A DNA stretch of 64,000 nucleotides, taken from the NCBI GenBank assembly GCA_029548865.1, contig JAKPMO010000002.1, forward strand, positions 32,001 to 96,000, read 5' to 3'. The position numbers and the translations under genes are program-made. The notes under the pieces were generated by a model. The model worked only from the letters and a program-made list of their open reading frames with translations, had not been told where the DNA came from and ran no database searches. Source of the DNA: Caldisericota bacterium. GTDB taxonomy: Bacteria; Caldisericota; Caldisericia; JAAYUI01. Below, piece by piece: positions 1 to 64,000 of the stretch (position 1 is the first letter of the stretch; every line of letters begins with the position of its first letter).

Positions 1-2
1 GC

Positions 3-1361
3 AAGGCCGGCGAAGTTGGTCTTGCGATGGTCCTGATAGTTGCAATAAACATCGGTATGGGTGTCATAATGGCCTACATCGTTTTTGGGCCAAAAATAAG
101 AGCTGTAGGCACTAAGATGGGTGCCCAGACCATGCCGGAGCTCCTCGGTTTGCGTTTCAAGTCAAAATTCGTCCAGGGTGTTGCTGGCGTCGTCAATTTT
201 GTTTTCATGCCATTGTATGCCGGTGCCGTTCTGGTGAGTGTTTCGAGGCTGATGGAAACCATAATCGGCATTAATTTTGGCATTGCGTTGATCATATATA
301 CCGTGATCATAGCGATTTATGTTGTTGGCGGTGGCCTTAAGGGTATGATTTTTGCCGATGCTGTTTTGGGTATCCTAAAGTTTGTTGGCGTTGCCACAAT
401 GTTTATTATTGTGCTTTCAAAGGCTGGTGGATTCGGAGCTTTCTCTGCGATTTCCCAGGTACCGGTGCCGGAGGCGCTTGCAAAGGAAGGCATCAGAAGT
501 TTCGGAACTTTGCCTACTTTTGGTTCCCCAATCTGGTGGCAATTGATAACCACGCTATTTTTTGGCATTAGTGTTGGCCTCCTTTCACAACCCCAGCTTG
601 GTGTTCGTTTCCTTACCCTTAAAAACACCAGAGACATCAAGATAGCAGTTGGTTTTGGGGCCGTTTTTGTGCTTGTGGTCAATGGCGGAGGCATCCTGAC
701 AGGTGCCCTGTCAAACCTTGCCGCTTACAGCAATCCTGCAATCGGCAGGACCGCAATTGAAATGGTCGGGATGAATGTTGACTCCATAATTCCTTTTGCA
801 ATCAGATCGTTTCTTCCAGAATGGCTTGGATACATAATCCTGTTCACGCTGTTTTCTGCTGCCCTGTCCACTTCAACCGCCCAGATACACACAATGGCAA
901 CATCCCTTGGGTATGATTTCATGATAAAGGGATTGAAGGTCAAAGCTTCGATAGGGCTGGTAAAAGCAGCGGCACTCATTTCACTTGCGGTGGTTATTGT
1001 TGTTGGCTACCTATTGCCAAAATCAATTGTTGCAACAGCAACAGCCATGTTTTTTGGAATAGCAGCCTCTGTCTTTTTGCCGTCCATCTGTGGTGCAATA
1101 TTCTGGAAAAGATGTACTAGGGCAGCTTCTATTGCCTCGATGCTGACCGGCATCGGGACAATAGTGTTCATGTACTTTTTTGTCCATATCAAGGAATCCG
1201 CTTCAATAGGGCTTTGCAATATGTTTTTCGGAAAGCCCAGCCTTTTTGAAGGGCACTGGCTCAGCATGTGCGACCCGACGTGTATTGCTGTTCCGCTGTC
1301 TTTCCTGGCGCTGTTTGTGGTTGGATTCCTGACAAAGGTGACGAATGAAGAAAGCATTTAG
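3..1361 (+). CDS. Sodium:solute symporter (SSS) family protein, 5'-truncated by window edge
   Basis: Frame open from base 3; many TM helices; SSS-like motifs TMPELLGLRF, YVVGGGLKG, SQPQLGVRF, FSAALST. Confidence 0.9.
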   Translation, partial: KAGEVGLAMVLIVAINIGMGVIMAYIVFGPKIRAVGTKMGAQTMPELLGLRFKSKFVQGVAGVVNFVFMPLYAGAVLVSVSRLMETIIGINFGIALIIYTVIIAIYVVGGGLKGMIFADAVLGILKFVGVATMFIIVLSKAGGFGAFSAISQVPVPEALAKEGIRSFGTLPTFGSPIWWQLITTLFFGISVGLLSQPQLGVRFLTLKNTRDIKIAVGFGAVFVLVVNGGGILTGALSNLAAYSNPAIGRTAIEMVGMNVDSIIPFAIRSFLPEWLGYIILFTLFSAALSTSTAQIHTMATSLGYDFMIKGLKVKASIGLVKAAALISLAVVIVVGYLLPKSIVATATAMFFGIAASVFLPSICGAIFWKRCTRAASIASMLTGIGTIVFMYFFVHIKESASIGLCNMFFGKPSLFEGHWLSMCDPTCIAVPLSFLALFVVGFLTKVTNEESI

Positions 1362-1803
1362 CATTATTTTGTTGTGCCTGGCTCTGGCCTCATGCTCTTC
1401 ACCTACTTCATCTGCCATCAGGGCCTATACCGATTACCGCGAGGCTCTCAAGTCCGGGGAAATTGGAAACATACTTGCTTTCTGGCACCCGGAAATGCTC
1501 ACAAGAAATGGTGACTCAATCAAGCTGGACATTGAGAAAAAGCTCGACACGTATGGCATACTCCTTGGTTACGAAAAGATGGAAGTGCTCTCAACGAAAA
1601 AGCTTGAAAACTGGATATTCGACGGGATTGTATTCAAAGACGTCATCCAGCTTGATATTTCTATAAGATTCCCGAAAATGGATGCCCTTCCACCAAAGCA
1701 GAGTTCCCTTGTGGCCGATGGGCCTGTGATCACCAGAGAGCTTGTTTATATGGTCGACGTTGGCGGTTCAATGAGGATTCTGGCATGCGAAACAAAATCC
1801 TGA
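1345..1803 (+). CDS. Hypothetical lipoprotein (possibly NTF2-like module)
   Basis: Lipobox LASC after MKK+hydrophobic stretch; overlaps upstream stop (operon-like). Confidence 0.75.
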   Translation: MKKAFSIILLCLALASCSSPTSSAIRAYTDYREALKSGEIGNILAFWHPEMLTRNGDSIKLDIEKKLDTYGILLGYEKMEVLSTKKLENWIFDGIVFKDVIQLDISIRFPKMDALPPKQSSLVADGPVITRELVYMVDVGGSMRILACETKS

Positions 1804-2681
1804 CAGTATTAATCTTTTCATTGTTTCTTGCCTCATGCGGACGGTCACCGGTTTTTGAGGGTGATTTTAAGGGTGGGCAGGGTGAAGCTTGCCATGCCGT
1901 CCAGATATACATCACAGCTGTCGCAAATGGCAACTCGTCAAAGACCTTTGAGTTTGAAAGTCCTTACCTCTGGCCTGGCATGGATGAGAAGCTATATAGG
2001 GTGATGAGGGCAAAAAATCCTGATTTTGCGTCTCTTGTTGGCAAATCAAGCTTTAAGTTCACACAGTGTAGTGTCCAGGAGGGTTGGGGCCTTTATGGAA
2101 AGACATACGACTTGGCCTATATTATTGCGGTTGAAGCAACATGGAGCAGCGAGCTGACGCAGGACGAGAAAAGGATTGCCGATGTTATTGGCAAAGGCCC
2201 TTTCCTGACGGTTGCCACAAAAATGGATGGCCAGTGGAAGCTCATGCCTTTCTTTGGGCCGGAACTTTTTGAGATCAAAGAGGCTGAGAAAGCCTACATT
2301 GCATACCTTGATGCCATAAAAAGCGGGCAGTTTTCCAAAACCTATGATTTTACCCCAACTGACCTTTTGTCTGGTGCAAGCAGGGAACAGGTCGAGCGAG
2401 AATGGAAAAACAACAATGGCAAGGGTATTGCCGAGTTTTTAAAGAAGCTTGACCTCAAGCCGACTGCTGGAAGGATTGAATTCGGCGTCAATCATAATGG
2501 AAGGACTTATCCTTACGGGGTTACCTTCAATCTATTCATGAACATCGACCAGATGTCATACCAGGGGAATGATACCCTGATAAAAATGATTGCCGATGAT
2601 TGGACAACCGGAAAAAACACCACAGTCACAATGATTTATGAAGATGGCTGGAAGGTTGTTGCCGAGAACCCGCTTTTCTGA
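1785..2681 (+). CDS. Hypothetical lipoprotein with two internally similar modules
   Basis: Lipobox LASC; GAGG RBS; repeated A..Y..A...G..SKT..F ... DG.WK pattern. Confidence 0.8.
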   Translation: MRNKILTVLIFSLFLASCGRSPVFEGDFKGGQGEACHAVQIYITAVANGNSSKTFEFESPYLWPGMDEKLYRVMRAKNPDFASLVGKSSFKFTQCSVQEGWGLYGKTYDLAYIIAVEATWSSELTQDEKRIADVIGKGPFLTVATKMDGQWKLMPFFGPELFEIKEAEKAYIAYLDAIKSGQFSKTYDFTPTDLLSGASREQVEREWKNNNGKGIAEFLKKLDLKPTAGRIEFGVNHNGRTYPYGVTFNLFMNIDQMSYQGNDTLIKMIADDWTTGKNTTVTMIYEDGWKVVAENPLF

Positions 2682-3084
2682 CAATTTCCAGACACTTTTT
2701 CGCCAGCACCACAACATCTTTTGGTGCACCCATCGATTCAGCCTCCTCAATTGTGACCCAGGAGAATGGCTCCAGAATGGTTTTTGTATCTGATTCTGCT
2801 GCGTATATCATGTCAGTGTGGCAATGCTCGCTGTCTATATTTTCGACAAGAATTGCGACAGGAAGCGGAACAGTCTCTATTCCGTAATCTGGCGGTAAAT
2901 CAAAAAGGAGCCTGGGTTTGACTCCAAGCTCCTCTATTACTTCCCTTATCGCCGCCTCATGCGGCAGTTCATTTTGTTCTACATGACCCCCTGGTGGAAG
3001 CCATTTCTTGACCTTCTCGTGAAAATGTATTGCAAACCTCTCTCCGTTGAAAACGAAGGTGGTTGCAGCCAGTTCATATCTCAT
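2626..3084 (-). CDS. NUDIX hydrolase
   Basis: Nudix box GGHVEQNELPHEAAIREVIEELGV. Confidence 0.92.
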   Translation of the reverse strand: MRYELAATTFVFNGERFAIHFHEKVKKWLPPGGHVEQNELPHEAAIREVIEELGVKPRLLFDLPPDYGIETVPLPVAILVENIDSEHCHTDMIYAAESDTKTILEPFSWVTIEEAESMGAPKDVVVLAKKCLEIVRKAGSRQQPSSHLHKSL

Positions 3085-4310
3085 GAACCTGCCATTCGAA
3101 GCGGTGGTGCCCTGACTGCGGATATAAGTGGTGGAATAGACGCAAGAACACCCAGAGCAACGGCTATGCCAATCGAAAGAAGGAGCAGGTCTGGAGGGAG
3201 AGATACCAGGTTTGTGTTTGGCGCATTTGGTATCAAAATCCTGAGCAGGTCACTTAGCGGGTTTTGCAAGACAAGCGTGAGCACAATACCTATTATGCCA
3301 CCTATCAATGTTAGCAAGACCACCTCGAGACCAACCGATGTTCCCACCTGCATTGGTGTTGCCCCGATGGTTCTCATCATGCCGATCTCTTTTGATCTTT
3401 CGATGACGCCCATCAGCGCAGTGCCGGCAACAACGATGGCGCAGGCAATTATTGCAACTATGACAACAGAAAGCATGATCGATCTGGCCGAATCAATGAG
3501 ACCAGATACCGTGTTTGCAACCTGATTGATTGTCACTGGCTGTGCATCATTGATGCCTTCAACAGCAACGGCCACGAACTCTTTTGAGCCTGCCTGATCA
3601 TCAAGTTCTATCGCAATGGCAGTGTACCCGTTCAGGTCAATAATTTTTCTTGCCTCGTCGTCGTTGGTAATGAAGAAGTTGTCTTCGGAAGCGCCAGTCT
3701 GGTCAAGAAGGCCAACAACGGTCAGCTCCCTTGGGTCAGTCTTGTAGGTTATGACTTGCTGGCCAATCGGCGGATAGGTGCCCAGTTCTTCCTGCTGTTT
3801 TTTATCCTGGGCAATCCCTACCACAGTGTACTTCTTCCCGATTTCTGCGCCGAGTTTTTTTGCAATGGTGGAACCGAGAACGAGTTCACCTTCCGCGGTT
3901 GGGAATTTTCCTTGTACCTTCCAGTTTGGTCTGAGTTTCTCAAAACCTGGAGAAATACCATAGATAATGTGCTGGACGCTATCAAGTTCGAGGGTCCCCA
4001 TCACAATACCCTGCGCACTTTTTACATGCTGGATTGCTTTTATCTTGTCAATTGCCTCAAGCGGGAGCTTGTTTGGGATGACTCCACCATGCAAAAGGAG
4101 TGTTGTTGAGGAATAGGGGCATCCTTTTGGCACGGCAAGCATCTGCACTCCAAAGTTGTTCAGCTCATCCTTCATGGCCTTGTTATAGCCAAAGTAGAAA
4201 CCCAAAAGGGACAAGAGGAGCGTTATGGAGATAGTGACTGTGGCAATTGCCAGCACTGTGCGCAAGGGTTTTTTTGCCAGATTGCGCAAGGCGAGCTTGA
4301 ATGTCGACAT
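3081..4310 (-). CDS. ABC transporter permease, MacB/FtsX type
   Basis: LALRNL..KPLRT N-terminus, large extracytoplasmic loop, ERSKEIGMMRTIGA motif, 3 C-terminal TMs. Confidence 0.92.
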   Translation of the reverse strand: MSTFKLALRNLAKKPLRTVLAIATVTISITLLLSLLGFYFGYNKAMKDELNNFGVQMLAVPKGCPYSSTTLLLHGGVIPNKLPLEAIDKIKAIQHVKSAQGIVMGTLELDSVQHIIYGISPGFEKLRPNWKVQGKFPTAEGELVLGSTIAKKLGAEIGKKYTVVGIAQDKKQQEELGTYPPIGQQVITYKTDPRELTVVGLLDQTGASEDNFFITNDDEARKIIDLNGYTAIAIELDDQAGSKEFVAVAVEGINDAQPVTINQVANTVSGLIDSARSIMLSVVIVAIIACAIVVAGTALMGVIERSKEIGMMRTIGATPMQVGTSVGLEVVLLTLIGGIIGIVLTLVLQNPLSDLLRILIPNAPNTNLVSLPPDLLLLSIGIAVALGVLASIPPLISAVRAPPLRMAGS

Positions 4311-4714
4311 CAGTCGATAAGCTCCACCCTGTGGCCCTCAAGCATTTCTCCTGTATTTGAGGCCGTTACTTTCCCATAGACTTTAACATGGAGACCCTTT
4401 ATGGATTCTGGCACAGTAAAACTATCTTTGGTCCTGGAGACGTAGAGCCTGACCTTGTCGCCCAGTTTGTCTGAGATGAAGAACCAGCAACCTGCGGGGC
4501 AGACTTCGTCCACGTAGACATCCATAACAACCTGTTTGTCCATGAGCTCTGGATCTGCGAATACCTGCTCAACGGTTGCCGGCTGGTATTCCTCAGGTTT
4601 CTCAATTGGCGGGCCAAATGTTTTTTCCTGGGGACCCGATGACCCACAGGATGCGAGTATGGCAATAGCGCCAAAAAGTACCACAAGTGCGACAACAAAG
4701 CTAATTTTTTTCAT
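4310..4714 (-). CDS. Lipoprotein, putative OB-fold with CPAGCW motif (DUF4920-like)
   Basis: Lipobox LASC; EVCPAGCWFFI; G..VKVYG strand pattern. Confidence 0.7.
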   Translation of the reverse strand: MKKISFVVALVVLFGAIAILASCGSSGPQEKTFGPPIEKPEEYQPATVEQVFADPELMDKQVVMDVYVDEVCPAGCWFFISDKLGDKVRLYVSRTKDSFTVPESIKGLHVKVYGKVTASNTGEMLEGHRVELID

Positions 4715-5378
4715 CTCTTGTTATTCTCCCGTCCATGAGTTCTACCACCCTGTCACAGTCTTTTGCAAGTTTCTGGCTGTGGGTGGCGATAATAATTGTT
4801 TTTCCTTGTCCAGCAAGTTTTTTGAAGAGCCCAAATACGGCTTCTGCGTTTGCCGTGTCAAGGTTTCCTGTTGGTTCATCAGCGATAAGGATTGGTGGGT
4901 CAAGCGCCAGCGCCCTGGCGATGGCAACCCTTTGCATTTCACCACCAGACATCTGGCCTGGTCTATGGTCATATCTTTGTGATACTCCAACCATTTCGAG
5001 GAGTTCCATGATATGGTCTTTTCCGAGTTTTTTGCCTGCGAAAAGTCCGGGAAGTGCGACGTTTTCATATGCTGTCAATGTGGGAATCAGGAAGAATCTC
5101 TGGAAAACAAAACCCATGAGTTCCCTGCGCAAAACTGTTCTTTGGGCCTCAGAGAAGTCCTTAATGTTCCTTCCTTCAAGGGCCAACGATCCAGAATCAA
5201 TGTTCTCGAGCATTCCGATGCAGGAGAGCAGGGTTGTTTTTCCAGAACCCGATCTACCCATTATTGAGAGCATCTCCCCCTTGCCAACATTTAGAGAGAT
5301 ATCCTGAATGGCATGGATGGTTTCCGTGCCTCTTTTGAAAGATTTTGAAATTCCCTTTGCCATTATTGTGTCACTCAT
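4701..5378 (-). CDS. ABC transporter ATP-binding protein (LolD/MacB-like)
   Basis: Walker A GRSGSGKTT, MSGGEMQRVAIAR, ADEPTGNLD; start moved to ATG 5378 overlapping upstream stop. Confidence 0.95.
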   Translation of the reverse strand: MSDTIMAKGISKSFKRGTETIHAIQDISLNVGKGEMLSIMGRSGSGKTTLLSCIGMLENIDSGSLALEGRNIKDFSEAQRTVLRRELMGFVFQRFFLIPTLTAYENVALPGLFAGKKLGKDHIMELLEMVGVSQRYDHRPGQMSGGEMQRVAIARALALDPPILIADEPTGNLDTANAEAVFGLFKKLAGQGKTIIIATHSQKLAKDCDRVVELMDGRITRDEKN

Positions 5379-6519
5379 CGGAAGCTGCCTCCGTCGGTTT
5401 TGTGCTGGCGGCGTTTTTGGCTGGGCCATAAGCAGCCAGTATTGATATAATGATGACTATGGCCAGTGTTATTATGGCCGAAGTCCAGCCTATTGAAATG
5501 ATGCTCCCACTTGGCGATTGTGGAAGACTTTTTTTGATCAGTTCACTGGCACTGGATGAGAGGGCAAAACCAAGTGCAACGCCAAGTATGGCACCAAAAA
5601 AACCAAGAATGGCAGACTCTAGTGTTGATTCAAAGAGCACCTGTCCACTTGTTGCACCCATGGCCCTCATCATTCCAATCTCACCTTTTCTTTCGGCCAC
5701 AGATGAGGCCTGGGTTGTAAGAATGCCGACACCTGCTATGAGGATTATGATAATAAGCACTGAAAGAATGGCTATCCTTGCACCCGAGACAAAATCACTG
5801 ATTGTTGCCTGGAAGTCACCAATCGTGATAACTTGAAGATCTGGTATGGCCATCAACCTTTTCGCCACGGTTTCGGATTGTGCCGGATCATCTACCTGTA
5901 TGAGGATTGAAGAGAGCATACCCTCTGCCTTGAGAAGATTTTGCGCCGATTTCAGGTTCATGAAAACAAGATCTTCGTCTTCTGTTGCACCTTTATCGGC
6001 TATGGCTGCAATTTTGTAGGTTTTCCCGGCTATGTCAAAATCATCGCCAACTTTTGCTGAAAGCACCTGCGAGATTTTGTATCCAAGGGCAACTTCATTC
6101 TCAGCAAATGGTTTTTTGAACCCAAGTTTTGGTCTCATCAGATGATAATTTTCGTCAGCGCCAACAATCACATGGACTTTTTTGTATGGCCCTACCGGGC
6201 GTTGACCCATGATTGTTGCTGAAATGGTTTTAACACCCTCTGCCTTTTTAATTGGTGCCATCTGATTTTCTGCAACAGCATACCGTAGGTTGCCACCACT
6301 TAAAATGACTCCTGTGGCTTCGTAGGGGCACCCCTTTGGGATTGCCAGTATGTTTGCGCCCAGACTATTGATGTTTGAGAGAAGGGCCGAATCGTAGCCC
6401 TGGGAGAGACCAAGAGATAAAATGAGAACTAGTGATGCAATTGCAATTGTCAGACAGGAGGCGATAAAACCTGCTGGTCTGCGAAGGAGACCTTTAAATG
6501 CGAGTTTTATAAAACTCAC
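5371..6519 (-). CDS. ABC transporter permease, MacB/FtsX type
   Basis: ERKGEIGMMRAMGA motif; paralog of 3081..4310 sharing LA(I/V)PKGCPY. Confidence 0.92.
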   Translation of the reverse strand: MSFIKLAFKGLLRRPAGFIASCLTIAIASLVLILSLGLSQGYDSALLSNINSLGANILAIPKGCPYEATGVILSGGNLRYAVAENQMAPIKKAEGVKTISATIMGQRPVGPYKKVHVIVGADENYHLMRPKLGFKKPFAENEVALGYKISQVLSAKVGDDFDIAGKTYKIAAIADKGATEDEDLVFMNLKSAQNLLKAEGMLSSILIQVDDPAQSETVAKRLMAIPDLQVITIGDFQATISDFVSGARIAILSVLIIIILIAGVGILTTQASSVAERKGEIGMMRAMGATSGQVLFESTLESAILGFFGAILGVALGFALSSSASELIKKSLPQSPSGSIISIGWTSAIITLAIVIIISILAAYGPAKNAASTKPTEAASDE

Positions 6520-7058
6520 TTAGCCCCCTCCATTTCGTCAACGATTTCCAGAAGTTTGTCTATATCGATACCCCCTTTCTTTCTGCCGGTTATTTTACCA
6601 TTTTGGTCAACCAGCATGAAGTCCGGTATTGTTGATACACTATATTCCCTTGCCACTGCAGATGTTGGGTCAAGAACCACTGGAACTGTGAGACCCAACG
6701 AACCCAGTATTCCAACAACGGAATTCAGTGTATCAGCTGGATTGATGCATACAGTCAGGATTGGCACCTTATATTCGTCACTAACAGTTTGTATTGTCTG
6801 GATTTCATCGATGCATGAGGAGCATCCGTATTTCCAGAAAACGAGGATAGTTTGCTTTTCTCCAGGGCCAAAAGTTTTTTTGGCACCCCCGACATCGGTC
6901 CAGGTGAATGCAGTGGCGTCACCAAACTTTTCTCCAATTTCCGAAACAACAGGCATTCCAACGGATTCCGGATTTACTGCCGGCAAGGAAGAGGAGCCGC
7001 AAGAAGCAAGAATTATTGCGGTTAGCATCAAGATCGTGATTTTGTGAAAATTTCTCAC
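6516..7058 (-). CDS. TlpA/ResA-like thioredoxin-fold lipoprotein
   Basis: Lipobox LASC; FWKYGCSSCIDE (CxxC); YSVSTIP cis-Pro loop; LVDQNG. Confidence 0.88.
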   Translation of the reverse strand: MRNFHKITILMLTAIILASCGSSSLPAVNPESVGMPVVSEIGEKFGDATAFTWTDVGGAKKTFGPGEKQTILVFWKYGCSSCIDEIQTIQTVSDEYKVPILTVCINPADTLNSVVGILGSLGLTVPVVLDPTSAVAREYSVSTIPDFMLVDQNGKITGRKKGGIDIDKLLEIVDEMEGAK

Positions 7059-7189
7059 TTGTCACCCGCTTTCCTTTGTTTTCAAACTCTTATAGTAAAG
7101 TTTACTGTTAATATGTCGAGTAGTTAATTACAAATTTTTCGCAATAACAAGATATATAATAGAAAAAATTGGGAAAGAAAGCTAAATTT

Positions 7190-8473
7190 TCAATCTGCCG
7201 ATTTCTTGAGTGGGACATACGGTTGTTTCGATAGCTGTGCGACTTCCTTCATGGCCATTTCGGTAAGCTCTTCGTAGTACTCTTTTGACGATTTGCATGC
7301 CTTGTCAATGACTATGGGTTTGCCAACATTTACGATCACTTTTCCTCGTTTGAAACACTTTGAACCATAAGGCATTACCTTGTATGCACCTATAACGCCT
7401 ATAGGCAGTATCTTTGCTTCGAATTTGTATGCGAACTGGACTGCGCCGGTCTGGTAGTTTCCCTGGAGTTTGCCATCCTTGGAACGAGTTCCCTCTGGAT
7501 AAATGCAGAAAAGCCCACCATTTGACAGTGTATCGCTTACCGCCCTCACCGTATCTTTTGAGGTCTGACCCCTCCGGACCGGAACGACCCCATAAGCTCT
7601 GAGACATGTTCTGAGAACTGGTACCCTCAGTATCTCTTCTTTGGCCAGATAAACGCCCATCCTCGTCAGTGACAGCCCAACAAAAAGTACGTCCAGCGCT
7701 GATGTGTGATTGGCAATGGCTACAATCGGGCCTTTCTGTGGGATGTTGCCCCTTCCGTGTATCTCTATGTTAAAAAGTTTGCGTGAAAGGAACCATATGA
7801 CGGAGTATGAGAACCTCCACCATCTTGTTATCCTGGTTTTTTTAATGTTTTGCCTTGCTTGCTTGACGATGAGATTCGTCACCTGGGTGATGTTCATTTT
7901 TGTGCTGTCAACGATTATGGCATCACTGGCAGGGACGAGTGGTGCTATATCCCTTTCGGAGTCTCTTTTGTCCCTTTTTTTTAGTGCTTCGAGAATTTCT
8001 TCGTAAGTTGACTTGCCTGGGTTCTCGGCGTGCCTTCGTCTTGCCCTCTCTTCAATTGATGCGTCAAGATAAACCTTGAGGGTTGCGTCGGGGAGCACCA
8101 CCGTGCCAATGTCTCTTCCTGTGACTATTATCGGATATTCCGTGACAAGCTCCCTTACCATTGTGTTGACCCATTCGCGAAGCCTTGGGTCAAGCGACAT
8201 CTTTGAGGCCAGTTCTCCTATTTCAACCGAGCCAAGTTTGTCAGTGGCGTCCTCTCCATTTACAATGAACCTGTCGTCCTCAAGCTTAAGATTTATTTCA
8301 GGGAGTATGTCGGGGAGCCCCTTGCCAAGTTTTGTGGATGCGTATGCGGCAATCCTGTAGAGCCTTCCAGAGTCAAGAAATTTGATGCCCAGTTTTTTTG
8401 CAACCAGTGCACCAACAGTTGTTTTTCCGGAAGCGGCCGGCCCGTCGATTGCAATTACCGGGTGTTGTATCAT
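7190..8473 (-). CDS. cmk: Fused cytidylate kinase / 1-acyl-glycerol-3-phosphate acyltransferase (Cmk-PlsC)
   Basis: IAIDGPAASGKTT, GRDIGTVVLPDA (Cmk); NHTSALD, YPEGTRS (PlsC) in one frame. Confidence 0.93.
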   Translation of the reverse strand: MIQHPVIAIDGPAASGKTTVGALVAKKLGIKFLDSGRLYRIAAYASTKLGKGLPDILPEINLKLEDDRFIVNGEDATDKLGSVEIGELASKMSLDPRLREWVNTMVRELVTEYPIIVTGRDIGTVVLPDATLKVYLDASIEERARRRHAENPGKSTYEEILEALKKRDKRDSERDIAPLVPASDAIIVDSTKMNITQVTNLIVKQARQNIKKTRITRWWRFSYSVIWFLSRKLFNIEIHGRGNIPQKGPIVAIANHTSALDVLFVGLSLTRMGVYLAKEEILRVPVLRTCLRAYGVVPVRRGQTSKDTVRAVSDTLSNGGLFCIYPEGTRSKDGKLQGNYQTGAVQFAYKFEAKILPIGVIGAYKVMPYGSKCFKRGKVIVNVGKPIVIDKACKSSKEYYEELTEMAMKEVAQLSKQPYVPLKKSAD

Positions 8474-9405
8474 CTAGATACTATTGTGCCGGCATCGCCT
8501 TTTAATGCAAGTGTTATATGGGCGGGGTCAGTGATGACTGCCTGCTGGCCGCCGTTCTCCAGGAAGTGTATTGAGGCCTCAATTTTTGGTCCCATAGAGC
8601 CCTTTGCGAAATGGCCCTCCTCGGAGTATTTTTTTGCTTCTTCAAGTGTCAGCCTGTCAAGTTGGACCTGGTTTGGTTTGCCGTAATTAAGGCACACTTT
8701 CGGGACAGCTGTTGAAACTAGCAGTTTTGATGCTTTTACTTCAAGGGCAAGCACAGCAGAGGCCCTGTCTTTATCGATTACTGCCTCGATCCCGGACAGT
8801 CCTTCTGGCCCTTTTACTACCGGTATCCCACCGCCTCCACATGCTATGACAACAACTCCTGAATCAACGAGGTCTTTGATGGTGTCTTTTTCAACGATTG
8901 ATTGCGGCCATGGCGATGCAACAACTCTTCTCCAGCCCCTTCCGGAGTCCTCGACAACATTCCATCCAAGTGTCAAAGCCCTTTCTTTGGCCGTTTTTTC
9001 GTCCATGAAGCTGCCTATTGGCTTTGTGGGGTTTTTGAAGCCCTTGTCCGACGAGGAAACTTCAACCTGGGTGACCACGGTTATGACGTTTTTCTTGATC
9101 CCTCTTTTGGACAGTTCTTCAGTGAGGGCCTGCTGGAGCTGGTATCCTATACCGCCCTGTGTTTCTGCGACGGCATAGTCCAACGTGGTCTCCGGGACTT
9201 CGTGTGAGGCAAGCTCGGACCTTCTCATAACCTGACCAACCTGCGGGCCGTTCCCGTGCGAGACTATGATACCGTATCCGGCACTGACCGCTGCTGCTAT
9301 ATGAAACGCTGTTTCCCATACTGCCGCCCTCTGGTTTTGGACGGTCTGGGTCATGCCCGGCAACAGCAAAGAGTTTCCACCAACTGCAATGACTATTCTT
9401 TCCAT
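8470..9405 (-). CDS. arcC: Carbamate kinase
   Basis: IVIAVGGN, SHGNGPQVG, PTKPIG, RRVVASP, AVIDKD, GSMGPK; true start taken as MERIVI (9405). Confidence 0.95.
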   Translation of the reverse strand: MERIVIAVGGNSLLLPGMTQTVQNQRAAVWETAFHIAAAVSAGYGIIVSHGNGPQVGQVMRRSELASHEVPETTLDYAVAETQGGIGYQLQQALTEELSKRGIKKNVITVVTQVEVSSSDKGFKNPTKPIGSFMDEKTAKERALTLGWNVVEDSGRGWRRVVASPWPQSIVEKDTIKDLVDSGVVVIACGGGGIPVVKGPEGLSGIEAVIDKDRASAVLALEVKASKLLVSTAVPKVCLNYGKPNQVQLDRLTLEEAKKYSEEGHFAKGSMGPKIEASIHFLENGGQQAVITDPAHITLALKGDAGTIVSR

Positions 9406-9523
9406 AATTGACAGAAAGAATATCATACCGTGAATTGTTAAGTTCTCAAGGTGAGAAGTAAATACACATTTCTTGAATAAAGCGGACCCGAGGTTAAAAT
9501 ATCGTTCGAAAGGAAGGCAATTG

Positions 9524-10405
9524 ATGGACAAGGAATTATTTTTGGTGAAGAAGGGCTTGGCTGACATGCTAAAGGGTGGTGTAATAATGGACGTTGTGAC
9601 CCCTGAGCATGCAAAAATAGCCGAAGAGGCCGGTGCTGTGGCCGTTATGGCCCTTGAGCGCGTACCTGCAGATATCAGAGCAAAGGGTGGCGTGGCCAGA
9701 ATGTCTGATCCACAAATGGTTTCTGAAATCATGAAAGCGGTTTCTGTTCCAGTCATGGCGAAGTGCAGGATTGGCCACACCATAGAGGCCCAGGTTTTGC
9801 AGTCCATTGGTGTTGATTACATAGACGAGAGTGAAGTTCTAACGCCGGCTGACGAGGAGTTTCATGTCGACAAGTGGGCATTCAGGGTGCCATTTGTTTG
9901 TGGCTGCCGCAATCTTGGTGAGGCCCTTCGCAGGATTGGTGAGGGTGCCGCCATGATAAGGACAAAGGGTGAAGCTGGAACTGGCAATGTTGTTGAAGCC
10001 GTTCGCCACCAGAGGGCTGTCCAGAGGGAAATCAGAAGAGTCGTCATGGCCCCCGATGAAGAACTTGCCACAATAGCAAAAGAGCTTGGCGCTCCACTCG
10101 AACTGGTAAAGATGGTCAAGGAAGCTGGGAGATTGCCGGTTGTTAACTTTGCTGCAGGCGGTGTTGCAACTCCTGCCGATGCAGCGTTGATGATGCACCT
10201 TGGCTCTGACGGAGTTTTTGTCGGTTCTGGCATCTTCAAATCAGGAAATCCAGCTAAGAGGGCAAAGGCCATTGTTGATGCGGTTGCCCACTGGCAGGAG
10301 CCGGAAGTCATCGCAGAAGTGTCAAAGGACCTCGGCGAAGCCATGGTCGGAATCAATATTGACGTTTTGGACGATAAAGAAAAACTTGCCAGGAGGGGCT
10401 GGTGA
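9524..10405 (+). CDS. pdxS: Pyridoxal 5'-phosphate synthase lyase subunit
   Basis: [47 protein letters not shown] before ATG 9524. Confidence 0.97.
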
Positions 10406-10974
10406 AGATAGGCATCTTCGCCCTCCAGGGTGATGTTGCCGAACACATAAAGGCAATAGAAGCTTCTGGTTGCACACCTGTTCAGGTGAGGAACCCACAG
10501 GACCTGGACAATCTGTCAGGGCTTGTTCTCCCTGGTGGCGAATCGACAACCTTCTGGAAGCTCTCAAACAGGATCGGACTCGACAAAAAAATAATCTCTC
10601 TTGCAAAAGAGGGATTTCCAATATTTGGGACATGTGCTGGGCTTATAATGATGTCGCACGACATTGAAGGCTACCCAAATCAGCCAACATGGGATATAAT
10701 GGACATAACAGTCAGGCGCAATGCGTATGGGCGCCAGCTTGAATCGCACGTCGAAACGATACACGCCAAGGACATTGGTGATGTGTCGGTCGCGTTTATT
10801 AGGGCCCCTTTCATCACAAGGGTCGGTGAAAAAGTGGAAGTGCTCTCCTGCGACAAGGAAGGCAATATCATTTTCGTGAGGCAAGGCAATTTTCTTGGTG
10901 CCGCCTTTCACCCAGAGATGACAGGTGATATAAAAATCCATAATTTTTTTTGCGATATCGCAAGGAGGGTTTGA
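10402..10974 (+). CDS. pdxT: Pyridoxal 5'-phosphate synthase glutaminase subunit
   Basis: ALQGD, PGGEST, GTCAG, RNAYGRQ, FHPE. Confidence 0.97.
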
Positions 10975-11729
10975 TGTCAGGACACAGCAAATGGCATAAT
11001 ATTCAAGGTAAGAAATCAGTGACCGATGCCAAGAGAGGCAAGCTTTTCACCAAAATTGCCAAGGAAATCATTGTTGCAGCAAAAAGGGGTGGAAATCCCG
11101 ATCACAACCCAAGCTTGAGGTCTGCCCTGGACAAGGCGTCTGAAGCTGGAATGCCGAAAGACAACATAAAGAGGGCCATTCAGCGTGGGACCGGAGAAAT
11201 TGAAGGGGCAACCTACGAAGAAGCACTTTATGAAGGATACGGGCCGGCAGGCACTGCCGTTATCGTTGAGGCCTCTACAGACAGCAAAAACCGCACAATC
11301 TCCGAACTGAAAAAAATCTTCAGCAAGCATGGCGGATCACTCGGCGAGCAGGGTTGTGTTGCATGGAACTTCGAACGCGAGGGTGAGATCATTGTAGAAG
11401 GTGGTGGAAAGTCACTCGATGACGTCCTCATGGAAGCGGCCGATGCTGGTGCAAGTGATGTTGAAGCAGATGGCGAGACTTTCATTGTAACAACTCCACC
11501 CGATGTGATGCACCAGGTGGCCGAGACCCTCAGAAAGGCCGGCTACAAGGTCAAGGGAACCAATCTTGTCTACAATGCCAAGAGCACTGTAAAGGTCACG
11601 GGGCAGGACGCAGTCAAAGTCCTCAAACTCCAGAACGACCTTGAGGACCATGATGATGTCAACAACGTCTATTCCAACTTTGAGATGGACGAGTCAGAGA
11701 TGGAGAAGATAGCAAGCGAGCTTGAATGA
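10974..11729 (+). CDS. yebC: YebC/PmpR family protein
   Basis: MSGHSKW start, YEGYGP, LEDHDDV; AGGAGG RBS. Confidence 0.96.
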   Translation: MSGHSKWHNIQGKKSVTDAKRGKLFTKIAKEIIVAAKRGGNPDHNPSLRSALDKASEAGMPKDNIKRAIQRGTGEIEGATYEEALYEGYGPAGTAVIVEASTDSKNRTISELKKIFSKHGGSLGEQGCVAWNFEREGEIIVEGGGKSLDDVLMEAADAGASDVEADGETFIVTTPPDVMHQVAETLRKAGYKVKGTNLVYNAKSTVKVTGQDAVKVLKLQNDLEDHDDVNNVYSNFEMDESEMEKIASELE

Positions 11730-12196
11730 AAATAATGGCCGTTGACCCAGGGCTGGCCCGCATTGGATGGGCCATCCTGGAGTCGGATGGCGATTCGTTT
11801 TCGCTTGTCGAATGTGGATTGTTGCAGACCCCAAAGGAAGACAATCTTCCAAAGAGGCTCTCCGAAATACATTCAAAAGTAACCGAACTCATTTCAGGAC
11901 ACAAAGTAAGCTCTTTTGCAGTAGAAGAATTATTTTTTTCAAAAAACGTCAAGACAGCAATCGATGTAGCACAGGCAAGGGGTGTCATAATAATGTCGGC
12001 CCAGTTGATGGGTCTGCCTGTCTACGAATACACACCAAATCAAGTCAAGCAGGCCGTAACTTCATCAGGTAGCGCAGACAAACTCCAGGTTGGGAAAATG
12101 GTGCAAATGCTTTTGAGGCTTCCCAAAATACCCTCGCCAGATGATGTTGCAGATGCCTGTGCGCTTGGACTTTGCCATCTCTTTTCGCTGAGGTAA
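11726..12196 (+). CDS. ruvC: Holliday junction resolvase RuvC
   Basis: VDPGL, VEELFF, EYTPNQVK, DDVADA. Confidence 0.96.
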   Translation: MKIMAVDPGLARIGWAILESDGDSFSLVECGLLQTPKEDNLPKRLSEIHSKVTELISGHKVSSFAVEELFFSKNVKTAIDVAQARGVIIMSAQLMGLPVYEYTPNQVKQAVTSSGSADKLQVGKMVQMLLRLPKIPSPDDVADACALGLCHLFSLR

Positions 12197-12198
12197 AA

Positions 12199-12774
12199 AT
12201 GATAAATCATTTGGATGGAACAGTAGAAGACTTTGATGACGAAATTGTTGCCCTGAATGTGAATGGCATTGGATTTGAGGTGCTTATCGGGAGAATATCA
12301 GGGATTGCTGTTGGTAAAAACCTGAGATTGTATACTGTCTGGCGTTTTAACAGCGAAGATGGATACACAATTTTTGGTTTTGAGACGCCACAGGAATCAA
12401 AGCTCTTCAAGACAATAACAAGCAAGGTTTCAGGAGTTGGGGGGAAAACAGCGCTATCTCTTTTGAAAACGCTAACACCTGGCCAGATAGCCGATGCTGT
12501 CATACATGAAAAGGCCCATGTTTTCAGGGCTGTTTCTGGCATTGGCCCAAAGATGTCCGAGAGGATAGTCCTGGAATTGAGGGATGTCATGGCCGGAATG
12601 CCAGTACAACCAGGCTCTGTTGGCAAATCGGATGAGATTGATGAAGCCAGGGCGGCATTGCGTGCACTTGGCTTCTCGATAGGCGAGATAGAAAAAGCGC
12701 TAGACGGCATAAAGGGCAAGGGTGCGTCCTCCGAGGAGATAATAAAGCACGCCCTCTCAAGGCTATCAAAATGA
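12199..12774 (+). CDS. ruvA: Holliday junction branch-migration protein RuvA
   Basis: HhH motifs VSGVGGKTAL and VSGIGPKMSERIVLEL; C-terminal ALRALGF. Confidence 0.93.
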   Translation: MINHLDGTVEDFDDEIVALNVNGIGFEVLIGRISGIAVGKNLRLYTVWRFNSEDGYTIFGFETPQESKLFKTITSKVSGVGGKTALSLLKTLTPGQIADAVIHEKAHVFRAVSGIGPKMSERIVLELRDVMAGMPVQPGSVGKSDEIDEARAALRALGFSIGEIEKALDGIKGKGASSEEIIKHALSRLSK

Positions 12775-14354
12775 GTTTCAGGGACAAAATTGCTGGGAGG
12801 GAGCCGGTTGACCTGCTGGTCGTGAATGCCAGGATAATAAATCCATCTCTTGGGCAGATTGTTGATGACCATGTTGCGGTTGCCGATGGAAAATTTGCCG
12901 GTTTTGGCCAGAAAAAATCTGTCAAAGTTTTTGATGCTGGTGGTGCCTATATTATCCCAGGTTTTATCGACCCGCACACTCACCCGGAAACCCCAGTTTC
13001 CCATCCTCTCAGGTCGTTTGCCTCAATGCTTCGCAGGGGCGTCACAACAGCAGTCTTTAATCCCTCAAATACCGCCAACGCAACGGGCCTTGCCGGTGTC
13101 AGGTACCTCGACCAGACGACCCGTGATTTTGAGAAAAATATCCTTTTCTATGCCCCGTCAAGCGTCCCGCCATACAAATTTGAAGATTATGGAGTGGACC
13201 TTTCTTATCTTGATCTGGCGTGTTTTGCTGCAGAACCCAAGTTTGTTGGTCTTTCAGAAATAATTGATCCAAACGGCGACGGCATGGACATGAAGATAAA
13301 GCTGTTCCGAAACAAGGTTGTGGATGGTCATGCAAGAGGTCTTGGTGGGCGAGCGCTTGAAGAGTATTTTTCAGCAGGGGCATCCTGCGACCATGAATGC
13401 AAAACACCAGAGGAAGCGGAAGAGAGACTTGCGATGGGTGTGAGGATAATGGCAAGGGAGGGCAGTTTCGACAGGGACTTGATTTCTGTGCTAAAGGCCT
13501 GCAATAGTGAAAACCAGCATTTTTTCAGTTTTTGCACTGACCACATCAAGCCATCAACGCTGCTTGAAGAGGGTTCGATAGACAATTGCATCAGGAAAGC
13601 TGTCCAAAGCGGTGTTCCGCTGGTCAGGGCAGTCCAGATGGCAACCATAAACACGGCCTCAGCTCTGAAAATGACCGACAGAGGTAGTTTTGCCATCGGC
13701 AAAAGGGCCGATTTTGTATTGATTGCTCCTAAGATGTTGAACGTGGTTTCAACATTCCTCTCTGGTGAGCAGGTATCTGGCGAACTTCTTGACTATCTTG
13801 AGACTTGCGATCTGGGCAGGCGTCCGCTGAATGCAGACTTGGACTTCGATATTGATGATATGGATTTCCGAAACAGCAAGATTGTTGATGTCGGAGACGG
13901 TGCAACTGGCGGATATTCCAGCGAACCAGTTTTTGCGTGTGTAATCAATGTGCGCTCCGGCCAAAAGAATGTCTCATTTTGCAGGCTAGCAGGATTTGGG
14001 AGGGTCAGTGGCGCTTTTGCCACGACAACCCCGATCCACTCGCACAACATTTTTGTTTTGGGCAGTTCGGCAGGATTGATGAAAAAGGCTGTCAGTATGA
14101 TTGCTGGTGATGGTGGGGTGGCTGTTTGCGGTGAGGATTTTTGCGAGTTTCTGCAGTTGCCGATCTTTGGCATATACTCTGACCTACCTATTGCCAGAGT
14201 GTCGGAGGGGATGGACAAAATACAGAAGGCCATTGAAGGAATAGGCATTCATGAAGACATGTTCGGTTTTGTGAGGAGACTCACGCAGCCGGGTTTTGGA
14301 ACCTGCCTTACTTCAAAGGGTGTATTTGTTTGTGAGGACCTAAAACAAAAATAA
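12771..14354 (+). CDS. ade: Adenine deaminase-like amidohydrolase (divergent)
   Basis: PGFIDPHTH, VDGH, DHEC, REGS, FCTD, GKRADFV, SHN, LPIFG. Confidence 0.75.
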   Translation: MSFRDKIAGREPVDLLVVNARIINPSLGQIVDDHVAVADGKFAGFGQKKSVKVFDAGGAYIIPGFIDPHTHPETPVSHPLRSFASMLRRGVTTAVFNPSNTANATGLAGVRYLDQTTRDFEKNILFYAPSSVPPYKFEDYGVDLSYLDLACFAAEPKFVGLSEIIDPNGDGMDMKIKLFRNKVVDGHARGLGGRALEEYFSAGASCDHECKTPEEAEERLAMGVRIMAREGSFDRDLISVLKACNSENQHFFSFCTDHIKPSTLLEEGSIDNCIRKAVQSGVPLVRAVQMATINTASALKMTDRGSFAIGKRADFVLIAPKMLNVVSTFLSGEQVSGELLDYLETCDLGRRPLNADLDFDIDDMDFRNSKIVDVGDGATGGYSSEPVFACVINVRSGQKNVSFCRLAGFGRVSGAFATTTPIHSHNIFVLGSSAGLMKKAVSMIAGDGGVAVCGEDFCEFLQLPIFGIYSDLPIARVSEGMDKIQKAIEGIGIHEDMFGFVRRLTQPGFGTCLTSKGVFVCEDLKQK

Positions 14355-17300
14355 TGAAAAAAATATCTATTGCTCTAGTTTTTGTTTTTTTGATCTCGGT
14401 TTTTCTTCCAACATGGCCGAGATTTTCAATCGCCCAGCAACCCTCCCAGGTTGTCGAAAGGCTGCTGATGTTTGACCAGCCCGATGCAAGAAATCTGGCA
14501 GAGTTGAAAACAGAGACTTCACTGGCGCAATCTGGCGCAATATCCGAACTGGAGGCCCTCTCCTCATCGGGCGAGGTGCTCTCCTATAGATCATTCTGGA
14601 TACAGAACTGCATTCTTGTCACAGGCACCCAGAAGGCCTTTTCGCGCCTCGAGAGCCTTGGCTCTGTGAGGGCTGTTTTGCCCAACACAAAAATTTACCT
14701 GCCCCATGCCAGGCGATCGAAGGCAGAAACTGACTTAGAGTGGAACCTCAAGGCAACGCATGTGCCAGAGGCATGGGCCATGTCGGCAAAAGGTGATGGC
14801 GTGCTCGTCGGTGTTCTGGACAGTGGTTGTGATTCCACCCATCCGGAGCTTGCCGGAAAAGTCCAGAGTTTTGCTTCTTTTGACAGCTATGGCAGGAAGA
14901 CTGGCCAAACTATTGCAAGCGACAGTGATGGCCATGGAACAAGCGTCTGCTCGGTCGTTTGTGGCGAAACACTTGGTGTTGCTCCAAAGGCAAAATTGAT
15001 TGTAGGTTCTGTCATTCCTGATGGCTCGGGAAACATTTCCCAGATTTTGGGTGGGTTGCAGTGGATAACTGATCCTGATGATGATCCTTCAACCGATGAT
15101 TACCCGAGGGTTGTCAACATGTCGTTTGGCGCTTCCGGGACGATGGACTACCTGAAAACTGCAATAAAAAACCTCAGAAAATTTGGAATATTGCCCATTG
15201 CCTCGATAGGCAATGACGGCGAAGGTTCATCGAGCAATCCTGGCAACATGCCTGAGGTCCTCTCCGTTGGCTCCGTGGACTATGGACTCAAAGCGTCTGG
15301 TTTCTCCGGTGGCGCCGAGGTGGTGTGGGAGAATGAAGATGATTCACTGACACTTGTCAAACCTGATTTATGTGCACCTGGAGAAAACATCAGGGTGGCC
15401 ACCCCAAGAAGGACCTATGATGTTGCTGATGGTACCAGTTTTTCTTCCCCGCATGTCGCCGGCATCTGCGCGCTTTTGCTTGAAAAGAGGCCCGATATAT
15501 CTCCTGAGGACCTGACCTATCTCCTCTCAAAGACTGTTGTCGACCTTGGTAGGCCAGGCAGGGACAGGCGCTATGGCGAGGGCCTTGTCGATGCAAGGGA
15601 CAGCCTTTCACTTGCCCTGTCAATGGAGCCAAAAACTGTTTCTGTGACGTGGCCCACCGGTTCTGCCCTCTGGGGAGACATAAATGTCACCTCTGGTGAC
15701 CGTTCGTATGTGGTTTCAAGGGAACAGGCGAAATCGTTTACTTTTCTCTCCAGATCAGGCGAGGAGACAAAGATAGGGGCTTTTGGTTTTGAATCCTCAA
15801 CGATTGCAGGCAGTTCCGTTGAATTGAAGCCGCTTCCGGAGCATTCGCTTGACCTAACGGTGCATGAGGAGGGTACCCAGAACAATCTTGACAGCAAAGT
15901 CACACTGAAAGATTCGCCGTTACCGACATTTGAGGCTCCTGATGGAACACTAAAGCTTGCTTTGCCGGAAGGCGAGCATGAATTTGTCGCGACTTCTTTT
16001 GGTCACGCATCGAGAAATTTCAAAATAAACCTTTCGTCTGATTTGTCTGCATCCATGCCCCTCGAAAAGGCAAAGATAGCTTTTATCGACACAAGAAAGC
16101 CAGTCTGGGGGATAAGCCCGGAACCGATTAGGGGTAAACTCAAACCGGCCCTTGATTCAACAGGACTGCCCTATTTTATATGGTCAACCCTTCAAGGTAA
16201 TGTGACAGCCAAGCAACTTGGTGCTTTCCAGTATGTGGTCTGGAATTCTGGAGGTTCACTCTCGGCCAAGGATGTTGGTATTCTTGGCGGATACATGGAC
16301 ATGGGGGGCAAGCTTGTTCTGACCTCCGATTTTTATGGCGCATCCTTCATCGGCCAGACCGATTCCACGGTTTTTCTGGACTCATATTTTGCCTGCAGAC
16401 CAAGCGATGAGGGTGGAGCGGCATTGACCCACTGGGACGGAAGAACCTACAAGAGTCTTGCACTTGGCAACCCAAGCGCCTATTTTTCCACTTCAAACCT
16501 TGTACCAATGTCCGAAAAGGCGAAAATCCTGCTTTCTTATGCTGGCACAAGCCCCAAAAAGTATGCAGGGTTGAAAGTTTCAACCCTCAAAAACCAGGGC
16601 GTAATCCTTGGGTTTACGTTCCCAAATGTGGCCTCGGAAGAAGACAGGGGTTGGCTTTTAAAGCTTTGCATCGAGAGTTTTGAAGACACATTGCCATGGA
16701 AGGCCGACATAAAAACTGGTGATGGCAAACTGCCTTCCGGAAACATAGCAATTGGCGGGGAAACCATAGGTTTTACCAGTGGCAGTATTTTTGTGCCGCA
16801 CCTTCCTCTTGTGGCAACAAAGATTGAAATCTCGAGTTTTGGCTATAAAAAGGTCACCCTGGATGACAGGCCTGAAAAACTTCCTTCACAAATAATGCTT
16901 GAATCTGCACCTCTGTCTGGAGTTTCTTTTGACTCCAGCTCTGATGGGTACCTCATTTTCAATGACAAGAATGTGGAGCCCATTAAGTTCCCAGCAAAGG
17001 GTGAAGTCAGATTGCCCGAAGGTAAATATAAGGTTGTGGCTGTATCGAGGGGAAGGGAGCCTGTGGAAATTGATATCACTGCCCCAGGCAGGATTGCTCT
17101 TAATATGAGGCAGTCACAGAAGGCAGCAGTGGTTTTTGAGGAAGCTGATGACATAAAGCTTACGCTGAGTGAAATTGGAATACCCTACAAGACCATCCAG
17201 CAGCCAACCGCCGCAGACATTGTGTCCTCCGGACTTGTTGTCTGGAACCATCCAGAGAAAATCTCAAGCTCTCAGACGGAGATGATAGGCAATGTGAAAA

Positions 17301-18688
17301 CGGCCCTTCTTTGTGGTGCAGGCGCCATTATTGCTGGCCCGGAGCTTTGCAGGGCTTTTGGTGGACCAATCCAGATAGATTCAGCCACTTCACCTGTCTA
17401 TGCGTCCATAGGTGAGAATGAGCTCCAGGGGATACTCATATCCAACTCAAAAAGCATGAGAAATTACAGCATATCAATTCCTGTAATTTCGGGAGGAGAT
17501 GTCCTGGCAAGATTTATTGGCCAGGGTGCCTCAATCATAAAGCAGAACAATCTTATAGCCTGCTCGTTTGGTTTTCAGGACGTTGATCTTGCAAATGTCA
17601 AAGCTGAATTGATCAGAAGATTGGCCATGGTGCTTGGTTTTGGTGAAGGCAGGCTCCTTCCCGGCCAGATAGTTTCACCGTCAAAGGCTGTAAACACAAA
17701 ATCGGTAGAAATAAGCGGTTTTGCACCGCCTGCGTCAAAGACTTCAATAACAATAGATGGCGTCGAAAAAATCGTTGATCTTGATCCGGAGGGTTTTTTC
17801 TCATTCTGGGCCAGCCTTGCAGAAGGAAAGCACGAATGTGTACTAATCTCGCAATCAAATGGCCTTCTGGCGAGATCAGCGCCACATACTGTAATAATAG
17901 ACACCACACCGCCAAGCATTGCCATCTATTCACCAAAAGGCGGCAAAACACCGTCGCTTGAGATAGAAGTTCTGGCCAATGTCAGGAGTGCTTCAAAAGT
18001 CTTGATCGATGGGAAACCGGCAAGGGTCGAGGGAACGCTCCTTCGCGCAACAGTTCCGTCTGGATCAGGCTCCATACTCATCTCTTGCGAAGACGAAGCG
18101 GGCAACAGGTCTGAGGCTAGGGCAAACTATACACCGTCACCTGGGCTTTTTGCTGACGCGCAAAAATCCAGGTCATTTTTCGAGATTAGTCAGCTTGCCT
18201 GTGCAAACATCTTGAAGAACGAGAGCGACCAATTTTACCCTTCAGAATCTCTTTCCAGGGGGAAAATGGCTGTCTGGGTTGCACTACTGCTTGGGCTTGA
18301 CCCAAAGCCGGGAAAATCCACATACGAAGACGTGCCAAAGAATTCTCCGGAAGAGCCGTTTATTGGCGCCCTTGTCCAGCACGGGACGTTATCGGGTAAG
18401 GGAAAATTCTATCCCGGTTCTGCCTGTACGAGAGAGCTCCTTGTGCAAGTCCTCTCCAATGGTTTGAGGCTTGGCAAAAGGGCTGACAAAATGCCATTTT
18501 CCGACATAAAACAGGACAATGTCTATTCTCAAGCCATCCTAAAATGTATTTTTGCCGGTATAATTGATCCTGCAGAAAAAAGGCTGTTCTCTAGTGGCAA
18601 ATTCGGCCTCGGGCAAAAGCTCTCAAGAGAGCAAGCCTGCATAATGTTTTATAATGCTCTTGTTTATAGGGCGAGAGGGGAACAATGA
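14354..18688 (+). CDS. Secreted S8 (subtilisin-like) peptidase with Ig-like domains and three C-terminal SLH repeats
   Basis: Signal peptide; triad VLDSG / GHGT / GTSFSSP; SLH-like FADA..FYP..LSR, YEDV..FYP..TRE, FSDI..LSREQ. Confidence 0.9.
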   Translation: MKKISIALVFVFLISVFLPTWPRFSIAQQPSQVVERLLMFDQPDARNLAELKTETSLAQSGAISELEALSSSGEVLSYRSFWIQNCILVTGTQKAFSRLESLGSVRAVLPNTKIYLPHARRSKAETDLEWNLKATHVPEAWAMSAKGDGVLVGVLDSGCDSTHPELAGKVQSFASFDSYGRKTGQTIASDSDGHGTSVCSVVCGETLGVAPKAKLIVGSVIPDGSGNISQILGGLQWITDPDDDPSTDDYPRVVNMSFGASGTMDYLKTAIKNLRKFGILPIASIGNDGEGSSSNPGNMPEVLSVGSVDYGLKASGFSGGAEVVWENEDDSLTLVKPDLCAPGENIRVATPRRTYDVADGTSFSSPHVAGICALLLEKRPDISPEDLTYLLSKTVVDLGRPGRDRRYGEGLVDARDSLSLALSMEPKTVSVTWPTGSALWGDINVTSGDRSYVVSREQAKSFTFLSRSGEETKIGAFGFESSTIAGSSVELKPLPEHSLDLTVHEEGTQNNLDSKVTLKDSPLPTFEAPDGTLKLALPEGEHEFVATSFGHASRNFKINLSSDLSASMPLEKAKIAFIDTRKPVWGISPEPIRGKLKPALDSTGLPYFIWSTLQGNVTAKQLGAFQYVVWNSGGSLSAKDVGILGGYMDMGGKLVLTSDFYGASFIGQTDSTVFLDSYFACRPSDEGGAALTHWDGRTYKSLALGNPSAYFSTSNLVPMSEKAKILLSYAGTSPKKYAGLKVSTLKNQGVILGFTFPNVASEEDRGWLLKLCIESFEDTLPWKADIKTGDGKLPSGNIAIGGETIGFTSGSIFVPHLPLVATKIEISSFGYKKVTLDDRPEKLPSQIMLESAPLSGVSFDSSSDGYLIFNDKNVEPIKFPAKGEVRLPEGKYKVVAVSRGREPVEIDITAPGRIALNMRQSQKAAVVFEEADDIKLTLSEIGIPYKTIQQPTAADIVSSGLVVWNHPEKISSSQTEMIGNVKTALLCGAGAIIAGPELCRAFGGPIQIDSATSPVYASIGENELQGILISNSKSMRNYSISIPVISGGDVLARFIGQGASIIKQNNLIACSFGFQDVDLANVKAELIRRLAMVLGFGEGRLLPGQIVSPSKAVNTKSVEISGFAPPASKTSITIDGVEKIVDLDPEGFFSFWASLAEGKHECVLISQSNGLLARSAPHTVIIDTTPPSIAIYSPKGGKTPSLEIEVLANVRSASKVLIDGKPARVEGTLLRATVPSGSGSILISCEDEAGNRSEARANYTPSPGLFADAQKSRSFFEISQLACANILKNESDQFYPSESLSRGKMAVWVALLLGLDPKPGKSTYEDVPKNSPEEPFIGALVQHGTLSGKGKFYPGSACTRELLVQVLSNGLRLGKRADKMPFSDIKQDNVYSQAILKCIFAGIIDPAEKRLFSSGKFGLGQKLSREQACIMFYNALVYRARGEQ

Positions 18689-19098
18689 TATTGGAGCAAT
18701 TAAAACAGGCTGGCTACAGAATAACAAAACCCAGGAAAGCGGTCATCGCACTTCTCGAAGAAAACGATGACATGGATGCAAAGCAGATATACAGGACCCT
18801 AAAAGAACGTGGACAGGACATTGATATTGCCACTGTTTACAGAGTGTTGGACCTTCTTTTCAGGCTTGGTGTTGTTCACAGGAGCAATTTCACCCAGCAG
18901 CATGCTCACTTCGGTTTTGTAAAGGCTGTGCATATGATATGCAAGCGTTGTGGGAAAATTGACGAGAAAGAAATAGATAACAAAATTCTGCTTGATAAAA
19001 TGAAAGACGTCCTGGGGGATTTCTCCGCCCAGGACGTCTCTGTAGAGGTCTATGGTTATTGTAAGACCTGCAGCCGATCAGCAGATGGCAACGTTTGA
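18685..19098 (+). CDS. Fur-family transcriptional regulator
   Basis: [31 protein letters not shown]. Confidence 0.92.
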
Positions 19099-19281
19099 CG
19101 CCTGCACGCCCTTCGGTGTCTCTTGGATCTCGAATCTAACTCTGTCGCCTTCTTTAAGGGACTTGAATCCGTCAGCTCTAATGGCTGAAAAATGTACGAA
19201 AACGTCCTCTCCATTGTCAGCACGGGTGATGAATCCATAACCCTTCTTTGCGTTAAACCACCTAACAGTTCCTTCTGGCAT
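19078..19281 (-). CDS. Cold-shock protein (CspA family)
   Basis: [27 protein letters not shown] motifs. Confidence 0.96.
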
Positions 19282-19416
19282 TCTACTTCTCTTTCCTTCT
19301 GCTCCTTTTTCAGGAGCTAATACTAATTTGGGCTTTTTGCCCTTTTATAGTGAAAAAGGCCTCACAAATCCGAGGCCCAAATCACTTGGACTTCAAATTC
19401 TTATTTTGATTATACA

Positions 19417-20166
19417 CTATAAAACAAAATTTGCAATCTTTCCTCTGTTTATCCAGATGAGTTTTGCACCGAGTGCGTCACCAACAGCTTTTACAGGTAC
19501 AAAAGTTTTTCCGCTAACTATCTCTGGCGGAGCATCAAGCGGATAATCTTTACCATTGATCTTCGCGTTCTTTTTGCCGACCCACATCTGCCCGACAAGT
19601 TTGCTGCCTTTTTTGATGTCGATCCTCTTTTCAGAGGCGACCCAGCCAACTGTTCCGCCGAGGCTTTCAATACCTATACGGAGGGGGGCCATCGATTTGC
19701 CGTTTTTGATATAACATGCGCCACCATGTGGTGTAAGATCTACCTTTTTTCCATCAACAACACATACAGTGATCGGCTTTTTGGTTGTCGTATCGAGTGA
19801 GAGGAAGAAAGTAACACACTTTTTGTATTTTGCAGGGCTGGGATGGTCCATGAAGTCACCAGGATAGGTTTTTGCGTTGATTTCCTGAATGTTTGTGTAC
19901 CCATCACCGTCTGCGTCAAAATTCTCAAAAGCATCAAAATCACCAAGCTCTTCGGTGTTTTCATACATTACACCATAAGGATTTCTTGGCCCTGTACCTT
20001 CCTGGATGAAGTGGCAGCAAAGACAAGTCTTGTCAATCTTTGTACCCTTCAGTTTTGGATAGGTAAGAATGAGTTCATCGTGGTAGTCCTGTTGGGCGTA
20101 AACATAGGCAAATGCACCCAGTATAAGCCCTGAAAGCACCAGAATTGCCACAATTGACCTTTTCAT
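19417..20166 (-). CDS. Secreted putative monoheme c-type cytochrome with Ca-binding-like loop and stalk (Cu amine oxidase N-terminal-like) domain, copy 2
   Basis: Signal peptide; CLCCH (CxxCH); DADGDGYTN; APLR..ESLG..VGW and PPEIVSGKTFVP stalk motifs; AAGGAGG RBS. Confidence 0.75.
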   Translation of the reverse strand: MKRSIVAILVLSGLILGAFAYVYAQQDYHDELILTYPKLKGTKIDKTCLCCHFIQEGTGPRNPYGVMYENTEELGDFDAFENFDADGDGYTNIQEINAKTYPGDFMDHPSPAKYKKCVTFFLSLDTTTKKPITVCVVDGKKVDLTPHGGACYIKNGKSMAPLRIGIESLGGTVGWVASEKRIDIKKGSKLVGQMWVGKKNAKINGKDYPLDAPPEIVSGKTFVPVKAVGDALGAKLIWINRGKIANFVL

Positions 20167-20228
20167 TTACACGTACCTCCTTGGTTTTTCTATCCTAATA
20201 CGAATTTGTTTGTTTCAGGTTCAGCCTT

Positions 20229-20990
20229 TTATTTAAGGTTGTAGTTCCAGATTTTACCCATTGTTATCTTTGATTCGGTAGCGCCAAGGGCTTTGACTGC
20301 AAGATCCAATGTTGAAACAAACATGTTCTTGCCTTTGAGTTCTGGAGCAACTTTGCAGTTGTAGTCTTTGCCGTTGAGCTTGCCCTTTGTTTTTCCAACC
20401 CAGAATTGTGCAACTACCTTGCTGCCTTTCTTGATATCAAGCCTACCTTTTCCGTCCTTGGCGTTGAAAACTGCAGTCGCACCGAGTCCATCAACAACTG
20501 GTTTCCATGGGGCCATTACTGTTCCCGATTTTTCATATGCGGCCCCACCAAGAGGCGCTATGTCGACTTTCTTTCCACCAACGACGCAAACAGTGATGTT
20601 TGCCTTTGTCTTCGTATCTTTTGATGTAAAGAAAGTGACGCATTTCTTGAATTTTTTTGGTGATGGTGAATCAGAGAAGTCACCAGGATAGGTCTTTGCG
20701 TTGATTTCCTGGATATTTGTGTATCCATCGCCATCTGCATCAAATTTTTCGAATGCTGCGAAATCAGAGGTGCCTTCATTCTCATACATTACACCATAAG
20801 GATTCCTTGGCCCTGTACCTTCCTGGATGAAGTGGCAGCAAAGACAAGTCTTGTCAATCTTTGTACCCTTCAGTTTTGGATAGGTAAGAATGAGTTCATC
20901 GTGGTAGTCCTGTTGTGCAAAAACAAATGCAAATGATCCGAATAAAATCAATGCAGTGATGATTGTTGCAACCAATGTATTTTTTTTCAT
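20229..20990 (-). CDS. Secreted putative monoheme c-type cytochrome with stalk domain, copy 1 (tandem paralog)
   Basis: Start moved to MKKNTL (AGGAGG RBS); identical CLCCH segment; more divergent stalk domain. Confidence 0.75.
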   Translation of the reverse strand: MKKNTLVATIITALILFGSFAFVFAQQDYHDELILTYPKLKGTKIDKTCLCCHFIQEGTGPRNPYGVMYENEGTSDFAAFEKFDADGDGYTNIQEINAKTYPGDFSDSPSPKKFKKCVTFFTSKDTKTKANITVCVVGGKKVDIAPLGGAAYEKSGTVMAPWKPVVDGLGATAVFNAKDGKGRLDIKKGSKVVAQFWVGKTKGKLNGKDYNCKVAPELKGKNMFVSTLDLAVKALGATESKITMGKIWNYNLK

Positions 20991-21264
20991 GGACGTCCTC
21001 CTGATGTAGGTGTGCTTTCCTTTATGAGAGTTTAATTCCATGGATATCAAAACAAGGTCGTCAAGACTAAGTCTCGGTTTAAGCTTGAATTGTGCCCCTG
21101 TTTTATTGGCATCCATTTTGCAAAATTCAATAATTTAATCCATAATTAAACAAAAATTCGGAAAATAATCTTATTGACATATGAGATTTTCAGCTTTTTT
21201 GTTTATATCGAAAAATGTTAATATGTCTAAATTAATCAATTGAAGAAATAACCAAGTAAAATTG

Positions 21265-22785
21265 TTATGGCCTCTGCCCTGGTTTGCCCTGGCCCCAAAG
21301 GTAATGTGATATTCTGTCCAAATCGACATTTGTTATCCAGGAAGGATCTTTGGAAGCCATCCTTTTTACAATCTCTGGCCAAGCGTCTCTTTCTTTTGTG
21401 TCTGGTGATGGTGCCTGATGACACTTGTTGCATTTTACCTCGAAAAGATCTTTGCCAATATCTGCCTGTGGGGATGACTGGCCAGGGAGCAGTTTTGGGG
21501 AGACAAAAAAGATTGTGTCCTGAGATGACGAGCTTGAGACATCAAGTGCCATCTCAAAAAATGTTGAAGGAACAATAACTCTCGATTTGATAATGGCCGG
21601 TTTTGGGTCAAGGATTATTTGTTTGTCTGGCAAGTCCACCATTGCGGTGCTGACGTTTAATTTTATGGATGTGCCTAGTTTTTTGATTATCACTGTTCTG
21701 GTTTTTGCTACCCAGGAAACCTCGAATCCCAGCGATTCACAAATTGCCCTCAGCTCGACCATGAATATGCCGGATGACTTTTTTGCTGGTGTTGAGAGTT
21801 TGATATTTTCACCAGATCTGTTGTAAAGGACATAGCTTCCGGTTTTGGTGTAGGAGAGTCTCTGGATTGGGAGCGACATCAAATCTTTTATTGAAAACAG
21901 GTAAACACCGTTTTTGTCAAACTTGTGGATGTTTATCTTGCCATTTGTTATCTCTCCAACATAGCAGCCAGAATCGAGATAATCACAGATTACAGTTAAA
22001 GGATTTTGAAGGATGCTGTCTCCACAATCAAAAAGATGTTTGAAATCCTCTGAAAAGACATGGACTTTTTTGGTGCCTGAGTCTGCCACCCATATTCTTC
22101 TGTCATTGTCCTCGGTGGTCGAGACATCGACCGGGTGGGAAAGGATATCTTGCCCAAATGATGCTGTCAGGTTGCCATATTCAGTTGTTTTTATGACCCT
22201 CGAATTGTCAGGATCGCAGACAAAAACTTGTTTAATAAAATCCATATAAGCACCGGCAGGATTGCCTAGGCCGGTGAGTGTTTCTTTGGGGAAAACCTTA
22301 CTTTGTTGCCCTGGTGGGGAAATATGGAAGACCTTTTCCGGGGTGGTCGTTATAACATGCTCGTAATCGGAGTCCTGGCAAAGAGCGATAGCATTTACCA
22401 TCTGTTTATCATAGGACAACTCTGGCCCTTTCAGATTGTAGTCCCAGAGCTTATTTCGGTCGTAGTCGTAGAGCCTGATGGTTTTTTCGGCTTCATCGAG
22501 CATGGCGATTGCACCGCCGCATGAGCACACAGAAACATCAGTTATCGAGCCTGCGCCAATATCTTTTGATGATATGAAATCACCAAGGTATATGCCCGTT
22601 TCAGTATCCAGGTGCATTACCTTGCCCTCAGAAGCAACAGCAACATAAAGGTCTTTATATTTGCTTGTTCCAAGGCCAAGCTGGTTTGTGGGTTCAAAAG
22701 CTATTGAATCGGGGCTGGAAAAGAGCACCAAAAAAGAAAGGGCCAGCAAAGCTGGCCCTGTAGTTTTGAAATTCCTAGAATTCAA
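21265..22785 (-). CDS. Secreted NHL-repeat beta-propeller + stalk domain + C-terminal c-type cytochrome domain
   Basis: NHL-like P.DV...IWVADSG repeats; MVELRAICESLGFEVSW stalk motif; LFEVKCNKCH...W..IVKRM. Confidence 0.8.
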   Translation of the reverse strand: MNSRNFKTTGPALLALSFLVLFSSPDSIAFEPTNQLGLGTSKYKDLYVAVASEGKVMHLDTETGIYLGDFISSKDIGAGSITDVSVCSCGGAIAMLDEAEKTIRLYDYDRNKLWDYNLKGPELSYDKQMVNAIALCQDSDYEHVITTTPEKVFHISPPGQQSKVFPKETLTGLGNPAGAYMDFIKQVFVCDPDNSRVIKTTEYGNLTASFGQDILSHPVDVSTTEDNDRRIWVADSGTKKVHVFSEDFKHLFDCGDSILQNPLTVICDYLDSGCYVGEITNGKINIHKFDKNGVYLFSIKDLMSLPIQRLSYTKTGSYVLYNRSGENIKLSTPAKKSSGIFMVELRAICESLGFEVSWVAKTRTVIIKKLGTSIKLNVSTAMVDLPDKQIILDPKPAIIKSRVIVPSTFFEMALDVSSSSSQDTIFFVSPKLLPGQSSPQADIGKDLFEVKCNKCHQAPSPDTKERDAWPEIVKRMASKDPSWITNVDLDRISHYLWGQGKPGQRP

Positions 22786-23212
22786 TACGAAGACCTTCCA
22801 GATAGCAGCCTTTGCCTCTGCGTTTTGGGGTGCCGTAAACCGTTACGGTCTTCCCCGTTCTGTCTGGCAGCACGACATTGGCCGGCTTCAAGTCAACGAA
22901 AATCTCATCAACACCATCAGTCAGCCTGAACCAGGTACCCATTTTGCATTCCAGCATTATCTTGCCTGATACTTTGACAAGGTCTCCTGGTATCTGGTCG
23001 CATTTGCTGACTACCTCGCCTATCGGCATCTCAATGGCCGACTGGGTTTCTGTGCTCCCGTATGTCTCCTGGACACCTTTGAGCGTGAGCCAGCCAAGGG
23101 AATACATGGAAATGAATACTCCCACAACAAGCACAAGCCCAACAATAATGATGCCGAACTGACGCACGAGGCCCAAGAATCCCTTTTTAGTTCTTTTATG
23201 GATGGGTTTCAT
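22775..23212 (-). CDS. Membrane-anchored putative OB-fold protein (similar to 4310..4714)
   Basis: One TM; VKVSGKI..ECKMGTWF.LTDG...IFV; GKTVTVYG. Confidence 0.7.
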   Translation of the reverse strand: MKPIHKRTKKGFLGLVRQFGIIIVGLVLVVGVFISMYSLGWLTLKGVQETYGSTETQSAIEMPIGEVVSKCDQIPGDLVKVSGKIMLECKMGTWFRLTDGVDEIFVDLKPANVVLPDRTGKTVTVYGTPKRRGKGCYLEGLRIEF

Positions 23213-23250
23213 TTTTGACCCTTTCTCTGTACGTCTGTCAGCTTGGCCAA

Positions 23251-23634
23251 TCATTTAAAAAACTGGCCATCCTTGTACTTCAAGCTGTCAATGATCTTGC
23301 CATCTTTTATGATGGCAACACCAGTGCAGCAACCTGCATTGAAAGTTTTTGCTGTCACGTTGCTGTCACCATACGTTTTTGCGTAATAATTGACAGCTTC
23401 TTTTTCCAGCGTCTTCAAATCTGTTGTGGTTTCAGATGCTTGCTCGTTTTCTGCGTTGTAGCTTTCGCCGCCACATCCTCCGCTTTTTTCTGCACTGCAT
23501 CCTGAGCAAGAGCTTCCGCAGTTGTTTGCTGAAGCAAGAGACCCCCCGTTGTTTGTGTATGCAACTATTCCTATGATCACGAGGACTACCACTGCTGCTC
23601 CGGCAATTATCCCGGCCCAAATTCTTCTATCCAT
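23251..23634 (-). CDS. Small membrane-anchored cysteine-rich protein
   Basis: AGGAGG RBS; N-terminal TM; CGSSCSGC..GGCGG and GCC motifs. Confidence 0.8.
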   Translation of the reverse strand: MDRRIWAGIIAGAAVVVLVIIGIVAYTNNGGSLASANNCGSSCSGCSAEKSGGCGGESYNAENEQASETTTDLKTLEKEAVNYYAKTYGDSNVTAKTFNAGCCTGVAIIKDGKIIDSLKYKDGQFFK

Positions 23635-23768
23635 CGAGGCCTCCTTTTAGGAACAATTCTAAGTAGGGGGAAACCACTAGCAAGGTTATGAGGTTAAGAT
23701 GCAGTAAACTTGACCTTTATCAGTTTTACGGTATTGGTTCGGGGGTTTTATACATACCATTTAAATTA

Positions 23769-23797
23769 TTGCCAAATGCCCAGCTTGTGTTTATAAT
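23769..23797 (+). promoter_or_regulatory. Sigma70-type promoter of dnaN operon
   Basis: TTGCCA-N17-TATAAT upstream of GGAGG RBS. Confidence 0.7.
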
Positions 23798-23819
23798 AAA
23801 CCCTCCACGGAGGTAAAAC

Positions 23820-24917
23820 ATGAAGTTTGAAGCCAAAAAAGCAGACATCGTCAATGCCGCAAATCAGGTGGGCACTGTTGTGCCACGCAGCCCTTCCATA
23901 CAACTTCTTGGAAATCTTCTCATTGAAGCTGATGGTTCTGAGCTGAAGCTCACTGGTTCCGACATGGAAACCTGGGTTTGCGTAAAAATTCCGGCCACGA
24001 TTTCAGAGTCGGGGCAGACGACCGTCCCGTCCAAGATATTTACCGAGCTTGTAGGAAACCTCCCTGGTGAAGATATTCAGATAGAAATTGGTGATGGCTC
24101 CCAGATGATCATGAGGTCATCCAAGGCAAAAGTGACACTCAATTGTGCTGATGCCTCAGATTATCCCAGAATCCCGGAGATGACCTCCGGAGACAAGGTG
24201 ATAATTGACAGGGACACACTCCTTGGTGCAGTTGACAGGGTCACACCTGCACTTTCAGACAGGATGGAAGACAAACGGGAGCTCCTTGGTGCGCTTGTTT
24301 CAATAAGGGGCGGCACATTTAATCTTGTCGGGACAGATGGGCAAAGGCTGGCCATTTGCGAAGTACCAACCCCAGGATCACCTGAAGTTGAAGTCATCGT
24401 GGCTGGAACAGTGTGGCGCAATCTTGCCAAGTTGATTGGCGAGGGTGAAAACAGTGATGTAGGGCTTGCATTCTCCCAAAACCAGGTCGGTTTTGAGTTT
24501 GGCAATGTAAAGGTCGTCAGCAGGCTGATAGACGGCGAATATCCTCCATACCGCCAGGTCGTGCCGGCCAAGTTTGAATATAAAGTCATTGTCGACATGA
24601 AGACACTCCTTTCTGCCTTGCAAAGGGTCAACATCATCGTCAGGCAGAGTTCAAGAAAAGTAACGATTGCTGCAAGGGATGGAGAGCTTGTGTGCAAGGG
24701 CATTGCACCTGAAATCGGAGAGGTCGAGGAAAAGATAGAGGCCACAACCGATGGTGCTGACGTCGAACTCTCTTTCGATATCAAGAAACTCATTGACGGA
24801 ATCAAAGGCACAACGGGCCCACAGGTCCAGATCAACATAAACGGGCCGCTACATCCCGTTCTCATACAAACAGAAAACGACGACACCTACAAGTACATCC
24901 TCGTAACCCAGCGTTGA
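23820..24917 (+). CDS. dnaN: DNA polymerase III beta sliding clamp
   Basis: LTGSDME, DYPRIP, VGTDGQRL, SRLIDGEYPPY; 365 aa. Confidence 0.96.
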   Translation: MKFEAKKADIVNAANQVGTVVPRSPSIQLLGNLLIEADGSELKLTGSDMETWVCVKIPATISESGQTTVPSKIFTELVGNLPGEDIQIEIGDGSQMIMRSSKAKVTLNCADASDYPRIPEMTSGDKVIIDRDTLLGAVDRVTPALSDRMEDKRELLGALVSIRGGTFNLVGTDGQRLAICEVPTPGSPEVEVIVAGTVWRNLAKLIGEGENSDVGLAFSQNQVGFEFGNVKVVSRLIDGEYPPYRQVVPAKFEYKVIVDMKTLLSALQRVNIIVRQSSRKVTIAARDGELVCKGIAPEIGEVEEKIEATTDGADVELSFDIKKLIDGIKGTTGPQVQININGPLHPVLIQTENDDTYKYILVTQR

Positions 24918-25912
24918 TTGTAAAGACACTCAAGGCATCAAACTTCAGACTCCTGGAGGAGTCCCTTTTTGAGTTTAGGGACGGCCTCAACGTCATAGAG
25001 GGCCCAAATGCCACAGGAAAAACAACCATTCTTGAAGCGATCGGATACTGTCTCAGGGGAAAATCCATGCTTGGCAGTCAAGATATTGATGCAGTCTCGT
25101 TTGGTAAAGATTCATTTTATCTAAGAACAGATTTTGACCAGACAACCAAAAGCCGGGTCGAGGTTTCTTTCAATGGTCGGAAAAATGTTTTGCTTGATGG
25201 AAAGCCGGTAAGGAGTTCAAGAGCATTGCTCGAGGCGTTCAAGGTAGTCACAATAACCCCAAATTCCTCCCTGATTGCGGTTGGCCCGCCTTCCCACAGG
25301 AGGGAACTGCTTGACGATACGGCTTCACAGGTAAACCCAGTTTGGTCAGCGATTATTTCTGATTTCAGGGTCGCACTGTCGGAGAGGAACCTTGCCCTTA
25401 AAAACGACAAACCACAAAAACTTGTTGATGTGATGACACTTGATTTTATTGCCCTCTCTAAGAAACTCAGAGAGGCAAGACTGGAAGTTGCCAAAATGAT
25501 CAACAATTTTATGGAAAAAGCAAATACCAGAATGGATTTTAGCTCGTTGCACCCGATTGAAATGGACGATTTTGCAAGGCTGTTGCCTGCCGAGAGGGCA
25601 AGGGGAATGACGCTCATCGGACCGCACAGGGACGACTGTTTCTTTGTGCTTGATGGCAAAAGGGTCGACAAGTTTGCCTCAACAGGCGAGGCAAGGTCAG
25701 TCATGCTTACTGTCAAGATTGCCCAGGCCGATCTTATTTCAAAGATTTCAGGCATAGAGCCGCTTGTCCTGGCTGATGATCTTCTTGCAGAGCTGGACAG
25801 GGAGAGGCAGGAAGCGGCACTTGGATTGCTTTCCAAATATTGCCAGTCGTTTCTGACTTGCGCCTGCAAGGCCCCTGAAGGGTCCTATAATCTCATAAGG
25901 ACAGGCCAATGA
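24914..25912 (+). CDS. recF: DNA replication/repair protein RecF
   Basis: GPNATGKTTILEAI, GPPSHRR, GPHRDD, ASTGE, LADDLLAELD. Confidence 0.92.
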   Translation: MIVKTLKASNFRLLEESLFEFRDGLNVIEGPNATGKTTILEAIGYCLRGKSMLGSQDIDAVSFGKDSFYLRTDFDQTTKSRVEVSFNGRKNVLLDGKPVRSSRALLEAFKVVTITPNSSLIAVGPPSHRRELLDDTASQVNPVWSAIISDFRVALSERNLALKNDKPQKLVDVMTLDFIALSKKLREARLEVAKMINNFMEKANTRMDFSSLHPIEMDDFARLLPAERARGMTLIGPHRDDCFFVLDGKRVDKFASTGEARSVMLTVKIAQADLISKISGIEPLVLADDLLAELDRERQEAALGLLSKYCQSFLTCACKAPEGSYNLIRTGQ

Positions 25913-26394
25913 AGAAATCACCAATCAAAATTGGCCATGTCATGGTTTCGATGAACAAGTCACGGATACCAAAGGCCGTCTCTGCAACGATAATTGCACC
26001 GAGATGGCCATCAATTGTTGGCCCCGCTGTTGCAAGACACACCGAGCCTTATGGATTGCTCAAAGGAAGTCTCCTGGTGAGGTGCGACAGTTCCACCTGG
26101 AGCGCGGAGCTTGCCAACCACAAGAGCCTTATTGTCGAGAACATAACAAAAATACTTGGAAAAGACTTTGTCAATGAGATAAAGATAACAATTGCCAAAT
26201 CGCAGCCAAATAAAAAAATCGCTCCAAAAGAACCGGAGTATTCAAAAATTGCCCTGTCTGATCAGGAAGTGGCGATGGTTGAAGATGTGAGTGGCATGGT
26301 GCCAAAAGACCTGAAGAAAGATTTTGGCGAAGCTATGGCTTCGTATATCATAAGAAAGAAATCTTTTTCAAAAGAAGATTTTTTTAATAACTGA
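25909..26394 (+). CDS. dciA: DUF721/DciA family protein
   Basis: WPSIVGPAVARHTEP...LLVRCDSSTWSAEL; typical position after recF. Confidence 0.82.
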   Translation: MKKSPIKIGHVMVSMNKSRIPKAVSATIIAPRWPSIVGPAVARHTEPYGLLKGSLLVRCDSSTWSAELANHKSLIVENITKILGKDFVNEIKITIAKSQPNKKIAPKEPEYSKIALSDQEVAMVEDVSGMVPKDLKKDFGEAMASYIIRKKSFSKEDFFNN

Positions 26395-26414
26395 ATTTTT
26401 GGGAGTGTGAAACT

Positions 26415-27164
26415 ATGGATTTGACGAAATCAGCAGGACTTGAAGTTTATTTTGATCCGGAGAACGGGGAGCTTATTTTCCCGCAGATACCAGATTTTTC
26501 TGGCCCGGCCATCAGAAAACTTGACGATGCAAGGGATTTCCTTATGGACCCTCAAAGTACTGGGCCTGACGTGCTCTACTGGATGTACAGGGGTGTTTCT
26601 TTGCCCCAGGACAGGGAGAAAATTGAATCGGCCAATTTGAGATACGATATAACCGTCCTCTCACCCGGGAAAATTGGAAAAGAGTATGTGAAGACAATTG
26701 GCCACTACCATCCAAAAACACCTGGTGGCGAGGCCTATCCTGAAATCTATGAAGTCCTCTTTGGAAATGCCCTGTTTTTTTTGCAGGATTGGAACATGGG
26801 TGATGCCGTTGTGATTGAAGCTGACAGGGGCGCACAGATCCTTATCCCGCCAGGATATGGTCACGTCACAGTCAATCCATCAAAAGATTTTCTTGTAACA
26901 GCCAATGTCATCTCAAGCAAGTTTACCTCTGAATATGATATCTTCAGAGAACACCACGGTGGTTGCTATTATTGTGTTGAAGGTGGGAACGAAAAGATAT
27001 GGGTTGTAAATCCTTCCTACTACAAACACCCCCCTCTCAGGTTTCTCGGCCCGACAGAAATGCCTGTGCTAAATGGTCTTTTTGGCAGTCTCTACGAGAG
27101 CCTCGCAAAAGACCCCAAAATTTTTGTTTGCATGAACATACCGGAGATGTGTCCGGCATTCTGA
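26415..27164 (+). CDS. Cupin-type (archaeal-like) glucose-6-phosphate isomerase family protein
   Basis: LRYDITV..PG.IGKEYVKTIGHYH, YPEIYEV, IPPGYGHVTVN. Confidence 0.85.
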   Translation: MDLTKSAGLEVYFDPENGELIFPQIPDFSGPAIRKLDDARDFLMDPQSTGPDVLYWMYRGVSLPQDREKIESANLRYDITVLSPGKIGKEYVKTIGHYHPKTPGGEAYPEIYEVLFGNALFFLQDWNMGDAVVIEADRGAQILIPPGYGHVTVNPSKDFLVTANVISSKFTSEYDIFREHHGGCYYCVEGGNEKIWVVNPSYYKHPPLRFLGPTEMPVLNGLFGSLYESLAKDPKIFVCMNIPEMCPAF

Positions 27165-27185
27165 TACTTTGCGTTTGGAAGACCA

Positions 27186-27224
27186 AACAAAAAAGCCATC
27201 CCTTTGGGGGATGGCTTTTTTGTT
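27186..27224. terminator. Bidirectional intrinsic terminator
   Basis: AACAAAAAAGCCATCCC-loop-GGGATGGCTTTTTTGTT between convergent genes. Confidence 0.9.
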
Positions 27225-27247
27225 ATTGGCTAGTTTGTTGTTTTGTA

Positions 27248-30200
27248 TCAGGGGGTTGCGCTCTCGTCGCCAAGGGTGGCGCCCCAATTCATGCACAGTA
27301 TGATGAGGTCCATTCCATCAACGATTCCATCCTCGTTGAAATCTGCCCTTGCGTCAAAGTTCGGATCTCCTCTTGAGAGCCCAAATGTCTTGCCAAGGAG
27401 CGTGAGGTCCTGAGTGTCGACCTTTCCATCGCCGTTTACGTCTCCTGGGAGGAAGCCAGACACTGTCAGTTTGAGCGTTGGTTCGGTCCCTGTCATTGTC
27501 CTCACCGAGACAAACCCGTTGTTGCAGTCAAAAACCTTTATATTGGCAATCCTGACCCTGGTTTCCTGGGTGATGTTTGTTCCCTTGACTTGCACCCTGC
27601 AGAAAACGCCGGTGCCTGATATTGGTCCTGCACCCTGTTCCCTTGTTGAAGCAACATGGGCGATGCCTATGTTCGAATCGACTGTCCTCACGAATGCTGA
27701 TCTCTTCAGGTCAGTTGTCATAAGTGGACCCTCGGTGATGTCGATGATCTCGATTGCAAGTGGATCATAGATGATGTCGAATTCTACCGCGCAGGCATTG
27801 GTGAGGTTGCCAATTTCAATATCGACAGTATCGGAAGCCTTCTTTTTCAGGCCTTTGTATTCTGGCGTGAACTTGACCATTTGTGGCGAGTCTGTCTTGT
27901 AGACCCTCAGCAGAACATCCCTTGAGGCCACCCTCTGGCCTCCGCCTATGCCAACTGTTTGGAACAGGCATTCCTTTAGTCCTTTTTGCAGTGCATCGGC
28001 ATCACCATCAAGGAAGGTCGGCGGGACCTTGATGAGGCATACGACTCTCTGGGTGAGCCTGCTTGGAGCAAGTCTTTTTGGCAGGAACTCGTATTCAATG
28101 CCCTTGCATGCCTCTCGTTGGTTGAGCGAGAAAGCAACGGAAGCGTTGAAGTTTGATGTCATGTTGACTTCAAACACTGCCATGGCCATCTGGCCGGCGG
28201 ATATCTGGAGTATGCCCTCCTTGGGGCTTATCGAGAACCCGCCCTGTTCTTTCTTTACAGTGAGGATGAAGCTGACCTGCATCTTCGGAGCTTTTCGTCC
28301 GGAGTTCGTGACGATGGTTACTCGCTTGCCGTCTATCGGTTGTCCTAGGAATTCTGACTGGATGACCAGTGACACGACACCTGAAGAGACAACTTCGCTT
28401 GGTTTGAATGTGAATGTCACTCCCGGGAAGTCATTTTTGCCAAGCACTTCAAATGTGACAGGCAGATTATATCCTTCGAGGAAGTCAACTGCGATGCCAA
28501 CTTCTTTTGTTTCACCGAGCCACATCACTATGTCCCTGTCATCCGGGTTTGCCAGTTTTGACCTGTAATCGCCAGGAACAGGCGGCTCAACAACAAGTGT
28601 GACCGGGAAGGTGTGTGATTTGCATCCGCCCTCTGCCCTGAATGTGAGGTTGTACAGGCCAGGGGCCGTGTTTTTGGCTATATCCAGTTTGTATTTCGAT
28701 TTTCCTGGAACAGGTGTAATGATTGGGGCAAATGACCCTGTAACACCCTTTGGAAGGCCGTCGATAGACAATGACACTGCACCCACAAATCCACCTGCCG
28801 CGTCAATCGTGAGTCCGATTTCAGCCGGTTCTCCTGCGTAAAGCGTTACTTTTGTTGTATTTGCCGTGAATGTGAAGTCTCCGGGTGCAGGTTTCCTTAC
28901 TACAAGGCTGATGGTGGCGCTTCTCTCAAACCCTGCGCCGTATGCCTGGATGACCATGATATGTGTTCCTTCCGGACAACCTTCACCGACGCTTATCGAC
29001 AGTGTTGTGGTTCCGGAAGCTGACAGGGTGTCAGGGCTGAATGTTGTTGTTGTGTCTGGTGGTGCCTGGATTATTTTGAACCTGACCGCAGTCTTGAGCG
29101 GGATTTCTGATCTGAAGAATATGTTGAGCGGCATTGATGTTCCCTGGCAAATGACCGGACTGCCTGTCTCTGGGGCAAGACCAAATCCCCACTTCTGGGC
29201 CCAGGCCATGACATGGCCGTCTTCGGTTGCATAATACAGCATCCTTCTGGAGAATGTCAGATGGGACTTGCTTGGCCTGTTTGTTTTGATGGTAAAAACA
29301 GTTTTCCCGTTTGGATCAAAGCAGTATATCTGGCCGTCCTTGTTGTAGACCATGGACTGGGCGTCTTTGTCGATTATCACGGAACCATAGGAATACTGTC
29401 TCTTTTCACAGCTCCATTCGCCGATGACATTGTCGAGGATTTTCTGCCTGTTTTCCGATTCGACCCTCACGAACCTGTTTGTCTGTGTCCTTATTTCTGG
29501 AGTGATACCCCAGTTTGCGTTGACATGGACAACATCCTTGTCCGGGTTGATCCTGAGTGCCGGCGAGCCAAAAGTTGGTCCGAAGGTTGCCAGTTGCCAA
29601 CGCATCGAGCCGTCAGATATATTGTTCCTGTATATCATCGAGCTGCCGTAGCAGTAGTTGTCGTCCGTGGCGCCCTGGGCACCTGCAAAGTAGAATTCGC
29701 CTTTGTCAACATCGACGGGGCAAGCGTTGATTGGTTGGGACTTGAAGAATTCTGATGCCCAGTACTTGGTCCCATCCTGGGCGTCAAGCTCATAAACCTT
29801 GCCATCCATGCATGGGACAAGGACCGTTCCCTTATTTACTTGCGGGACCCTGTTGAACGCATAGGAGAATGGGGCGTAGCAGGATGCCGGGAGCTGCTGC
29901 TTCCATATTATTGTGTCAATATCGGTGTGGGCTGCCATACAGTAGACCGTGCCGTTGACTGTTGCGAAATATACCCTCTTTGTTGGTACCTCTGGCTGTT
30001 TGAGTAGGAGCACAGACGTTCTGATTGGTTTTGTCGTGTTGTAGCTCCACACCCTCTGGCCGGTCTTTGTGTTGATGCAATAGAAGTTCCCGTCGAGAGA
30101 GCCGATGTATATGTAGCCGTTTTCGGTGTCGAGTGCCGGGGTGCACATGACTGGCCACTGCTTGTCTTCGTTGTCATCGAAGTTGTCGACTTCCGAGACA

Positions 30201-32377
30201 GACTTTCCGAAATCGAAGGACCACGCTTTTGTTCCCAGAACAGCATCAAGGCAGATCAGCGAAGATCTGTGTATTCTCGAGTTGTCCTTTGATTCCCATT
30301 CTGCAACAACGAACAGCTTGCCCATACCGTTTATTGGCTGTGTGCGATATCTGACTACGGCCTCCGGGTTGTCATCCGGTTTGAAGCTGAAGTCCCAGCG
30401 TGGTTCCGGATCAGTAAGGAATTTTTCTTTGGAATTGGCGCCTGTTTTGAAGATGTTTTGCTGGAACTGCGTCCAGTCTTCGGTGTCAAATCCGCCAACA
30501 GTAAACCATACGTTTGTGGTCCTCACCTTTCCGCCGGCGTGACCCTGCAGTTCGATTACATATCTGTCTGCCTGTGTGGTGGTGTCTGTCCTGATGACCG
30601 CAGTTGCGTAGCCATCGGGTGTTATCTTGTCCGGAATGAAGTAGACCTGCATGCCCGGCGGGAGTGTCGACTGATTGGGATAGAAGGCCACCTCTGCATT
30701 GAATCCGCCGATAGCCTCGACCTTCACCTGGAACGATATCGAGTCTCCCTGGTTGACGTTTCTGTCAGGAGAGAGCTGGTCCGATGACACTGACAGCTTG
30801 AAGTCGCCTGCCAGTGGCGGAAGGACCTGGATCTGGATAATGGCGTTTCTTTCCCTGCCAAGCAACATTCCGCTTACGTTGCAAATGTAGTTTCCTGGCT
30901 GTGCTTCTGGTGATGCATCAATTATAAGATCAACTTCAACTGGTTCGATTCCAGGGAAAATGAATGGTTTTGAGAACTGGGCCTTCAGGGTGGTTGGCAA
31001 ACCAACCGCAGATAGTGTGAGCGGGTGAGAGAAGTTCATTGTGGCCGAAATAGTTACCTTGAATGATCTCTTGTTGCCTGGGTATATCCCCTCTGACCTC
31101 GGGAGTGCGTCTATTGTGAAATCATCATGATCCGAGAAGGCATACAACCTAGCGTCATTGCAGGCGCAATAAACCATGCCCTCGTTGACGATCGGGTGCC
31201 CGGTTATGGTGTTTCCAAGCGACTGCTTGAATACAACATTGCCCTTTGCGGCATCAATTGCATAAAGCATGTTTGCCGCGCCAAGGACTGCGTATTTTCC
31301 AGAGACTATGATGTCAGTGGTGATGGGCATTCCAAGTTTGTATGACCAGCGCATCCTTCCGGTTGGTGGGTCTATCATATAAACGGTGCCGGTGTCTGAT
31401 CCAATGAGGATTCCAGTGTTTTCTACTACTGGTGGGTTCACGACAGAGGGACCTGCTCTGTGGAATTGGTCAATCTCCATGTTCTTGCCCCAGATGACGT
31501 TGCCAGTCGTTGTGTTGATTCCATAGATTTTTCCCTTTGCACCGAGCACTGATTTGCCCCTTGAGGCGCAAATGAGGAGATTGTAGCTGGGGATGTAGCA
31601 CGGGGTGTTGTTGAACTCATATGCTTCTTTGTCGTCGATGACTGTCTGGGAGATGAGCTTTCCGGTCTTGAGGTCAAGTATTGTCAAAACACCCAGGGTG
31701 TTGAGCTGGAAGATTTTTTGCTCTGCAACAACAGGATCAGATTGTGGGAAGCCGTTGAAACCAAACCCCCATATCCTTGTTCCTGTCTTGTAGTCAAGGG
31801 CGAAGATCGCGCCTTTGTCCACGGTCACAAGGACCATCATCTGCCCTGGCACCAGGCCATCATTTTCACCGACAACTGTAGGGCCTGATGTTATTTGTGC
31901 TGTGCTTCCCTCCGAGCCTGGCGTCCATTGCCATCTCTGGGTGCCTGTTACTGCATCAAAGCAATAAAGCACTGACTGGCGTTCAATCTGTCCGCCGGTT
32001 GCCACATAGAGGTTCTGGGTGCCGACATTGATTGTTGGGGATGAAACCGGGAAATTTGACATTTCTGTCGTCTCCCAGAGCTCTTCGCCGGTCGTCCTGT
32101 CGATGCAGTGCACCTTGCGGTCGTTTGATGCGATATAGACCCTTGATCCGCAAGCAACAGGGGGTGTCGAGATATTGGCTATGCTCTGCCAATACCATGT
32201 TTGCAGAAGGGCGGGTGCATTTATCTGGGTGCCCTGGTAGACGCCATCCCTGAAGTTGTTTCCTTTTCTTGTATCAAAACATCCGTCCGCGGCGATGGTA
32301 CTCTGAATGGTTGCGGGGAACGGAACAAGTGGTGCCATTATGGCCACAGAAAGCAGCAAAACTAGGATCTTCTTCAT
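27248..32377 (-). CDS. Large secreted protein: two PQQ/BamB-like beta-propellers, about six Ig-like repeats, cohesin and C-terminal dockerin
   Basis: Signal peptide; many (C/A)xDxxTG..xW blades; DF.l...GF...V....LP.G....F.P repeats; EFDIIYDP..ITEG..ISGTG cohesin; GDVNGDGKVD..D / DFNEDGIVD..D dockerin. Confidence 0.88.
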   Translation of the reverse strand: MKKILVLLLSVAIMAPLVPFPATIQSTIAADGCFDTRKGNNFRDGVYQGTQINAPALLQTWYWQSIANISTPPVACGSRVYIASNDRKVHCIDRTTGEELWETTEMSNFPVSSPTINVGTQNLYVATGGQIERQSVLYCFDAVTGTQRWQWTPGSEGSTAQITSGPTVVGENDGLVPGQMMVLVTVDKGAIFALDYKTGTRIWGFGFNGFPQSDPVVAEQKIFQLNTLGVLTILDLKTGKLISQTVIDDKEAYEFNNTPCYIPSYNLLICASRGKSVLGAKGKIYGINTTTGNVIWGKNMEIDQFHRAGPSVVNPPVVENTGILIGSDTGTVYMIDPPTGRMRWSYKLGMPITTDIIVSGKYAVLGAANMLYAIDAAKGNVVFKQSLGNTITGHPIVNEGMVYCACNDARLYAFSDHDDFTIDALPRSEGIYPGNKRSFKVTISATMNFSHPLTLSAVGLPTTLKAQFSKPFIFPGIEPVEVDLIIDASPEAQPGNYICNVSGMLLGRERNAIIQIQVLPPLAGDFKLSVSSDQLSPDRNVNQGDSISFQVKVEAIGGFNAEVAFYPNQSTLPPGMQVYFIPDKITPDGYATAVIRTDTTTQADRYVIELQGHAGGKVRTTNVWFTVGGFDTEDWTQFQQNIFKTGANSKEKFLTDPEPRWDFSFKPDDNPEAVVRYRTQPINGMGKLFVVAEWESKDNSRIHRSSLICLDAVLGTKAWSFDFGKSVSEVDNFDDNEDKQWPVMCTPALDTENGYIYIGSLDGNFYCINTKTGQRVWSYNTTKPIRTSVLLLKQPEVPTKRVYFATVNGTVYCMAAHTDIDTIIWKQQLPASCYAPFSYAFNRVPQVNKGTVLVPCMDGKVYELDAQDGTKYWASEFFKSQPINACPVDVDKGEFYFAGAQGATDDNYCYGSSMIYRNNISDGSMRWQLATFGPTFGSPALRINPDKDVVHVNANWGITPEIRTQTNRFVRVESENRQKILDNVIGEWSCEKRQYSYGSVIIDKDAQSMVYNKDGQIYCFDPNGKTVFTIKTNRPSKSHLTFSRRMLYYATEDGHVMAWAQKWGFGLAPETGSPVICQGTSMPLNIFFRSEIPLKTAVRFKIIQAPPDTTTTFSPDTLSASGTTTLSISVGEGCPEGTHIMVIQAYGAGFERSATISLVVRKPAPGDFTFTANTTKVTLYAGEPAEIGLTIDAAGGFVGAVSLSIDGLPKGVTGSFAPIITPVPGKSKYKLDIAKNTAPGLYNLTFRAEGGCKSHTFPVTLVVEPPVPGDYRSKLANPDDRDIVMWLGETKEVGIAVDFLEGYNLPVTFEVLGKNDFPGVTFTFKPSEVVSSGVVSLVIQSEFLGQPIDGKRVTIVTNSGRKAPKMQVSFILTVKKEQGGFSISPKEGILQISAGQMAMAVFEVNMTSNFNASVAFSLNQREACKGIEYEFLPKRLAPSRLTQRVVCLIKVPPTFLDGDADALQKGLKECLFQTVGIGGGQRVASRDVLLRVYKTDSPQMVKFTPEYKGLKKKASDTVDIEIGNLTNACAVEFDIIYDPLAIEIIDITEGPLMTTDLKRSAFVRTVDSNIGIAHVASTREQGAGPISGTGVFCRVQVKGTNITQETRVRIANIKVFDCNNGFVSVRTMTGTEPTLKLTVSGFLPGDVNGDGKVDTQDLTLLGKTFGLSRGDPNFDARADFNEDGIVDGMDLIILCMNWGATLGDESATP

Positions 32378-32388
32378 GCTTTCCTCCT

Positions 32389-33885
32389 TTATCTCTTCAC
32401 GTATACTATCGTGACCCTGCGGTTTGCCGAGTCGTAGTCTATTGTCGCACCAAAAGATTCTGCAATGAACCTTATTGGAACCATTGTTCTTCCGGAAACA
32501 ATTTGTGGTGGTACGTCAAGGAACATTGTTTTTCCATCAAGCGTGTAGTTCTTTTTGTTTATCCAGAGCCTCAGGTGGTGCTGTATCGGTGTCCCACCCT
32601 CTTTGACTGTCCAGATAATGTCGACACGTTTTTCTGTTGACTCGTAAGTTGGGTTCATGCCGAAGGCCTCAGTGATGAATCTTAGTGGGACCAGAACACG
32701 GCCTTTGATGTTTGTTGGTGGTGGGTCAATTATGACGACGCTTCCGTTGATTGTTCCCTGGCGCTGGCCTTCATTCATTATGATAGTAGTCTTCTTGATG
32801 AGCGACACGGAATGTGTTTCCTGGACTATGTTGCCGGCCTTGTCGATTGCCGCAACATGAACGGTATTCGGGCCTTCCACGAGCCTGAGCTGGACACAGA
32901 AGGTACCATCATTGTTTATTGGTACCCTTGCACCCTGCACGAGGAGCGAGATTCCGGTTTCCGGTTTTTCCGTTTTGCCGCAGAGATTGTATGTGATTTC
33001 TTCAACTTCTGGAGGTATTGGGGCAAGCTCAAGGATTGGCGGGGTCGAGTCATAATTTATTGTCACACATGCAGGTTGGGAGACGTTTCCAAACTCGTCC
33101 CTTGCCCTGACGCAGAAGGTGTTTTTGCCCTGGGCACCAAACGTGTAGGAATAGCAGGTCTTGTCCATCCAAGGTGTCCATTCGCCACCCCTGATCGGGT
33201 CTTCAAGCCTTACCGAGTACTGGATTTTGTCCTGAGGGGTGCTGTCATCTGTCGCCTGGTAGCAGAATTGTCCTATGACCTGGTTTGTTTCTAGAGGTGG
33301 GCTTTTGGTTATGGTCACGTTCGGGGCGATATTGTCTTTTGCACAGATATTTATTTTTGATTCTTCCAGTTTCACCGGGACTTTTTCGAGAGAGGTTTCG
33401 CCCTGTTTTGTCTGGAGGTTGATCAGATTGACTTCCTTGAAGCCGAGCGCGCACTCGCCAACCACTTTCACCTTTGCCGAGAAATACAAGACGAGACCCT
33501 CTCCAGCTATTGGCCCGTATGAATCGTTCTGGTCATTGAATCTGGTAATGCCAAATATCAGCTTGCCGACCTTTGGGTTTTGCGGGTCAGTGGTCACCTT
33601 GCTGGCAAAATATGTTGTGGCGCCATCTTGCCTGAAGAATTCGCCCTCAACCACCTTGTCAGGGTTGATCTCGAGATATTGGGTGTCAAAAAGTATTTGG
33701 GCACCGATCCCGTAGGCGAAGGGACATTCAGTTATCTTCACCTGCACGAGGATCTCAGAGCCTACTGTTACACACTCAAGCTGGGGTGATATCCACAGGG
33801 TCGCCATGTCCTGAGACGATGCTGTCCCATAGAATCCACCCAAAACAAGAAAAAACAGCAATGCAAACGTTGCCAGTTTTTTCAT
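32389..33885 (-). CDS. Secreted cohesin + Ig-like + stalk domain protein (anchor-scaffoldin-like)
   Basis: Signal peptide; ILFDTQYLE..VVEGEFF..GITR..IAGEG cohesin; RVLVPLRFITEAFG and RTMVPIRFIAESFGA stalk motifs. Confidence 0.85.
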   Translation of the reverse strand: MKKLATFALLFFLVLGGFYGTASSQDMATLWISPQLECVTVGSEILVQVKITECPFAYGIGAQILFDTQYLEINPDKVVEGEFFRQDGATTYFASKVTTDPQNPKVGKLIFGITRFNDQNDSYGPIAGEGLVLYFSAKVKVVGECALGFKEVNLINLQTKQGETSLEKVPVKLEESKINICAKDNIAPNVTITKSPPLETNQVIGQFCYQATDDSTPQDKIQYSVRLEDPIRGGEWTPWMDKTCYSYTFGAQGKNTFCVRARDEFGNVSQPACVTINYDSTPPILELAPIPPEVEEITYNLCGKTEKPETGISLLVQGARVPINNDGTFCVQLRLVEGPNTVHVAAIDKAGNIVQETHSVSLIKKTTIIMNEGQRQGTINGSVVIIDPPPTNIKGRVLVPLRFITEAFGMNPTYESTEKRVDIIWTVKEGGTPIQHHLRLWINKKNYTLDGKTMFLDVPPQIVSGRTMVPIRFIAESFGATIDYDSANRRVTIVYVKR

Positions 33886-34006
33886 AATTCCTCCTTCCCA
33901 AACACTTGGTTTTGAAAACCTATTACGGAAAGAAAAAATACATATTGGTTTATAAATACCACTCTTTTGCCGGTCAAACTTAAATACGTTTCATCAGATA
34001 TGCGGT

Positions 34007-35446
34007 TTAATACCATTTTGTCAGTAACGCCCCCTGATAGTAGTGGGATATAATCTGGGTATACGTTTTCCCGGATTGCGCCATGGCCTTGGCACCGTAC
34101 TGGGAGAGTCCGACGCCGTGGCCCCATCCTCTTCCGCAAAAAACAACAAATCCTGAAGCAAAAACCACATCAAACCAGGTACTGTTGAGTGAAAATGCCG
34201 ACCTTACGGTTCCACCTGAAACCTTGGCTTCACCTTTTGTACCGATGGCAGACCCTGCATAGGTCCTTCCGGAGACACCCAGTTTTGTTGGTTTCCAGTC
34301 GATTATTTCCCCTATGTCTGTTTTGACCAGCGGTTTGAATATCTCCTGGAACTCCTCCATGGGCACCGTCTTAAACCATGTGTGGCGCGGCGATTCCTCC
34401 TCGCCTGGCGAAGGGACACCTTTCAGATACGGGGTCGGGCTCGAAAAGACGTATTCGGAATTTTCCGTGTAACCGCCAGAGTTGGCAAAAAATACTGCAT
34501 CTATTGGTTTTCCCTGGTAGATGGCCACCATCCCCCTTGTTTCATCAATTGCTTTGTTTGATTGCGGTTGCTCACGATCCAGACCGCCGTACACCTGACA
34601 ACCGGTGTCTGCACAGATGTCGTAGGCGTAGTTTGTTGGCCTGTCGATGTAGCGTATTGCGTATGTTCTGGCCGCAACGGTCTGCGATTTGACCGCTTCA
34701 ATGTGCCATAGTGCCGGCATCTCTGCAGGAACAACACCCCTCAGGTAGTCTTCAAACGGAAGAGTGTTGACCATTACAAATTTTTCGTTCGAATAAAACA
34801 GCTCAAGTATTCCCCGGTACCTTCTGCTGTTGTATTTTGCGTATTGCCCCTCTTTTATTTCAATCGCAAATATTTTTGTGGCCTTTCCGGTCACGATAGG
34901 GTGCATGACGATGTTGTCGCCGATCTTTACTGTCAAACCAGCATGCGCAACGACCGCTGCTTTTGGGAGATCGGAGAGGAAAGATTTTATGGCGTTTTTT
35001 GCCTCGTCCTCTGTCGGGTATTCGCCAATCTCGAGTGAAAAAACACCCTTTTGCGAAACGATATTGTAGCTAGTACCAGCCGGGAACCTCGAAAGCAGTG
35101 TTTTGGCAAAGTTCTCAGCGTCCGTGCTGGTGTAGAAAGTGTCTATGAATACTGAATAAACTGCTTTTTCACCGTCCTGGACGAGGCATTTTGTTTCCTT
35201 CTGGAGAGTGCATGCTACCTTCCCGCTGGATGCTTCGACAACAGAGAACTGGTCTGTTCCGCCAATGGTGAATTCTTCGGCAATTGACCCCAGCCCAACC
35301 CTTATGGCTGGTTCTTTGCTTGCCGATATGGTGAAGGGGAGCGTTAGGCTAATAGCCAAGCACAAGGCGAGTGATTGAGCCGTAAATTGTTTGAATTCCC
35401 AAGAAGTTGTTATAGACCAGACCTCCGAAGAATGATTGTGAAACAT
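34007..35446 (-). CDS. SpoIID/LytB-domain lytic transglycosylase with SPOR-like domain (start uncertain)
   Basis: EDYLRGVVPAEM, KSQTVAARTY, CQVYGG, GWGHGVGLSQYGA. Confidence 0.9.
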   Translation of the reverse strand: MFHNHSSEVWSITTSWEFKQFTAQSLALCLAISLTLPFTISASKEPAIRVGLGSIAEEFTIGGTDQFSVVEASSGKVACTLQKETKCLVQDGEKAVYSVFIDTFYTSTDAENFAKTLLSRFPAGTSYNIVSQKGVFSLEIGEYPTEDEAKNAIKSFLSDLPKAAVVAHAGLTVKIGDNIVMHPIVTGKATKIFAIEIKEGQYAKYNSRRYRGILELFYSNEKFVMVNTLPFEDYLRGVVPAEMPALWHIEAVKSQTVAARTYAIRYIDRPTNYAYDICADTGCQVYGGLDREQPQSNKAIDETRGMVAIYQGKPIDAVFFANSGGYTENSEYVFSSPTPYLKGVPSPGEEESPRHTWFKTVPMEEFQEIFKPLVKTDIGEIIDWKPTKLGVSGRTYAGSAIGTKGEAKVSGGTVRSAFSLNSTWFDVVFASGFVVFCGRGWGHGVGLSQYGAKAMAQSGKTYTQIISHYYQGALLTKWY

Positions 35447-36047
35447 AAGTTCCCACAGGCGACTTGCCAGCAACGCCCATGGGGAAAAGTGCTGCAAAAA
35501 TGGCCAGGATGCCAAACCCGATAAAAAAGGCGAGAAGGGCATAGGTTGCTCCGCCAAGGAGGTTGTCGAAATCGTGGACAAAACCCTCCTGCGGAAGTGA
35601 GAGTTTGGTTCTTTCAACCAGCATCCTTGTAAAAAATCCGATTATCATGAGCAATAGCATGAATACTATCACTACGATTATCGTGTTTGCGACCCAGTAA
35701 GAGATGAGGTCGCCAGTTGTTGAAACCACATATCCCTGGTCAACAACCCTTCCCAGCATTCCCTTTGCCCATGGCGGAAGACCGCATTTAACCAGTGCAT
35801 CTGCAACAGTTGAACAGCCCTGAAGTGGTGTTCCCGGTATGGCAGGGGAGAGCAGTGATGCCAGCCACGAGACGACACCAAACAATGACTGGAGGAGATT
35901 CTTTACTGGAGCGGCCAGCAAAAATGCCGCAATCCACGCAATCAGTGTTGCAAGACTACCGAGGATTGCACCGGAAAATCTTATAATGAACCCCTTGACG
36001 GCCATGTACAGGACAAAAGCTAGGAAGATGTAATCAATCCAGTTCAA
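35349..36047 (-). CDS. CvpA (colicin V production) family membrane protein
   Basis: MNWIDY...KGF N-terminus; DNLLGG motif; 4 TMs; GGAGG RBS. Confidence 0.75.
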   Translation of the reverse strand: MNWIDYIFLAFVLYMAVKGFIIRFSGAILGSLATLIAWIAAFLLAAPVKNLLQSLFGVVSWLASLLSPAIPGTPLQGCSTVADALVKCGLPPWAKGMLGRVVDQGYVVSTTGDLISYWVANTIIVVIVFMLLLMIIGFFTRMLVERTKLSLPQEGFVHDFDNLLGGATYALLAFFIGFGILAIFAALFPMGVAGKSPVGTYVSQSFFGGLVYNNFLGIQTIYGSITRLVLGY

Positions 36048-39004
36048 TCACCCCTCCAGACAATTGTTGCTCTTGAATCTCCAACGTCTCCGCCAAAAGC
36101 GGTTACCAACGCTCCAAGAGGAATCATTACCACATTGTCTTTTGCTTCAGGCGGATTGCAGAATGACGCTTTGCCATCCACTATAATAAATGGTTGTCCA
36201 ATCATCATCAGGACAGCCTTCTTATCGAGTGTAAAAGTCAGGTTCTGCCCTTTTTTGTCAAATGTGATCCCATCAGCAAGGAGGCCAAGTTTTGAAGCAT
36301 CAACCATTATCTCATTGTCGACAATTGTAAACGAAACATCAGGCATCTTTTTGCCGTTTAAGGTGATGCCGGTGTTGTCCCAGGAAATTTCTGCTTTTCT
36401 GAGAGACTGGAGGTTAATTGTAAGGACTGTTTTCAAGCCTGCTATGTTCAGGACAGTTATTGAAACAGAGTTGTCGCCCCTCTTGAGCGTGGTTTGGAAA
36501 CTAAAGCTGCCATCTTCCTTTATTTCCAATGGTTTCTCAGAGTTTAAAACAACCATCTCAAAGGCCTTTTCGCCAAGACCTTGGAAATCAAAGAGCGGGT
36601 CCTTGATTGAGCCAGAAAGGGTCACAGGTCCATCAAGATTGTAGAATTTCCCATTTGTTGCATTCAGCTGGATCAATGGGGCTTTTGTTGTGGCCATGAA
36701 TTCGATTGGCCCAAAGTGTTCCCAGTTTGCCTGTTCCTTTGGGTCTCTTCCGGTTACGAGGGTGTAGAGGTGTATCCTGTAAATTCCGTCCTGGATTTTC
36801 ATTCCTTCTATACTGCCGTCCCAGCCGAGGTCCCACATTCCACCACCCTGGGTCCCGTAGGAATAATCAAGGATGGTCAAAATTTTGTTGTTTGTATCAG
36901 TTAGATCCAGCTCGAAACCGTCCACCATTTTGTTCAGGGACACCGTTGCACTCAGATAATCACCCCTTCTGTCGCCATTGGGCGAGAAGGTCGGCAAAGG
37001 CATCTTTATGTCAGAAACCGTTGGGGGATCGGGTTTGTCTCCCGTGAAGTAGAGGTAGGCCACCCTGGCTTTTGAGTCGCCATAGTCGAAAACGAGATAA
37101 CCTGCGTGCGCCCCAGCCGTTGATGTGTCTGGCGCGATGTTGGTTGTGAAAAGCTTGGATTCGGACGCTTTGAGTGTGATTTCGCCAATTTTTGCTGATT
37201 GCCCGCCCTCTGGCTCGTTGGTCACTGTTACTTTGAGCGGGGCTTTTGTGATGTTTCTGATTGTTACCGATGCAGTGGAGTCAGATTTTATGTATCCAAG
37301 GTCAACTGATGTCGGGCGGAAGAGCGCCTTCGCGCCTATGGATGAAACAATGTCGATCCTTCCGGTGCCCTGTGAGAAGACCGGGTGCAAATTCCCTTCT
37401 TTGTCTTTTTGTGGAACAGCATAGTTTATTATTGCCGACCTCACATCAAACGGTGTCCATTCGGGATGGGCCTGGATGAGTATGGCGCATGCGCCGGAAA
37501 CCATTGGAGTGGCCATGCTTGTCCCGGACATTCTTACATAGCTGTTGCTGCCGACAGCCGAAAGGACGTTGACACCAGGTGCAGAAACATCAGGTTTTAG
37601 CCTGAAATCGTTTGTCGGGCCCTGTGAGGAAAAGCCAGCCATCAGGCCAAGCTTGCTCTTGACATCCAGGGTTGCGTTATTGCCGGTGGAGGCAAACCCA
37701 TTCAGCTTATCGCCTATATCGCTTGATATACCAACAACGGGGATATTAATGCCTGAAGAACCAAGTGTTCCCTGAACATCTCCCTCCTCATTGTTGAAAA
37801 TGACGCAGGCCAAAGCCCCTTTTGATTGTGCATTGGTCGCCTTGTCAAAAAATGTGTTGTCGCCCCTTTTGATGAGGGCAATTTTGCCAGTAAGATCAAT
37901 ATCTTTTACATCATCAGTCTTTCCAAGGCCGCAAAAAACCAGTGGGCCTGTGATTGGGTCATCTATGGGTTTTGAATAGGTGAGGTATTCTGGTAAACAA
38001 TCAACATTGCCAGCCACCAGGTGCGGGTATTGCGAATCATCAACAGCCCCGACGCATATTGCATTTTTTGCTCCGCCTGGTGAGATTATCTTGTATGGGA
38101 GCTCGTCTCTTGACAGGTCACCATCATTCCCGGCCGCGGCCACAACGACAACTCCATTTTCGACCACCCTGTCTATCAGCTTGCAAACGGGCTCATCGGC
38201 CCAAACATAGTTGCTTCCAAGGCTCAGGGATATGACCTTGCATCCGTCCTTGTAGGCCCTCTCTATTGCGGCTATTACCCTGTCGTTCCTTGCCCCGCCA
38301 CTTTTGCCAAAGACTTTGTAGGCGCCAAGTTTTGCATCGGGTGCTATTCCGCTTGGGGCTGGGTCTGAACTGGGAACTCCGGGGAGCCCTGAACCAGCGA
38401 CAATTCCTGCACAGTGTGTTCCATGCCAGCCAACATGTCCTGGTTCTGGCATTGGATCATCATCCATGTTTGCAAAATCGTAGCCAACACAAACTTTTGA
38501 GTCAGGGTTGAATCCCCCTGAAAGCGATGGGTGGTCGTAGCTTATGCCGGAATCGACAATGCCAACGAGCACATCCTTGCCGGTTAAAGGTTGTCCCTGA
38601 CCATCTTTTATGTCCCAGGCTTCCTTCGCCCTGGTACTTTCTACAGACTCAAAAAGTACTGGATAATAAAACTTTGTGAAATAGATGTGTTCCACATCGG
38701 GGAGCGATGCCAGGCCATTTATCTCGTCCTGTGCAACATTTACCGAAAAACCAGAGGAGAGAACCGAGTACTCAAAATTGACTGATGCTGTCGGAAAGTT
38801 ATTTTTTAATGCCTCAAGGAAACCCTTGTGCTGGCTGGCAGTCAATATTGAGCTTGTTTCACCCCGCCCCGTATAGTCGGTGAGCTCGACGATGCAGGTG
38901 ACTAAATTCTGTCTGGCCTGTGTTGGGAAAGGGGCTGAAAAATTCAGCGAAAAAAGAACCACAGCTATTAAAATGGTACATACGACGGGCACTATTCTCC
39001 TCAT
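36044..39004 (-). CDS. Secreted S8 peptidase (Vpr-like) with PA, FlgD-Ig-like and degenerate stalk domains
   Basis: GIVDSG / HGTHCAG / GTSMATP triad; GKIALIKRG PA domain; FSPNGD..WDG; VMIPLGALVTAFG. Confidence 0.92.
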   Translation of the reverse strand: MRRIVPVVCTILIAVVLFSLNFSAPFPTQARQNLVTCIVELTDYTGRGETSSILTASQHKGFLEALKNNFPTASVNFEYSVLSSGFSVNVAQDEINGLASLPDVEHIYFTKFYYPVLFESVESTRAKEAWDIKDGQGQPLTGKDVLVGIVDSGISYDHPSLSGGFNPDSKVCVGYDFANMDDDPMPEPGHVGWHGTHCAGIVAGSGLPGVPSSDPAPSGIAPDAKLGAYKVFGKSGGARNDRVIAAIERAYKDGCKVISLSLGSNYVWADEPVCKLIDRVVENGVVVVAAAGNDGDLSRDELPYKIISPGGAKNAICVGAVDDSQYPHLVAGNVDCLPEYLTYSKPIDDPITGPLVFCGLGKTDDVKDIDLTGKIALIKRGDNTFFDKATNAQSKGALACVIFNNEEGDVQGTLGSSGINIPVVGISSDIGDKLNGFASTGNNATLDVKSKLGLMAGFSSQGPTNDFRLKPDVSAPGVNVLSAVGSNSYVRMSGTSMATPMVSGACAILIQAHPEWTPFDVRSAIINYAVPQKDKEGNLHPVFSQGTGRIDIVSSIGAKALFRPTSVDLGYIKSDSTASVTIRNITKAPLKVTVTNEPEGGQSAKIGEITLKASESKLFTTNIAPDTSTAGAHAGYLVFDYGDSKARVAYLYFTGDKPDPPTVSDIKMPLPTFSPNGDRRGDYLSATVSLNKMVDGFELDLTDTNNKILTILDYSYGTQGGGMWDLGWDGSIEGMKIQDGIYRIHLYTLVTGRDPKEQANWEHFGPIEFMATTKAPLIQLNATNGKFYNLDGPVTLSGSIKDPLFDFQGLGEKAFEMVVLNSEKPLEIKEDGSFSFQTTLKRGDNSVSITVLNIAGLKTVLTINLQSLRKAEISWDNTGITLNGKKMPDVSFTIVDNEIMVDASKLGLLADGITFDKKGQNLTFTLDKKAVLMMIGQPFIIVDGKASFCNPPEAKDNVVMIPLGALVTAFGGDVGDSRATIVWRGD

Positions 39005-39352
39005 GATAAGCAATCATATAACACTTTATCTGACAATTCAAGCCCGATGCTCATTGCGTCGATGTTGAAAAATATTTTTGCCAAAAAACTTAGCACTGAT
39101 GATGTTTTGTTTTATATGGCCCATATGTGGCTATATGTGCAATCTTATACAGCAGTTTTGACTTTGTGTTTCTAAATGAACTATATGATTACATTTGGTG
39201 TCTTTTATAGCAAATAGTTTACATTAGTTAACTTCCTGGTTGGAAAAAGAAAATAAATTATTGATTGCTGTGAATAAAAAACACAGCGTAAAAATTTCCC
39301 AATTATGACTTGTTTATGAAAATAATTTACATTAACCCTTTTCCTCAATATC

Positions 39353-40909
39353 ATGGGTACAATGAGAAAAATATCATTTGTTGTTTTTTGTCTGGCCGCC
39401 GTGATTTTGCTGGCAGGTTGTACAGCAAAAGTCGAGTCACCGCTCGCTTCAAAGCGTCCCCTTGAATTCTCCAATGTAAACGGGACTGCTTTTTCTTCAA
39501 AGATGATTGTTTCTTCGGGCCAGCTCCCATTGGCTTTTGAAATCAATTTCAGAAAAACTTCGGGCACACTAAAATACAGGATCGAAACTCCATCTGGAAA
39601 AACCATGCAAGAAGGTGTCCTCCTTTCAAACGCCGAATTCCAGAAAAACCAGAGTGAAATCGAGAGGGCAACCTGGGGCATCTTTACATTTGCCAAAACA
39701 TCTGAAGAACCAGGTATTTTTAAGGTCGAGGTGTTGGGTGAAAACGCTTCCGGCATTGTCCAGATAAACCCCAAATATGATACTGGGTTCACAAATTTTA
39801 CTGGAATAGCATCAGAAGCTATCCAGGAAGCAAAGGACCCCTCGCAAAAAATTAACTTCAGCTTCCACGGGGCCTATGAAAGCGGCACTCTTACCGCAAA
39901 GGTTTTTGCCCCAGACGGCAAACAGCTCTATACGGCCAGAATTTCATCGGGACAAAAACTTGACAACCCTGTCGTTTTCAGTCAGAAGGCTGGGCAGACA
40001 GGAACTTTCAGGGCAATAATCGAATCAGAGAAGACAACCGGTCAGGCTGTTGCCATAAGCTACACTGAGGAAGAAATCCCCTGGGTAGCTTCGCTAAGGC
40101 CAATACTTTTCCTTTTGCTTGCCATTGCTGCGATTGTGAGTGTTGGCAAGAAAAATATGCGTGTGATGGTTTGGGGCGCCATGATTTTCCTTGTTTCAAA
40201 CTTTGTGGGCCAGATCATTGGCGAGATTGCCAGGGGCAACATCGCAAAGTTTATAAACAGCCCATATAGTTATCTTGTTCCAACGCTCTCCGGCGTTGCC
40301 ATAATAGCAATCATTGTTGTAATAGGACTCTATTTCTCCAGGTCAATAGCCGAGATGAAGACGATAACCCCAAGAGAGCTGTATGGTTTTGCAGTGGGTT
40401 ACATAATGGTCGAGCCATTGCTGTCAGCGTACACTGGCTTCACAAGCCTTTTTGGAATTGGCTCCAGCAATGTTCCTGTCATGTATGGAGCACCACTGCC
40501 AGGTGTCTATCCTTCAACCTCGCTTGCCATCTATGATCTGACTGTTCCTTTTCTCCAGAGAGGGATGGGAATGGTGATAACACTTGCTCTTGTGATCTGG
40601 GTCCTCTGGTCTTTCAGAAGGCAGACGCACGAAGGAATGAAAACCTGGGCCGTTTTTACTCTGGCGATAGTTGCAAAGATTGTCCTGGATGTACTGATGT
40701 CCTACTTCAATGTTCTTCCAGTGCTTGGGGTCAGCCAGGCCAGCATGCTGGAACAGTTTCCGTTTGTTTCATCTGTTACCCAGGGTATTGTCATAACTTT
40801 AATCATTTTTGTAGGTTTTTTTGCCGTGCTGCTATACCGCCAAAAGCTGGCCAGGCTCTCCCAGGAGGCCTGCGCTGTGACCATTGACCAGCTCCGCGCG
40901 CAGAAATAG
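39353..40909 (+). CDS. Lipoprotein-signal protein with extracellular beta domain and multi-TM C-terminus resembling YhfC/PrsW-like family
   Basis: Lipobox LAGC; about 7-8 TMs; WGAMIF, GFAVGY..VE, LQR, LAIVAK..LD spacing. Confidence 0.65.
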   Translation: MGTMRKISFVVFCLAAVILLAGCTAKVESPLASKRPLEFSNVNGTAFSSKMIVSSGQLPLAFEINFRKTSGTLKYRIETPSGKTMQEGVLLSNAEFQKNQSEIERATWGIFTFAKTSEEPGIFKVEVLGENASGIVQINPKYDTGFTNFTGIASEAIQEAKDPSQKINFSFHGAYESGTLTAKVFAPDGKQLYTARISSGQKLDNPVVFSQKAGQTGTFRAIIESEKTTGQAVAISYTEEEIPWVASLRPILFLLLAIAAIVSVGKKNMRVMVWGAMIFLVSNFVGQIIGEIARGNIAKFINSPYSYLVPTLSGVAIIAIIVVIGLYFSRSIAEMKTITPRELYGFAVGYIMVEPLLSAYTGFTSLFGIGSSNVPVMYGAPLPGVYPSTSLAIYDLTVPFLQRGMGMVITLALVIWVLWSFRRQTHEGMKTWAVFTLAIVAKIVLDVLMSYFNVLPVLGVSQASMLEQFPFVSSVTQGIVITLIIFVGFFAVLLYRQKLARLSQEACAVTIDQLRAQK

Positions 40910-40918
40910 GAGGACTAA

Positions 40919-41269
40919 ATGTACATTAACTGGTGGTTTTACTCTTTCTGGTTTATCGTGTGTTTTGCGTTTGCCATGTTCTTGCTCCCTTTGATAGTAA
41001 AAGCGTTTTCAGGCGAGAAAGTACCAACCCAGGCAAACCTTTATGCTGTTATTACAACGACATTGTTTACGTTGTTCATGTTTTCGTTGTTTGGACAGGG
41101 CTATCTCTGGATGGTTATTTTCAATGTTCTTCTCCTTGTCTTTTTCCAGTTCTGGTGGCCAATCCAGGGACAGAGCAAGTTTAAGGCTTGGGGCATTTAT
41201 GCCGCTACAAATTGTGTTTTTCAAATTTTTATATTTTGGCTTTTCATACTAGTAAAACTTGGAGCTTGA
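40919..41269 (+). CDS. Small integral membrane protein
   Basis: AGGAGG RBS; about 4 hydrophobic helices. Confidence 0.75.
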   Translation: MYINWWFYSFWFIVCFAFAMFLLPLIVKAFSGEKVPTQANLYAVITTTLFTLFMFSLFGQGYLWMVIFNVLLLVFFQFWWPIQGQSKFKAWGIYAATNCVFQIFIFWLFILVKLGA

Positions 41270-41273
41270 AAAA

Positions 41274-42905
41274 ATGAAACTGATTAAGGAAATTGCTGGC
41301 GTCCTCGGACTCACTGAAGATGACATAGAACTTTACGGCAAATACAAAGCTAAAATCTCCTATGCCACTGCAAAAAAGTACGGATCAGAAAAGAAAGGCA
41401 AACTGATCATTGTCACTGCAATCAACCCCACTCCATTCGGGGAAGGAAAGACAACCACCTCGATAGGTCTTGGTGATGCATTGAGGAAGATTGGTCTGAA
41501 TTCAATAATTTGCCTCAGGGAGCCTTCGCTTGGCCCCTGCATGGGTGTGAAGGGTGGCGCTGTTGGTGGAGGAAAGTCGCTTATAGTGCCAAGTTCCGAC
41601 ATCAACCTCCACTTCACTGGTGACATTCATGCGGTTACAACGGCAAATAACCTTCTCTCCTCGATAATTGACAACTTCATTAAGTACGACCTTGAGCCAA
41701 ATATTGATATAAGGCATGTCCCGTGGAAAAGGTGCGTTGACCTCAATGACAGATGTCTTAGGGAAGTCATTGTCGGTCTTGGAGGGCAGACAAATGGTGT
41801 TGTAAGGGATGAAGGATTTGTTATTTCAGTAGCTTCTGAAATCATGGCGATCCTTTGCCTTTCTGATGATCTTGCCGATCTTAAAGTCAGACTTGGAAGG
41901 ATTGTCTGCGCCTATGGAAATGACGACAAGCCGATAACGCCAAAGGACCTGAAGTGTGTTGGCGCGCTTGCCGCACTGATGGCAGAAGCGATCAAGCCAA
42001 ACCTTGTACAGACAATTGAAGGCACCCCTGTGTTCATACATGGTGGCCCATTTGCGAATATTGCCCACGGCACGAACTCTGTCATAGCGACAAGACTGGC
42101 CCTTGGCCTTGGCGACTACATTGTCCAGGAAACCGGCTTCGGTGCTGATCTTGGATGCGAGAAATTCCTTGATATTGTTGCTCCAAGCAAGGGTCTACCA
42201 CCGGATGCCATTGTAATAGTGGCCTCGACAAGGGCACTCAAGTACAATGGCGGAGTTGGCAAAAAGACTGTCCTGGAGCCAAACGAGCAGGCCATAAGAC
42301 TTGGATTTGCAAACCTTGCCAGGCACATTGAGAACATCAAAAAGTTTGGAATCACGCCGCAGATTGCCATTAACAGGTTCCCTACAGACCTTGATTCCGA
42401 GCTCCAGTTGATCTGCTCGCTGTGCGAGCAGATGGGTGCAAGCGCCGCAATAATCAGTAACTATGAGCAGGGCGGCCAGGGTGCCATTGGTCTTGCAAAG
42501 AACGTTGTTGAGGGAATAAAAAACAATCCGCCAAACTACAAGCCAATCTACGACTACTCGCTCCCGATAAAAGAGAAGATTACGGCAGTTGCAAAGGAAA
42601 TCTATCGCGCAACAAAGGTGAATTTTACTTCCAGAGCCTCTTCCGACATCAAGCGCATTGAAGAGATGGGCTACGGCAATCTACCAGTTTGCATGGCAAA
42701 AACCCAGTACAGCTTCTCTGACAACGAGGACCTTCTTGGTGCGCCAACAGGTTTTGAAGTCACCGTGAGGGAAGCAAAGGTCTCTGCTGGTGCCGGATTT
42801 GTGGTTGCGATATGTGGCGATATAATGCTTATGCCTGGTCTCCCCAAAGAGCCGGCCGCCGAGCACATTGACGTAGACGACAACGGCGTTATAACTGGAA
42901 TCTGA
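41274..42905 (+). CDS. fhs: Formate--tetrahydrofolate ligase
   Basis: TAINPTPFGEGKTTT, KGGAVGGG, HGGPFANIAHG, CMAKTQYS, MPGLP. Confidence 0.97.
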   Translation: MKLIKEIAGVLGLTEDDIELYGKYKAKISYATAKKYGSEKKGKLIIVTAINPTPFGEGKTTTSIGLGDALRKIGLNSIICLREPSLGPCMGVKGGAVGGGKSLIVPSSDINLHFTGDIHAVTTANNLLSSIIDNFIKYDLEPNIDIRHVPWKRCVDLNDRCLREVIVGLGGQTNGVVRDEGFVISVASEIMAILCLSDDLADLKVRLGRIVCAYGNDDKPITPKDLKCVGALAALMAEAIKPNLVQTIEGTPVFIHGGPFANIAHGTNSVIATRLALGLGDYIVQETGFGADLGCEKFLDIVAPSKGLPPDAIVIVASTRALKYNGGVGKKTVLEPNEQAIRLGFANLARHIENIKKFGITPQIAINRFPTDLDSELQLICSLCEQMGASAAIISNYEQGGQGAIGLAKNVVEGIKNNPPNYKPIYDYSLPIKEKITAVAKEIYRATKVNFTSRASSDIKRIEEMGYGNLPVCMAKTQYSFSDNEDLLGAPTGFEVTVREAKVSAGAGFVVAICGDIMLMPGLPKEPAAEHIDVDDNGVITGI

Positions 42906-42914
42906 GGAGGCACA

Positions 42915-43766
42915 ATGGAAATCCTTCTTGACGGCAAACTGCTTGCCGAAAAAATGGACGCAGAATTTGCTCTAAGAGTGGAGAAAATCCGCAAAAACGG
43001 TCTTCCGGTCAAGCTGACCGCCATTCTTGTTGGCAACGATCCCGCCTCCGAAACGTATGTCAGGATGAAGGGTAAAAGGTGCAACAAACTCGGCATGGGT
43101 TCAGAAACAATCAATCTTCCGGAGGGAACAACCCAGCAGCAACTGCTCGAGCTGATTGACAAATTGAATAAAGACAAGGAAACAACAGGCATCCTGACTC
43201 AGCTGCCATTGCCAAAACACATCAATGAGCAGGTGGTCCTTGAGGCAATTGACCCTTCAAAAGACGTTGATTGCTTCCACCCGTACAATGTTGGCAGGCT
43301 CTCCATCGGGTCACCGGTTTTCCTTCCGGCAACACCGGCTGGAATAATCGCCCTTCTTGAGAGATACGGTGCAACCCTTTCCGGAAAAAGGGCCGTTGTG
43401 ATTGGCAGGTCGAATATTGTTGGAAAGCCTGTTTCAATGCTGCTTCTTTCAAAGAATTGCACGGTCACCGTCTGCCACTCGAAAACAGCCGATCTCCCCA
43501 GCGTTGTGAGGGAAGGGGACATTGTGGTCGCAGCAGTTGGCAAGGCAGAGATGGTCAGGGGCGACTGGATAAAGCCGGGTGCCTGGGTCGTTGATGTAGG
43601 CACCAACAAGCTCGAAGATGGCAGACAGGTCGGAGACGTGGCATTTGATGAAGCAAAAGAAGTTGCATATGCAATTTCTCCAGTTCCAAAGGGCGTTGGG
43701 CCAATGACAATCACGATGCTCATGGAAAATACAATCAGATCAGCGGAGTTGAGAGCAAACTTTTAA
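42915..43766 (+). CDS. folD: Methylene-THF dehydrogenase/cyclohydrolase
   Basis: QLPLP, KDVDCFHP, GRSNIVGKP, PVPKGVGPMT. Confidence 0.97.
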   Translation: MEILLDGKLLAEKMDAEFALRVEKIRKNGLPVKLTAILVGNDPASETYVRMKGKRCNKLGMGSETINLPEGTTQQQLLELIDKLNKDKETTGILTQLPLPKHINEQVVLEAIDPSKDVDCFHPYNVGRLSIGSPVFLPATPAGIIALLERYGATLSGKRAVVIGRSNIVGKPVSMLLLSKNCTVTVCHSKTADLPSVVREGDIVVAAVGKAEMVRGDWIKPGAWVVDVGTNKLEDGRQVGDVAFDEAKEVAYAISPVPKGVGPMTITMLMENTIRSAELRANF

Positions 43767-44608
43767 TGAAGATAGGCATCTTCATCAGAAAAATCACAGA
43801 GTCAATCGTCATGACTGCGATTGACTCTGTAAGATGGCTGCAAGACAGGGGGATCAGTGTCAGCGCCCCGGAGGATGTTGCAGTCCATCTTGGCATGAAC
43901 GCAGACCCTGATTTTCCTAAGGGGTGTGATTTGGTGCTTTCGCTTGGTGGTGATGGCACCCTGCTGAGGGCAATCCACAAAACGGCCCCGTATGCAATCC
44001 CCGTGCTTGGTATAAATCTTGGCCATCTGGGTTACCTGACCGAAGTTGAAGGCTCATGGCTCAGGAATTCCCTCATCAGAATTATCTCCAACCAGTACGA
44101 TCTGGAGCGCAGGTTCATGATAAGGGGTACCCTCATGAGAGAGGGCAAGGAGCTCCTCACGATTGATGCTGTAAACGATATATATCTTTACAGAAACATT
44201 CTCTCCCAGGTGGTCGATGTTGAAGCGTACGTGGGCGAGGAAAAGGTTTCAACAACAAGGGCTGATGGTCTTATTGTCTTTACCCCCACGGGATCGACAG
44301 CTTATGCACTTTCTGCTGGCGGACCAATAATTGACCCCGAATGCGAAGTCATAGGGATGATCTCCATATGCCCACACAGAATAGACCAACGCCCGATAAT
44401 AATCCCGAACAGCAAACCCTTGAGGCTTGTTTTTGACATGTCTTATGGGCCAGCATCCATTTTTGCCGACGGAGACATTGTTTCCCAGCTTCGTCCGCAA
44501 GACGAGCTGACTGTGACAAGGTCACCGTATAACGCCGTTTTTGCAAAATTCGGCCAAAAAGAGTTCTATAGGGTCCTTCAAATAAAATTCAACTGGGGAA
44601 AAAGATAG
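43766..44608 (+). CDS. nadK: NAD(+) kinase
   Basis: LGGDGTLL, GINLGHLGYL, TPTGSTAYALSAGG. Confidence 0.96.
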   Translation: MKIGIFIRKITESIVMTAIDSVRWLQDRGISVSAPEDVAVHLGMNADPDFPKGCDLVLSLGGDGTLLRAIHKTAPYAIPVLGINLGHLGYLTEVEGSWLRNSLIRIISNQYDLERRFMIRGTLMREGKELLTIDAVNDIYLYRNILSQVVDVEAYVGEEKVSTTRADGLIVFTPTGSTAYALSAGGPIIDPECEVIGMISICPHRIDQRPIIIPNSKPLRLVFDMSYGPASIFADGDIVSQLRPQDELTVTRSPYNAVFAKFGQKEFYRVLQIKFNWGKR

Positions 44609-44611
44609 GCG

Positions 44612-50188
<5,577 letters not shown>

Positions 50189-50297
50189 TGCCTCCTCAAG
50201 AAGAAGATATTACCATCTAAGAACACAAGGTCAACACAATCTCTTGACATTGGGCGGTTTTCAGCGGAAACTCCACTAGAAAGAAAAGGAGAGAAAA

Positions 50298-50612
50298 ATG
50301 ATAAAAGAAGTCAGATTTGACATCGGTTGCGAAAACCTTGAAAAGATGCTCGAGTTTTACAAAAAACTTGGCGCAAAAGAAATTTCCAAAGAAGATGATT
50401 TTATCGCTCTCGAAATTGGCAATGTGAAGTTCGCCCTGTGGAAGGCTGAAGAAGACCAGCAGGGAGTTGGATTGACTTTTGTCAGCGACGACTATGAGAA
50501 AGAAAAGGCACTCCTGAAAAATGAAAAAGCAGTCATTGAGGAATGGGAAGACTGTAACATGGTGCTTTTTGAGGACCCGGACACCAACGCAATGTCTCTG
50601 CTTGGGGAGTAG
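50298..50612 (+). CDS. VOC/glyoxalase-like protein
   Basis: NLEKMLEFYKKLG and FEDPD.N motifs; AAGGAG RBS. Confidence 0.75.
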   Translation: MIKEVRFDIGCENLEKMLEFYKKLGAKEISKEDDFIALEIGNVKFALWKAEEDQQGVGLTFVSDDYEKEKALLKNEKAVIEEWEDCNMVLFEDPDTNAMSLLGE

Positions 50613-50618
50613 CCTTAG

Positions 50619-51242
50619 CTAGATAGATTCAAAAATCATCCTGCGTTCAACAGGGGAGAATGGCTCTTCTCCCCCAAGTGCTTCTTTCAGCAGCATCGAA
50701 ACAGTGTTTATTTTGTCCTCCCTCACCAGAAAGGAAACTTGGATATTCTCACCAAAGCTGGTTTGGGGGGACTTGTCATATTCACGGACCAATTTTTCTA
50801 TCTTCGCCCATTCCCTGTAGCCAATGGTCCCGTTCATCAATGAAAATGGTGCCATTCTGCCCATTTTTGCAGACAGGACGCAGGACTGGGCGGCCTCTGA
50901 ATAGGCCCTTGTGAGACCGCCTGTCCCAAGAAGCGTTCCACCAAACTTTCTCATCACGACAATCCCACAATTTATCAGGTTCTTGCGTTGCAAGACATTC
51001 AGTATGGGTCTGCCGGCTGTTCCGGAAGGTTCACCATCGTCGCTTGCCTTTTCAACAAGCGTTGGGTTCCTGAGCCTGACTGCACTGCAGAAATGGCACA
51101 TTTCCCTGTTTTTCTGCCTGAGTTCCGAAATGAAACCCTCAAACTCCGCAAGCGATTTTGAGGGGACAAGAAACGAGAAAAATTCGGACTTCTTCTCCTC
51201 AAGGTAGCCTTCCGAGCGCCAGGCAACGGTCAGTTCTTCCAA
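50619..51242 (-). CDS. YigZ/IMPACT family protein
   Basis: EKKSEF, SDDGEPSGTAGRP, RKFGGTLLGTGGLTRAY. Confidence 0.93.
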   Translation of the reverse strand: MEELTVAWRSEGYLEEKKSEFFSFLVPSKSLAEFEGFISELRQKNREMCHFCSAVRLRNPTLVEKASDDGEPSGTAGRPILNVLQRKNLINCGIVVMRKFGGTLLGTGGLTRAYSEAAQSCVLSAKMGRMAPFSLMNGTIGYREWAKIEKLVREYDKSPQTSFGENIQVSFLVREDKINTVSMLLKEALGGEEPFSPVERRMIFESI

Positions 51243-51251
51243 ATGTATCCT

Positions 51252-52067
51252 TTACGACCTCTCTATCACATATTTGTTTATTGGTACAGCTGCAACCATA
51301 CACAAGATGGTCTCGGGAACAAGGTGTATGGCTATGTAAATTGAGGTGTAGCCCAGTATGCTGTATCCTGGCCATGCGAATGTGTAGAAGAACAGCATCC
51401 CGGACAGCAAGTGGGCAAGAAAACGTGCAAATGCACCAATCGCAACACCACCTGCTGGCGACCATGCCCCACCCCTCTTTGCGATCAGGAACCCTGGAAC
51501 GAGCAACCCAAGCATTATTGCCAGTGCAACAAATTTGTCCCAGGAATACCCGCCCTCAAGCACCAGGTCCAGTATGAACCCGCCACAAACCAGCAGTACC
51601 AGTCCGCCTATTACCCACAGGAGCGTTTTTTTCTCGCCACCCGTTTTCCACAGCCCAGCCAGACCGACAAGCCCCCATGCTACCGGATAATCAAGCAGAA
51701 ATTGTGGCAGATTGTAGAATAACGGGTCTGGAAAATATTGGAGACATCCGGCAATAACACCGGTGATAACTCCGGGCACAACCCCTTTCGTCAATGCCAC
51801 AACAACCACCGGCACCATTGCCAGCGAGATTGTTCCGCCTTCCGGCATCCTGAAGAATGGAAAGTAGCCAAATACCAGCGACAATCCGGAGCAAATTCCA
51901 ACGATTGCAATCGTGTGGACATCCCATTTGTATTTCCGTGATGCAATAATGAGGAATACAAAAAAAGCCAGAATTGCCAAAGTGATAAGGAAGTTGAAGG
52001 AGTTGAAATAGCTGGCAATTTTCTCGAAGAGGCCCGTTTGGGCCACAACACCAGAATCACTAAGCAT
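51252..52067 (-). CDS. thiT: ECF-type thiamine transporter S component
   Basis: RMPEGGTIS, QFLLDYP, RFLAHLLSG..FF..FA; directly downstream of TPP riboswitch. Confidence 0.9.
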   Translation of the reverse strand: MLSDSGVVAQTGLFEKIASYFNSFNFLITLAILAFFVFLIIASRKYKWDVHTIAIVGICSGLSLVFGYFPFFRMPEGGTISLAMVPVVVVALTKGVVPGVITGVIAGCLQYFPDPLFYNLPQFLLDYPVAWGLVGLAGLWKTGGEKKTLLWVIGGLVLLVCGGFILDLVLEGGYSWDKFVALAIMLGLLVPGFLIAKRGGAWSPAGGVAIGAFARFLAHLLSGMLFFYTFAWPGYSILGYTSIYIAIHLVPETILCMVAAVPINKYVIERS

Positions 52068-52107
52068 GCAAAAGCCTCCTTTTAAATTATCAGGAGGGAG
52101 GAAGGTC

Positions 52108-52190
52108 CCATTCCCTGCGCTGGTATTACCCAGATCAGGTCTTGCGGGTCGGGCTTTTCGCCCATCTCAGCCTTCACAGCACCCCGATGG
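52108..52190 (-). ncRNA. TPP (THI-box) riboswitch
   Basis: Minus strand CCATCGGGGTGCT..GCTGAGA..GACCC..ACCTGATCTGGGTAATACCAGCGCAGGGAATGG matches the TPP aptamer consensus. Confidence 0.96.
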
Positions 52191-52271
52191 TTATTAAGAC
52201 ATTTCCTTGTTACATCCAGAAGGGGGCTGTGTCAAGAAAGTGTGGTCAGGCTATTTTTGAGACGGTCAAAT

Positions 52272-52304
52272 AAAAAAGCCTCTCCATCTAAAGATGGAGA
52301 GGCT
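52272..52304 (-). terminator. Intrinsic terminator after tetR operon
   Basis: AGCCTCTCCATCT/AGATGGAGAGGCT inverted repeat with T-tract on minus strand. Confidence 0.88.
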
Positions 52305-52317
52305 GGACATCTTTTGG

Positions 52318-53064
52318 TTATCTTGCTTTTGTGCCTGTCTTTGGGGTTATGGTTATTGTGGGTGGTTCATCAGAGCTGGACTTTGCGCCTGTGCTTGGTG
52401 TTATGGTTATCGGAGGCGTGTTGGGGTTTGGCAACAGTTTGTTTGATTCAATCTTGAATTTGAGCACTGGGGGTGTCTCAAATGAGTAAACGCCGCCTTC
52501 TTTGCTATCTTTAATATGATATGTTACCGTTGTATCGCCTTTCATGATGTGAGGTGCCGGGTTTGTATTTTCATAAACGAAGTAAGTGCTCTCTTCGCCG
52601 TTTTCTTCGATTTTGTACGTCACTGTTGTGTCGCCTTCCATTTTTTCAGAGGAAGGAACAACGATCGTGTTTGGCTGCTCTGGCATAGGTACCGCCTCAT
52701 AATTGAACATTCCGGTTGGAGGTATGGCATCATTAATTTTAAAATTGAATGCATTGTTTGCCGAAACATCGGGCAAAGTTGTTGTTACGGTCCCTATGGA
52801 ACTCACCAAGTATTCATTTTGGTTCTTGCCGATATTTGTAGTCACAAGGGCCACGGACAATCCGATGATTGCAACGCCCATTGCCCCAATGATCATTGGC
52901 GAAACCGAGACAGTCTTCTTGAGCGATTTTGAAAACCAGCTCGGGCCTGCGGGTCTGTATTCAAACATTTCCGTTGCGATCTTTCTTGCCGCTTCCTTGT
53001 CAAGGCCCTGTGTTTTTACCATGTGTTCTGCGAGTTCTTCTATTCTTTCGTCTCTTTCGTTCAT
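52318..53064 (-). CDS. Hypothetical single-TM protein with internal repeats
   Basis: GAGGG RBS; one TM; two GDTTVTY and two PP..ITP.TG repeats. Confidence 0.75.
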   Translation of the reverse strand: MNERDERIEELAEHMVKTQGLDKEAARKIATEMFEYRPAGPSWFSKSLKKTVSVSPMIIGAMGVAIIGLSVALVTTNIGKNQNEYLVSSIGTVTTTLPDVSANNAFNFKINDAIPPTGMFNYEAVPMPEQPNTIVVPSSEKMEGDTTVTYKIEENGEESTYFVYENTNPAPHIMKGDTTVTYHIKDSKEGGVYSFETPPVLKFKIESNKLLPNPNTPPITITPSTGAKSSSDEPPTITITPKTGTKAR

Positions 53065-53087
53065 TTATTTTCCCTCACTTTCCTTTT

Positions 53088-53702
53088 TTACTTTCTGACC
53101 ATACGCATGTAAAAACCAATTAATTCCTCACCTTTGTTTTCGATAACAGAACCACCAGGTGCAAAGAGGTCCCTGTTTGAGAGGTAGTAGTAAATAAGGC
53201 TGGTCCAGCAATTGAAGGCCAGGTGCCCCGGCAGGTCCTTAAAAATCCAGTTTGTGACCCCCTTCTTCAATCCTCTCTGGAAATGGTGCGAAACAACAGA
53301 CTGGATGCCTATGAGGACGTTTCTTGCATCACTCGGGAGCCTCGATATTGACGAGACCAGTTGTGCATAAAAAGGCTCGTATTCCCCGATGACCTTGAGG
53401 TCGGCCCTCAGTATCTTTTCAAGGTCGTTCTCCTCTTTTACGAGGTTGTTGAATTTTTCGACAATCTGCGAGCCATACTCATTGATGACCCTTACCAGAA
53501 GGTCATCCTTTTTGGGAAAATGGGCAAAGATCGTGCCGTATGAAACATTTGCCGCTTTGGCGACATCCTGGACGTTTGTGTCGGCAAGGCCTTTGTCCAC
53601 AAATTCCCTCAATGCAGCCTGGAGAATGTTGTTCCTCGTGTTCTCTTTCTGCTGCTTCCTGTTCGTTGACTCACCAGTCATTGATTCATTAGTCATTGAC
53701 AT
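53088..53702 (-). CDS. TetR/AcrR family transcriptional regulator (start uncertain: 53702, 53696 or 53681)
   Basis: ILQAALREF..G...T.VQDVAKAANVSYGTIFAHFPKKDDL HTH. Confidence 0.93.
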   Translation of the reverse strand: MSMTNESMTGESTNRKQQKENTRNNILQAALREFVDKGLADTNVQDVAKAANVSYGTIFAHFPKKDDLLVRVINEYGSQIVEKFNNLVKEENDLEKILRADLKVIGEYEPFYAQLVSSISRLPSDARNVLIGIQSVVSHHFQRGLKKGVTNWIFKDLPGHLAFNCWTSLIYYYLSNRDLFAPGGSVIENKGEELIGFYMRMVRK

Positions 53703-53737
53703 GTGAGTCATCATAATCGTCAATTTTGATTTGTCAA
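53667..53737 (-). promoter_or_regulatory. tetR promoter with three tandem palindromic operator-like boxes
   Basis: TTGACA-N16-TATGAT on minus strand; TGAY-N6-GTCA at 53667, 53682 and 53697. Confidence 0.7.
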
Positions 53738-53851
53738 GTTTTTTAAGGAACGCCCTGTTTGCTTACTATTGTTTTAAGTTTCACGGCATTGTTTTTAAAA
53801 TATGGAACTCTTAGAACAAAATCATTGAAAACTGGTGGAGGAGGGAATTTG

Positions 53852-55033
53852 ATGAGGAGATGCATATCTGTTGTTTTGCTTTTGTTGTGCCTGTTTCTGG
53901 CGTCATTTCCTGCCAGTGCTGAAAACAAGACAGTGTCATTGGACAAAGAGCATGTCTACAATGGTCATGTCAATTCAAGATTTTGTGTCTGGAGAAACGC
54001 AGCGAAGGGCAATTCGTCAGTATTGAACTTGTTTGACATGGCAAATGGCAAACAGTTCAAGATCAATAGTGGCATCATGCTTGAGATGGCACAATACCAG
54101 GAAGAAATTCATTTGAGTTCGGCGTATGTTTGTTGGAGCTCAATTGGTCCAGGCTGGCCAAAATATGGAATGGCGTGCACTGGCACCACACCAAAGAAGC
54201 TTTGCGAGAACAGTACCATTGATAAACGTGCAAATATTTATGACAGCAGGGTGGTTTTCTTTTCCACTGACAATGGGCGTGGCATTTACTGGAATGATAT
54301 TGCTGATATGGAATCCAAACCTGTGCTTATAGATAAATTAGCTGAACGAACAGCCTATTATTACGAGAAGTTCCCCCGCATTGCCAATGGGAAGGTTGTT
54401 TATTGCAGGCCAAATGAGGAATCGGGTCTGGAAGAGGTTTGCCTTTATGACACCGAGACAGGGGAATTGCAGGTAATAGATTCTGCAAAAGAAGTTGTCA
54501 TGCCCAATATCACCAGAGAATTCATCATCTATGGCGTCATGGACAAAGGAGGCAACCCCGAACTGAGGGCCCTGAACCTGGAAACGAATGAGAAATTCAC
54601 ATTCTTTGACAAAACTCTGGCAAAAATGACCATTTCTATACCAAACAACCCTTATTCAGAACTGTTTCTTTTCAAAACCAGGACGAAAACCCGCTATGAT
54701 TCAGTTGACAAACTTATGTGCTATGACCCGATTACAAAGAAGACAATTACAATTGCGGAGCCTTCATCAAATGGCGATAAGCCAAAGGATGCTTTTTATC
54801 TTGAAAGCCTTTCCGGGTGCTGTTGCGGAAGAAGGGTCGCATATTGTGAAAAGATAGGCCTCAACAGCCAAAGTGGCAAGCTGTTTGTTGTTGATGTCAA
54901 GAAAGATGGCTCCCTGAAAAAGACTGACATCGTGTCCGATTACGCTGAAATTGGAATTTTCAGGGTTTTTTGCGACAAAATGATTTATACAATCAGGAAC
55001 AAGGGCCTGTATTTAACACAGCTGGGAGAATGA
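53852..55033 (+). CDS. Secreted hypothetical protein, probable beta-propeller
   Basis: GGAGGAGG RBS; signal peptide ..ASA; repeated LYD.ETG / LNLET / YDPIT blade-like motifs. Confidence 0.75.
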   Translation: MRRCISVVLLLLCLFLASFPASAENKTVSLDKEHVYNGHVNSRFCVWRNAAKGNSSVLNLFDMANGKQFKINSGIMLEMAQYQEEIHLSSAYVCWSSIGPGWPKYGMACTGTTPKKLCENSTIDKRANIYDSRVVFFSTDNGRGIYWNDIADMESKPVLIDKLAERTAYYYEKFPRIANGKVVYCRPNEESGLEEVCLYDTETGELQVIDSAKEVVMPNITREFIIYGVMDKGGNPELRALNLETNEKFTFFDKTLAKMTISIPNNPYSELFLFKTRTKTRYDSVDKLMCYDPITKKTITIAEPSSNGDKPKDAFYLESLSGCCCGRRVAYCEKIGLNSQSGKLFVVDVKKDGSLKKTDIVSDYAEIGIFRVFCDKMIYTIRNKGLYLTQLGE

Positions 55034-55046
55034 CAAAACTGGAAAA

Positions 55047-55078
55047 ACAAAAGCCCCGGGGTCGGCGGGGCCTTTTTT
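55047..55078. terminator. Bidirectional intrinsic terminator
   Basis: AAAAGCCCCG-GGGTCGG-CGGGGCCTTTTTT. Confidence 0.75.
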
Positions 55079-55173
55079 AGGAGAGGAAAAAAGTTTTAAC
55101 TTGCTTTGGGATCGGGGAGGTCATTCCCGATACAACCCTTACAAACGATTTTCGGGTTTTGTTCCCAAAAAAC

Positions 55174-55202
55174 AAAAAGCCCTGCTAAAAGCAGGGCTTT
55201 TT
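55174..55202. terminator. Intrinsic terminator of PQQ-repeat lipoprotein gene
   Basis: AAAAAGCCCTGCT-AAA-AGCAGGGCTTTTT. Confidence 0.9.
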
Positions 55203-55224
55203 GAATATCGGTCAATTTTTTAGG

Positions 55225-56382
55225 CTATTTGCCGGTTGCCGCCTTGTCCTCGAAGCAGTAGAGTTTTCCATCTGCAGAGCCAATATAAACCCTGTTTTTG
55301 TATACGGCAGGGGAAGCAAATATCCTGTCGCTAGTTTCGAAATGCCAGAGTTTTTTGCCTGTGATCGTGTCTATCAGGTAAACGTTCTTGTCTGCCGAAC
55401 CAACAAACATTTTTGTGCCTGCGATCGCTGGCGTTGACGGGATTGGCACCCAAAGGCCAGGATCAAATGACCAGAGCTCTTTGCCGTCTTCTATCGAAAC
55501 ACAGTAAACGACTCCTGCGTTTGAACCGACAATAAGCCTGTCAATGTAGACTGAAGGCGTCGAGACGATGTCTCCGCCAGTCTTGAATTCCCATATTTTC
55601 TCGCCAGTTGTTGCATTCAGGCAGTATATTTTGTCGTCGTAGGAACCAAAAAACACTCTGTCCCCCCAGACGGATGGCGTTGAAACGACGGCGTTGTCTG
55701 TCTTGAAAGACCACAGCTCGTTCCCGTTCTTGGCGTTCAGACAATACACGTTGTAGTCATTCGAGCCGACGTATGCCCTGTCATTTACCACTGTGACCGA
55801 GGAGCCTATCGGACCTTTTGTTTCAAAGCGCCATGCTTCCTGGCCTGACGACAGGTCAACGCAGTAAACATTGCGGTCTATTGAAGCGTAGTAGATCTTT
55901 GACTGGTAGATTGTGGGTGATGAAAAGTTCTGGGTGCCTTCAATTTCCCAGACTGTTTCACCTGTGGCAGAGCTGAGACAGTAAAGCTTTTTGTCCTGGC
56001 TTGCAAAGCAGACATACCCGCCAGAAACTGCCGGTGAACCAACGGTTCCGCCAGTTTCATGCTTCCATATCAGCGAACCCTCAACACTGTCGATGCAATA
56101 AAGGTTTTTGTCGAAACATCCGAAGAAACACTTTTCATTTTCGAATGCACAGGATGAGGTTATTGGCCCCTTTGTTGCAAAAGACCATTTTTTTATGAGG
56201 TCACTCGTTTGCGGCCCGCAAGTGCCGTGCACTGATGAATTGTGTGATGCACTCTGCCCAAACATTGACCAGTTGCACTCTCCAGAGGGGCCAGGGCCTT
56301 CATTGAACGCCCTGGTGCATGATGATGTCAGGGTGACCATAACAACCAGAATCAGGCTTTTTTGGACAAATCCAATTTTCAT
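55225..56382 (-). CDS. PQQ/BamB-like beta-propeller lipoprotein
   Basis: Probable lipobox TSSC; about 8 repeats of S.P......GS.D...YC.....G...W.F.T. Confidence 0.9.
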   Translation of the reverse strand: MKIGFVQKSLILVVMVTLTSSCTRAFNEGPGPSGECNWSMFGQSASHNSSVHGTCGPQTSDLIKKWSFATKGPITSSCAFENEKCFFGCFDKNLYCIDSVEGSLIWKHETGGTVGSPAVSGGYVCFASQDKKLYCLSSATGETVWEIEGTQNFSSPTIYQSKIYYASIDRNVYCVDLSSGQEAWRFETKGPIGSSVTVVNDRAYVGSNDYNVYCLNAKNGNELWSFKTDNAVVSTPSVWGDRVFFGSYDDKIYCLNATTGEKIWEFKTGGDIVSTPSVYIDRLIVGSNAGVVYCVSIEDGKELWSFDPGLWVPIPSTPAIAGTKMFVGSADKNVYLIDTITGKKLWHFETSDRIFASPAVYKNRVYIGSADGKLYCFEDKAATGK

Positions 56383-56438
56383 TTGGCTAAATATTATTAC
56401 CAGATTGGCAAGTCTTCAAGCCTCCAGCCAGCTAAAAT

Positions 56439-56469
56439 AAAAAAGAGGGGGCAAAACCCCCTCTTTTTT
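56439..56469. terminator. Intrinsic terminator of giant Cys-rich gene
   Basis: AAAAAAGAGGGGG-CAAAA-CCCCCTCTTTTTT. Confidence 0.9.
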
Positions 56470-56487
56470 CAGAAAATTTGCTTAATG

Positions 56488-59400
56488 TTATTTTGGGCAG
56501 CAGTCCTGGTCCGGGAGTGCCTTCCAGCCTACTATCTCATTGTTGTCATTGATGCACAGCTCTGCGCATCCCTTGTATTGCGAGAGCTTATATCTTCTTG
56601 TTATGTCTATGAGGTCTTCATTTGCCATATAAACGGTCTCGGTCCCGTCACAGCGCTTGAAACCAACCTGCCACTTGTTGTTGGCGTACCTTACATAGCT
56701 GACGATGCCTCTTGTCCACTTGCAGTCCTGGGAACCTACACATGGGCAATCGGTGGCGGTTATTGTCGATGCATAGATGACATATTCCCCCGAGTCAAGG
56801 CGGGTCAATTTTCCGCAAACTTTCCAACATGTCCCAGGTTTTGCGAGGTAGCATATCCTGAGCATGTCGCTAGTCAGGATCACCTTTATTTCCCTGCCTT
56901 TTGCATCTTTGGTGTACAAAACTGGCGGATTTGCATTGCAGTCAGCTTTCAGGACAGTCACGCAATAGCATTCGGTTTGCCCGGAATCGCAGGGGCAATC
57001 CACTTTTTCATACTTTGTGACCTTCATTTTTGCTGGCCCACCCCTTGTTGTCGGGGCGGTCACAATACCACAGACCTTCCAGCATGTGCCTTTCACAAAC
57101 AGTTTGCATATATCCGGCCCGAGCTCCAGCATCCATGTCCTTCCGTTTGACTGTTTGCCGTATGCAATGTATTTCCCTTCTCCACAACTGCTGTCTGTTA
57201 TCTCAAGGCAGATGCATTCTTCTTTCTGGGTTTCCTGGCATGGACACTCGGTTGGTTCTAGTTTGGTGATTTTCAGCCCAAGCCCTGTGGTTGAGGCATC
57301 AATCGGATACTTTACCATCTGGCCACAGACCTTGACGCACCTTCCGGGGACGAGGTAATTGGCCCATTTCTGGCACAATTCCTTTGAAAGAACCAATACT
57401 ATCTCATTCCCGTTCTCGTCCACGCCCCAGACAAGCGGTGGTTCCCTTGTGCAGTCTACCTTTTTGATTGTAACACAGTGGCAAATTTCCTCAGGTGGTT
57501 TTTCTTCACACGGACAGTCCCTCTTTTCGATTTTCAAAAGCTTGAATGATGGTGTTGCACCGGGGTTCTCAACCCATTCGCCACAGACCCACCAGCAAGT
57601 GCCCACTTCTGCCATCTTGCACAAATCGGCAGGAACGGTCATCATGACCGTCTTCTCGCCGATCTTTACATACAGTATGCCTTTCTCACAGTCCCTTCTG
57701 AGTACCTCCATGCAGAAACAGTCAGGTTCTTGTTCTTTGCATGGGCAATCGACTGGGTAGATTTTTGTCAGCTTCAGCACTTTGATGGACACCGTGTCGC
57801 TTATGGCAATCTTTGACCAGACGCCACAAACTTTGATGCATTTTTCTGGCACCAGATAGTTTGCATACCTGTCGCACATCCAGCTTTCGAGAACTAGGGT
57901 GATCTCATTGCCGTTTTCATCGACACCCCAAATCATGGGTGGTTTTGCCGTGCAGTCGACTTTTTTGATCGTGACGCAATGGCATATTTCTTCTGGCGGT
58001 TTTTCTCCACACGGGCAGTCAACCACCTTGATCAGGGAGATTTTCCATGCAATCTGCCCATCTGCCAGTGTTGTTTTGGTTCCACAGACTTCAATGCATT
58101 TGCCTGAGACGAGATAATTGGCGTATTTGTCACAAAGCTCTTTTGAAATCACAAGCACAATGGCGTTTCCGGCCTTGTCCTTGCCCCAGATCATTGGCGG
58201 ATCACTTTCGCATGAAACCTTCTCGATAGTCACGCAAAAACATTCTTCCTTGGGGAGCTGTACGCACGGGCAGTCGACCTGGTTTATGTAGGTCAGCTTT
58301 AATGCCAGTGCGTCAACATTGGGCGCCAAAGCGACCTTGACCATTTTTCCGCAGACCTTGAAACACTTGCCAGGGGAGAGTTTGTCGCCAAACTTCTCGC
58401 ACAGTTCTTTTGTCAGCAGAATGTTTATTTCGTTCCCGTTTTCATCGACACCCATCGCAATTGGCGGGTCTGAATTGCAATCTACTTTTCTTAGTGTCAC
58501 ACAGTGGCAAATCTCCTCTGGTGGCTTATCGCAGGGGCAGTCCCTCTTTTCGTATTTTGTGACCTTAAAATAGGGTGCTGCACTAACCTGCTCTGACCAC
58601 TCGCCACAGACCCACCAGCATGTTCCTGGCTCTGCCATTTTGCAAAGCTCTGGAGGGACCATCAACATGATGGTCTTTTCTCCGATCTTTGCGTACAAAA
58701 TTCCGCGTTCGCAATCTTTTTTCTCAACCTGGACACAGAAGCAGTCTGGTTTTGGCCCCTGTTTGCACGGGCATTCAACAGGGACGATTTTTGTCAGTTT
58801 AAGCACTTCAATGGACACGGTGTCGCTTATGGCAATCTTTGACCAGACGCCACAAACTTTGATGCATTTTTCCGGTACGAGATAATTTGCATACCTGTCG
58901 CACATCCAGCTCTCAAGCACCAGAGTGATCTCGTTGCCGTTTTCATCGACACCCCAAACCACTGGCGGTTTTGCTGTGCAGTCTACTTTTTTGATCGTGA
59001 CGCATCTGCAAATTTCTTCTGGCGGTTTTTCTTCGCATGGGCAATCTGTCTGGCTTATTTTTGTTACCTTCCATACGACAAGTCCGCTTGCAAGCGTTGT
59101 TTTAACTGCACATACCTCGACGCACTTTCCAGGGCCAAGCGCCTCAGCATACTTCAAACATATCTCTTTGCTGACTGCAAGCACGACCTGGTTCCCTTTT
59201 TTGTCCTTGCCCCAGATCATTGGCGGGTCCTGGTCGCATGCAAAGCGGTCAATCGTTACACAGAAGCACTCTTCTTTTGGTTGCTCCGTTCCACAAGGGC
59301 AGTCCCTCTTTTCGTATTTTTCAACCTTGAAATATGGGACAGCACCAGCAACCTCGACCTTTCTTCCGCAGACCCACCAGCATGTTCCGGGCTCTGCCAT

Positions 59401-61887
59401 CTTGCACAGTTCGGCTGATACCGAAAGTATCAGGGTCCTGCCATCGATTGTTGCATAAAGAAGTAGATTCTCGCAATCTTTCTTTTCGATCTTTACGCAG
59501 AAACAGTCAAGCTTTGTTTCTTCCTTGCATGGGCATTCCACCGGGGTGATTGAGGTGACTTCCATATATAGCGCAGAACTTAATGGGCTTGGCTTTGGCA
59601 CCCCACAGACCTTTAAACACTTGCCTGGGACAAGATAGTTGGCATACTTGGCACAGAGTTCCTTTGAGAGACCAAGCGACCACCGTGTTTGTCCACTCTC
59701 GTCTTTCCCAAGTGCCGTCGGGTTCTCACTTGTGCAGTCTACCCTTTCCAGCGTTATGCACAAACATTTCTCTTTTTGCGCTTCACAGGGGCACTCGACA
59801 GGCGCTATTGATGTGACCTTCATTATGACTGCAAGCGTTGAATCCGTGATTATGTAGCAAACTTTCAAGCACTTTCCAGGGACCAGATAGTTTGAATATT
59901 TTTCGCAAAGCTCTTTCGAGAGAAGGAGCGAGAAAAATTTTCCGTTCTCGTCTTTGCCATAAAGCATTGGTTTGTCCGAATTGCAGTCAACCCTCTCTAT
60001 CGTCAGGCAAATGCAATTTTCCTTTTGTTCCTTGATCTTGCACTTGGAACAATCGACCTTTTCTGCCCTTATGACTTTCATCCAGGGCGGGCTGTCGACG
60101 CGGATGATTTCTGGCGGATTTCCACACACCATCCAGCAGGTTCCAGGCTGCATGTCGGCGCACCATTTTGAATCAACGTAGAGTGCCCAAAGCTTGCCAT
60201 TTTCATCATAGCCATAAACGGTTGGCTGGGTTGCATTGCAATCCACGCGGTCAATCTTTACGCAGAAGCATTTTTCATCTGGTTTGCACTGCTCGCACTC
60301 GATTTTTTCAAATCTTACAACCTTGATCCTCTTCGCCTGTACATATGTTGTTGCTGTGGATTGTGGTTGGACATGCCCGCAGATTATGTAGCAGGAACCT
60401 AGTTTCAGCTCCAGGCACATCTTCTCGTCCAGTTCCATCACCCACGGTTTGCCGTTTTTGTCGGTGCCCCATGCCATTGGCGGTGCGCTTGCACAGTCGA
60501 CCTTTTCGATCTTCATGCAGAGACACCTTGGTGCCTGGTTGCCACCGCATGGGCAATCGACTTTTACCGCCCTTGTAACCTTCATTCTTGGCGGGAAGGA
60601 TGCAGAAATGGTATTTGCAGTTGTCACCCCAACAGTCCCGCAAACTTTCCAGCATGTTCCAGGTGTCATTTGCTGACAGAGGCTGGCATCAACTTGCAAG
60701 ATCCATTTCTGGTTCTTTTCATCGACACCATAAACAACAGGAGGGTTTTCCGAACAGTTCTGGGTTTCAATCGTTACGCACATGCACTTGTAGTCCGGGT
60801 ACGGCTCTGGTTTGCATGGGCAATCGGCCTGTTTTACGACCGTCGCGATGAAATAGGTGTTTAGAGCTGTTGCTGTGGTTGGTGTTGAGGCACCTTGCCT
60901 GATTGAACCACAGAATGTGTAGCACCCGCCTTCCTTTACTTTAAGGCACAGTTCTTTTGAAAGGTATATCCGCCACTCTTTGCCATTGGCATCTTTTCCA
61001 TAGACAACTGGCGGTTTTGCATTGCAGTCAACCTTTGATACTGTGACACACATGCACCTTCTGCAATTTGGGTCACCAAACAGCAACTGGACAATCTTGG
61101 TGGCCTCGAACCATTTGATGTCTTCGGGGCCTGTTGCGCCAAGGTTTTCGGCCACAAACCTCATTGGGAGGACTGTCCTTCCACCCACTATGAAGGCAAC
61201 CACTTGTGGGTTGTTCGGGTCAATCTGGACAGGATTTCCATTTACCTTTGCTGTTGGATTTCCGATCTGGATTTCCAGCGTCTGGCCATCGAGTGTTTTT
61301 ATTGCGACGGTTTTTGTCGATGCGTCATAGGCAATCGTTGCTCCGATTTCCTCGGCCACATACCTTATGAGCAGGAACATGCGGTTTTGTGTAAGAATTG
61401 GTGCCGCCTCCATCGGGCCTTTCTGTACATCCCCAGATTTGTAGTATTTATTGCCAATCTGGTATTCCAGCATCAGCCTGCAATCTTCATTCTCTGGCGG
61501 TATTTCCTCAGGAGGATTTTCGCAAGTTGGTGTCCCGCAGGCCTCTTTGGATTGTGTAAACTCATTTGCATTTGCATCCACTGCCCTGACAAAATAACAA
61601 TATTTTGTGCCATTTATGATGTTGATTTCATCTTTGAATACATTATCCGGGATTGGAAAATCTGTCAGCGGGGTGTCGAATTCGGCGCCCTCGGAGGGGC
61701 CCCTGTAAATCCAGTAGTTTATTGCTCCTGCTACTTTCTCCCATTTGAGCACGTTGTAGCCACAGCCTGGTGTTACCTCCAAACTAAACGTTGGTGTAAG
61801 TGAATATGTGTTGCTAAAAGAGAATGGAGTAAAAATAGAGCTTGTCATGGCCAGAACGGTCAGCCAAATAAATAGATTTCTCCTCAT
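56488..61887 (-). CDS. Giant secreted protein: FN3-like + stalk domain + 17 tandem 8-cysteine repeats
   Basis: AAGGAG RBS; signal peptide; LKW..Y.IYR..Y.Y.VRAVD FN3; RMFLLIRYVAEEIGA and RTVLPMRFVAENLG stalk; repeats CxC-x7-C..C..C-x3-C..CPC. Confidence 0.92.
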   Translation of the reverse strand: MRRNLFIWLTVLAMTSSIFTPFSFSNTYSLTPTFSLEVTPGCGYNVLKWEKVAGAINYWIYRGPSEGAEFDTPLTDFPIPDNVFKDEINIINGTKYCYFVRAVDANANEFTQSKEACGTPTCENPPEEIPPENEDCRLMLEYQIGNKYYKSGDVQKGPMEAAPILTQNRMFLLIRYVAEEIGATIAYDASTKTVAIKTLDGQTLEIQIGNPTAKVNGNPVQIDPNNPQVVAFIVGGRTVLPMRFVAENLGATGPEDIKWFEATKIVQLLFGDPNCRRCMCVTVSKVDCNAKPPVVYGKDANGKEWRIYLSKELCLKVKEGGCYTFCGSIRQGASTPTTATALNTYFIATVVKQADCPCKPEPYPDYKCMCVTIETQNCSENPPVVYGVDEKNQKWILQVDASLCQQMTPGTCWKVCGTVGVTTANTISASFPPRMKVTRAVKVDCPCGGNQAPRCLCMKIEKVDCASAPPMAWGTDKNGKPWVMELDEKMCLELKLGSCYIICGHVQPQSTATTYVQAKRIKVVRFEKIECEQCKPDEKCFCVKIDRVDCNATQPTVYGYDENGKLWALYVDSKWCADMQPGTCWMVCGNPPEIIRVDSPPWMKVIRAEKVDCSKCKIKEQKENCICLTIERVDCNSDKPMLYGKDENGKFFSLLLSKELCEKYSNYLVPGKCLKVCYIITDSTLAVIMKVTSIAPVECPCEAQKEKCLCITLERVDCTSENPTALGKDESGQTRWSLGLSKELCAKYANYLVPGKCLKVCGVPKPSPLSSALYMEVTSITPVECPCKEETKLDCFCVKIEKKDCENLLLYATIDGRTLILSVSAELCKMAEPGTCWWVCGRKVEVAGAVPYFKVEKYEKRDCPCGTEQPKEECFCVTIDRFACDQDPPMIWGKDKKGNQVVLAVSKEICLKYAEALGPGKCVEVCAVKTTLASGLVVWKVTKISQTDCPCEEKPPEEICRCVTIKKVDCTAKPPVVWGVDENGNEITLVLESWMCDRYANYLVPEKCIKVCGVWSKIAISDTVSIEVLKLTKIVPVECPCKQGPKPDCFCVQVEKKDCERGILYAKIGEKTIMLMVPPELCKMAEPGTCWWVCGEWSEQVSAAPYFKVTKYEKRDCPCDKPPEEICHCVTLRKVDCNSDPPIAMGVDENGNEINILLTKELCEKFGDKLSPGKCFKVCGKMVKVALAPNVDALALKLTYINQVDCPCVQLPKEECFCVTIEKVSCESDPPMIWGKDKAGNAIVLVISKELCDKYANYLVSGKCIEVCGTKTTLADGQIAWKISLIKVVDCPCGEKPPEEICHCVTIKKVDCTAKPPMIWGVDENGNEITLVLESWMCDRYANYLVPEKCIKVCGVWSKIAISDTVSIKVLKLTKIYPVDCPCKEQEPDCFCMEVLRRDCEKGILYVKIGEKTVMMTVPADLCKMAEVGTCWWVCGEWVENPGATPSFKLLKIEKRDCPCEEKPPEEICHCVTIKKVDCTREPPLVWGVDENGNEIVLVLSKELCQKWANYLVPGRCVKVCGQMVKYPIDASTTGLGLKITKLEPTECPCQETQKEECICLEITDSSCGEGKYIAYGKQSNGRTWMLELGPDICKLFVKGTCWKVCGIVTAPTTRGGPAKMKVTKYEKVDCPCDSGQTECYCVTVLKADCNANPPVLYTKDAKGREIKVILTSDMLRICYLAKPGTCWKVCGKLTRLDSGEYVIYASTITATDCPCVGSQDCKWTRGIVSYVRYANNKWQVGFKRCDGTETVYMANEDLIDITRRYKLSQYKGCAELCINDNNEIVGWKALPDQDCCPK
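56740..61060 (-). repeat. Intragenic tandem array of 17 units of about 77-90 codons
   Basis: Units counted in the translation; near-identical DNA segments at about 57790 and 58816 (offset 1026 bp). Confidence 0.92.
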
Positions 61888-61941
61888 ATAGTGCTCCTTT
61901 CACGTGACGAAATATATGCAACAAAATCAGTCGTAGCTAAT

Positions 61942-61970
61942 ATTAAATTGCTCTTTATATGCGCTGTCAA
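61942..61970 (-). promoter_or_regulatory. Sigma70-type promoter of giant Cys-rich gene
   Basis: TTGACA-N17-TTTAAT on minus strand. Confidence 0.65.
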
Positions 61971-62299
61971 TAAGTGGATTTTTTTATAATCTCAATTTTA
62001 TTTGGACCCTGTTTGTGATTTTTATCTGTTTGAATATGTCTGTTGGGCATTTTTCCTGTTTGGAAAATCTTGTATCTCTATTTTTATGGTGTTTGAGTTT
62101 TTGCTTTTTTCTTCTTTAATGCAAGTTTTGATCTGGCAGAAAATATTTTCGCCTTGTCGGTCGTGTTTTTTTGTTTGTTGTCAAATTGTGGCCCAAGTTA
62201 AGGATTTTGTTAAAAAGACAAGGTCTTGTCCGTGTTTATTTAAACTGGCCTATCTATAATAAAAACATGGGTGCCAAAGACAGGCAAGGAGGGTTCAGA

Positions 62300-64000
62300 A
62301 TGAGGAGAAATTTTGTTTTTTCGCTTTTGGTTGCAGTTCTTGTATTTTCAATCTTTTTTGTCAATATGCCACATATTTTTGCGCTGCTGGGGCCTATCCA
62401 TGTTGAGCTTAATATTATGGGAGATTCACCATCCTCGGTGAGGGCTGGCCAGGCGACTGCTTTCAAAATCCACATCAGGTTTAATGTAAACATCAGGGTC
62501 CACGACTGGGTGAAGGTCTGGTTCCCGATTGACGAGGCCTCGTGCAAGCTGGAGGACATCTGTGACGGGATGCCGAAAATCACTGGCGCAAAAGAGCACC
62601 CAAGGTTTGTGCCAAATGATGAGTACTTCAAGAAATACAACAACGAAGAGGAAGCAAAAATTGGGAAGCTTTATGAAGCGCTAGATGATAGAAGGGGAAA
62701 AACCAGCTTTGAGAAATGCGAGTGTGAGGATGGTGCTCCGCCGTACAGCAACTGCGCACCTGAGGGCAATTGCAGGATAATTGCCGATCCATCTGGCCTG
62801 GGGTGCTGGATGACCGGTATGGTCATGCCTGCACTGCCAAGAGATGAAAAAAAGCGTTATGAATTAATGCATTCGATAATACATGAAGCAAGGCTTGGTT
62901 ACTATGATGATTGTTATTGCAGTGGTATACCAATAATTATTAATACATACAAAGAGCGATCTTTGCAAATCAATTCCCCACTCGAAGTCGAAGCATGGCG
63001 GAAGGGATACAATCCAATTGATTATAATATTGGAAAAGGGGCTGGCATCCTTGCCCCGATGACACCCGGAAGATACAGGCTTTCTGTTGCAACAGCGCCG
63101 GAGCCAACGCCTGTCGAATCGGAATACTTTGTTTTCCCGTGTTCCCAAATTTCAAGGCCGGTCGTGACGCTTGCTGGTTCCGATCCGGGCGAGCCAAGCG
63201 ACATTGCAATAAAATTCAGTGTTGGCGATGGTGGCGCACTGGACAAGGGAAAATCGAAAATCTGGGTGCGCTTTCCAGAGAGTTTTGTTTTTCCGGAGGC
63301 AATAAATGCCAGGCATGTAAAAATAAACGGGGATACCCTTGAGGCAAGCCCAAAGATTGACAGCCAGTCGCACGCCATCGAGATCACCTGTCCGGTGAAC
63401 ATAAATAATGCTGGAGAGGTCAACATCGCCTTTTCCCCAGAGGCCGGAATAAGAAACCCTCCCAAGGAGACAGAGGCAACACTTACCGTGTGGACAGACC
63501 CGGAACCGGAAAAAGTCGAGTCACTGCCGTTTGTGGTCGAGACGAAGCCAAGGGTGGAAGTGAAACCCAATATCTTCAGCAACATTGCCGAATATTACGC
63601 AGTGGCTTTGCTCCCCGACGGGCCAATAAAGGCCGGAAAGGAATTCAAAATCATTTTCCCGGACGGCACTTTGCTGCCAGAAACTATTGCCTCTTCAAGC
63701 ATTGTTCTTAATGGAAGGAAGTATGACGGAAAGACATCGATAGGCTGGCAAACCGTTTCGCTCAGGTCGTACTTCGACATTGTGGATGCCCTGAAAATCA
63801 GGTTCCTCAAAACTGCCGGCATCAGGAACCCCCTGCCCGGCGAATACGAGCTCTCATACGAAGTGGATGGCAAGGGGTATGCTTTCCCAAAATACATCAT
63901 TTCAGACAGGCATGAAGTCCTTGATCTCATGCTAAGCGACTACCAGGGCTGTGAGCGGTCCGGATACAAATTCACCTACATACCATCCTACAGAGGTGAT
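62300..64000 (+). CDS. Large secreted protein with Ig-like repeats, 3'-truncated by window edge (absent from ORF track)
   Basis: AGGAGG RBS, ATG 62300 MRRNFVFSLLVAVLVF signal peptide; frame appears open to the window end; recurring .FP....P..I....V..NG and G(I)RNP motifs. Confidence 0.85.
   Translation, partial: MRRNFVFSLLVAVLVFSIFFVNMPHIFALLGPIHVELNIMGDSPSSVRAGQATAFKIHIRFNVNIRVHDWVKVWFPIDEASCKLEDICDGMPKITGAKEHPRFVPNDEYFKKYNNEEEAKIGKLYEALDDRRGKTSFEKCECEDGAPPYSNCAPEGNCRIIADPSGLGCWMTGMVMPALPRDEKKRYELMHSIIHEARLGYYDDCYCSGIPIIINTYKERSLQINSPLEVEAWRKGYNPIDYNIGKGAGILAPMTPGRYRLSVATAPEPTPVESEYFVFPCSQISRPVVTLAGSDPGEPSDIAIKFSVGDGGALDKGKSKIWVRFPESFVFPEAINARHVKINGDTLEASPKIDSQSHAIEITCPVNINNAGEVNIAFSPEAGIRNPPKETEATLTVWTDPEPEKVESLPFVVETKPRVEVKPNIFSNIAEYYAVALLPDGPIKAGKEFKIIFPDGTLLPETIASSSIVLNGRKYDGKTSIGWQTVSLRSYFDIVDALKIRFLKTAGIRNPLPGEYELSYEVDGKGYAFPKYIISDRHEVLDLMLSDYQGCERSGYKFTYIPSYRGD

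Follow-up and report, generated by a model that had tools for sequence, protein, structure and literature searches.

At positions 56488..61887 of the minus strand of the window, the 64,000-nucleotide stretch of Caldisericota DNA analyzed here, the open reading frame list gives a coding sequence of 1799 amino acids with 148 cysteines, none of which is changed in 1797-aa orthologs (94-96% identity). Reading the upstream sequence by eye we find a sigma-70-like promoter, TTGACA-17 nt-TTTAAT (61942..61970, minus strand), and from the sequence a ribosome-binding site, AAGGAG (61894..61899, minus strand). An intrinsic terminator hairpin of 14 pairs with a T run (z -2.5) follows the gene at 56439..56469 (minus strand). 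The sequence-only reading had given the gene its own promoter and terminator; the hairpin was found, and the promoter is one read from sequence and absent from the listing of the promoter scanner, which demands an A at position 2 of the -10 box and therefore passes over TTTAAT. The gene had also been called monocistronic. The terminator does separate it from a PQQ/BamB-like beta-propeller with a lipobox-like LTSSC (55225..56382, minus strand; Pfam PQQ_2 E 1e-61), but this propeller is a conserved downstream neighbour, lying directly downstream at both same-genus loci with sequence there (2/2) and at 5/7 orthologous loci in the other two genera. It may be a partner of the array protein, or this may be plain synteny. 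A 424-aa ORF at 53759-55033 (plus strand) looks exported and has no Pfam match. One close relative encodes it at 84% identity, whereas another has no match at that place.

Twenty-one sequencing runs are listed, of which 18 contain the stretch and nine of those 18 are recorded as RNA. In all four RNA runs examined, from four studies, contigs cover most of the array gene and end at 56461-56480, at the terminator hairpin, with an upstream reach to 61893 and 61913. These runs were chosen via the array gene itself and are represented by contigs only, with no DNA-run control, and DNA content is possible; the contig ends at the hairpin are a hint, not a measurement, that the array gene is transcribed as a separate unit. 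None of the four runs has contig cover in bins 53736-55136, which proves nothing.

The protein starts with a probable Sec signal peptide (approximately aa 1-27; 61807..61887, minus strand), recognized by eye from a basic start and hydrophobic stretch that are also seen, again by eye, at the N-terminus of homologs. The FN3-like domain proposed earlier, aa 30-125 (61513..61800, minus strand), finds weak support in a match to the Fn3-like protein of PDB 3mpc (E 0.0067), and has no Pfam fn3 match. The stalk domain proposed behind it is confirmed as a Cu_amine_oxidN1 domain (PF07833, aa 158-266, E 9e-21; 61090..61416, minus strand), the array protein scoring 74.3 bits against a cut-off of 24.2. The domain is flanked by C136 and C275 and is present in 20 of the 27 homologs scanned. 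PF07833 domains are described as occurring in surface-exposed proteins and are treated as a wall-binding module (PMC4137172; bioRxiv 10.64898/2026.09.23.753664), and by analogy with this literature the stalk domain is a probable cell-wall tether. The 1.8-Mb genome of the window has 103 PF07833 matches.

Beyond the head, 17 type-A units of eight cysteines each span aa 278-1716 (56740..61056, minus strand), joined by E/K/P-rich linkers of 5-9 aa. A regular expression of the pattern described previously finds all 17 units, and thus all 136 cysteines, with the spacing CxC-x7-C-x22..28-C-x7 or 11-C-x3-C-x21..29-CxC and, as described, a CxxC variant in units 3 and 4. Upon shuffling of the array (1000 shuffles) the pattern matched 0.043 times on average and once at most. 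The units measure 71-82 aa from first to last cysteine and 78-90 aa from start to start, share 23-92% pairwise identity and include a short subtype (units 7, 10 and 14). Because units 9 and 13 are 92% identical, with a 285-nt DNA repeat at 88%, part of the array's growth was by block duplication; complete same-genus copies all have 17+1 units. Conserved columns are cysteines, glycines and core hydrophobics, and the array has a net charge of 0. The loop after the sixth cysteine is the most variable part, as had been observed: C6-C7, the L45 loop of an OB fold, is the least conserved long segment (mean column identity 0.35 over the 17 units). This variability fits a tolerated loop equally well, so ligand binding by the loop does not follow from it. 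The array protein and the 29 proteins matched in the homolog search contain no CxxCH motif, in agreement with the earlier argument that this is not a multihaem cytochrome. Substitutions relative to close relatives cluster in units 5-6 (59527-60015 of the window), with 10+13 and 12+22 changes in two relatives and 2+0 in a third, most units having 0-5. This clustering suggests patchy recombination or selection.

The terminal six-cysteine module (aa 1720-1799; 56491..56730, minus strand) had been taken for a divergent copy of the main unit. This did not hold up, as the hhalign probability between the two is only 1.4%, and we treat it as a separate module type, type B. In the predicted model of unit 17 together with type B (pLDDT 94, pTM 0.62, with a dip at the linker), type B has five strands in OB order, and the best Foldseek matches of the combined model are tandem-OB proteins. 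The dip at the linker and the pTM of 0.62 are what separate beads would be expected to give. Both modules were counted in a pool of 57 proteins, made up of the homolog-search matches minus P0025, three paralog ORFs, and the locus proteins minus two duplicate loci; P0025, an Ig-like repeat protein, was dropped as a false match. The pool contains 123 type-B matches in 35 of its 57 proteins, often in tandem. Homolog arrays are A/B mosaics of varied length, and as read from these sequences type-A and type-B modules are shuffled among relatives.

To address the fold of the main unit we ran AlphaFold2 on unit 9 with the 17-unit alignment. The model (pLDDT 87) has the order b1-b2-b3-helix-b4-b5, and its top structural match is PriB (4gs3; Z 10.9, rmsd 1.7 Å, 77 residues, 8% identity), with SSB, RPA and anticodon domains nearly level. 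The type-A unit is thus predicted to be a five-stranded OB-fold barrel, supporting the earlier suggestion of a small discrete OB-like domain. A complex prediction for two copies of an A-A tandem scored 0.00 and is no evidence either way. That the repeat belongs to no named family also held: no Pfam, NCBIfam or PDB sequence family covers the unit. PDB sequence searches with unit profiles gave zero matches in one case and three chance matches in another, NCBIfam gave a chance match only, and the ESM Atlas gave no usable match, its one unnamed cluster scoring 0.76, too low to count as a real lead. Similarly, no Pfam match to the BOF family was found at E up to 1 (protein) or 10 (units). PF01336 scores 59.7 bits over the whole protein, exceeding its cut-off by summing repeats, and matches 4 of the 17 units individually (best E 0.0033). 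We found no description of the repeat in the open-access literature, supplements, possibly with relevant domain tables, being outside the scope of that search.

The proposed resemblance to DUF5666 is supported only through intermediates. At the gathering cut-off of PF18914 neither the protein nor any of its 17 units matches, and the protein is absent from the seven matches in the genome; one homolog, P0011, does exceed the cut-off when its full sequence is scored. The eight-cysteine profile finds the units of paralogs with four to six cysteines, and these align at an hhalign probability of 96.4% (E 1.2e-9), with C3 and C4 in register, to the units of the C22 paralog, a 1420-aa stalk protein with tandem DUF5666 units (L056:1339-5598). 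Compared directly with the C22 units, type-A units reach 11% (reversed control, 0.2%). The C22 paralog is a true DUF5666 member (96.7 bits versus a cut-off of 27) with one cysteine pair per unit, C3-C4, and is the simplest member of a graded series of 2, 4, 6 and 8 cysteines per unit within one genome. Another member of the genome, the C9 paralog, has 1328 aa and ~70 cysteines, with fewer per unit. Two further ORFs, C11:7016-8548 (L003) and C26:2-5338 (L002), overlap by 46 identical residues and therefore are probably one ~2240-aa paralog cut by the assembly. Judged by these profile comparisons, the eight-cysteine unit is a remote, cysteine-loaded offshoot of DUF5666-like barrels that falls below the family's own threshold.

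The 17-unit profile matches all 11 genomes of the window's Caldisericia family and none of 73 other genomes of the class, and a broader profile has weak matches in 2/82 other genomes of the phylum. Among 1.84 billion representative proteins only 29 matched, and 11 did so in a word-indexed search. Close relatives are Caldisericia or Caldisericales MAGs, and matching runs are from sludge. Confinement to Caldisericia is likely, with most of the matching proteins carrying no taxon. The weak match inspected more closely, in genome G080 of another family, is an 1809-aa protein (L050:2866-8295) with the same FN3-stalk head and type-A- and type-B-like units. This protein also has ~7 copies of a third cysteine-rich repeat of ~95 aa, no single stretch of which matches Pfam.

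We then asked how the cysteines vary. The profile gave 401 units in the pool, 222 of them with residues at all eight columns and 128 under 70% identity. Over these 128 units, counts of both, first only, second only and neither were 122/0/0/6 for C1-C6, 111/0/2/15 for C3-C4 and 116/0/1/11 for C5-C7; the units are related rather than independent, and p-values for pairing are overstated. All eight cysteines are present in 97 units, while C3+C4 are lost in 11, C5+C7 in 8, C1+C6 in 6, and both C3+C4 and C5+C7 in 3. Exceptions are two units with C3 alone missing at its column, though on visual inspection it lies a few positions away, and a single unit that keeps C7 without C5. The same pairs hold under 50% identity (74 units). 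C2 and C8 are present in 128/128 units, an invariance that is partly a product of profile selection, which favours units keeping both, and their pairing is inferred by elimination. The other three pairs agree with the OB strand register known from SSB and AspRS, which places C1 on strand 1 opposite C6 on strand 4, C5 next to where strand 5 ends and C3 next to the helix. In 131 divergent paralog units covariation was significant for C3-C4 only (111/3/2/10), and 48 divergent paralog units with C6 have no N-terminal cysteine within the aligned columns. In type B, all six cysteines are present in 71 of 79 units, and joint losses match those of type A, with c+e lost in three units and a+d in two. 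Because cysteines are lost in pairs and no set of four is obligatory, disulfides are favoured over a metal site. Of the two options left by the sequence-only reading, four disulfides or bound metal, the pairwise and mostly independent losses in the 128 units thus point to the first and speak against a four-cysteine site of the zinc ribbon or metallothionein-like kind; two-coordinate metal sites are possible with such losses. The barrel is apparently locked by three or four disulfides.

Many-disulfide barrels are unexpected here, since the family seems anaerobic and without the known disulfide-making enzymes. From its gene content the family looks anaerobic, with haem-copper oxidase COX1 in 0/11 genomes and cytochrome bd in 1/11 (G065). 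In G065 this cytochrome bd gene, the family's only one, lies ~4 kb upstream of the orthologous array, which is in two ORFs of 1362 and 334 aa (L033:6617-12025). DsbA profiles found no match in the 11 family genomes, two of which are single contigs, with controls behaving as expected, and DsbB and VKOR were over cut-off in none of 84 genomes of the class. According to PMC12453122, exported proteins of obligate anaerobes tend to be kept free of cysteine, and the known exceptions secrete few disulfide-bonded proteins. CcdA and genes for cytochrome c maturation are present in the window's genome, as are at least eight exported thioredoxin-like proteins; genes of these kinds lie at C9:26368-28443 and C17:147457-148969. 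Yet the genome has no ORF of at least 120 aa with two or more CxxCH motifs. Adjacent stalk + AhpC/TSA thioredoxin fusion genes (L055:3037-4762; C18:64036-65761 of the window's genome) occur as a pair in 10 of the 11 family genomes, missing only from one that is 69% complete, with weaker single matches in 3/73 other genomes of the class. By analogy, these stalk-AhpC/TSA thioredoxins are candidate disulfide oxidases or isomerases. A DsbA-like CTHC in one of them was considered and set aside, as it is not conserved and other genera have CVPC, CIPC, CRPC and CAGC. PMC12453122 also reports that the oxidase of Streptococcus gordonii is a protein of the AhpC/TSA family, and that small disulfides are able to recycle a clostridial DsbA. 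The CxxC motifs of the stalk-AhpC/TSA thioredoxins vary, and we regard these proteins as no more than candidates.

Ordinary stalk proteins contain 1.13% cysteine in the window's genome. Of the six other Caldisericia genomes compared (10 loci each), five have 0.36-0.48% and the sixth (G075, another family) has 1.18%. Cysteine parity, counted after residue 35 in 85 PF07833 ORFs of the window's genome, showed no even bias (31 even, 54 odd), which speaks against the disulfide reading. Penicillin-binding proteins are present in this genome, and Omp85/BamA was not found in it. This agrees with a published note on C. exile, which shows an outer envelope of unknown make-up (PMC4104836).

We lean, with somewhat better than even confidence, towards a disulfide-hardened, wall-tethered surface filament or adhesin scaffold of pendant four-disulfide barrels. 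The protein would leave the cell via Sec, and the FN3-stalk head at its N-terminus would tether it to the cell wall, with 17 type-A and one type-B OB-fold barrels displayed beyond it. Four intradomain disulfides would lock each type-A barrel: C1-C6 between strands 1 and 4, C3-C4 between the helix and the end of strand 1, C5-C7 from strand 4 to where strand 5 ends, and C2-C8 from the first strand to the last residue. As C2-C8 would join the entry and exit of the barrel and close it at the base, each barrel would be a pendant, with the disulfide and not the fold carrying the tension. The spine would then consist, per repeat, of C8, the 5-9 residue E/K/P-rich linker, C1, one residue and C2, or ~10 residues. 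A chain extends 0.35 nm per residue, and 17 repeats would give a spine of at most ~60 nm with barrels crowding round it. Such a tough filament, resistant to proteases and unfolding, or adhesin scaffold would most likely serve cell-cell or particle contact in sludge flocs. A broader proposal, which we hold as a possibility at rather less than even confidence, is that this anaerobic Caldisericia family oxidatively folds surface proteins with up to ~110 disulfides per chain via an unrecognised pathway that does without DsbA, DsbB or VKOR. Its substrate would be a new filament design of load-free pendant barrels, with free shuffling of two barrel types. That pathway might use the stalk-anchored AhpC/TSA thioredoxin pair and a small-molecule or sulfur oxidant.

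The net charge of 0 and the structural nature of the conserved columns fit a scaffold better than a single-ligand binder, and varied ligands on the L45 loops are possible with the same evidence. The same fold and disulfides could also belong to a multivalent catcher of a polymer (oligosaccharide, extracellular nucleic acid or peptide) that binds ligand via the OB face and L45. This is unlikely, although it is the most probable of the alternatives. In its favour, the top fold matches are without exception OB folds that bind ligands, no long segment varies more than L45, and 44% of units have a Tyr at one position of strand 2. Two relatives show 10-22 changes in units 5-6 versus 0-5 in most units, and BOF and toxin B subunits are examples of secreted OB folds (PMC2954213). 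However, no conserved basic or aromatic patch or binding face is found in the 128 units, as judged from alignment columns and not coordinates. Unit net charge is -1 to +4 here with a mean of -1.8 across the 128 units, identity to nucleic-acid-binding OB folds is 4-22%, and the fixed number of 17+1 units in complete same-genus copies also argues against it.

The remaining alternatives concern the cysteines themselves. If these were reduced in sulfidic sludge they could bind soft metals (Zn, Cu(I), Hg) as a surface metal sponge or store, which we judge improbable. CxC and CPC resemble metal-binding motifs, one face would carry six of the eight cysteines, and the searches found no classical oxidase system. 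Pairwise loss would be expected of two-coordinate Cys-metal-Cys sites as well, and the C-terminal OB domain of SilB is among the structural matches (Z 8.7). Yet no four cysteines form an obligatory set, the loss of any other pair leaves C2 and C8 in place, and C5 plus a C-terminal cysteine exists in paralogs without C2/C8. The 1439-aa array has only 4 His, and the gradation of 2, 4, 6 and 8 cysteines per unit in one genome also tells against metal storage. Even less probable is a surface thiol/disulfide reservoir, which would serve to buffer oxygen or to pass electrons or sulfur to and from polysulfide or partner cells. Up to 74 cysteine pairs per chain in an apparent anaerobe (COX1 0/11, cytochrome bd 1/11) with CcdA and at least eight exported thioredoxin-like proteins would suit this role, but the pairs tie secondary-structure elements and are not CxxC redox motifs, and single pairs are freely lost. 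Lastly, the cysteines might cross-link neighbouring chains into an envelope lattice, as in the layer formed by the cysteine-rich OmcB of Chlamydia. With Omp85/BamA not found in the window's genome and the C. exile outer envelope described as of unknown make-up (PMC4104836), such a lattice is conceivable, but by covariation every cysteine has its partner inside its own unit, making this highly improbable.

Overall these results describe a real, lineage-restricted and apparently transcribed surface protein of two unnamed cysteine-paired OB modules, encoded by an uncultured sludge bacterium of the class Caldisericia. They define two unnamed domain families, the eight-cysteine type A and the six-cysteine type B, and one genome shows the series from a two-cysteine DUF5666 barrel to an eight-cysteine barrel. 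With 74 possible disulfides in a family without DsbA, DsbB or VKOR, the protein offers an extreme case for studying disulfide formation in anaerobes, and candidate enzymes can be named. An OB barrel of 80 residues, with four disulfides and a loop that tolerates change, might also make a very stable scaffold for binders. The fold itself is a known one; what is new or lacks an explanation is the stapling by four cysteine pairs, the shuffling of modules and the missing oxidation machinery.

Among known systems, DUF5666 (PF18914) proteins have the same barrel type, in tandem and in exported proteins, but type-A units carry eight cysteines and a longer L45 loop and do not match PF18914. The nucleic-acid-binding OB folds (SSB, PriB, RPA, anticodon-binding; PF01336) are alike in fold, with Z up to 10.9, whereas the array protein is exported, has 18 barrels in tandem and neutral charge, and shares 4-22% identity with them. 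BOF, NlpE, KPN03535 and AB5 toxin B subunits place an OB barrel behind an export signal, as here; these are single-domain or oligomeric proteins, and none is a long covalent chain with four cysteine pairs per unit. All four are included among secreted OB folds in PMC2954213. The PF07833 domain is common to the array protein and the Cu_amine_oxidN1 stalk proteins of Firmicutes and Caldisericia. Unlike usual stalk proteins, the array protein has its stalk close to the N-terminus behind an FN3-like domain, and its passenger is a cysteine-rich barrel array and not an enzyme. Ig or FN3 adhesin rods consist of domains arranged head to tail, and the proposed spine, with its barrels as pendants, would differ from them in this respect.
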